A DNA stretch of 36,779 nt, taken from positions 1-36,779 of IMG/VR virus record IMGVR_UViG_3300047504_000025; one strand, written 5' to 3'. Of the stretch, positions 1 through 36,779 are shown piece by piece (position 1 is the stretch's first letter; each line of letters begins with the position of its first letter). Origin of the DNA: a virus. Taxonomy: Duplodnaviria; Caudoviricetes. Below the pieces are notes generated by a model, which ran no database searches, was not told the origin of the DNA, and saw only the letters and a list, made by a program, of their open reading frames with translations. Position numbers and translations under genes: made by a program.

Positions 1-2
1 GT

Positions 3-725
3 AACGGGGCGAACTTCGTTTGGTCTCTCTGGCCTTGTCTTGCCAGAAATAACTGCACCCACTCCGGCCTGAGTTAGAATATCTTCGAGTGTCCCGCCGT
101 GTAGGGCCGAGGCCCCGCCCAACGCTACAGCCGACCCACCTCGACGGACGACAGCATTTTCAACCCGACCCAATACTTTAAGGGCCTTCCCCAAAATGGC
201 TCGTTCTATACCGGCCTTGGTCCCGGCCCCAAGGGCTTCGACAGTTCCCTTACCTTCTTCTTTTGCCTGTTCAAAACCTTGGGTGGCGGCTAACGGGATA
301 TTACCTTCCCACTGTAATACGCCAGCGGGCAGTTGTCCGATTACCTGTCCGGGTATAGTTGAGACTTTGGACGCCCCTGTTTGTTCATTATATTTATCAA
401 GGCGCGCGGCCAGTTCATCAAATTTACCAGCGTAATCAGTGATTCGTTTAGCATTTTTCCATTCTGGAGATTCGACATCCTGTCCCAACAAGCGACCAGT
501 AAGATTAGCCAATCCTCTGATGGTATGTAATGCCGCGGCGGAACCTTTTAATGACCCACTGGCGAGGGATACTCCAAAGTGTTTTAGGGCGTTTGTCTCG
601 TAATCACTAAGACCAAAACCAAAGTCCCCGCCGGTATCTACGGGTTTAACGGGTTCGGGTTGAATCTGGTCGAACACGTCACCCGCTGGTTGTTCTGGCT
701 GAATTTCGTCAAACACGTCGCCCAT
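3..725 (-). CDS. Large internal virion/ejection protein, N-terminal part (runs off the left edge)
   Basis: Not in the ORF track. ATG at 725 overlaps the upstream TAA (TAATG); frame open to the edge: MGDVFDEIQPEQPAGDVFDQIQPEPVKPVD..., Gly/Ala-rich; position after other ejection-like genes. Confidence 0.7.
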   Translation of the reverse strand, partial: MGDVFDEIQPEQPAGDVFDQIQPEPVKPVDTGGDFGFGLSDYETNALKHFGVSLASGSLKGSAAALHTIRGLANLTGRLLGQDVESPEWKNAKRITDYAGKFDELAARLDKYNEQTGASKVSTIPGQVIGQLPAGVLQWEGNIPLAATQGFEQAKEEGKGTVEALGAGTKAGIERAILGKALKVLGRVENAVVRRGGSAVALGGASALHGGTLEDILTQAGVGAVISGKTRPERPNEVRPV

Positions 726-1726
726 TATAGACTATATCCCCTATCTTTTGCTAACTGTCTTGCTTTGTTCTTATCCCCGCCGGCCTCCTGGAGCAAGGCC
801 GCGGCGGTTGCTTTATCCAGCGTCTTGGTCTCTGCCGGGGCATTAACCCCCTGTGCAAACGGCGATACCCGCTTACCTGTAACTTTCTGACCAGCCACCC
901 CCAACAGTTGGCTACCATAGGGCCTGGAGGTCATAAGGTCGGGGTCGTTGGCCAGCAGGTTTTTCCAAACTTTATCAGCCGCGGGTTTGGCGGCCATAAC
1001 AGCATCCCACTGTATATCAAACGCCTGTTTTTCGCTGGTGTTCATCTGGTCATCGTAACCATAAGTGGCCCGGTTCGTCAGGTATTCCTGTTTCAACTTT
1101 TCAGAGTCGTAATAATTCTTTCCCATCCACGGGGCCACATACGCCCGGTCTCTGGACTCAGTGAACTTCTTACCAAACGCTGTCATTTCTCCGGGGGTCA
1201 TCCGGCCCCTCGGCTCTTGGGCTGGGGGTCTGAACGCCCCGGCCATGTGGGGAGCGGCCAACTTCCACTGGGTCTGTTGACCCAACGCCGGGTCCACAAC
1301 GCCGGATTCTATGGCCGATTGGATACCATCTAATTGAGTGCGGATATCAGATAGTTTATATTTCTCAGCGTCGTAATCAGCCTGCATACCGGCCAGGATT
1401 TTATTATGTTGTTCCGGGGGCAAGTTCTGACTCTGGAGTCTCTTGAACTGTTCTCCGAAACGCTGTTTGAGTGTACCTGCCTGTTGGTCTATAACCCCGA
1501 ACGGCGATTCCATATTCGCCTGAGCGGCGGTTGCCGGGGCGTTCTCCACGGCCACGGTCTTGGAAAATAAGTCAAGTTTACCACCCGTAGTTGACGGATA
1601 ATATGTAGAATTACCAACGACTATTTTACCATTGGGGTCAAGAACGTAACCAGGACCGGGGGGGAGGGCCGAGCCGGGGAGGCCGGTATCGGTTGTAAAC
1701 GCATCTAAAATATCCTGTTGGGCCAT
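725..1726 (-). CDS. Putative ejection (DNA transfer) protein
   Basis: Gln/Ala/Pro-rich helical ORF at the end of the structural operon; ATG of MAQQDI preferred over TTG at 1747. Confidence 0.55.
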   Translation of the reverse strand: MAQQDILDAFTTDTGLPGSALPPGPGYVLDPNGKIVVGNSTYYPSTTGGKLDLFSKTVAVENAPATAAQANMESPFGVIDQQAGTLKQRFGEQFKRLQSQNLPPEQHNKILAGMQADYDAEKYKLSDIRTQLDGIQSAIESGVVDPALGQQTQWKLAAPHMAGAFRPPAQEPRGRMTPGEMTAFGKKFTESRDRAYVAPWMGKNYYDSEKLKQEYLTNRATYGYDDQMNTSEKQAFDIQWDAVMAAKPAADKVWKNLLANDPDLMTSRPYGSQLLGVAGQKVTGKRVSPFAQGVNAPAETKTLDKATAAALLQEAGGDKNKARQLAKDRGYSL

Positions 1727-1796
1727 ATTATGTTCCAACTCTTTCAAGTGTTAAATTGATGTGTTCAACAACTATATTATTCACAAAGGTTTTCCT

Positions 1797-4058
1797 TTAC
1801 GCTATCGCTCCAAATTCCTGCAAACGGCTTTCTAATTCTGCCACCCTTGTTTGAAGATTGGCAATCACCTTTAGAACGCTGTTTCCCTCATCTGCAGTAG
1901 CGAATCCGTAACCGACAAGTTGAACACTCTGTATCGCGTAATCAGGCGTTCCAGGTTCAATATAAGTAATCGTTGTAAGTTGCGTTGTCAAGGCCGCTGG
2001 CTGGTCAACAGGAGTTTTTCCCCAAAGACCGAACAGCTTGGTTGTCGCACTGCATATCTGGATACCGGCATTTATTCCCCCGACAGAATCAAAGAGCCAA
2101 TTACCCAAACCGCTGATGGTCATTGCGCCATAAACCACATAAGGCGATATTGCGTAATTATGCCTAATACTACCGTCCGATTTGATTACAAGATATTCCC
2201 ATCGAGTAGATTCTGGTGTGCCACCTGTTCCTGTAACAAAGGCGATTCTTTGAGGAACAACCCCTGAACTAACTGCACCATCGCAGTAAAAATTGATACC
2301 AGCACTATTTCTAAAGGCAGCACCGTCATATCCACCGCAGTTGAAAAATCCCAAACGGTCATTTTCTATGACCGCGTATTTGGTTGTCTGTGTTCCTCTT
2401 GACCTATGGAATACAAGAGCAGGTGCAGTAGTCGCAACAGGGGGAATTTCACCGCCGCCGCTGTTTCCTTTGTGAACACAACCAATAAAGTATATGGCTG
2501 CGTCTTTCCATTGCCCGAACCCACACGTTGCCGCCGTGAAATCGGCATCGGCGTTTGTCCCCCCCAACAGAACCAGATTTGTTCCGTTATACTGAAATTT
2601 GTCATTGTCAACTAAAAGTCCTGATGTTGAGGCGTAAGTAATTCTTCCAGACGTTAAACCGCTGTCTTTAATTTGTGCGGCAACGAGATTCGTTCCGTCA
2701 AACGTCAGATTAGCCGAATACAGGAAATCCGTTCCGGCGACGTTCATATAGGGAATCTTAGTAGTCGTGCCGAAAGACAGGGGGACGGCAACCGAGGCCC
2801 ACGACAACACACCCGCCGTTGTGCATTGCAGGAATTGACTGACGGAGGGGGGCATAGCAGTCGGCAGGGTATAAGTTGCGTTCGCTGTTTGCGTTCCTGC
2901 GGTGAATAGCGTCGAGTAATTATTTGCACCGGCAGACCATAGTTTTAATGTTCCCGCTGTGTTGGTCGCGGCATCTACACCAGAGATTAGACCTGTGAAC
3001 GACGGGGTATCAGCCACACCGAGTCCAAGTGAAGTTCTGGCAGTTGCAACCACAAGGTCAGTAGCACCGCCATCCCATTTTAATCGGTCGGCGTAAGCAG
3101 TATCCCAGTTTGCCGAGTTGTCCGTTATCGCGGACACCACGCCCGTCGTGCCTTTGAGGAGGCCGGAAAGAGATTGAATACGAGTAGAACCATTACAGTA
3201 GATTACTCCGCTTCCTCCAGCACCTGCTGGAATTATAAGGTTTATATCACCGGATACTCCCCCCGTTTGGTTATTATCTCCGCTTTGAATTGATACGTTG
3301 CCACCTACGGCAACATCAAGATTTGAATCACCAGCCGTAAAGTTCAAATCGCAGCCGCCAGGTATGGTCGAACAAGTTATAGAAAATGACGCTTGGGGAT
3401 TAACGGTTATGCCAGACGAATCAGCAATAATCTGGCCGCTACCTATAATCCATCTCTTTGCGGTAATATCGGCATACGCTGTATCCGATATATTTCTGGA
3501 TTCCAGACCCTCACCACCGCTTCCCTTTAGCAAAACATCGCTTGTTAAATTCAGAGATGCAAACGTCGGACTCGCCCCCGTATGAATGTCCTGCGGCAAA
3601 CTCAAAGTTATTGTCCCATCAGTGTCATCTGTAACCGTAACTTGGTTCGACGTTCCCGCAATCCAACTGGCCAAGTTACTGACAGACGTTAATGCCCCCG
3701 CTGTACCGCCGTATATCAATCTATCCGGGGTTAGACCCGCCAACACTCCTGCGAACACGGGGTCAACTTCCTCGGAAATCAAACTGCCAAGACCTGAATA
3801 CTCCGTAGAAGTTAGATGATAATACTCGTCAGTAGTTCCACCCTGTATATTACCCAGGGAATTATGGTCTGCGTCCCCAGATAATACTCCCGCGGTCGCC
3901 TGTAATATACCGGACAACCCGGTCAGGGTCAATCCCGCGAACGTGGGAGAACTGGTTGGCCCCATAGTCTGGCCCACAACGCGACCTGTCAGGTCGTTAA
4001 TTATTCGTTCGAGACCTATCCAATCGCCTGCTACCACTTGATATGTTTGTAAACTCAT
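1797..4058 (-). CDS. Tail fibre / receptor-binding protein (about 753 aa)
   Basis: Thr/Gly/Ser/Ala-rich, recurring SPTFAGL-like modules, C-terminal coiled coil (IANLQTRVAELESRL); ATG at 4058 lies just after the upstream stop, so the track's 52-aa extension is unlikely. Confidence 0.75.
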   Translation of the reverse strand: MSLQTYQVVAGDWIGLERIINDLTGRVVGQTMGPTSSPTFAGLTLTGLSGILQATAGVLSGDADHNSLGNIQGGTTDEYYHLTSTEYSGLGSLISEEVDPVFAGVLAGLTPDRLIYGGTAGALTSVSNLASWIAGTSNQVTVTDDTDGTITLSLPQDIHTGASPTFASLNLTSDVLLKGSGGEGLESRNISDTAYADITAKRWIIGSGQIIADSSGITVNPQASFSITCSTIPGGCDLNFTAGDSNLDVAVGGNVSIQSGDNNQTGGVSGDINLIIPAGAGGSGVIYCNGSTRIQSLSGLLKGTTGVVSAITDNSANWDTAYADRLKWDGGATDLVVATARTSLGLGVADTPSFTGLISGVDAATNTAGTLKLWSAGANNYSTLFTAGTQTANATYTLPTAMPPSVSQFLQCTTAGVLSWASVAVPLSFGTTTKIPYMNVAGTDFLYSANLTFDGTNLVAAQIKDSGLTSGRITYASTSGLLVDNDKFQYNGTNLVLLGGTNADADFTAATCGFGQWKDAAIYFIGCVHKGNSGGGEIPPVATTAPALVFHRSRGTQTTKYAVIENDRLGFFNCGGYDGAAFRNSAGINFYCDGAVSSGVVPQRIAFVTGTGGTPESTRWEYLVIKSDGSIRHNYAISPYVVYGAMTISGLGNWLFDSVGGINAGIQICSATTKLFGLWGKTPVDQPAALTTQLTTITYIEPGTPDYAIQSVQLVGYGFATADEGNSVLKVIANLQTRVAELESRLQEFGAIA

Positions 4059-4059
4059 T

Positions 4060-4641
4060 TTACCAAGTCCCTCCCATCTGGAACCCGTAATTAGGTTGAT
4101 TATATCCTTGGGAATCTGGCGAAGAGTTGGGGGTAGTTTGCCCCCAAGAAGTGTCCCATGGCGACATATATTGTTTCTGTGGTTTTTTCTGGCCAGCCAA
4201 CGAAACGGCGGCATTCATGTCGGCTATGGCCCCCTGTTTGGCCAATGCCTCCTTCTGCATCCGTTCCTGGGAGTTCATTCCGGCATATTGGCCATACATC
4301 TGGGACAGGGCCTGCATCGCCTGGGCCAGGAAATTGGTCCGGGTATCCTCTACACCAAGTTTGGCCTTAGCAGTATCGCCCGCTATTCGGGCACCCGTGG
4401 ACGCGGCCAAGGACCCGCTACTCATTCCACTGGCTACTGCGTCGGACGCGGCCTTGGCCTGGGCTTGGTTGGCCTGGGTATCGATTATGGCGTTCTGTCC
4501 GGCCCCATATCCTCCACCCTGTCTGAACAGATTTATCATATCTTGTAGAGTTTGTTTAGCGGGATTAAAATACGAGGATAACCCCCCTGAACTCCCGCCC
4601 AAAGAGCGCCCCCATTTTTCGAGGTCTTCTTGTGTCGTCAT
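4060..4641 (-). CDS. Small ejection protein (P22 gp7-like by composition and position)
   Basis: Gly/Gln/Ala/Ser/Met-rich ORF directly after the nozzle gene, TAATG coupling. Confidence 0.55.
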   Translation of the reverse strand: MTTQEDLEKWGRSLGGSSGGLSSYFNPAKQTLQDMINLFRQGGGYGAGQNAIIDTQANQAQAKAASDAVASGMSSGSLAASTGARIAGDTAKAKLGVEDTRTNFLAQAMQALSQMYGQYAGMNSQERMQKEALAKQGAIADMNAAVSLAGQKKPQKQYMSPWDTSWGQTTPNSSPDSQGYNQPNYGFQMGGTW

Positions 4642-6221
4642 TATTTTACCCGTCCAATCTCCGAAATATCGGCATCAACTTTTTCTATACTAAAACTTGA
4701 ATCTACTGTGTTATTGGATATTACAACTGCCACGGCCCCGTCCAATAATTTCTGGCGGAGTGACGGCAACAATGAGTCCAGCGTAAATGTTTTAAATGTT
4801 TTGGGGGCGATTCCAGATTTCAATTCGTCTATAAGTTTAGCCGCCGTTATCGCTGAATATAATCCTATAGAAAGGTGGTCGGTATCAATTCCAGTTCTAA
4901 CCGACAATTCATTTAATTTTACCTTACCCCTCGTCCCCTGGGCCGCCACCGGACCCAGTGTTACGTAACTGTCGATGGCCACGTCTGAATCATCGGCGGC
5001 CACGTCGGACTTAGTGGCTTCATCATACCGGCGTATGTACCCATCGTAACCGCCAACCAAACAAGTTCGTTCGGAGGCGATTCTGGAGTCAAAATAAAAT
5101 GATGACGCCGGCAACTGGCCTCCCTGATATTTTTCGGGGAATATGCCGCCAGTGCGTAAATCGAGCCACAACGCCGTATGCCACGCACCGTCTTTCTGGC
5201 TTATGGTTATTTGTATCCCGTAACGGTCTTTATCGTATACCATCGCAATCCGGTCGGTCCCCCGGTTCGTGGCCATCGAGGCCAACAATTTGGGAACCCG
5301 GTCCTTAGTCACGTTGGTGGCGGGCAAACTGTTTAATAATGATTCATAAGATATAGTATAAATCCCATCATTGCCTACAAAATACAGATTGTATTTGTCA
5401 TCCCAACAATATGACGTGGAACTGAATATGCCGGTGTTGTCTGTTAGAATAGTAAAGAATCCATTGCGCAGGGGGTCGGACCGCAACAGATACATTTTAT
5501 TGACGCAACCAAAAATCACAAAAAGGTCTTTATTAGGTATAATTGCTACAATCTGGTCCCCCACCAACCCGGCCTTCTCTGCGGCTTGACTATCACAGGC
5601 ACTGGCCACGTCATCTGTGACCAATGCTAAATCAAGTGGGTCGTTTATCCGGGTAGCAAACCATTGGTGTGGATGGAACTTACTATTCATAAAAATACGT
5701 CCAAACGCCAGGGCCATTATATCTGACCCGCCATCGGGAAACGTACCAGCGGTTAGGGTCCAGTTGAGCCAGTGGGGCGGATAAACGGGAGCAGCAGTAG
5801 GTGCCAGAGTTGCAGGAACGTCCCCAACTGTTCCAGTTATCGTAGTATCGATAACAAATGGCACCTCGGTAGTCCGGTATATCAGATTCCAAGTTTCGTC
5901 GCCGCCCGTCCCCTGGCCTGTTAGGGTCTCGTAAAATATCCCCTCGGCTATAACCTCTGGGTCCCCACCCTGATTTTGGGTAACTGTTTCGCCCTGGGTA
6001 AACGCCCCATCCGGTGTACCTACCAATCGGTCGTTAATAAAATCCAACTTGTGATAACCTGAGTCGTGTATATCTAACAACTCACCACTGGCGTCATATC
6101 GTGGCCGTCCATCAGCAAAATAGACCCGTTGATACGCGCTACAGGCCGCTATCTGCCCACTCGCGTCCAAGTCGCCCGCTGTGAATCCGTGGGTATCATC
6201 TAACAGTGTTAGGGTCGGCAT
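4641..6221 (-). CDS. Tail nozzle/hub protein (P22 gp10 / T7 gp12-like beta-propeller), C-terminal main part
   Basis: Propeller-type strands (AYQRVYFADG, AFGRIFM, GDQIVAI...VIFG, TGIFS..S, NLYFVGNDGIY, LVGGYDGYIRRYD) and position between adaptor and ejection genes. Confidence 0.7.
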   Translation of the reverse strand: MPTLTLLDDTHGFTAGDLDASGQIAACSAYQRVYFADGRPRYDASGELLDIHDSGYHKLDFINDRLVGTPDGAFTQGETVTQNQGGDPEVIAEGIFYETLTGQGTGGDETWNLIYRTTEVPFVIDTTITGTVGDVPATLAPTAAPVYPPHWLNWTLTAGTFPDGGSDIMALAFGRIFMNSKFHPHQWFATRINDPLDLALVTDDVASACDSQAAEKAGLVGDQIVAIIPNKDLFVIFGCVNKMYLLRSDPLRNGFFTILTDNTGIFSSTSYCWDDKYNLYFVGNDGIYTISYESLLNSLPATNVTKDRVPKLLASMATNRGTDRIAMVYDKDRYGIQITISQKDGAWHTALWLDLRTGGIFPEKYQGGQLPASSFYFDSRIASERTCLVGGYDGYIRRYDEATKSDVAADDSDVAIDSYVTLGPVAAQGTRGKVKLNELSVRTGIDTDHLSIGLYSAITAAKLIDELKSGIAPKTFKTFTLDSLLPSLRQKLLDGAVAVVISNNTVDSSFSIEKVDADISEIGRVK

Positions 6222-6429
6222 TGGTCTTGCTTTCCTTTGCTTTGCGAGTGAGATACCTGTGTATTTGCCTCGTCATTTTCTGAACCCAGTTTTCCTGTTC
6301 AACAGGGACTGTTGGTGGTGGTTTGGGTTTTTCCGGGGGGGTGTTAGCCTCGGCCACTTTAACTGATTCCGCATAACCCATACTTGGTTTCTTCATTTTT
6401 GCCTTTACAATATCTTCTGCCGCACCCAT
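6196..6429 (-). CDS. Small basic Pro-rich hypothetical protein
   Basis: ATG 2 nt after the upstream TAG with AAGGAG RBS; fills the operon gap. Confidence 0.6.
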   Translation of the reverse strand: MGAAEDIVKAKMKKPSMGYAESVKVAEANTPPEKPKPPPTVPVEQENWVQKMTRQIHRYLTRKAKESKTNADPNTVR

Positions 6430-6430
6430 A

Positions 6431-7213
6431 CTATGTCTCCTTAAAATAAATTATCCCAAGTCCGTCGGCATCGTATCCGACGGCAATTAACGTATTATTA
6501 TGCAGGGTATCGTCGTCGGCTATACCGGCGGGCCGGGTCGGGGGCCACTGGATAGGGGCTTTCAAACAATTTTCCACAACCAAACTAACGCTAAGCAAGG
6601 CACTAACTATTAACACACTCTCGTCGTAATCAATACCCGATGGAGTGTATGTTTGTATAGTCAAAACAACTGAACCCGTTCCTGAAACTATTGGCGTATC
6701 TTCATCATAAGCACTTGCTTCTGCGTCGTAGGTTTCAAATAAACAATCCTGATTTGTTCCTACCGACCAGGAATTTCCAGAGGTTGTGGAGGCATATAAA
6801 TCTCCTCCGGTATATACTCCAGTAACATCATATCGCCAATAAGCAGAAGTTGTAGTTGGTGCTCCTGTTGCTTTACAAACAACAGCATATTTTATTCCAG
6901 ATGTCAATGCCACAGGAGAAGAAAAGATTATTTCTCTCCATTCATAAGGGGAACCCGTTGGTAAAGTAGAACCATCTGTTGTTCCTGATGCTATTTCAGC
7001 AGAAGGATTATCGTCCACTGGAGCACCACCAGTGGTAGGAATTATTTCTACTGTTATAGTTCCTGGATTATTTGTAGCATGTCTAAGTAATAATAATTTA
7101 ACTTTAGTTATTGTATAGTTGGAATTCGCAGTAAATACCTGGGCCACCCATCTCGTAGAACCAAACGATAGGTTACCTGTATCCCCAGTGTTATAAGAAT
7201 CTTGTAGGACCAT
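6431..7213 (-). CDS. Virion accessory protein: choice-of-anchor-R-like beta-sandwich plus shared C-terminal tail motif
   Basis: WVAQVFTANSNYTITKVKLLL...GTITVEI...LTSGIKYAVV...SGNSW...DCLFETY; ends PPTRP...TLIAVG...IIYF. Confidence 0.65.
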   Translation of the reverse strand: MVLQDSYNTGDTGNLSFGSTRWVAQVFTANSNYTITKVKLLLLRHATNNPGTITVEIIPTTGGAPVDDNPSAEIASGTTDGSTLPTGSPYEWREIIFSSPVALTSGIKYAVVCKATGAPTTTSAYWRYDVTGVYTGGDLYASTTSGNSWSVGTNQDCLFETYDAEASAYDEDTPIVSGTGSVVLTIQTYTPSGIDYDESVLIVSALLSVSLVVENCLKAPIQWPPTRPAGIADDDTLHNNTLIAVGYDADGLGIIYFKET

Positions 7214-7629
7214 TATCCAGCCAAATCTATTTCTATTGCTACGTCCAAAGTATCACCATTTGCTAATGTACGGGTTTCTGATAATGGGGCCGATGCCACA
7301 AGTTTTCCGGTCTCGTCGACAGTAGTCGCCAAGAATACGGTATTGGCTCCGGTCCAATCCCCGCCTGCTTCAAAAGTAACGGTCTTAGTGGTAGTTTTCC
7401 TGTCTCCGGTTCCTGTGGTTGCTGATGTAAAATCAACATCATCGCTGGCCACGGTTTGTCTGGCATACCCCGTTCCGGTAACTTCTGTTAAATCTCCAAG
7501 ACCAACCCCTTCGGCGAGCGAAGCGTCTGTGCATAAACCCACATAAAAATTAACGGGAACAGATTGTTCCTCTGAAAAAACCACCTCAAGCAAAAACTGT
7601 AGGCCCTCTGTGTGTAGTTCCGCGGCCAT
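7213..7629 (-). CDS. Small phage tail-associated structural protein
   Basis: FYVGLCTD...EVTGTGYARQTV...VTF...GDW...GKLVASAPLSETRTL.NGDTL pattern common in fibre-associated virion proteins. Confidence 0.65.
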   Translation of the reverse strand: MAAELHTEGLQFLLEVVFSEEQSVPVNFYVGLCTDASLAEGVGLGDLTEVTGTGYARQTVASDDVDFTSATTGTGDRKTTTKTVTFEAGGDWTGANTVFLATTVDETGKLVASAPLSETRTLANGDTLDVAIEIDLAG

Positions 7630-8207
7630 TATACGCCTCCATAATAAATTTCGCCTTCTTCTCCGATGGCGATGAATTGTTGTCTATATCTTCCCCCGCC
7701 CCTGGCAGTGGGAGTCCACACACTATTTTCTTCGTCCCAACCGAGGTCGGGGTCATAATCCAGGGGGCGGTCGGGGACCAGGGAATCGGGGATGAAATAA
7801 CTGGGGGACGGGATGCCCACCATTATATCGTAACTGTCTGTGACGGTCCAAATTATTGTTTCGCCTTCTAACACATAAGACGCATACAATAATGTATAAG
7901 TTCCTGGTGCTATATCAGTTGGGATAGTAAATGTAAGTCTCCACCACACTATAGTATCCGGTGGGGGATTAACGGGTTGCTCTAAAGAAATATTGTCAAA
8001 AGTACTGCCAGTGATGGATACAGGATTATCTCTGTCCACTAAAAACAACCAATCTCCAGTTAAATTACCATCAGAAGTTTCATATAAACCCCTACCATTG
8101 CTTTCCGTATCAGCAAAATCGTTAAATTCAAAACTATACGTTCCACCCGGTGCCCAAGTACCATCGGTCTCTGTAGTAAAATTTCTCAGCCATTCGGGCA
8201 ACGCCAT
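7629..8207 (-). CDS. Virion accessory protein: Ig-like beta-sandwich plus shared C-terminal tail motif
   Basis: ATG of MALPEW 1 nt after the upstream TAA; LTFTIPTDIAPGTYTL Ig-like signature; ends PDRP...QFIAIGEEGEIYY. Confidence 0.65.
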   Translation of the reverse strand: MALPEWLRNFTTETDGTWAPGGTYSFEFNDFADTESNGRGLYETSDGNLTGDWLFLVDRDNPVSITGSTFDNISLEQPVNPPPDTIVWWRLTFTIPTDIAPGTYTLLYASYVLEGETIIWTVTDSYDIMVGIPSPSYFIPDSLVPDRPLDYDPDLGWDEENSVWTPTARGGGRYRQQFIAIGEEGEIYYGGV

Positions 8208-8208
8208 C

Positions 8209-8442
8209 TTACACCACCGGAGGGATAAAAGTCGTGGCAATTTGTGTCATAAGTATCACAGGTCGGGCACCCCCCACCTGTGTCTCATACGCCTTAATGA
8301 CCCCCGGACGTTGACCCCCCCGGATACGTTCGTCTTCTACGTCAAATGGGCGGACATTCTGCAACAGGGGGCTGGTAGTCAGCGGCTGTTTCTCCGCCGC
8401 CAGTCCTTCATGTAGTCCGTGTATGGGGAATGAAAGTTCCGT
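8209..8442 (-). CDS. 77-aa N-terminal fragment of the tail nozzle protein, ACG start
   Basis: Not in the track. GAGGTG-ATAT-ACG then ELSFPIHGLHEGLAAEKQPLTTSPLLQNVRPFDVEDERIRGGQRPGVIKAY...FIPPVV-TAA; in-frame TGA two codons upstream; fills the gap exactly. Confidence 0.7.
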   Translation of the reverse strand, partial: TELSFPIHGLHEGLAAEKQPLTTSPLLQNVRPFDVEDERIRGGQRPGVIKAYETQVGGARPVILMTQIATTFIPPVV

Positions 8443-8454
8443 ATATCACCTCTA

Positions 8455-8487
8455 AAATGGGGTCGGCCAAGGGGTCAGGCCGACCCC
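8455..8487 (-). terminator. GC-rich hairpin, probable leaky terminator/processing site
   Basis: GGGGTCGGCC-9 nt-GGCCGACCCC followed on the minus strand by ATTTT, directly before the RBS of the nozzle N-fragment. Confidence 0.55.
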
Positions 8488-8518
8488 CTACTATATCCCG
8501 CTTGTAGCGGGCGATTAT

Positions 8519-8767
8519 TTAAGCTGCGGTAACGGTCTTAAAACTACAAGACGTGGCCGACCCCTCATTCACATACAACATTGTGTTATCGCCGCCGTCA
8601 ACATGCAAGAATAAACACGCCGGGGAATATCCTGCCGTACCGTCCACGGGCATCGTTAGGCCATAGGCCAATAAGATACCGTTCTCGGTAGTAAAAATTG
8701 CTCGTGCCGTTGCGGTTCCAGCCGGGGCCGGAATCATATTTTCTGCCTCATATCCAAATTCGCCCAT
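8519..8767 (-). CDS. Small structural hypothetical protein
   Basis: TAATG coupling; G.P....GY.P.CLF...DG.....LYVNEG pattern seen in small virion fibre-like proteins. Confidence 0.6.
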   Translation of the reverse strand: MGEFGYEAENMIPAPAGTATARAIFTTENGILLAYGLTMPVDGTAGYSPACLFLHVDGGDNTMLYVNEGSATSCSFKTVTAA

Positions 8768-10044
8768 TATTGCACCTTTCCTAAAAATGTAAAGTTTCTT
8801 GGTCTTGGTATTGGTTTTGCCTTTATTACCGCGTGTAAATTAGTGCGGCCATCGGCTTTCCACGCTTGGGGTAAATCTTTTTGTAAATACTCCTCAACGT
8901 GTCCGGCCTGTATATTCTCGAACTTCTGTTCGGCTTTGGCCATACACGCTGATAAAACGGCCTGGTCAAACTTCTGACCCGCCGGGTGGAGGTTGTTGGG
9001 GGGTTCCACGATATAAACGCTGGTGGTGTCGGGGTCTGTGGCAAACCATGTTGAGTCTGTAAACGTGAACGACCCCGTGGCTGCTACATAACTATCAACT
9101 AACGCCGATTGAGTTTTACCAGTGCCAGAGATTATACTTAACCCCCAGCCATTAAAATAATCATCGGCCTCGTCCCTTGTGGAATCAGCCAAAATATAAC
9201 TACCAACCGTAACGCCGGTAGCCACGCCGGACTCAATATCCAACTTATTAAACGTCAGCGTATACGGAAACTCAATTATCGCGTCGTCCACCGGGTCAGG
9301 ATAGACCAATAGTTCAAATCGGCGTTTCGGAGAAAGGCCAGATTTTGGTTCGTATTGTCGTATAGCAAGTAAATACGCGTCACCTGTCGAAACCGACATC
9401 TGCCGGAGCCGGCGTATGTCAGATTCTGTTACCCAACGTAATTCGCCACAGTTCGATGAATTTTTCTGGTACGACGGAACCCCGTTGACCTCGCCGCCGA
9501 AATACTCTGGAAGGGGATACCTACCAACGTCCCCGGCAATAGTCTCATATTTCGTAATCACAAATGTATCGGTCGCCGCCGGGGTCGTCCCGCCGGGGTT
9601 CCCGTTGTCTGTGAGCCACGCGGCCACGGTTATTACTCCAGTGGTGACGGTATAGGTAGCGACTTGTGCATAACTTCCAGCACCAGTACCAGTTAGAATA
9701 TAAACCCAATATCCGTTTATTTCATCATCAACGGTATAAGTATCGGCAAGAGTTAAATCGGTTATGCTCGTCTCTTCAGCAGCAGTAGCCACCCCCTCGA
9801 CCGCCGGCCCACAGGTAGATACCGACAGGATTCGTTTCCGCCACTGCCAACCCTGTGGCGGGGAGTCGGAAATAAATGACCGTATCCCATCGTTTATTAC
9901 GTCCTTGATGTCTTGGAGGTCGTCCTTGTCGATGGGTAACATCGAACGGGCCGCCCCATCAGTACCGCGGTAGGCCGTCCCGGCCTCCTTGGCTATCTTG
10001 GTACACAGTTCTTGCATCGTTAAGGCAGATGTCGGTTCGGACAT
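8767..10044 (-). CDS. Head-tail adaptor (tail tubular protein A-like) with two inserted repeat domains
   Basis: N-terminal helices (IKDVINDGIRSF...WQW), YPLPEYFG, LLVYPDP..., helical C-terminus; position after capsid genes. Confidence 0.65.
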   Translation of the reverse strand: MSEPTSALTMQELCTKIAKEAGTAYRGTDGAARSMLPIDKDDLQDIKDVINDGIRSFISDSPPQGWQWRKRILSVSTCGPAVEGVATAAEETSITDLTLADTYTVDDEINGYWVYILTGTGAGSYAQVATYTVTTGVITVAAWLTDNGNPGGTTPAATDTFVITKYETIAGDVGRYPLPEYFGGEVNGVPSYQKNSSNCGELRWVTESDIRRLRQMSVSTGDAYLLAIRQYEPKSGLSPKRRFELLVYPDPVDDAIIEFPYTLTFNKLDIESGVATGVTVGSYILADSTRDEADDYFNGWGLSIISGTGKTQSALVDSYVAATGSFTFTDSTWFATDPDTTSVYIVEPPNNLHPAGQKFDQAVLSACMAKAEQKFENIQAGHVEEYLQKDLPQAWKADGRTNLHAVIKAKPIPRPRNFTFLGKVQ

Positions 10045-10045
10045 A

Positions 10046-10237
10046 TTATTTCTCCGCCGGTAGTTTTTCCTTGGATATTATATCCAGTTCTTTCACGGCC
10101 TCAAGACCCTCGGCACAACACTTCTGGACCAACTGGAGGTCTTGAGTCAGTTGGATATGGCCATTACGAGGCATATTCACACTCGATATTACCTGGTCAA
10201 TTCTGGCCAACGCTTCCTGTACTTGTTTCTGCTCCAT
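10046..10237 (-). CDS. Small helical hypothetical protein
   Basis: AAGGGGT RBS before ATG of MEQKQ. Confidence 0.55.
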   Translation of the reverse strand: MEQKQVQEALARIDQVISSVNMPRNGHIQLTQDLQLVQKCCAEGLEAVKELDIISKEKLPAEK

Positions 10238-10278
10238 AATTTTACCCCTTAAATTAAACAATAAAGTTTTATGATGGC

Positions 10279-10307
10279 AAAACCCGTGCCGGGGTCTCCG
10301 GCACGGG
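10279..10307 (-). terminator. Intrinsic terminator after capsid/cement genes
   Basis: Perfect 10-bp stem CCCGTGCCGG/CCGGCACGGG, 5-nt loop, TTTT on the minus strand. Confidence 0.75.
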
Positions 10308-10317
10308 ATACTGTTTA

Positions 10318-11121
10318 CTAACTACATAACTTGAACAACGGACCATTGCCCGCTGCTGTACCGGCCACAGTGTGACCAGCATACTGAGACGTATCATTTG
10401 TAGCAGTTGTTACCGCCAATGCCGTGTTCGCCGATTCGAGTGAACCGTCGTGTCTCCAGAAGCAACCCATACCACCACGGGCACCAACCCCACTCTGGGG
10501 GGCAAGCCAACACATTCCATCATCTTGACACCAGAAATATGTGCTTGCCGCGGCCACAGGAACGGCAGGACGACCGGCCTTGGCCAGTATAGTAGACGTT
10601 CCAGTACGCAATCCTGAATATGGATTGGCAAATACTTCTACCTTAGATGAGGTAGTAATAGCCTGCGAAACGCCGGCCTCAAGATAAATTACCAAGGCTG
10701 CGTTTTCTGCCGAGACATCGTTACCTACAACTTGCAGAAAATCAACATTATTGTTAGTGCCATTATAAACAATGGCATATCCGCCCTGCAATTCATCTAA
10801 GACTAAAGCCGAATGAGTGGCAGCAGGTATTTCTACCACTTGAGTACCCACCAAACCTCCACCACTTTGGGCGGTGGATAAAGTTGTAATGGCCACAACA
10901 CCAGTGTCCGTAAACTCACAACCTTGACCGGAAATACATGCAGCACTGGATTTTGAGTATACAAACGAACGGCCATCGGGCGTGGTAACTCGGTCGCCTA
11001 AGAATCTGGCGGAGTCCTTGACCAACGAAGTCCTGAACAAAAAGGCCCACGGGGCCAAATCCATATTCTGGACGGTCCCGATTGTGCCAAAGTTTATCGT
11101 TCTGTTAATTGTTCTACTCAT
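10318..11121 (-). CDS. Capsid cement/decoration protein
   Basis: Follows MCP with AAGGAG RBS; LGDRVTTPDGRSFVYSK and YFWCQ..G motifs; followed by terminator. Confidence 0.65.
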   Translation of the reverse strand: MSRTINRTINFGTIGTVQNMDLAPWAFLFRTSLVKDSARFLGDRVTTPDGRSFVYSKSSAACISGQGCEFTDTGVVAITTLSTAQSGGGLVGTQVVEIPAATHSALVLDELQGGYAIVYNGTNNNVDFLQVVGNDVSAENAALVIYLEAGVSQAITTSSKVEVFANPYSGLRTGTSTILAKAGRPAVPVAAASTYFWCQDDGMCWLAPQSGVGARGGMGCFWRHDGSLESANTALAVTTATNDTSQYAGHTVAGTAAGNGPLFKLCS

Positions 11122-11148
11122 ACTAATATCTCCTTACATTAACGGGGG

Positions 11149-12267
11149 TTAGGACGCTTTGTGCAATACGAATCCGCAACGTCTCATATTTTCGACCAGG
11201 ATGTTGTGTGCCCCGTCGATGTTCATACCAAATGCGGTATGCTGCAATGGCTTTAGACTCGTTGGCGGGTCTACCTTCTGCCAATAACCATCATGTACGA
11301 AGGGTTTGAAATACGCCAAGTCCATGAAATACACAGGCGAATAGGCAATCGGGGTGCCGTCGGACTGGTCAAGGGTGTCAAGGGGTATAATCGGTATCTT
11401 GTTGACCTTTACCAAGCCATCATCGACCACCAACATTCCGCCTAACACTTCCTTCGCCGTGGAAACATGTGCGTCGTCTTTCTTGTCAACCAGTTCCATC
11501 AAACTCAGAACAATGTCCGTGGGGGCAACGGCCCGCAGTTTGGATGCGCGTTCCTTGATGAGCGGACTCTTGAGGAACACGGGGTACTTGACCTTGGTCT
11601 TAATCAACGCTTTACGCATGGACTTCAACATGGCGTTGTTCACATCGGTGTAAAGACCGCACCAATTACGCCATTTTTCCTCGGTCGCTGCATCAATACC
11701 GGCACAAACTGTACTCCATGTGCCGTCACCAAACTTCACGGCCTTACCATTCCAGGCACCGGCACTGGTGTTAATTGTGTCAGCCGCGGCGGTTCTAAAT
11801 CGGAGATAATACGGCAGGGTGTACGGAGTCGATTTATCCGTGGCACTGTTCGGGGCCGTAATCATCGTTTCCTCAATCAGGTCCGCGAGGTCAATATACA
11901 TCTGGTCCCGGCGGGTCTGGACAAGGTTAATGAACCCCTTCTTGGAGTTCTTCTGTTGAACAATTTCCCACTCATCCCACGTGGCACTGGCCGTTAATTT
12001 CGCCCAATGCACGTCGATATTGTGGATGTCGTCTTTGAACTTGTATTCGTCTGTCTCGAACACGCCGCAATATCTGGCTGTACCCGCGGTATCGAACTCA
12101 ACTTTACGAACGATACTCGTACCTCCGTCTATTGAAACAGCGTCGTCTGCAAACATCGAACACCAGAAATACTCGTTATGGTCTAACACATACTGTATTT
12201 CCTGGTTAGGAAGGTCCGCAAGAGTAGTCTCAAGCAAACCCTCCAAATCCTCTGGTCTGTAACTCAT
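11149..12267 (-). CDS. Major capsid protein
   Basis: 372 aa after scaffold; SIDGGTSI...W.....A..T.D..E...Q...GID....KWRN...VYFMD pattern; strong codon bias. Confidence 0.85.
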   Translation of the reverse strand: MSYRPEDLEGLLETTLADLPNQEIQYVLDHNEYFWCSMFADDAVSIDGGTSIVRKVEFDTAGTARYCGVFETDEYKFKDDIHNIDVHWAKLTASATWDEWEIVQQKNSKKGFINLVQTRRDQMYIDLADLIEETMITAPNSATDKSTPYTLPYYLRFRTAAADTINTSAGAWNGKAVKFGDGTWSTVCAGIDAATEEKWRNWCGLYTDVNNAMLKSMRKALIKTKVKYPVFLKSPLIKERASKLRAVAPTDIVLSLMELVDKKDDAHVSTAKEVLGGMLVVDDGLVKVNKIPIIPLDTLDQSDGTPIAYSPVYFMDLAYFKPFVHDGYWQKVDPPTSLKPLQHTAFGMNIDGAHNILVENMRRCGFVLHKAS

Positions 12268-12280
12268 AAGTTTTTAACTC

Positions 12281-13432
12281 CTAATTGAATACTTTAGCCA
12301 AGTTCTTACCAGCGTTTTCTTCGGCCTTCTGGCGCGTCTTCACTCCAGCGACCGGGACGGTCTTGGAACTGGACGGGGCCAGGGTAAGGCCGGCCTGACG
12401 CTTGGTAGCCTCAACTTTAATCTTCGTTCTGATTACTTGCTCTCGCACATCTGTTGTAACAAGCAAATGGGCGCGGTCGAAAACCTCCTCTAAGTCAGGT
12501 TTCAACCCTTGGGCTTCCATACCTATTTTGATGAGATTCGCTTCCTGCATAACCTTCCAACGGTTCTTTAACTGGTTAGGTGTAAGGCTATTATCCCAAC
12601 TCCGATTCTCTTTGGGAATTGGTTGGCCCTCGGAATCTACGGACGTATCGCCGTAAAACTGTTTCAGGGCTTTTACATCCGGTCTCAAGAAAAATCCATC
12701 AATCTGTTGTGAGATTGCGGCGTTTTCCTGTTCCCTCGCAACCTGGGTCTGGCGGGTCGCCTCGGATTCCGTAAAGGATTCCGCGACGGGTCGGGCGGCC
12801 AACTGGGCGGCCATCGCCTCATTATTCGCCTGCATCGCCTCTATCACCCCAACTATCGGGTCGCCCTCGTATTCTTTACGTAGGGTCTCAATATCCACCT
12901 TCTTTAATTCCGGTTTAACTACCGGAACGGACGGAGCGGCAGACGGAGGAACGACCAATTTCTTGCCGGCGTCAGAGAATTTCTTGGAGAGATTATTCTC
13001 ATCGCGTAACATCTTAGCGAAGGTTTTCTTCGCCAAGGCAGGGTCAGTATCCTTGAGTTTTTTAATATCCTCATCAGAATACTCATAGTGCTTTGCCGCC
13101 CTGATTTCGGCGTCCGTAATCTTCGTTGACTCATCTGCCGGGGTTTCCACTGGGGCAGGAACATCTGCCGGAACGTCCGCGGGTTTCTCTGCCGACTCAA
13201 CTGGAGCCGGGGTAGGTACTTCCGTTGCGGGTTCTGGGGTAGGCGTTGCCTCTGTCGCCGGGGTTTCCTCCGGGGTAGGTTCGTCTCCGAAAACTTTTTC
13301 CAGTCTTACTTCTGCGTTATTTTCAGCTTGTTCGGTCTTTAACATTCTATCGGCTTGAACATCAATCGCTGATTCCTCGGCGGTTAATTTATTCGAGTCT
13401 GTTACTTCTGATTTTATTTCTGGTTCTGGCAT
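12281..13432 (-). CDS. Scaffolding protein
   Basis: Acidic Pro/Glu/Thr-rich N-terminus, helical body, immediately upstream of MCP. Confidence 0.7.
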   Translation of the reverse strand: MPEPEIKSEVTDSNKLTAEESAIDVQADRMLKTEQAENNAEVRLEKVFGDEPTPEETPATEATPTPEPATEVPTPAPVESAEKPADVPADVPAPVETPADESTKITDAEIRAAKHYEYSDEDIKKLKDTDPALAKKTFAKMLRDENNLSKKFSDAGKKLVVPPSAAPSVPVVKPELKKVDIETLRKEYEGDPIVGVIEAMQANNEAMAAQLAARPVAESFTESEATRQTQVAREQENAAISQQIDGFFLRPDVKALKQFYGDTSVDSEGQPIPKENRSWDNSLTPNQLKNRWKVMQEANLIKIGMEAQGLKPDLEEVFDRAHLLVTTDVREQVIRTKIKVEATKRQAGLTLAPSSSKTVPVAGVKTRQKAEENAGKNLAKVFN

Positions 13433-13457
13433 AATTCGTTTCCCCTATAATTAAAGT

Positions 13458-13673
13458 TTATTTCTTCTTTCCGGCGGCGGCCATCGCCTGCATCTTGGCA
13501 TTTCCATATTTTTTACGGCCTATTGCGGCGGCCACTGCCCCAGGGTCAGATGCCCCTGATAAACGGGCCGATTTCTCAACTGCGGCAAATCTCGAACCTT
13601 CGCCCAACGGTTTTCCTTTAGTTGCTTTCATACTGGCCAGTCTCGCGGCCCTTCGTTCTTTCTTACTCGACAT
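13458..13673 (-). CDS. Small basic phage protein
   Basis: AAGGAG RBS; GSRFAA...DPGAVAAAIGRKKYG pattern common in head modules. Confidence 0.7.
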   Translation of the reverse strand: MSSKKERRAARLASMKATKGKPLGEGSRFAAVEKSARLSGASDPGAVAAAIGRKKYGNAKMQAMAAAGKKK

Positions 13674-13675
13674 GA

Positions 13676-13993
13676 TTAACGTCTCCTTTGTTCTTTCTTG
13701 TCCATCCCGAAGTGATGGGAATATCGTTCCTGTTCTTTAACACTATGAAATGCCACCCTGCCATCAGGGAGGACATCAACATTTGGCCATTGTTTTCTAT
13801 GTTCCTCTGCCTGTTCCGGTATAATTCCTAACGATTCCGAAACGTGGTAGTAATCGCCGGCGTTGGTAGGTTCGCCGTATTTGCGATGAAGGGTCCCACC
13901 GCAATCACAAGGTCGGCGGTCATCGGACCAGCGGGTACATTCTTTCTGGCATATATTACACACCATTGAACGCAGGGTCTTTTTCTCGTACAT
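13676..13993 (-). CDS. Zinc-ribbon protein (FmdB-like)
   Basis: CNIC...CDCGG, coupled to portal stop. Confidence 0.6.
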   Translation of the reverse strand: MYEKKTLRSMVCNICQKECTRWSDDRRPCDCGGTLHRKYGEPTNAGDYYHVSESLGIIPEQAEEHRKQWPNVDVLPDGRVAFHSVKEQERYSHHFGMDKKEQRRR

Positions 13994-15795
13994 TACACAA
14001 CCCCCTGATTTATCGACTGGCCAATTGCCGCCGCGGCCTGCGGGGTTTGGTTAACCTCTTGGGTCTGGGTTAACACGGACCTGTTCATCGGTGCCCCGCC
14101 ATTCTGTTGTATCCCGGCCTGGGTGTTCGGCGATTTCGCCTTTCCTGGGTTCTGGGGGCCAAGGGCCAGCATAATTTTTAATTTATTTTGGAACTCAGGG
14201 TCCACCAACAATTCTTCAACCCAGTCGCCAATACCCCATTCAATGGCAATCTGAGTATAGTACTTGTTCAAATTAAACGGTTGACCAATCGCCATTAAGG
14301 TCTGAGCCGTGGTGGCCCCAGCCGGGATTACGTTGGTACAAAATTCAAGTATCCGTTTGGACCTAACCATCGGGTCCATTTTAGTCATAGACCTTGATTT
14401 AATCGTAAATACAAAATCAAGGAAATCGCCCATACGAAGTTCTGGGGTAAGGACCAACTGTTTTTCCTCACCGCCTGTCACACGTTTGGTCATTGGTAAC
14501 TGAATAAACGGGTCAGTATGTAGATACCAGGCCATCTTACGCACAATCTCACTGGCGGCGTCGTAGGTGATGTCCTGCATATCATTGATGCCAACACTCA
14601 TATTTCCCTGTAGGGCCATCGTCTTGGTTGCGGTCTCGTCACCCTCGTTTCCAGTTGTGCCGCCCTGCATCTGAGTGGGATTGCCGGCCATCATATTATA
14701 CCACATAAATATGGCGTTCAAAGCGGCGTCATTCTTGGGATTCTGGCCGCCAAACGAAACCACATTAACCCCCTTGGGGTCAGTGGTCGGAATCCAGTCG
14801 CCGGTCTGGGCTTCTTTAATATCCTCTACCTCGGAGGCCATTGCGGGATTAAATAACCCTACGTCTTTCTGTTGTTCAATCTGGTCAATCTCTTTCTTCA
14901 TTATACGATTGGCGATGCAAGCCAAATCATACCAGATACTAACCGGGGCCACCGGGAACGGATTACCCTCGACCGGGGGAGAATAGGATAAGAACGTATA
15001 TGGCCCTTCCTTCGGACCATTAAATTCACTAATCTTTATAAATCTATCCTTGAGTGCCTGGCGGGGGTCGCCCATCAGGACTATCTGTTGGGTTTCCGGG
15101 ACATACATCTGGACTACATCAACCTCATCCTGTAATTTGGTCATCGCGTCCTTGGCCTCTTTACTGCGGGTCATATCAGACAGTGGATTCTGATAATTTG
15201 ACCCGGACGACGGCAGACCGACGATTAAATCGTGGTCCATTCCATCGGCGTCGAGTAACCACTGTCGAGGAATAGTTACCATATCAAACAAACATCTGGC
15301 CTCGTCGATATTGGTACAGGTAGGGTCGAACCCGAAATTATCAAGCATAACACAACGGGTATAAACTTGACCGTTGTCAATATAAACGTCGTCAATTTGT
15401 AACAATTCGCCACTGGCTTTTAATCCAGTTCGTGTAATGCCCCACGCAAATAAGGCATTCGTGACCCACGCCCGCAAGGTCTGTTTTAATTTAATCTGCC
15501 GGGCCGTGGTGTCAAGACCCATACCCAACAATTCAGCGTATTGTTTATGTTCGACGTAGGGTGTCGTGACCAACGTAATTGGTGACTGGGCCACAAGATT
15601 CGGAACATAACTCCGAATAGTATTGAATACCAAATTCAGGGGTTCGTCGCCTTCGAGTCCTTTTTCTTCCCTGTAATACTGGCCAACATAGGACTTGAAG
15701 AATAGAGCGCGGGCCTTGCAGAATCTGTCCATTCTATCGAAACCGAGTTTCACGATATTCTGGATTTTCAAAGGGTCAACTACTTCGCTGGGCAT
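13993..15795 (-). CDS. Portal protein (P22-like)
   Basis: 600 aa after TerL; LNLVFNTIRSYVPNL, G.....ETAT motif, Gln-rich C-terminus. Confidence 0.85.
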   Translation of the reverse strand: MPSEVVDPLKIQNIVKLGFDRMDRFCKARALFFKSYVGQYYREEKGLEGDEPLNLVFNTIRSYVPNLVAQSPITLVTTPYVEHKQYAELLGMGLDTTARQIKLKQTLRAWVTNALFAWGITRTGLKASGELLQIDDVYIDNGQVYTRCVMLDNFGFDPTCTNIDEARCLFDMVTIPRQWLLDADGMDHDLIVGLPSSGSNYQNPLSDMTRSKEAKDAMTKLQDEVDVVQMYVPETQQIVLMGDPRQALKDRFIKISEFNGPKEGPYTFLSYSPPVEGNPFPVAPVSIWYDLACIANRIMKKEIDQIEQQKDVGLFNPAMASEVEDIKEAQTGDWIPTTDPKGVNVVSFGGQNPKNDAALNAIFMWYNMMAGNPTQMQGGTTGNEGDETATKTMALQGNMSVGINDMQDITYDAASEIVRKMAWYLHTDPFIQLPMTKRVTGGEEKQLVLTPELRMGDFLDFVFTIKSRSMTKMDPMVRSKRILEFCTNVIPAGATTAQTLMAIGQPFNLNKYYTQIAIEWGIGDWVEELLVDPEFQNKLKIMLALGPQNPGKAKSPNTQAGIQQNGGAPMNRSVLTQTQEVNQTPQAAAAIGQSINQGVV

Positions 15796-15796
15796 A

Positions 15797-17737
15797 TTAA
15801 CCTACACTCGCCATAGTAAAATCAAATTTTCGCCTGCCGCCGCGGGTCCGTTCCTTGGCCTTTTTAAGGACCTGTTGGAAACGATATTCACAGGAATTAA
15901 CCGGAACTTTCCTCTGGTCAGATTTACCCTGCGGCATATCTTTGTCTTCCAGCGTTAGAGCCGCGGCTATCACCCGGTCGCCGTGGGTCTTTTTCGCATA
16001 TTGACTCTCACACATCAAATCCGCGGGACCCACGCCGCCGGTCGAATAATGAATATAAGTCAACGCTTCCTCAAGACAAACCTTGGAGCGACATACATAT
16101 CCGCCGTGGGCCAATACCGCGTCGAGAGACATTAACATCAATTCTTTACTCTGTCGACTGGTATGGGCACCATAGGTCTGGGTCTTTCGGTCTACCGTTT
16201 TTCCAACCGTTTCGGCCCGATAATAATATGGGTAAAAATACTTCTTTACAATTATGCGGCCAAGGTCCCAACCGGGACCGTTGCTCTCCCATTTCAGATA
16301 CGGTTTCTTCCACGGTTTTGGACCGCCAAACCACAGGGCAATCGCTATTACTATCTGGGCAAACTCATACGACGGATAGTTCGCGTCGGCCCATTCCCCA
16401 ACCTGTTCCCCGGTTTCCTTACATTTTATTGACATTACCGAGTTCGAGGCCCCCTGACCCTTGCCGGTATCAATGCCAATTATATAACTCAACTTCTGGT
16501 CCGGCCTCATCTGGCCAGTGGGGTCCGGTTTCAGGTCACACCACAGTTTCAACGGCCCGTTTGTTATCTCCCGTATCGAGTATAATTCCTTGAAATTTGT
16601 CGCCGTCTGTTTTATAATCGCCGCCACCGTATTATACCCAAACCACTCATTAAACCGCACGTCCATCGTGTGCTTGGGGGGCCGGGCATACAGGGCCGCG
16701 TGGTTCTCTATATTATTCTGGATAAAAAACGCTGTACCCGGTTCGATGTCAACGCGGTCAACTTCGGCGGCCATATATTTAGGCCCCCGGAGTTCTTCCT
16801 CTTTGTTATACCAAGGACTGCGAATCCTGAATTTCTTGTCTTTTTCCTCTACGTATCGGCCTGCGCCTTTTTCTGGATGCTCGTGCCACGGCATAACGAA
16901 TACTTTAATCTGACCGCTTTTCTTCCAGATATTATATTCGCTCCCGGCCACCGCCGTAGAGTTCACGATACGAACCAATGCAGCGTCACGTGACGCCGAC
17001 CGCATCTGCGCCCCATTCTGAACCGCGCCAAATTCATCAAGCAAACAGATTAACCGGCGGTCGCCCCTGGCCGCGTGTTTTGTGGTAGATTCGCCATCTA
17101 ACACGCTGCCCGTTATCGGATTCTCCCAGTGCATGTGAGTCCGGTTTTTCTGACCAAGAAAACAGTCGGGGGGTCTCATCCATAGGGGCAACCATTCGTT
17201 AATTCGGTCGTGTTTTTGAAACAGAGCCTTTTGATTCCCCGATTTATCTACATATTCTTCATTACGCGACATTTCGAGCAACATAGCCTCGTCGCGGAAT
17301 AGCATCAGATGATGCAGAAAGAATACGCTGCACCAAGACGCACCCATATCTCTTGACTTGTCAATTAAAATATCAGTACCAGTTGCCAAACAATTATCAA
17401 AGGCCGCAAACAGTTCATCCTGGATAGGCCAAGTCACCATTGGTAGGTCCGGGTTTTCAACCGGCATACGTGACCCGTCTTCAAGTACCGTCCATTGGAC
17501 AAACGTCATTCCGAAAGCGTTTACCCAGTATAACAACGATTCCGCACAAGCGGCCAATAAATCCTTCTGATACCCTCCATCGTTCTCGGCCCGGTCAATA
17601 AGTTTCATTCGCCATTCGACGTTTTTATCGAGGCATTTCGGGACTCTCAACCCCGTCTTAGGACAAGTCCATGTCTCCTCGCCACTGGGGAAGGGCGTAG
17701 AAAGTTCAGGGCGTATAATTAAAGAATTACTACTCAT
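15797..17737 (-). CDS. terL: Terminase large subunit
   Basis: WPIQ, IDKSRDMGASW (Walker A variant), LLDEF (Walker B), IVNST, IIGIDTGKG and HGDRVIA nuclease motifs. Confidence 0.9.
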   Translation of the reverse strand: MSSNSLIIRPELSTPFPSGEETWTCPKTGLRVPKCLDKNVEWRMKLIDRAENDGGYQKDLLAACAESLLYWVNAFGMTFVQWTVLEDGSRMPVENPDLPMVTWPIQDELFAAFDNCLATGTDILIDKSRDMGASWCSVFFLHHLMLFRDEAMLLEMSRNEEYVDKSGNQKALFQKHDRINEWLPLWMRPPDCFLGQKNRTHMHWENPITGSVLDGESTTKHAARGDRRLICLLDEFGAVQNGAQMRSASRDAALVRIVNSTAVAGSEYNIWKKSGQIKVFVMPWHEHPEKGAGRYVEEKDKKFRIRSPWYNKEEELRGPKYMAAEVDRVDIEPGTAFFIQNNIENHAALYARPPKHTMDVRFNEWFGYNTVAAIIKQTATNFKELYSIREITNGPLKLWCDLKPDPTGQMRPDQKLSYIIGIDTGKGQGASNSVMSIKCKETGEQVGEWADANYPSYEFAQIVIAIALWFGGPKPWKKPYLKWESNGPGWDLGRIIVKKYFYPYYYRAETVGKTVDRKTQTYGAHTSRQSKELMLMSLDAVLAHGGYVCRSKVCLEEALTYIHYSTGGVGPADLMCESQYAKKTHGDRVIAAALTLEDKDMPQGKSDQRKVPVNSCEYRFQQVLKKAKERTRGGRRKFDFTMASVG

Positions 17738-18206
17738 GCCTATCAAGGTATCCAATCATTTTTGCTAACAGTCCCTTTGAATCCTGTGTGAAACCTAAAA
17801 CTCTATTGCACCTATCACATAAAAGCCCTCTAACGTTGCCAATTTTGTGGTCGTGGTCTACGGCCAGAACGCCGTGTTTTAATCCTGGTATATTGACCCC
17901 GCCACATATTGCACACACTCCCTCTTGTAACTTGAATAGTCTGTCAAACCGTTCCTTGGTTATCCCATATTTTCGTTTAAGGGTGTCAAATCTACGTTTC
18001 TCCCGTACCCCTGGTTTATCCAAATATATCCTATCGCGGACAGCGTGTTCTTTTTTATGAGTAAGTCTATACTCTCGGCGTCGTTTTTCTGTACACAATT
18101 TACACGTACCCGCAAACCCATCCCTGCATCGTTCTTCTTTATAAAACTCGGCGACGGGTTTTTCTATCTTACATTTCCTACACACCTTGTTCGGGTTCCG
18201 GCTCAT
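17730..18206 (-). CDS. Endonuclease VII-family (HNH-type) homing endonuclease
   Basis: KYGIT...QEGVCAIC...LAVDHDH..G.VRGLLC.RCN..LG; N-terminal CxxC...CxxC; AT-rich. Confidence 0.9.
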   Translation of the reverse strand: MSRNPNKVCRKCKIEKPVAEFYKEERCRDGFAGTCKLCTEKRRREYRLTHKKEHAVRDRIYLDKPGVREKRRFDTLKRKYGITKERFDRLFKLQEGVCAICGGVNIPGLKHGVLAVDHDHKIGNVRGLLCDRCNRVLGFTQDSKGLLAKMIGYLDRHE

Positions 18207-18558
18207 ACTCCTCGTTTAATCTGTTACCCACCCCCGAATCGAACTTCCCGGCCCGACGGGCGCGTTCGGGTCCGCCCTCCTGGGCGGCCTGGGCCGGTCG
18301 GCCTTCGATGCGGGTGAATACCAGTTCCATAACCTTTCGGTCGGGTGTATATACTCGTTTCTGGACTACTCCATCGGCATCGGTAAATTCCTCTGTCCCG
18401 CCGTTGGCCATTAACCAAAGTCGCCTCGATAGTACTTCTGCTTTAGACGCGACATACGGCTGGCCGTCAACGATTATCGTCTCGGTCTCGTTACCAATAT
18501 CTCGAAGATACTGGGTCAGAAGTTTTCCCGCGGCTACTCGGTCTGTGGATAGGGTCAT
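18178..18558 (-). CDS. Probable terminase small subunit
   Basis: SKAEVLSRRLW..A..G...PD..VMELVFTRIEGRPAQ helical pattern; upstream of TerL. Confidence 0.6.
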   Translation of the reverse strand: MTLSTDRVAAGKLLTQYLRDIGNETETIIVDGQPYVASKAEVLSRRLWLMANGGTEEFTDADGVVQKRVYTPDRKVMELVFTRIEGRPAQAAQEGGPERARRAGKFDSGVGNRLNEEYEPEPEQGV

Positions 18559-18743
18559 CCAATCCTCCAATCGTGGGTTCGTCTCGCCGTAGTCTTCCGA
18601 TGGACAACCCGTTCGGGCAGGCCCTTCGGGGATTGGCCGTGGATATACTCGGCGGCCTTCTGTGGCGATAACCCAGGCAGTTTAATACTGCCGTGGGCCA
18701 CACCCTCCATCAGGCGGAACTGCCTTTTCGACAATGCGGGCAT
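18555..18743 (-). CDS. Small basic phage protein (MPAxSKxQ family)
   Basis: MPALSKRQFRLM..VAH...KGLPERV. Confidence 0.7.
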   Translation of the reverse strand: MPALSKRQFRLMEGVAHGSIKLPGLSPQKAAEYIHGQSPKGLPERVVHRKTTARRTHDWRIG

Positions 18744-19198
18744 CAGCCGATTCCCAACACGGTTTTAATATCTGCCGCGGTTACTCTACCGTCTTTGTCT
18801 GAATCAAGATAATCTTTAACCATTTCGAGGGTTTCAATTTTCTTGGACCTATAGTAATGTTGGTATGCCCACAGCCCCACGGCGATTATACCCAAAACAG
18901 GAACTATCCACTTCAACAACGGCAACCACGAAACCATCAATGCCGTGCTGGCGGCCAAAACTGCCACACCGCCGACCAAGGTTATGCCGGCAGCGATTAT
19001 TGCCGCGGCCTTGGAGTTCCCGCTGAAAAAGGCATACACGCCCGCGGCACAAGTCAGAAGACCAATAGTTACAAGCCAATTCGTGGCAGTAACCGTTTTA
19101 ACTAAAATCTGAACCGAAGACGGTTCCGGGGGACCAACAACAGTGGGAGCCGTCGCGCACCCGGCAACTATCAACAACGACAATACTAACCACCGCAT
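18743..19198 (-). CDS. Membrane lipoprotein with three hydrophobic segments and a C-terminal EF-hand-like loop (possible lysis protein)
   Basis: Lipobox IVAGC (Cys14), three TM stretches, DSDKDGRVTAAD. Confidence 0.6.
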   Translation of the reverse strand: MRWLVLSLLIVAGCATAPTVVGPPEPSSVQILVKTVTATNWLVTIGLLTCAAGVYAFFSGNSKAAAIIAAGITLVGGVAVLAASTALMVSWLPLLKWIVPVLGIIAVGLWAYQHYYRSKKIETLEMVKDYLDSDKDGRVTAADIKTVLGIG

Positions 19199-19521
19199 TA
19201 CTCACTCACCTTCCGCAACCAAGCCAGGGGGCTGGTGCCAACCAGTTTATACCAAATAGATGTTCCACCGGCGGGAACGTATATATTACACGACGGACCG
19301 CCGGCCTGCGCCACGTATAGGATGTTCGCCGCGGTCGCTGTGGTCAAATTGCCTGCGATACAATAGCCAACGGTACACGTCAGAACGTATACGCCAGGCG
19401 TTACCGTAATCTCGGTATCAGATGTAGCTGCCAGACTCTGGCCGGACGAGGCCACGGGGCAAGCGGATTCGGGGGTCGGGGCGATATTACTGCCATCTGT
19501 AGATGTTTGCATTTCACTCAT
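19198..19521 (-). CDS. Beta-rich hypothetical protein
   Basis: ATGA/TAATG coupling on both sides, GAGGA RBS. Confidence 0.6.
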   Translation of the reverse strand: MSEMQTSTDGSNIAPTPESACPVASSGQSLAATSDTEITVTPGVYVLTCTVGYCIAGNLTTATAANILYVAQAGGPSCNIYVPAGGTSIWYKLVGTSPLAWLRKVSE

Positions 19522-19772
19522 ACTCTTATCATCCTCTCAATTGAACCATACGGTATTACCGTGTAATCGCCGTGTTGGCTTTTCTGGTCTATACTACTCT
19601 TAACTACAACCCATTTTACTTTTCCGCGAACTCGTTTACAGCCGTGGTAATACCCCACGGTCTTGCATACGGGGGGTTCCACGACGTCTAACTCCGCTTG
19701 ACTATGCCAACCGGGGTCGGACTCGGTGTCCCGCCACGTGACTTCAACCAACGTATCGCGTTTTACTTTCAA
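19518..19772 (-). CDS. Conserved small phage protein
   Basis: LVEVTWRD.....GW...CKTVGY...TVIP.G.I; TTG start overlapping the GroES stop (TTGA). Confidence 0.65.
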   Translation of the reverse strand: MKVKRDTLVEVTWRDTESDPGWHSQAELDVVEPPVCKTVGYYHGCKRVRGKVKWVVVKSSIDQKSQHGDYTVIPYGSIERMIRV

Positions 19773-20116
19773 TTCAACCGGCTCACAATCTGTTTCGCCG
19801 GGGGCATCAATAGTACGGTCTTGTGGTCGGTCCCGTCTTCGATACAAACCGCTATCACGCTCTGATGATTAACAATCAGAAAATTATCTACGGGCAGACA
19901 GCCATACTTAATTCCAAAAATTACCTTATCGCCGACCTTAACGGACATCGGCAATTCCGGGGTGCCGGGGCCAACAGCGACCACCCTGCCGTAGCCAATC
20001 TCTTTTTCGGACCCCTTGGGTATCAGAATCCCGCCGGAAGTCGTGCGGTCGGGTTCCCATTTTTCGAGTAAAACCTTATCTCCGTTTGGAATATACCTCA
20101 CTGTAACCCCTTTCAT
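19769..20116 (-). CDS. groES: Co-chaperonin GroES (Cpn10)
   Basis: PNGDKVLL...TSGGILIP...GRVVAVGPG...VKVGDKVIF..YG...VIAV. Confidence 0.9.
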   Translation of the reverse strand: MKGVTVRYIPNGDKVLLEKWEPDRTTSGGILIPKGSEKEIGYGRVVAVGPGTPELPMSVKVGDKVIFGIKYGCLPVDNFLIVNHQSVIAVCIEDGTDHKTVLLMPPAKQIVSRLN

Positions 20117-20225
20117 ATTAAATACTTACAGTTCCATCCACGTTCTATGGTCTGCGTTACTGTCAACTGCTACCTGGGCCATCAAGGCCATATTATTGCG
20201 AGGGGGCGACCTCTACAGACAACTA

Positions 20226-20272
20226 TGCCCTCTACCCTAATCCCCAAACGCTTACCCAGACGACTGGTTTCT
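20226..20272 (-). promoter_or_regulatory. Candidate phage-specific late promoter/operator, copy 1
   Basis: AAACC-N12-AAGCGTTTGGGGATTAGGGTAGA; 21/23 identical core to 26393-26415. Confidence 0.6.
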
Positions 20273-20530
20273 AAAATAAAAATATATAATTTTTCTGACG
20301 GGGAGTCGGGGGGACCCATTCACTGGCGTGGGTCAGCCGCCAAGAGGTCCCCACGCTTCGTAGGATGCCCCCCAGGATTCAAAATCGTGGGTGGGGGCGG
20401 GTCCAAGAAGGGTTGGTTGGGACTCCCCGGCCCCAGAGCGAAGGGTGCCACCCCCGGCCCCACGGCAACAAGGGGCAGGGCAGGGGGCATAGAACACTAA
20501 ATAAATAATCGAATAATTAAAAGATTTTAC

Positions 20531-20559
20531 TTGCATACTGGGCGGGCGTGTGTTATACT
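20531..20559 (+). promoter_or_regulatory. sigma70-type promoter
   Basis: TTGCAT-N17-TATACT with extended -10 TG and AT-rich UP region. Confidence 0.7.
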
Positions 20560-20741
20560 ATTGGTAGAACGAAACGATTGATAAGTGAATAGGCATTTGC
20601 GGCTAAACAGCGAGCTACGCAAGAACAAACAAGCGTAGGGAAAGCCGAAAAGCACATAGGGCGGTTAACAGTAGGTGTGTAAATTACGTTAGGCCGCCCG
20701 CAATCATAAACTAAACAACGAATAATTAAGGGGGATAACCG

Positions 20742-20849
20742 ATGAAACACAAAATCACAGTAAAACAGCAGCCAAAACCAATACCACATCCGGAGACCGT
20801 CGCCTTGTGGGCGATAATCCGGCAGTATATGAAACGGACAGGGCGATAA
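20742..20849 (+). CDS. 35-aa early peptide
   Basis: AAGGGGG RBS; MKHKITVKQQPKPIPHPETVALWAIIRQYMKRTGR. Confidence 0.45.
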   Translation: MKHKITVKQQPKPIPHPETVALWAIIRQYMKRTGR

Positions 20850-20870
20850 TCGCCGGAAAGTGGGGGATTT

Positions 20871-21098
20871 ATGGGAAACATATTCGTAGAGATTAAACAG
20901 GTTTACAAAGATAACGAACGGGAGTTTCAACGGGTATTCCATACCCAACTGAGTAAATACTGGAATCCGGTGTTCGGATTTGACATTATTAAGTTTGACG
21001 AACGCCATATAAAATCAGGTGACGGCTGCATGGCTGATAAAATTATCGCCGATTACGGCCAAGCTGGAAACGATATAATCGACCGGCTTCTCAAATAG
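20871..21098 (+). CDS. Early hypothetical protein
   Basis: GGGGGA RBS, followed by terminator. Confidence 0.65.
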   Translation: MGNIFVEIKQVYKDNEREFQRVFHTQLSKYWNPVFGFDIIKFDERHIKSGDGCMADKIIADYGQAGNDIIDRLLK

Positions 21099-21110
21099 CT
21101 CTTCCTTCTA

Positions 21111-21135
21111 CCCGGCGCAACGCCGGGGTTTTTCT
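21111..21135 (+). terminator. Intrinsic terminator
   Basis: CCCGGCG-CAA-CGCCGGG then GTTTTTCT. Confidence 0.75.
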
Positions 21136-21259
21136 CTCACTCTGGGCCGGGGCCGACATGTCCCGGCCCCCTCCATTTATACCCACCGGGGTATTGAATT
21201 GAATCCTGGGGCATTTACGGCGTAATTAAAAGTGGCGTTTTTGATTTAATATGGCCTAA

Positions 21260-21301
21260 ATGTAAAGTAAACCTTACATTATGTAAAGTAAACCTTACAT
21301 T
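21260..21301. repeat. Perfect 21-bp tandem duplication of a palindromic site
   Basis: ATGTAAAGTAAACCTTACATT x2; each has ATGTAA-N8-TTACAT. Confidence 0.9.
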
Positions 21302-21389
21302 GCCGGGCTTGGGAGCGTCCTCCACCCCGCCCCACCCCCCGGCCTCATAACCTATATTGGCATACTGCGTTTTTGAATTGATATTGAGG

Positions 21390-21760
21390 GCGGCGTATAG
21401 GTGAGTATAGAAGGGTAAAAAAGGGGTATAGGTATGTGTAGGGTGAGTACAGAACGTAAACTGTTGTGTTATAACGAGTTGGAATAGTGAGTATGGCAAT
21501 GTACGACATTTTGGCTTATACGCTTACCCCATAGAATATGACTATCACTATTTTTTACATTATTTTTTTGTACAATGTATAAACTATGATATACATTATT
21601 ATTGCATTCTCTAAGTTATCTATATAATACTATACAATACTATACTATCTATACCAAAAACCGTATTCCTGAATTATTAGACGGGAATTTATGGCAAGGC
21701 GAGTATAGCGTTTACCTATACCGCTGCCATACCCCGGTCCCGTCCCTGCTATACTCAATT
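21390..21760. other. Candidate replication origin
   Basis: Nine GTATAG/CTATAC hexamers in and around a very AT-rich core (about 21530-21670), no credible ORF. Confidence 0.5.
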
Positions 21761-21766
21761 TAATCC

Positions 21767-21795
21767 TTGACAGCATCGCTTGAGTATGGTATAAT
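21767..21795 (+). promoter_or_regulatory. Perfect-consensus sigma70 promoter
   Basis: TTGACA-N17-TATAAT with extended -10 TG. Confidence 0.9.
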
Positions 21796-21836
21796 ACAGG
21801 AAATTAAATTGAATGATTTATGTTAGGAGATTATTT

Positions 21837-22085
21837 ATGTTAGGTGAAAAAATCGAACCCGCAAAATCAAATGATAAATTTATTCAAGAATTTATCGACG
21901 GCCTTGAAAAGCCACGGGAATATGCTGTCGTTGATTTGTTTCAGCTATGGCTCGCCTACGCGCCGGACTATCCCCTGGGCCGCACAGCAGGGAGTTTTGC
22001 CCGGATGCTCTATGGCCATACGAATTTACGGTCCTCCCGTCGAAGGATGGACGGAAAACAGAGAAAGGCCGTATGGATAAGATAA
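21837..22085 (+). CDS. Stand-alone winged-helix protein (D5/P4-alpha C-terminal-like)
   Basis: AGGAG RBS; IQEFI...DLFQLW...SFARML...RRRMDGKQ..VW. Confidence 0.55.
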   Translation: MLGEKIEPAKSNDKFIQEFIDGLEKPREYAVVDLFQLWLAYAPDYPLGRTAGSFARMLYGHTNLRSSRRRMDGKQRKAVWIR

Positions 22086-22459
22086 GAGATTTTTTAGAGC
22101 GATACCGGCTAAATCAAGAATGGGCAATGGCCGACCTGTATAATTGGTATAACACTGACTACCCCGGCCTGTCCCGCCGTAAATTCAGCCGCTTGGTTGT
22201 CGCGGTAAGCGGCTGTAAGTTGCGATACCCGCGAATTGACGGCAGGCAAACGGCGCATATCTATTTAGGCGATACAATAGACGACCCGGCCCCCGTGCCG
22301 GCGACCCCGCCAGATACCCGCTATTGTCCCCGGTGCCGAATAGTTAAACCTCTGGCTGATTTTTTTAAGAAGCCGGGATACTGCAAACCCTGCAACGCAC
22401 AGTATCGCCGGTCGTATTACCGGGCATATATCAGCCCCCGAACGCGACGTAAAAAATAA
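22073..22459 (+). CDS. Winged-helix protein with C-terminal zinc finger
   Basis: IRDFL...DLYNWY...SRRKFSRLV...RIDGRQ..IYLG, Pro linker, CPRC...CKPC. Confidence 0.55.
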   Translation: MDKIRDFLERYRLNQEWAMADLYNWYNTDYPGLSRRKFSRLVVAVSGCKLRYPRIDGRQTAHIYLGDTIDDPAPVPATPPDTRYCPRCRIVKPLADFFKKPGYCKPCNAQYRRSYYRAYISPRTRRKK

Positions 22460-22482
22460 TTATTATTTTGGCCGGATTTTAC

Positions 22483-22510
22483 TTGCATTGTTCGGCGGAT
22501 AGTGTATAGT
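22483..22510 (+). promoter_or_regulatory. sigma70-type promoter
   Basis: TTGCAT-N16-TATAGT; shares GATTTTACTTGCAT with the 20531 promoter. Confidence 0.65.
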
Positions 22511-22545
22511 TTGAGTAGTGGAATAAAAAGTTTATAGGAGGATTT

Positions 22546-22674
22546 ATGAGATTAGCAAGAGCAATAGCAGTAGGGCTTGCGGCCCTGATAGTTTGCCTGT
22601 GGTTGCCAGGTTGCAACACAATACACGGGTTTGGCCGGGATTTACAAAACTGGAGCGAGACGCGGGATAAGTAA
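22546..22674 (+). CDS. Entericidin A/B-like lipoprotein (42 aa)
   Basis: Not in the track. AGGAGG RBS; MRLARAIAVGLAALIVCLWLPGCNTIHGFGRDLQNWSETRDK. Confidence 0.75.
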   Translation: MRLARAIAVGLAALIVCLWLPGCNTIHGFGRDLQNWSETRDK

Positions 22675-22791
22675 AATTAAAAATACGGGCATGGCCACAC
22701 GGGACGCTACAGCGTGCCCCGGCTCGATGCCCTGGCGGGACTTGATGCGCGATAAGCCCCGCCCGCCATAATAAATTTTAAGGAGATTGAT

Positions 22792-23076
22792 ATGATGAAA
22801 GACGGGTACGGTAATTTAGTTGACGAAACGCGGTTAGTACTGTTGCCGGATATAAACTTACTGAACGACGCCGGAATAAAAACCGTAGCAAACGCTAATT
22901 GGTATCAGGTAACATTAAAAGACGGCACAGAGGTTAGTCCTTGCGCCGTTGCCGATGTTATTGATTGTTTATCTGAAAATTCAGCCGACCCGGAAAACGC
23001 GGGGTTTGCTGAGGTACTATTGATAAACGACGTTTTGAAACGCTGGTCGGTTGAAGACGGATTTTATAGTGCCTAA
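22792..23076 (+). CDS. Acidic early hypothetical protein
   Basis: AAGGAG RBS. Confidence 0.7.
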   Translation: MMKDGYGNLVDETRLVLLPDINLLNDAGIKTVANANWYQVTLKDGTEVSPCAVADVIDCLSENSADPENAGFAEVLLINDVLKRWSVEDGFYSA

Positions 23077-23151
23077 AATAGGTTTTTCTCCCGTGGGGCC
23101 GGATAACACTATACAGCCCGGTCCCGCCTCCTTTATGAAGGGGAATTGATT

Positions 23152-23241
23152 ATGAATGAGTTACCGTTCGGGATATGGATTATCCTGATTATATTTGTGG
23201 GCCTGATTTTAATGGCGATTGTTGGAAAACGGAAATTTTAA
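23152..23241 (+). CDS. 29-aa single-TM peptide
   Basis: AAGGGGA RBS; MNELPFGIWIILIIFVGLILMAIVGKRKF. Confidence 0.55.
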   Translation: MNELPFGIWIILIIFVGLILMAIVGKRKF

Positions 23242-23252
23242 GGGAGAAAATT

Positions 23253-23483
23253 ATGAACACAATAGAGATAAGATTGACTAATGATATGGGCCGTAATGAG
23301 GACATATTTACCGGGACGTTTGATGAGGCGTTAGAACAGATTGCCGAGTATCCTGATTATTCCGCGCCAGCAACCGCCGAAGAAGCGGCGGAAACCCTTG
23401 TTGACATAGATACAGATAGCCGGGAAATGTCTGACCTTGTGGCCTGCGATTACCGGGTGTGGATAAATGGGAAATTAAAATGA
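23253..23483 (+). CDS. Highly acidic early hypothetical protein
   Basis: GGGAG RBS before MNTIEIRL. Confidence 0.65.
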   Translation: MNTIEIRLTNDMGRNEDIFTGTFDEALEQIAEYPDYSAPATAEEAAETLVDIDTDSREMSDLVACDYRVWINGKLK

Positions 23484-23767
23484 GAATGAGATTTACACAG
23501 GCGGAGTTAGACCGTATGAAAATGCTCGACCGGGCAGCAGAGCAGCGTCGAGAGTGTGCTGATAAACAACGCCGGGGTCTGATACCGTCCCCCGGCAGTA
23601 AATTATGGAACGTAGAGTTTAAGGACGGAACAAAAATACAAGCATACGCCCCCACAGCCACAGCCGCTAAGGAATTGGCTGAGAAGGGGCGTTGGCGTAT
23701 GAACCGGGCGGGCGTAACCGCCCTGGACGAACGGGTTAAAAGCGTTAAGGAGGTAATAAATGAATAA
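23480..23767 (+). CDS. Early hypothetical protein
   Basis: ATGA overlap with upstream gene. Confidence 0.6.
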   Translation: MRMRFTQAELDRMKMLDRAAEQRRECADKQRRGLIPSPGSKLWNVEFKDGTKIQAYAPTATAAKELAEKGRWRMNRAGVTALDERVKSVKEVINE

Positions 23768-23996
23768 ACTAAAATTGAAAAGGGCGTTAAGAGCAGCTAC
23801 CAGTTGTTGTATACAACATACCGGCTGGCCCTGCGGGACTTGTTTTTTCGCGCTATCCAAACGCCTGACTAACAAGGACTGGCAAGCATTATTGTTGTAT
23901 CGCGGCGACTATAAGAGAGAAGATTTGGACAATTTGCCGCGCGATATTGAAAAATCGCTGCAAAAAATCCTTAATACCGCGGAGCGAAAACAATGA
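23760..23996 (+). CDS. Cys-rich hypothetical protein
   Basis: AAGGAGGT RBS; CCIQHTGWPCGTC. Confidence 0.7.
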   Translation: MNKLKLKRALRAATSCCIQHTGWPCGTCFFALSKRLTNKDWQALLLYRGDYKREDLDNLPRDIEKSLQKILNTAERKQ

Positions 23997-24250
23997 GAAA
24001 ATTCTACGGCGAATTTAACAGGAACGGCTACACGATTTACGAGCAAGGCGTCCACGACTCCGACCCCGAATATCAGGCCGGGAATTGTCGCTTTGATTCT
24101 GCCCAGACGTTGCCCGTGGGGGCTGAGGGAACGCTGGACGCTTGTGAATTGGAGGAGCTTTGTGAGTCAACTGGGATTGAGATAGCAAACGAAAACAGTG
24201 GCGAATGGCTTGGCTGTTCGCGTATTGACGATTATGATATTGAGTATTAG
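23993..24250 (+). CDS. Acidic hypothetical protein
   Basis: ATGA overlap. Confidence 0.65.
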   Translation: MRKFYGEFNRNGYTIYEQGVHDSDPEYQAGNCRFDSAQTLPVGAEGTLDACELEELCESTGIEIANENSGEWLGCSRIDDYDIEY

Positions 24251-24260
24251 GGGGTAAATT

Positions 24261-24545
24261 ATGGAGCGCGAAAAAGTAGTTTTCAGAGTTTGGCCGGATG
24301 GTGACGTGATAGCCCTATTCCCACGAATAGCGGCCAACGTAGATGGTTATGAGTGCCAGTCCTATGAACACGTTGGCCAGCACGGCGGGGCCGACCCGAT
24401 GGCCATTGTGCAGGCGACCCGCTTGGCAAAACCTGCCGAATACCGGGAATTGGCCCGCGAGTTGCGGGGCCTGGGGTATAAACTGCGGATTGCTAAGCGG
24501 TGTACATACGCTGATTTGCTGATTAGGAAGGCCCAGTATGCCTAA
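24261..24545 (+). CDS. Conserved phage early hypothetical protein
   Basis: VVFRVW.DGDVIALFP...SYEHVGQHG.A...EY..L..EL...GY.L. Confidence 0.7.
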   Translation: MEREKVVFRVWPDGDVIALFPRIAANVDGYECQSYEHVGQHGGADPMAIVQATRLAKPAEYRELARELRGLGYKLRIAKRCTYADLLIRKAQYA

Positions 24546-24735
24546 GAAAAAAGCAGTTTGGTGGACTTGTCATTGCGGGGCGTTCAGAAGTTTTGATGTA
24601 TTAGCTCCGAGTGAAAAAGGAGCAAGGATAATGTTTGGGCGATTAGCTAAACAAAGCGGAGGAGTGGGTATCCCTCATGGTTTTACCCCAAAAGACATAA
24701 CCAGTATAGAATTAGCGCGGAGGCAAGATGCCTAA
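24538..24735 (+). CDS. Hypothetical protein
   Basis: 8-nt overlaps on both sides. Confidence 0.55.
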   Translation: MPKKKAVWWTCHCGAFRSFDVLAPSEKGARIMFGRLAKQSGGVGIPHGFTPKDITSIELARRQDA

Positions 24736-25033
24736 GTGTATCGTCTGTCACAAACCAATTACGAAAAAACAAGGCCGAAGCTACACACTGACCCCGACCC
24801 GATGCACACCCTATGGCCACAGCGCGCGGCAGATTAGTTGGCATACCGATTGTGAAAGTAAGCCGTACGCCTGCCACACTATCCACGGGATATGCGTCAA
24901 AGCAGACGAGGCGACCGGAAAACAAATACGTCGAGAATCTATTTACTGGAAGAAATTCTATGAAGACAATCCACAATATAACATTATGCCTGATACTGTT
25001 ATCATCGACCCCGGTCCTGGCCCGCACGTTTGA
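24728..25033 (+). CDS. Cys/His-rich hypothetical protein
   Basis: GGAGG RBS; CIVC...HTDC. Confidence 0.55.
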   Translation: MPKCIVCHKPITKKQGRSYTLTPTRCTPYGHSARQISWHTDCESKPYACHTIHGICVKADEATGKQIRRESIYWKKFYEDNPQYNIMPDTVIIDPGPGPHV

Positions 25034-25331
25034 GGCGAACGTGTCGGCCTATTGCTTATGCGAAAAGTGTTGCGGTCGATGGGCAAAGGTTTACCCGCGC
25101 CGAACGGCGTCCGGGCACGTGATTAAGCCGGGCGATAAATTTGTCGCGGCCCCCCGCAATATCCCGTTCGGGACGCTGATTGCGATACTGGGGTATAACA
25201 ACGGCAAGCCCGTCCCCGTGTTAGACCGAGGGGAAGCGATTAAGGATAATAAACTCGACCTGTTTTTTCCGACGCATAAGGCCGCGTTGGAGTGGGGCCG
25301 GCGAAAAATTATTGTAAAAATTGTGGAATAA
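24960..25331 (+). CDS. 3D-domain (MltA-like) peptidoglycan-active protein with signal peptide
   Basis: VSAYC.C.KCCG...TASG...IPFGT...VLDRG.AIK.NKLDLFF..H..A.EWGRR. Confidence 0.85.
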   Translation: MKTIHNITLCLILLSSTPVLARTFEANVSAYCLCEKCCGRWAKVYPRRTASGHVIKPGDKFVAAPRNIPFGTLIAILGYNNGKPVPVLDRGEAIKDNKLDLFFPTHKAALEWGRRKIIVKIVE

Positions 25332-25334
25332 TGC

Positions 25335-25363
25335 TTGACAAACCGATTGGGATGTGGTAGTGT
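25335..25363 (+). promoter_or_regulatory. sigma70-type promoter
   Basis: TTGACA-N17-TAGTGT with extended -10 TG. Confidence 0.65.
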
Positions 25364-25370
25364 TTTGATT

Positions 25371-25562
25371 ATGCGAACACAGACGAAACCAGAAGATAAA
25401 CAAAAACGAACCCCCGCCCCAACCGTATTGAAGTGGCGGGATGTTGAAGCCGTATGGCATACGTTGGACGACCAGGCGAAACTCGATATTTATAATGAGG
25501 AGTTTGGATTGAACCGAACGTTGGCCGACGTGAATTTTAACGAGAGATTTGATGAGGAATGA
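25371..25562 (+). CDS. Hypothetical protein, possibly leaderless
   Basis: ATG lies about 7 nt after the -10 box, no RBS. Confidence 0.5.
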   Translation: MRTQTKPEDKQKRTPAPTVLKWRDVEAVWHTLDDQAKLDIYNEEFGLNRTLADVNFNERFDEE

Positions 25563-25586
25563 TATTTAGAAAGGCAGGGTAATCCA

Positions 25587-26171
25587 ATTTGTGAGAGATA
25601 TAGTTGGGGCAAAAAAGAGGTCAATGGAAAAACAATAGCAATCGTGGTCACAGCTAAAGAGATTTACCACACCGAACAGGGAAAATTAACGCAGAAACAC
25701 TGCAATAATGACCCGACCGAGTATTGGGGCCATTCTGCTATTGCGTTTTACCATAGCATAGACCCCGTAACAATGCGCCATAGGGAGTGTGAGGATTTTT
25801 CAACGCCTGATAATTTCCCACCTGAACTGGTTGCCGCGATTAAGGCCGGGGATATGGCCGAGTTTGGGGTAACAGAGCGTATGGTTGCGGGTTTGTTATC
25901 TCAAAAAGGGAAAAAAAGACATAAGAGTAAATGTAAGGCAGACGCCGAGTGGCAGAAGGCAGACACCGAGTGGCAGAAGGTAGACGCCGAGTGGCAGAAG
26001 ACATACGCCGAGCGGCAGAAGGCAGACGCCGAGTGGCAGAAGGCATACGCCAAGCGGCAGAAGACATACGCCGAGCGGCAGAAGACAGGCACTGAGTGGC
26101 AGAAGGCATACGCCAGAATTTTTTGGGACGTTTTTGCGGATATTAAATACCGGGCCGGGGCGTGGAAATGA
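25587..26171 (+). CDS. Heptad-repeat protein, probable ATT start
   Basis: ATT-TGT-GAG gives (M)CERYSW...GHSAI.FY...ECEDFSTPDNFP; track starts at GTG 25644. Confidence 0.6.
   Translation: MCERYSWGKKEVNGKTIAIVVTAKEIYHTEQGKLTQKHCNNDPTEYWGHSAIAFYHSIDPVTMRHRECEDFSTPDNFPPELVAAIKAGDMAEFGVTERMVAGLLSQKGKKRHKSKCKADAEWQKADTEWQKVDAEWQKTYAERQKADAEWQKAYAKRQKTYAERQKTGTEWQKAYARIFWDVFADIKYRAGAWK
25935..26113 (+). repeat. 21-bp coding tandem repeat, about 8.5 copies
   Basis: GACGCCGAGTGGCAGAAGGCA variants encoding ADAEWQK/TYAERQK. Confidence 0.9.
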
Positions 26172-26353
26172 AACTCCTCCCCAAAGCACAGATTGACCAA
26201 GACGCCCGGAGTATTGTTCGGGGGTGGCAATGTACATACGGACACCGCAATCTGAGGCGTATTTATCTGGCAACTCGGCGAGAAGTTTTGTTTATACTTA
26301 ACGAATCCAAGAAACAAGTTAAGCGATTAGATAACAAACAAACCTCTATCTAA
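26168..26353 (+). CDS. Basic hypothetical protein
   Basis: ATGA overlap. Confidence 0.5.
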   Translation: MKLLPKAQIDQDARSIVRGWQCTYGHRNLRRIYLATRREVLFILNESKKQVKRLDNKQTSI

Positions 26354-26375
26354 ATTTTTATTTATTAAACTTTGA

Positions 26376-26421
26376 AAACCCCACGTTAGAACAAGCGTTG
26401 GGGGATTAGGATAGAAGGGCA
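26376..26421 (+). promoter_or_regulatory. Candidate phage-specific promoter/operator, copy 2
   Basis: AAACC-N12-AAGCGTTGGGGGATTAGGATAGA. Confidence 0.6.
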
Positions 26422-26444
26422 GTAATCATAAAATAGGGGTAGCA

Positions 26445-26819
26445 ATGGCTAAACGACTTATTACACGACGTGAAGAAGAAATTTACCGGCTATGCCATCC
26501 CGATTTTGACGGCCTCCCCATCGACCAGGCCGCAAAGAAGCTGGGGATTAGCCGGGAAATTGTCCTCCGGCATTTGAACAGTGTCCGGCGTAAGGCCCCC
26601 CAGCTTTCGCCCGTGCTTAATACCCGGCAAAAACTGATATTAGCCCTGATACGGGGTGGGCAGACGAACTCCACAACGATTGCATCGTTGACTGACATAC
26701 CGGAAAGCACTGTCCGGGGAATAATTGTGGTTTTAGAGGCCAACGGTTTTGTGGCCCCTAAATCTGAAACACACGGTTATACGCCCGGCTGCGATAGCCG
26801 GGTGGTGGAGAGGTTTTGA
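26445..26819 (+). CDS. Double-HTH regulator (sigma region 4/LuxR-like plus second HTH)
   Basis: ITRREEEIYRL...IDQAAKKLGISREIV..HL and LNTRQKLILAL...IASLTDIPESTV. Confidence 0.75.
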   Translation: MAKRLITRREEEIYRLCHPDFDGLPIDQAAKKLGISREIVLRHLNSVRRKAPQLSPVLNTRQKLILALIRGGQTNSTTIASLTDIPESTVRGIIVVLEANGFVAPKSETHGYTPGCDSRVVERF

Positions 26820-26820
26820 T

Positions 26821-26967
26821 ATGATAGTGATAGGATTGTTAAATACCGGTGGATACGGCTTTGGTTGGGGTTGGACTAAGAAAGAAGCCATTGACCACAT
26901 CCTTACTAAGATTGAACACGATGGGTTAGATTGTTTGTTAAACGTTTTGTGGTGTATCCTCGTTTGA
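26821..26967 (+). CDS. Small hypothetical protein
   Basis: GAGG RBS before MIVIGLL. Confidence 0.4.
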   Translation: MIVIGLLNTGGYGFGWGWTKKEAIDHILTKIEHDGLDCLLNVLWCILV

Positions 26968-27119
26968 GGTATATAGTATCCCGTGAACAGATTGTAAATA
27001 ACGAAGACATTGTGGATTTACAAATATATGCAGGTGCGCTGACAGGTAATAAACTCTTAAAAACCTTTCAAAAATTCAAAACTTTTTTCCGGCCTGACGA
27101 GGACACTGAGCGTGTATAA
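26931..27119 (+). CDS. Small hypothetical protein
   Basis: TTG start, 8-nt overlap with recG start. Confidence 0.4.
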   Translation: MFVKRFVVYPRLRYIVSREQIVNNEDIVDLQIYAGALTGNKLLKTFQKFKTFFRPDEDTERV

Positions 27120-29085
27120 TTGGCGAACCAAAATTCAAGCAGTGCGCGGCGTCGGCCCCGTCCGGGCGAAGGAACTCGCGGGTCTCGGTGTAACTACAGT
27201 CGGCGACCTCCTCGAACACAAGCCCTCCGACTGGATTTTCCCCGGCACAACCCCCATCCGCGACCTCTGTGTTGGGGAACAGGCGTTGATACAAGGTAGG
27301 GTCATATCCTGTTTCAGGCGACCAACGCAGGCCCCCATCGTTTCAGTCATGGTTGAAGACGAGACCGGGAAGGTTGAATTGGTATTTTTCAACCAAGTTT
27401 GGCTTCTAAATAACATCCGAAAAGGGATGCTGATTGCCGTATGGGGTAAAGTATCAGAGTACAAAGGACAGCCCCAGTTTTCCGGGCCTAAGTTTTCGAC
27501 CTGTGCATTTAAGCCGGATGAGATAACAGGCGGTTTATATGGTAAATACACACAGACGATTCGGGCGGCGTTGAGGGCGGTGCTGGCGGATGTTGAGATA
27601 CCTGATTGGATTAACCCCGACCTGTATGACCGGGCGGACGCTTTTTATTTCCTGCATTTCCCGGAGAACAAGCAACAATTAGAAGATGGGCTGGAACGGC
27701 TCCGGTACGACGAACTCTATCTACAGCAGATGGCTGTCGCAATCAAGAGACGGCAACAGGAACATACGCCTGGCAAAAAATATGAATATAGTCACTCTAA
27801 AGAGTGCGATTTAGAGGACAAGATAAAGCACTATTTTCCTTATAAATTTACCAGCGACCAAGATGCCGCTCTCCGAGATATTCTTAGGGACTTGTATCTA
27901 TCAAATAAACCGATGAACCGCCTCCTCCACGGTGACGTTAGCTCAGGCAAGACGGCTGTTGCGTTCTACGCGGCGATGCTTACGGCCCTGAATAATAAGC
28001 GGGCGATTATACTTTGTCCCACGACAATTTTGGCCTCCCAGCACTACGATGTTTTGAAATCTTACGGATGGGACGATGTGGAATTGTTTATCGGCGGCTA
28101 TGAAAATAAAGCCGAGTGTCATCGCAAGCGGGGAGTATGTATAGGAACAACCGCCCTGTTATGCGATATAGAATTATTAACGAAAGCGTCCCTCGTCATA
28201 ATCGACGAGCAGCAGAAATTCGGCGTGGCCCAACGTGCCTTGCTCCAGAAGTATGGCAACCCACACGTTTTACTTATGAGCGCGACCCCCATCCCTCGCA
28301 CAATCGCCCTCACGGTTTTCGGCGACCTGGATGTATCAACTATCAAGGAAATGCCAATTAAGCGTGGGGCCGTCGTGGCCCGTTGGGTACTACCAGACCG
28401 CCGTGAAGGCGTTTACGAATTGATTGACGAACAACTTAAACAGGGCCATCAGATTTATGTTGTCTATCCTCGTATTGCAAGTGGCGAGGAAGATATGACC
28501 GGCGTGGCCGATGGATACTGTGATATAGCCCGGCGATTCGCTGATTATTCCGTTGCCAGTTTGACGGGTAAAGATACCAGTGAAGTTAAAACGGATACCC
28601 TACGAAAGTTTAAGTCCGGTGAATATAAAATCCTCGTTAGTACAGTTATCGCCGAGGTGGGCCTTGACTGCTCGAACGCCACGGTCATGCTTATAGAGGG
28701 GGCTGATAGGTTTGGCCTGTCCCAACTGCATCAATTAAGGGGTAGAATATGCAGGTCAACTGAAACAGCGTTCTGTTTTCTAATGGCCTCCACCGCCAAC
28801 GATACGTCAATCGCCCGGCTCCGAACGCTGGAGCAAACAAACGACGGCTTCGAGATAGCCGAGGCCGACCTGAGACTGAGGGGGCCGGGCGAATTATTCT
28901 CGACGAAACAACACGGGTTGCCTGATTTAAAGTTTGCGAGTCTGGTGGATGATTACGAATTATTATTAAAAGCAAGAGAATTAGCGAAGATTGTTGTTGA
29001 CAAGTTGGATTTGCCAGAGTATAATGGACTCCGTAAAATGTTGGAAATTAAATATCTGAAACTTGATTTGGTGGGTGTCGCGTAA
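27112..29085 (+). CDS. recG: RecG-like SF2 DNA helicase
   Basis: RGVGP, wedge (DETG..ELVFFNQ), HFP...RL.YDEL, PMNRLLHGDVSSGKT, IIDEQQKFGV.QR, MSATPIPRT, STVIAEVGLD, RFGLSQLHQLRGR, TRG motif DGFEIAEADL.LRGPGE. Confidence 0.93.
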   Translation: MYNWRTKIQAVRGVGPVRAKELAGLGVTTVGDLLEHKPSDWIFPGTTPIRDLCVGEQALIQGRVISCFRRPTQAPIVSVMVEDETGKVELVFFNQVWLLNNIRKGMLIAVWGKVSEYKGQPQFSGPKFSTCAFKPDEITGGLYGKYTQTIRAALRAVLADVEIPDWINPDLYDRADAFYFLHFPENKQQLEDGLERLRYDELYLQQMAVAIKRRQQEHTPGKKYEYSHSKECDLEDKIKHYFPYKFTSDQDAALRDILRDLYLSNKPMNRLLHGDVSSGKTAVAFYAAMLTALNNKRAIILCPTTILASQHYDVLKSYGWDDVELFIGGYENKAECHRKRGVCIGTTALLCDIELLTKASLVIIDEQQKFGVAQRALLQKYGNPHVLLMSATPIPRTIALTVFGDLDVSTIKEMPIKRGAVVARWVLPDRREGVYELIDEQLKQGHQIYVVYPRIASGEEDMTGVADGYCDIARRFADYSVASLTGKDTSEVKTDTLRKFKSGEYKILVSTVIAEVGLDCSNATVMLIEGADRFGLSQLHQLRGRICRSTETAFCFLMASTANDTSIARLRTLEQTNDGFEIAEADLRLRGPGELFSTKQHGLPDLKFASLVDDYELLLKARELAKIVVDKLDLPEYNGLRKMLEIKYLKLDLVGVA

Positions 29086-29448
29086 ATGATTCCTTCGTCG
29101 GTAGAAATTGCTTGGGCCGCGGGTTTGTTCGAGGGTGAGGGGTGCATCACTACAAATTGGTGCCAAGGCAGAGTTAGAAAAGACGGTGGATGTGCCAGGC
29201 CCGAAGGGTATGTACACCCACGCTTAGCATTAGTATCGACTGATTATGACATTATCTGTAAACTTCATAGGATAGCGGGCGGTAAGATATATGGCCCGTA
29301 CAAACCCGGTAAAAAAAGTAAGAAAATATGGTGGTCCTGGCAAATACAAACGGGGGCAGTGGACTTTTTGCGGTTAATCTTTCCCTATTTAGGCTATAGA
29401 AGGCAACAAAAGGCTATCGAACTTTATGGAAAGGACGGAATAGTATGA
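29086..29448 (+). CDS. Single-motif LAGLIDADG homing endonuclease-like protein
   Basis: EIAWAAGLFEGEGCI...TD.DII..L....GG.I...FLRLIFPYL. Confidence 0.85.
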   Translation: MIPSSVEIAWAAGLFEGEGCITTNWCQGRVRKDGGCARPEGYVHPRLALVSTDYDIICKLHRIAGGKIYGPYKPGKKSKKIWWSWQIQTGAVDFLRLIFPYLGYRRQQKAIELYGKDGIV

Positions 29449-29786
29449 GGACATTTAGTACTGGTGCTACACGCGACAATGACGAAATGAAAATAGATTA
29501 CGAAGGGTTTCTCTCGCCGTTAGTGTTGGAACGCTACGGGCGGTATCTGTCGAAGCACCGGGTTCAGGCCGATGGAAAGCTGCGTGACTCGGATAATTGG
29601 CAAAAAGGGATACCGAAAACTGCTTACATGAAGTCGGCGTGGCGTCACTTCCTGAATATGTGGAAGTCACACCGTTATGAGGTTGTTAGAACCGACGAGA
29701 TGAACGAGGCGTTCGAGGATAGTATCTGCGCGGTTCTGTTCAACGTAATGGGGTATCTTCACGAAACCCTTCGAGAAAAAAGATAA
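29445..29786 (+). CDS. dATP/dGTP diphosphohydrolase-like protein (DUF5664-like)
   Basis: RTFSTGATRD...KIDY...NWQKGIP...SAWRH...AVLFN. Confidence 0.75.
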   Translation: MRTFSTGATRDNDEMKIDYEGFLSPLVLERYGRYLSKHRVQADGKLRDSDNWQKGIPKTAYMKSAWRHFLNMWKSHRYEVVRTDEMNEAFEDSICAVLFNVMGYLHETLREKR

Positions 29787-30289
29787 TGATACCCCGCACT
29801 GTTTATCTTGATATGGATGGGGTCATTACGGACTTTTCCGGCGGCGTGATGAACCATTTCGGCCTGAGACGTTTGGGCTACACCACAAACGATATTAAAC
29901 AGTGGAATTGGTTTGGCGATTTTGGTTTGGATGAAAAAGCTGTGTCAGAATTTTTATCAACCAGCCGCAAATTTTGGGCCGGCCTCGATTGGACCCCCGG
30001 AGGCAAGATTCTGTTTTCCATCCTGCATCAGATGTATGGGGAAGACTTATGGCTCTTGACAACACCGTGGGTGGACAATGAGGCGTGCAGAGGCGGCAAA
30101 TTAGACTGGGTAAACAAAAATATCCCGTGCATGACCAACAACGTGATTTTCAATTTTGACAAGTCAAAACTTGCAACCCCCTGGAGCATACTAATAGACG
30201 ACCGCGAAGAAACAGTAGAAAAATTTAGGGCGGCGGGCGGTATCGGAATCTTGATTCCCCGAACTTGGAATAGTAAAGGAAAAATATGA
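29786..30289 (+). CDS. HAD 5'(3')-deoxyribonucleotidase (NT5C-like)
   Basis: YLDMDGVITDF, LLTTP, GK.DW, ILIDD. Confidence 0.85.
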   Translation: MIPRTVYLDMDGVITDFSGGVMNHFGLRRLGYTTNDIKQWNWFGDFGLDEKAVSEFLSTSRKFWAGLDWTPGGKILFSILHQMYGEDLWLLTTPWVDNEACRGGKLDWVNKNIPCMTNNVIFNFDKSKLATPWSILIDDREETVEKFRAAGGIGILIPRTWNSKGKI

Positions 30290-31197
30290 GAGTAGCTGAA
30301 ACGACCATAGAGTGTAAAAGTCGGACCGACCGATTTGAACTATTCGTGTTCGGCGATATGCACATAGGTAAGCGAAACTGTGATGAGAACGCCATACGAA
30401 AACAGGTCGCCGAGATATTACGCCGCAGTAAAATGCCGGGTCGCCACGTCCGGGTCTTGTTGGGCGGGGATAACGTAAACGCCGTGATACCGAAGGATAT
30501 TAAACGGTTTGACTTCAATGATATGGCCGATTGGTTCGTATCCGATGAAAAATTGGACTGGCGTGAAATGTTGGGCGACGCTATCAATCAGGAAATACGC
30601 CGGGCCATTGGCATACTCCAGCCGATACGGCACCTGATAATCGGGGCCTTGCACGGCAACCACGAAGACGCCATCCGTAAGCACCATAATGTTGATGTCC
30701 ACGCCCGACTCTGCGATAAGTTGGAAATCGAAGACCTGACGGATGAGGCGTTTGTCCGTTTGAAATTTAATTGTGGTGGAAACGGTTCAACAGTTAAGGT
30801 CTATCTCCGTCACGGTTACGGCGGAGGCCGGGGGGCCGGGGCCGAGCCGAACAAACTGTCGGCAATTATGGCCGAATGGGAGGACGCTGATATATGTTTC
30901 ACAGGCCATACCCACTCGTTCTGTATATCAGCCCCCAAGCCGGTGCTATTTATCCCGAACCGGGGTAAGTTGCCGTCGAAACTGTGTATCCGGCATCGCT
31001 ACGCCGCAAACTGGGGTTGCTGGTTGCTCTCACATATTTTGGGGCCAGGGTCTTACGAATCAGCAGCCTGCTATCCGTCCCGACCTATGATGACCGTGAA
31101 GGCCGTTGTCTGGCCGTTCCACCACTCGACCCAGTTGGGCGGGGAACAAGATATAGTTCGCCCGAAAATTGAGTTAAGGTCTTATGCCATATCGTAG
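30286..31197 (+). CDS. Calcineurin-like metallophosphoesterase
   Basis: GDMHIG, GGD, GNHE, HG, GHTH. Confidence 0.9.
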   Translation: MRVAETTIECKSRTDRFELFVFGDMHIGKRNCDENAIRKQVAEILRRSKMPGRHVRVLLGGDNVNAVIPKDIKRFDFNDMADWFVSDEKLDWREMLGDAINQEIRRAIGILQPIRHLIIGALHGNHEDAIRKHHNVDVHARLCDKLEIEDLTDEAFVRLKFNCGGNGSTVKVYLRHGYGGGRGAGAEPNKLSAIMAEWEDADICFTGHTHSFCISAPKPVLFIPNRGKLPSKLCIRHRYAANWGCWLLSHILGPGSYESAACYPSRPMMTVKAVVWPFHHSTQLGGEQDIVRPKIELRSYAIS

Positions 31198-31210
31198 GAA
31201 ATAAACTTTA

Positions 31211-31804
31211 ATGGAGAAAAATACTATAATAGGTGGCGATTTTGTTTTAATAGGGCATACCATTAGGCCCAATTCTGTAGATTTAATTTTTACCGACCCG
31301 CCGTATGTGAAAGAAGGAATACCCTGTTATGAAGCGGTCGCTAAATTAGGAGCGCGGCTTCTAAAACCCAGTGGATTTTTAGTTGTTTATGCTTCAGATT
31401 ATTGGCTCGCCGAGACATTTCCCCCGATGTTAAAATGGTTAAATTATTGGTATTTATACCATCATATCAATTTGCAAAATGCTACTGTGTGGCCCCGGCA
31501 TATATTCGCTAAAGCTAAGTCTTTAATTGTATTCAGTAAAGGAAAAGCAATTCCCCAAAAATGGCATAGCAACTTACCCGCAACCGGGACAAAAGAAAAA
31601 TCACATAGAAAAGATAACTGGGAACAGACAGTAGACAAAGCTAAGTTTTTCATCGAAAATTTTTGCCCCGCTGGGGGGTTAGTTTTAGACCCAATGTGCG
31701 GCAGTGGAACAACTTTATTAGCTGCTAAAGAATTAGGACGAGATTATGTTGGTATCGACCAAGACGAGGAACAGGTAAAAATGGCACTAAAAAGGACAAC
31801 ATAA
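31211..31804 (+). CDS. N6/N4 DNA methyltransferase (beta class, orphan)
   Basis: DLIFTDPPY before VLDPMCGSGTT. Confidence 0.9.
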   Translation: MEKNTIIGGDFVLIGHTIRPNSVDLIFTDPPYVKEGIPCYEAVAKLGARLLKPSGFLVVYASDYWLAETFPPMLKWLNYWYLYHHINLQNATVWPRHIFAKAKSLIVFSKGKAIPQKWHSNLPATGTKEKSHRKDNWEQTVDKAKFFIENFCPAGGLVLDPMCGSGTTLLAAKELGRDYVGIDQDEEQVKMALKRTT

Positions 31805-32022
31805 TGCCCAGAGCCACCGACGGATGCGGAAAAACTGATGACCCCCGCCCGGTTGATAAACGGGAATACGACCGGAACTATTTAAGGGTGTTCGGGATAC
31901 CCTGCGAGGATTGTAAAACAACGGGCGTGCTACCGACGTTACCAGGAATCAGGACGCGATATAGATGTGAGAATTGTAGAGGATTAGGATACGTTCCTAA
32001 AAAGTTTAATAAAAATAGCTGA
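31804..32022 (+). CDS. Small zinc-finger protein
   Basis: CEDC..TG...CENC.G.G. Confidence 0.65.
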   Translation: MPRATDGCGKTDDPRPVDKREYDRNYLRVFGIPCEDCKTTGVLPTLPGIRTRYRCENCRGLGYVPKKFNKNS

Positions 32023-32212
32023 CGCGGCCACCGCCCTCTGCACCATCCTGGTCATGTGGAACCACGCCGGGAGCCGGAACTGGTGGCTGCTTTACGCCAT
32101 GTCCTCGGTCGTGTTCGTTGCTCTGATGGTGTATAAACGCCTGCCGGGGTGGGCCATCGCCGGGATTATATTCTTCGGAATCGGCGTTCGTAATTATTGG
32201 GTTGGAGGATGA
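31991..32212 (+). CDS. Small 3-TM membrane protein (half-PnuC-like); start uncertain
   Basis: Not in the track. ...ADAATALCTILVMWNHAGSRNWWLLYAMSSVVFVALMVYKRLPGWAIAGIIFFGIGVRNYWVGG; first ATG (32054) falls late in TM1. Confidence 0.55.
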   Translation, partial: TFLKSLIKIADAATALCTILVMWNHAGSRNWWLLYAMSSVVFVALMVYKRLPGWAIAGIIFFGIGVRNYWVGG

Positions 32213-32213
32213 T

Positions 32214-32441
32214 ATGAGGAAACGGTATATATCAGACTTTATAGTTGGGGTTTTTAACGCTTTGGATAAACTTATACTTCGGTTTGCTTGGATTAAGACC
32301 CTATTCGGGCATCGTAAAATGTTCGGGGGCCAACTCCGCCGCCACCCCCACCAGGTCGGGCGTAACACTCCGTGCTGGTGCGGGTCGAAACGGAAGTATA
32401 ACAAGTGCTGTTGGTTGAATGACCAGAGAGTGGGGATATGA
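32214..32441 (+). CDS. SEC-C zinc-binding motif protein
   Basis: GGAGG RBS; VGRNTPCWCGSKRKYNKCC. Confidence 0.8.
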   Translation: MRKRYISDFIVGVFNALDKLILRFAWIKTLFGHRKMFGGQLRRHPHQVGRNTPCWCGSKRKYNKCCWLNDQRVGI

Positions 32442-32596
32442 GAAAGCATAAAAAGCACTTTCCTAAATATCCAATGGGTATGGCGTATACGGCGTGTGGC
32501 AATACAACGGCCTACACAACCAATCCTTTATCCTTTCAGCGTAGATTTGTAACCTGTAAAAACTGTAAACGGACAAAAAGATTTAGAAAAACATAA
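32438..32596 (+). CDS. 52-aa basic zinc-finger protein
   Basis: Not in the track. MRKHKKHFPK...TACG...VTCKNC; ATGA and TAATG overlaps. Confidence 0.65.
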   Translation: MRKHKKHFPKYPMGMAYTACGNTTAYTTNPLSFQRRFVTCKNCKRTKRFRKT

Positions 32597-34677
32597 TGGA
32601 ATCCTGGCAACAGATACTTACTGATTGCGGATACCCGACCGAAATCCTCGTTCTGGATTTTGAATCGTATTTCGACGAAGACTACCACTTCCGCAAGGAC
32701 GCCGCCGATGCCGTTGGCCTGTCGACCATAGAATATATTAGCGACCCGCGGTTCGAGTTGACGGGAGTGGGTTGGCAATCGCCAGGTTTGCCGCCTATTT
32801 TCGCCGGAGCGGACCGAGACATTCCTGGCATAATAGCCGGAATGTTTAAGAGATATGGCGATACAGTAACTTGGATTATCCAAAATGCAAGATTCGACGT
32901 GACCGTTCTCCAGACAAAATTCGGAATCGTGCCCAAATATATAATCGACGTTAAAGATTTATATGCCCATTACGACGCCAGTGCAAGCCACAAACTAAAG
33001 GATATGGCCAAAGAATTTGGCCTACAGGCGAAGGGCGAGACCCAGGATTTCAAGGGTCTGCACTACAACGCCATGACCCTGGAACAGCGAAAGGCATTGG
33101 CCGATTATTGTCTTAACGACGTGGACCTTGAAACAAAATTATTTAAGATACTGTTACCAAAATTATCTAACCCAGCCTTCGAGTTACGGTTAATGCGTCA
33201 TACTCTCGATATGTGGCTCCATCGGGGGTTCGATTTTGACCAGGACTTGGCCGATTCGCTTAAGGTTCAGATGTACGCCTTGACCATCGAGGCCGTGAAT
33301 AAAACGGGGTTGGTTGATGAGAATTATGGCCGATTGTATAATAAGTATTTCTGGGACGGTAAAAAGGTTCCTAAAAAATTCGACGGGAAATCAGACGAAA
33401 TCGTTGATATAATGATTAAAGAGGAAGCCCGCGAGGCCGCCGCCACGGACCTCCGTGGGGATACGTTTGTGAAATTACTCCAGACCCAAGACGAACAGGT
33501 CGAATGGAAGGCCGGCAAACGTGGGAACATCGCAGCCCTGGCCAAGACTGACGATTATGCGAAGTCGCTGACGGTCCACGGAAATCCGATTGTCCGTGAT
33601 TTAATGACCGCGAGACAGGCCGTGAAGTCGTGGCCCCTGCATACGAAACGCATAACGAGTATGGAGAAGCAGTCCGCCGCGAATGGGGGGATACTGCGAA
33701 CGCCTTTGAATTATTATGGAGGCCATACTGGCCGATGGAGTGGCGGGGAGGGGATTAACTTACAGAATTTAGGCGGAAAAAGTGCAACGATTGACCCCCT
33801 GATAGGCAAGATACGCGGCCTACTTCGCGCTCCCGCCAACTTCACGTTAGGGATTGGGGACTCGGCTCAGATTGAGGCCCGTGTACTGGCTTGGTTGGCC
33901 GGTCAGGACGATTTGGTAGAGGCATTTAGAACTGGCAAGGATGTTTATTCTGAATTTGCAACAGTTTTATTCAAACTCCCCGTACGAAAGGAACGTAAAA
34001 CCGACCCGCCTATAATCTATTTAATGCTAATGATTAAACGGGCCTTTGGCAAGAAAAGTATTCTGGGTTTAGGTTATGGGATGGGCGTCGATAAATTCTA
34101 TCAACAATGTTTACAAGATAGTTATTTACGTCCTTTCTTCGACAGCGGACAATACAACCGACAATTCATACAACGAGTGGTTGACCTATACCGAACAAAG
34201 TATTCTAAGATTCCCGCATATTGGAGAGTCGTAGAGACCGCGTTCAAACAGGCACTACGGTTCCCGCATTTACGGCCTAAAGTGGGGCAGATAGAGTTTT
34301 CGTGCACCGGCCATGAAGTTCAGATTAAATTACCGTCAGGCCGAATACTATATTATCGACAATGTAGTATTAAGAACGGCGGAAATATATCATATTTAGC
34401 TGGTCCTAAGAGGGAGAGTTTATGGGGGGGTAGCCTGACGGAAAATATAGACCAGGCAATTTCGAGGGATTTACTCGGCTTTTGGATATTGGCCTGCGAA
34501 GACGCCGGTCTCCCCGTGATTTTACACGTTCACGACGAAGTTGTGTGCCAAATAAATAAAAATAATTCCAAGATTTCTCTTGACAAACTGAATCAAATAC
34601 TGTGTACTATACCTGAGTGGGCGTCGGGTTTACCTGTGGCCGCTGAGGTTAAAGAAAGTTTGGTGTATTGTAAATGA
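32596..34677 (+). CDS. polA: Family A DNA polymerase with 3'-5' exonuclease domain
   Basis: LDFES, NARFD, YCLNDV, TGRWSG...NLQNL, DSAQIEAR, RAFGKKSILGLGYG, HVHDE. Confidence 0.95.
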   Translation: MESWQQILTDCGYPTEILVLDFESYFDEDYHFRKDAADAVGLSTIEYISDPRFELTGVGWQSPGLPPIFAGADRDIPGIIAGMFKRYGDTVTWIIQNARFDVTVLQTKFGIVPKYIIDVKDLYAHYDASASHKLKDMAKEFGLQAKGETQDFKGLHYNAMTLEQRKALADYCLNDVDLETKLFKILLPKLSNPAFELRLMRHTLDMWLHRGFDFDQDLADSLKVQMYALTIEAVNKTGLVDENYGRLYNKYFWDGKKVPKKFDGKSDEIVDIMIKEEAREAAATDLRGDTFVKLLQTQDEQVEWKAGKRGNIAALAKTDDYAKSLTVHGNPIVRDLMTARQAVKSWPLHTKRITSMEKQSAANGGILRTPLNYYGGHTGRWSGGEGINLQNLGGKSATIDPLIGKIRGLLRAPANFTLGIGDSAQIEARVLAWLAGQDDLVEAFRTGKDVYSEFATVLFKLPVRKERKTDPPIIYLMLMIKRAFGKKSILGLGYGMGVDKFYQQCLQDSYLRPFFDSGQYNRQFIQRVVDLYRTKYSKIPAYWRVVETAFKQALRFPHLRPKVGQIEFSCTGHEVQIKLPSGRILYYRQCSIKNGGNISYLAGPKRESLWGGSLTENIDQAISRDLLGFWILACEDAGLPVILHVHDEVVCQINKNNSKISLDKLNQILCTIPEWASGLPVAAEVKESLVYCK

Positions 34678-34859
34678 AATGTACCGAAGTCCCGACCGAA
34701 GACTGTGACAATTTGGATATGAAGAAATGTTCAGGCTGTATAGTCCAGATGTTATGCCTATGCCAGAGACCCGAAGTACGGGCAATGGTACAAAAACTAT
34801 GGAAGGAATCAAATGAACCTAAGATGGTCAAAAACATTCGGGCACCCGGCGGGAAGTAA
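34674..34859 (+). CDS. Cys-rich small protein
   Basis: ATG overlaps the end of polA. Confidence 0.5.
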   Translation: MKCTEVPTEDCDNLDMKKCSGCIVQMLCLCQRPEVRAMVQKLWKESNEPKMVKNIRAPGGK

Positions 34860-35037
34860 CGCAATCGTTGGCCTTAACCTACTCTACTGGGCGATACCCC
34901 TGAGTATCGGCGGACGAACCCAAACGGTAACATATACCAAGAAAACTACCGGGCATTATCGCAGTATCAGCGTTGGAATTTTATGTTTCTCGGTAACGAT
35001 AACTTATGCGGAAATCAAAAGCGCAAAAATTTGGTAA
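34813..35037 (+). CDS. Small beta-strand protein (ILCF motif)
   Basis: AAGGA RBS. Confidence 0.5.
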   Translation: MNLRWSKTFGHPAGSNAIVGLNLLYWAIPLSIGGRTQTVTYTKKTTGHYRSISVGILCFSVTITYAEIKSAKIW

Positions 35038-35040
35038 AAT

Positions 35041-35205
35041 ATGAGAAAACTATACAGCAACTGGCCAATAGGACGGTGGGAGTTGTGGTTGAATCCAACC
35101 AGTTATCACTTGGGGTTTGGTTGGGGGATTTCGCTGGGAATGGTTTATATACACATCAACATATTATGTTTCGCCGTTATACTTAGACTATATGAAAAAC
35201 CCTAA
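35041..35205 (+). CDS. 54-aa hydrophobic beta-strand protein (ILCF motif)
   Basis: Not in the track. MRKLYSNWPIGRWELWLNPTSYHLGFGWGISLGMVYIHINILCFAVILRLYEKP. Confidence 0.5.
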   Translation: MRKLYSNWPIGRWELWLNPTSYHLGFGWGISLGMVYIHINILCFAVILRLYEKP

Positions 35206-35641
35206 ATCCAAAACCTTCTCCCGAATCGCCACGGCCTACCACCAACTCAAGGCCGGGGGCCGGCCCCACGTAACGGGGGATGGGTCGATACCGACGGCTC
35301 CGTGTGTGCCAGTCGTAGAACAACCGGAAGCGGCGGTATTACAGGAGTGCCTTGATTGGTTAAAACAGAACCGAATATGGGCACGGCGGATGAACGTAGG
35401 TAAAGGCACGTTGGGCCGAACGGGGTTTTTTACCTACGGAATAGTAGGGTCGGCTGATATTACCGGCATCCTGCGTAACGGCGGTCGGCGATTAGAGATT
35501 GAGTGTAAGGCCGGGAAGGGCGGGCGATTGTCAATTGACCAACAGAAGTTCCGACGGGATATTTTAGACAATAATGGGGTCTATCTCATTGTGCATGGCG
35601 TCGAGGAATTAGAATACTTTTTCAAGGGAATTAAAATATGA
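35192..35641 (+). CDS. VRR-NUC nuclease
   Basis: E..V...C..WL...GSADITG...IECK...GRLS.DQ..F...G.YL. Confidence 0.85.
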   Translation: MKNPKSKTFSRIATAYHQLKAGGRPHVTGDGSIPTAPCVPVVEQPEAAVLQECLDWLKQNRIWARRMNVGKGTLGRTGFFTYGIVGSADITGILRNGGRRLEIECKAGKGGRLSIDQQKFRRDILDNNGVYLIVHGVEELEYFFKGIKI

Positions 35642-36759
35642 ACCTGATGTCTGCAACTTCAATCGGATGTTTCAAGGCTTGTCCAGTACGCTACTATTAC
35701 AGGTACGTCCTGGGCCTGACTCCCGTCGCCGAGACCGACGCGACCAGGATGGGAACGAACTACCATAAGATACACGAAATCGCCGACCTCACGCCGGGCG
35801 GGGCCTGCCCCGATTGCCACGGGCCGGGGAATGAGACCTGCGCCCTGTGCGTTGGGACCAAGACGCTGCCTGAGAATATAATGGACGCGGTTATCCGACA
35901 CCTGAATAAAGCGTATGCGACCATGCCGGTATCCAAGACCCCAGAAGAATGGGAGACCGAACGGATAACCCTTCTGTATTCACTGATTGGCTATCAGTGG
36001 TTATACCAGGACCCTGGATATGCGGTTGAAAAACTGGAACAGAAATTCCGTTTGCCGCTGTTATCGCCCATCAGCGGGCATAAATTACAGGCCGAACTGA
36101 TTGGTAAAATCGACCGGACGTTTAGTGCTGAGAGTAATAGATTTGTTCACGAATATAAATCAACGAGTAAAGGTGTCGAACCAGACTCTACCTATTGGAA
36201 CCACCTGACCCTCGACACACAGACCCGGCTCTATACCTATGCTGCCCGCCGGTTGGGGTTGGGGCAGGTCGGAGTGCTGTATGACGTGTGGCATAAGCCG
36301 AAGACCGCTCCGAAGATGCTGACCCAGGCGGAGAGTAAAGAGTTTGTGGTAGGCGGAATGTATTGCGACACGAAATTTGAAACAATGGAATTTGATAACG
36401 GGGTAATGGTCAACGGTAAAATTACCCAAATAGAACCCGGCAAGAAACCCGGCACGTTCGCCATTCGGGAGACCCCCGAAATGTATGGTGCCCGGCTACT
36501 GCAAGACATCACGATTCGGCCTGAGTATTATTTCGCCCGCAAGGAACTGGCCCACAATGACGACGATATTAAGGCGTTCGAGTGGGAACTGTTTAACATT
36601 TATACCAGTATCAGGATGATGGCAAATAAGAATACGTGGTGGCGTAACGAGGCTTCGTGCGAGGCCACATACCGCTGCGACTATATAAATTGGTGTTACA
36701 ACCATATTAACATAGGACCCCAAGACATACCTGATGGGTTCCAGAAAAGGAGTGAATAA
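35638..36759 (+). CDS. PD-(D/E)XK Cas4-like exonuclease
   Basis: SATSI..F..CP..YYY, GTNYH, GKID...HEYKS, Q...Y, C-terminal C.....C.Y...C. Confidence 0.85.
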   Translation: MNLMSATSIGCFKACPVRYYYRYVLGLTPVAETDATRMGTNYHKIHEIADLTPGGACPDCHGPGNETCALCVGTKTLPENIMDAVIRHLNKAYATMPVSKTPEEWETERITLLYSLIGYQWLYQDPGYAVEKLEQKFRLPLLSPISGHKLQAELIGKIDRTFSAESNRFVHEYKSTSKGVEPDSTYWNHLTLDTQTRLYTYAARRLGLGQVGVLYDVWHKPKTAPKMLTQAESKEFVVGGMYCDTKFETMEFDNGVMVNGKITQIEPGKKPGTFAIRETPEMYGARLLQDITIRPEYYFARKELAHNDDDIKAFEWELFNIYTSIRMMANKNTWWRNEASCEATYRCDYINWCYNHINIGPQDIPDGFQKRSE

Positions 36760-36779
36760 TGCCCCCAACAACCCCAACC
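36759..36779 (+). CDS. Start of next gene (truncated)
   Basis: AGGAG RBS, TAATG coupling, MPPTTPT. Confidence 0.5.

Follow-up and report, generated by a model that had tools for sequence, protein, structure and literature searches.

A split podophage nozzle whose missing blade hairpin may be supplied by either of two neighbouring gene products

Introduction

How is a podophage tail nozzle completed when its chain is encoded in separate pieces, and does the missing part come from one source or from several? The nozzles of P22 (gp10) and T7 (gp12) are hexamers, and podophage nozzles in general are regarded as uniform hexamers of one chain, the single published split case that we found having a fixed partner. 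The question is raised by a locus in a 36,779-nucleotide stretch of DNA from a tailed virus (hereafter the window, meaning that stretch at its full length). As a preliminary description of this DNA had pointed out, a 77-aa frame carrying FPIHGL..QP.TTSP.LQNVRPFD..RIRGGQRPG lies there four genes (192, 138, 260 and 77 aa) away from a 526-aa frame. The same description proposed that the nozzle is assembled from three chains, and that the C-terminal tails of the 192-aa and 260-aa proteins are interchangeable donors of a missing β-hairpin. Below we call the 77-aa frame the N-piece, the 526-aa frame the body, the tails plugs, the 192-aa and 260-aa proteins donor 1 and donor 2, and the domains that precede their tails passengers (Table 1).

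The nozzle genes belong to a head-tail module on the minus strand, in which matches to terminase, an SU10-like portal and capsid precede them; the capsid is followed by a 425-aa gene in the adaptor position, an 82-aa gene and frames of 77, 192, 138, 260, 77 and 526 aa. This portal–capsid–adaptor–nozzle–ejection order, in which position alone identifies the adaptor and ejection genes, puts the locus in the same place as the genes of canonical nozzles, between head/adaptor and tail/ejection-like genes. Pfam and PHROGs gave no name for the N-piece, the body or donor 1. The window DNA is present in freshwater-sediment sequencing runs, with no RNA run among the matches listed, and since matches to genome bins are scattered over unrelated taxa, no host was assigned.

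Table 1. Features of the split nozzle locus, in positions of the window
Feature	Position	Strand	Remarks
Nozzle N-piece, 77 aa, ACG start	8209..8442	-	Platform N-strands and, as modelled, strand a of the broken propeller blade (residues ~61-67)
Shine-Dalgarno-like GAGGTG, 4 nt ahead of the ACG	8447..8452	-	Sequence
Hairpin upstream of the N-piece	8459..8487	-	Stems vary among clade relatives, with pairing kept
Plug donor 1, 192 aa: lineage-specific passenger, linker, C-terminal plug	7629..8207	-	
Plug hairpin of donor 1, residues 176-190	7638..7682	-	Docking predicted by homology
Gp80-like chain-fibre subunit, 138 aa	7213..7629	-	Pfam PF23140, 50.1 bits, cut-off 27
Plug donor 2, 260 aa: DUF4082/lectin-like head, two 27-aa rope-like repeats, C-terminal plug	6431..7213	-	
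Two tandem ~27-aa repeats, donor 2 residues 169-216	6566..6709	-	
Plug of donor 2, residues 236-259	6437..6508	-	Modelled between N-piece 62-67 and body 4-7
77-aa basic ORF without a plug	6196..6429	-	Variable in relatives
Nozzle body, 526 aa: strand d of the broken blade (modelled), other blades, tip domain, platform	4641..6221	-	

Results

To place the pieces on an undivided nozzle, we compared them with longer proteins. The N-piece profile gave 273 matches to such proteins, aligning to their N-termini as had been expected, and in 81 of the 120 listed the body follows downstream; the body family itself gave 120 matches, whose members share a start point and lack the N-piece. In the closest intact homologs (P0127 and P0168) a single hairpin of ~20 residues lies between the N-piece and body parts, so that their order reads 77-aa ORF, one β-hairpin, 526-aa ORF, and a profile made from the separately encoded tails matches that hairpin in both proteins (E 3e-5 and 3.5e-6). 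Profile–profile comparison of the plug with the intact alignments fell on the right columns, as a weak match (E 0.005, probability 7%). The pieces therefore cover the intact homologs colinearly and leave space for one hairpin, in accordance with the three-chain nozzle first proposed. For the N-terminal motif that the preliminary description ascribed to P22 gp10/T7 gp12-like nozzles, the recovery concerns the intact members of this family.

Many intact forms of ~800 aa carry an extra domain inserted just before the hairpin, which marks the loop as an insertion hot spot. Since these relatives bear a domain at the same loop, and since the stop codon of the N-piece lies 1 nt ahead of the donor 1 start, the pieces of the window could also be imagined as being joined covalently, by recoding, splicing or inteins, into a usual single-chain nozzle bearing a domain insertion. 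We regard this as highly improbable. The body is provided with a start of its own, the N-piece and the first donor stand at any of the three frame offsets among relatives, and in three related loci (L134, L202 and L204) the donors lie upstream of the N-piece. Pfam found no intein family, which agrees with the earlier statement that intein signals are lacking.

The N-piece has no ATG, GTG or TTG at the start position of its family, where an ACG stands in place of the ATG found in relatives. The same ACG recurs in L003/L014 and, with 0 differences, in a contig from another study. Among 106 distinct upstream stretches, one of which is cut off by a contig end, a standard start is missing in five (ACG in two, ATC in three), and most relatives have ATG or GTG.

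The fold of these proteins was examined on structure models. An intact homolog, modelled with a pLDDT of 91.6, shows four strands in succession (65-74 / 82-90 / 93-97 / 103-105), the first lying at the N-piece end, the next two making up the hairpin and the last opening the body, and its top Foldseek matches are the nozzles Pa223, VP1, P22 gp10, T7 gp12 and GP4 (E 6e-21 to 7e-12). The window body alone was modelled with a pLDDT of 90.3 and aligns with P22 gp10 over 81-472 (Z 16.6, rmsd 3.5, 351 aligned) and with 9nwi_Y (Z 18.2, rmsd 3.9, 384 aligned); a Z of 16 is also attained by generic WD40 propellers, though only across about 240 residues. The platform, β-propeller and tip are thus those of the canonical nozzles (P22 gp10, Sf6 gp8, T7 gp12, Pa223, VP1, GP4 and Pam1), to which identity is 8-14%. 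Canonical nozzles are single chains, whereas here separate ORFs are conserved across relatives, and we file the locus as a split form of the podophage nozzle fold. The body had been suspected of being an incomplete nozzle, and in its model the part equivalent to the initial ~80 residues of solved nozzles is indeed missing, while its own first residues, whose counterpart in the intact homolog is a strand, are coil when the body is modelled alone.

Both tails singled out in the preliminary description are present, on proteins whose N-terminal domains have no similarity to each other (best blastp E 2.2). When the plug profile was built without the window's clade, the donor 1 and donor 2 frames ranked first and second among 864 window frames, with E 1e-8 for donor 1 and only E 0.81 for donor 2; the donor 2 tail is nevertheless assigned to the plug family because its equivalent in L004 keeps the full motif. 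With the clade included, the profile found exactly two matches per record in 5/5 near-complete records, one of which, a 45.7-kb record, is identical to the window at both searched proteins.

We then modelled a complex of the N-piece, the body and the last 40 residues of donor 2. The tail was placed in the predicted gap between N-piece and body, with one plug strand on the former and the other on the latter (residues in Table 1), at an ipSAE of 0.93 against 0.00 for the best of three controls, with at least 89% contact agreement between runs and a partner pLDDT of at least 63. The ipSAE mark was reached by 116/157 solved and 2/215 mismatched pairs, a scale that applies only roughly here, and a pass may reflect likeness to solved intact nozzles, as halves of split genes can pass in this way. 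The alignments behind the docking model were made by us and hold all tails. The model supports binding of the donor 2 tail to N-piece and body, as had been predicted, and in it the broken blade would consist of strand a from the N-piece, strands b and c from the plug and strand d from the body. The tail of donor 1 may dock in the same slot, given its homology to the plug family. By model and homology, then, blades would be completed in trans by the β-strands of another gene product.

To see how widely this arrangement occurs, we collected 224 loci, of which 195 hold a body and form 135 clusters at 95% identity: 8 intact loci, 2 that were dropped because of an erroneous initial call, and 125 split loci. 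A pattern was used to call plugs attached to the body (cis plugs), 12 loci being set right by eye, and 2 split loci were left out of the classification that follows. In state A (n=42) the N-piece is separate, the plug is attached to the body and no donor gene lies within 7.5 kb; in state B (n=44) the plug is attached to the body and there is at least one donor gene; in state C (n=37, including the window) there is no attached plug, and 36/37 loci have two or three donors. The number of tail-bearing genes thus varies among relatives, as the preliminary description had envisaged, from one to three donors per genome, and in two near-complete records (G002 and G005) one plug per genome suffices.

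States A and B differ at one further site. An in-frame ATG or GTG stands right after the attached plug in 44/44 state B loci versus 1/42 in state A. Script scoring of 42 internal starts gave 31 GTG and 11 ATG codons, GTG making up 17% of the Val codons in those genes, and the Shine-Dalgarno match ahead of them is longer than before a conserved downstream Met used as control (p 8e-9). In three loci the start first seemed to stand without a donor, but a donor gene lies upstream of the N-piece in each; L058, with an internal ATG and no donor in a record with terminal repeats, is a counter-example. The raw counts overstate the link between start and donor, because kinship leaves only four phylogenetically independent A/B pairs, none against it (p 0.125). 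In a FastTree phylogeny from columns excluding plug and junction, states B and C are sisters several times, and the junctions of L173 (B) and L170 (C) carry one and the same ribosome-binding sequence, inside the gene in the one and after a stop in the other. The internal start after the cis plug likely yields, as we read these sequences, a slot-vacant body isoform that accepts a donor.

The passengers are diverse. Clustering of 82 passengers gave 22 clusters, with that of donor 1 a singleton; an Ig-like β-sandwich is suggested for it, with low confidence, by weak structure matches (TM about 0.5), and its Atlas matches, at 0.87 or less, are leads only. The DUF4082/lectin-like assignment of the donor 2 head is below the Pfam cut-off, and this head is loosely shared with 56/82 passengers. 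Of 30 passenger-bearing or intact proteins searched with Pfam, three were named, two as DUF4082 below the cut-off and one as PASTA. From their position and fold, and from these sub-threshold Pfam matches, the passengers likely serve host attachment, so that the adhesin role first ascribed to them appears plausible.

Donor 2 has a further feature in its tandem repeats. The chain-like fibre of podophage GP4 is described as consisting of gp80 dimers on a separately encoded rope (PMC13730344), and the window likewise has a Gp80-family gene, its PF23140 match being above the cut-off, directly followed by a protein with short tandem β-repeats. Unlike that of GP4, the rope here has two repeats and ends in a nozzle plug, and the binding of dimers would follow by analogy. 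The Gp80-like protein had no PDB sequence match. Tandem repeats before the plug occur in 12/13 donors directly after a Gp80-like gene versus 7/69 other donors, and in L003 the Gp80-like gene, rope and head are all lost together, a 48-aa plug-only gene being kept. By analogy with GP4 and A1002 (PMC13730344), the repeats are likely docking sites for Gp80-like dimers, and donor 2 likely a short rope decorated by them.

With two plugs in one genome, the donors could serve two different sites, one tail completing every blade and the other binding a second site on the nozzle or adaptor, with composition fixed. Two fixed slots had been our initial reading, which was later dropped. Two plug types per genome are indeed the rule (32 loci without a cis plug have two donors, 38 with a cis plug have one), and the two plugs within the window's clade often differ in loop length. 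We nonetheless consider this arrangement unlikely. Intact homologs have one hairpin only, and a single plug is enough in G002 and G005. Within the fetched DNA a donor is found in 0/8 intact loci (several of them short) and in 0/42 loci with a cis plug only, and five loci have three plug types, cis plugs being partly counted. In the predicted complex it is the more divergent tail, that of donor 2, that docks in the canonical slot. Finally, an internal start that removes the cis plug would be needless if there were two sites; one shared slot is supported because the internal starts of relatives would drop that plug.

Alternatively, there may be one slot that is served by a single donor at any time, the second donor being vestigial, conditional or far outcompeted, so that rings would be essentially uniform. 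The linker of donor 2 has lost the YDPD..WD and GGGRY motifs, which speaks for this. But the two donor genes of the window are intact, their tails are conserved in L002 as well as in L003, no joint of an inversion or excision was found in the contigs of four runs, and plugs with hardly any passenger are retained, namely the plug-only gene of L003 and donors of 80 aa or less in 9/37 state C loci. We hold use of a single donor to be decidedly unlikely.

The reading that we prefer, and consider probable, is that of a podophage nozzle split into N-piece and body, in which one blade lacks a two-strand hairpin and would receive it in trans from the C-terminal tail of one or the other neighbour. The plug would clamp N-piece and body together in what we infer to be a non-covalent assembly, and the two donors would compete for a single slot per subunit. 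Each of the six subunits could then take either donor, giving presumably mixed rings in which relative expression would set the numbers of each passenger per virion. Relatives would reach the two-plug state otherwise, with one gene giving both a full-length body with its cis plug and a slot-vacant body from the internal start; separation of the genes or an internal start would thus each empty the slot, for alternative plugs to fill. That the donors are interchangeable, as the preliminary description had it, finds support in the internal starts of relatives.

Discussion

The closest known system is the split nozzle of Pseudomonas podophage A1002. According to its report, it consists of two chains with one obligatory partner, nozzle-rope gp39 and nozzle-base gp42, whose incomplete blades are rebuilt by β-strand complementation; the donor chain bears a rope that binds GP4 gp80-like dimers and has an Ig-like domain, and its residues 469-620 give platform-C and two partial blades (PMC13730344). 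Strand complementation, a rope and Gp80-like dimers would be common to both, here by model, homology and analogy. Unlike A1002 as described there, the window has three chains, with the break near the N-terminus and a donor that gives about 20 residues, while the body keeps its C-terminal platform (aligned up to P22 gp10 residue 472); relatives have a predicted internal-start isoform, and donors are alternative, one to three per genome, some of them plug-only. The window locus thus resembles the A1002 split nozzle in its manner of working, yet it does not belong to that type. A tblastn search of 50,697 phage records with the body and the intact homolog gave no match and so no cultured phage, in a set that possibly does not include A1002. 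In the literature searched, which largely leaves out subscription journals, that report was the only one found of a split nozzle, and none was found of alternative plugs or internal starts in nozzles.

Two more distant parallels come from unrelated folds. In chaperone-usher pili, donor-strand complementation completes a fold with the terminal strand of a neighbour, whereas here a two-strand hairpin would, in the model, be inserted into the middle of a blade whose outer strands belong to two other chains. In T7, the recoded long and short isoforms of gp10 (10A and 10B) mix in one assembly; the short isoform predicted here would create a vacancy, not an added domain.

If our reading is correct, one slot with alternative short plugs breaks the six-fold uniformity of the nozzle, and modules at the tail tip could be swapped very cheaply, a short C-terminal tag being enough. 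The relatives would illustrate the stepwise fragmentation of a structural gene, through loop insertion, break, internal start and full separation, with a hidden in-frame isoform predicted in about 44 related genomes and missed by gene callers, and a compact three-part complementation module would be on offer. It may also be, though we hold this to be slightly less likely than not, that a whole uncultured podophage lineage has a universal socket in one nozzle blade. The tail tip could then display the product of any gene ending in a ~20-residue plug, the internal start and blank plugs would tune how the six sockets are occupied, and one genome would give virions with a mixed and variable receptor-binding make-up, as set by translation ratios and not by mutation or DNA inversion.

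A promoter and terminator scan of the window stayed at chance level. The 77-aa basic ORF between donor 2 and the body is probably outside the nozzle, and the hairpin upstream of the N-piece may be terminator- or operator-like.

Putative expression signals ahead of the nozzle N-piece, and its start codon

The 77-aa ORF that encodes the N-terminal piece of the split nozzle (the N-piece) is preceded by a hairpin whose stem, across about 11 loci of the clade, varies in sequence and keeps its pairing. In these loci the loop is the pyrimidine-rich CCCCTT, and a T run comes next. The hairpin looks like a terminator or operator, which would reduce expression of the nozzle cluster. The N-piece also starts non-canonically in the window and in four relatives, with ACG shared by the window and L014 and ATC used in L021, L056 and L110.

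Features of the window outside the nozzle reading frames, and the N-piece start
Feature	Position	Strand	Remarks
N-piece start codon, non-standard	8440-8442	-	ACG
Hairpin	8459-8487	-	directly ahead of N-piece ribosome-binding site
Adaptor-position protein	8767-10044	-	internal segments at about 85-165 and 270-350 resemble each other (by eye)
657-aa protein	27112-29085	+	motifs RecG-like helicase

Domain insertions and donor genes in relatives

In N-piece homologs (P0132, P0134, P0137, P0138 and others), a Laminin-G domain (PF13385) is inserted ahead of the last blade strand, and this site is an additional passenger-carrying place. The tip region of body homologs P0094, P0099, P0067 and P0072 also holds additional inserted domains, among them the DUF4082-like domain also present in the 260-aa donor 2 (E 5e-13). 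By eye, some bodies, such as P0067, carry an inserted segment related to the adaptor-position protein's internal pair.

One plug donor (L012:6234-7088) contains a PASTA domain (Pfam E 3e-12), hinting at cell-wall binding. At L025:2212-3634 and L121:8212-9628, an HNH-like ORF apparently splits a donor gene in two, perhaps as part of an intron or through insertion of a mobile endonuclease. Where repeat-bearing donors have no detected Gp80-like gene, a 194-196-aa gene lies 5′ of them (L111:8064-8651; L114:4091-4672), possibly encoding another rope-binding subunit.

Elsewhere in the window, the motifs of the 657-aa protein suggest a RecG-like helicase, which would be unusual for a phage.
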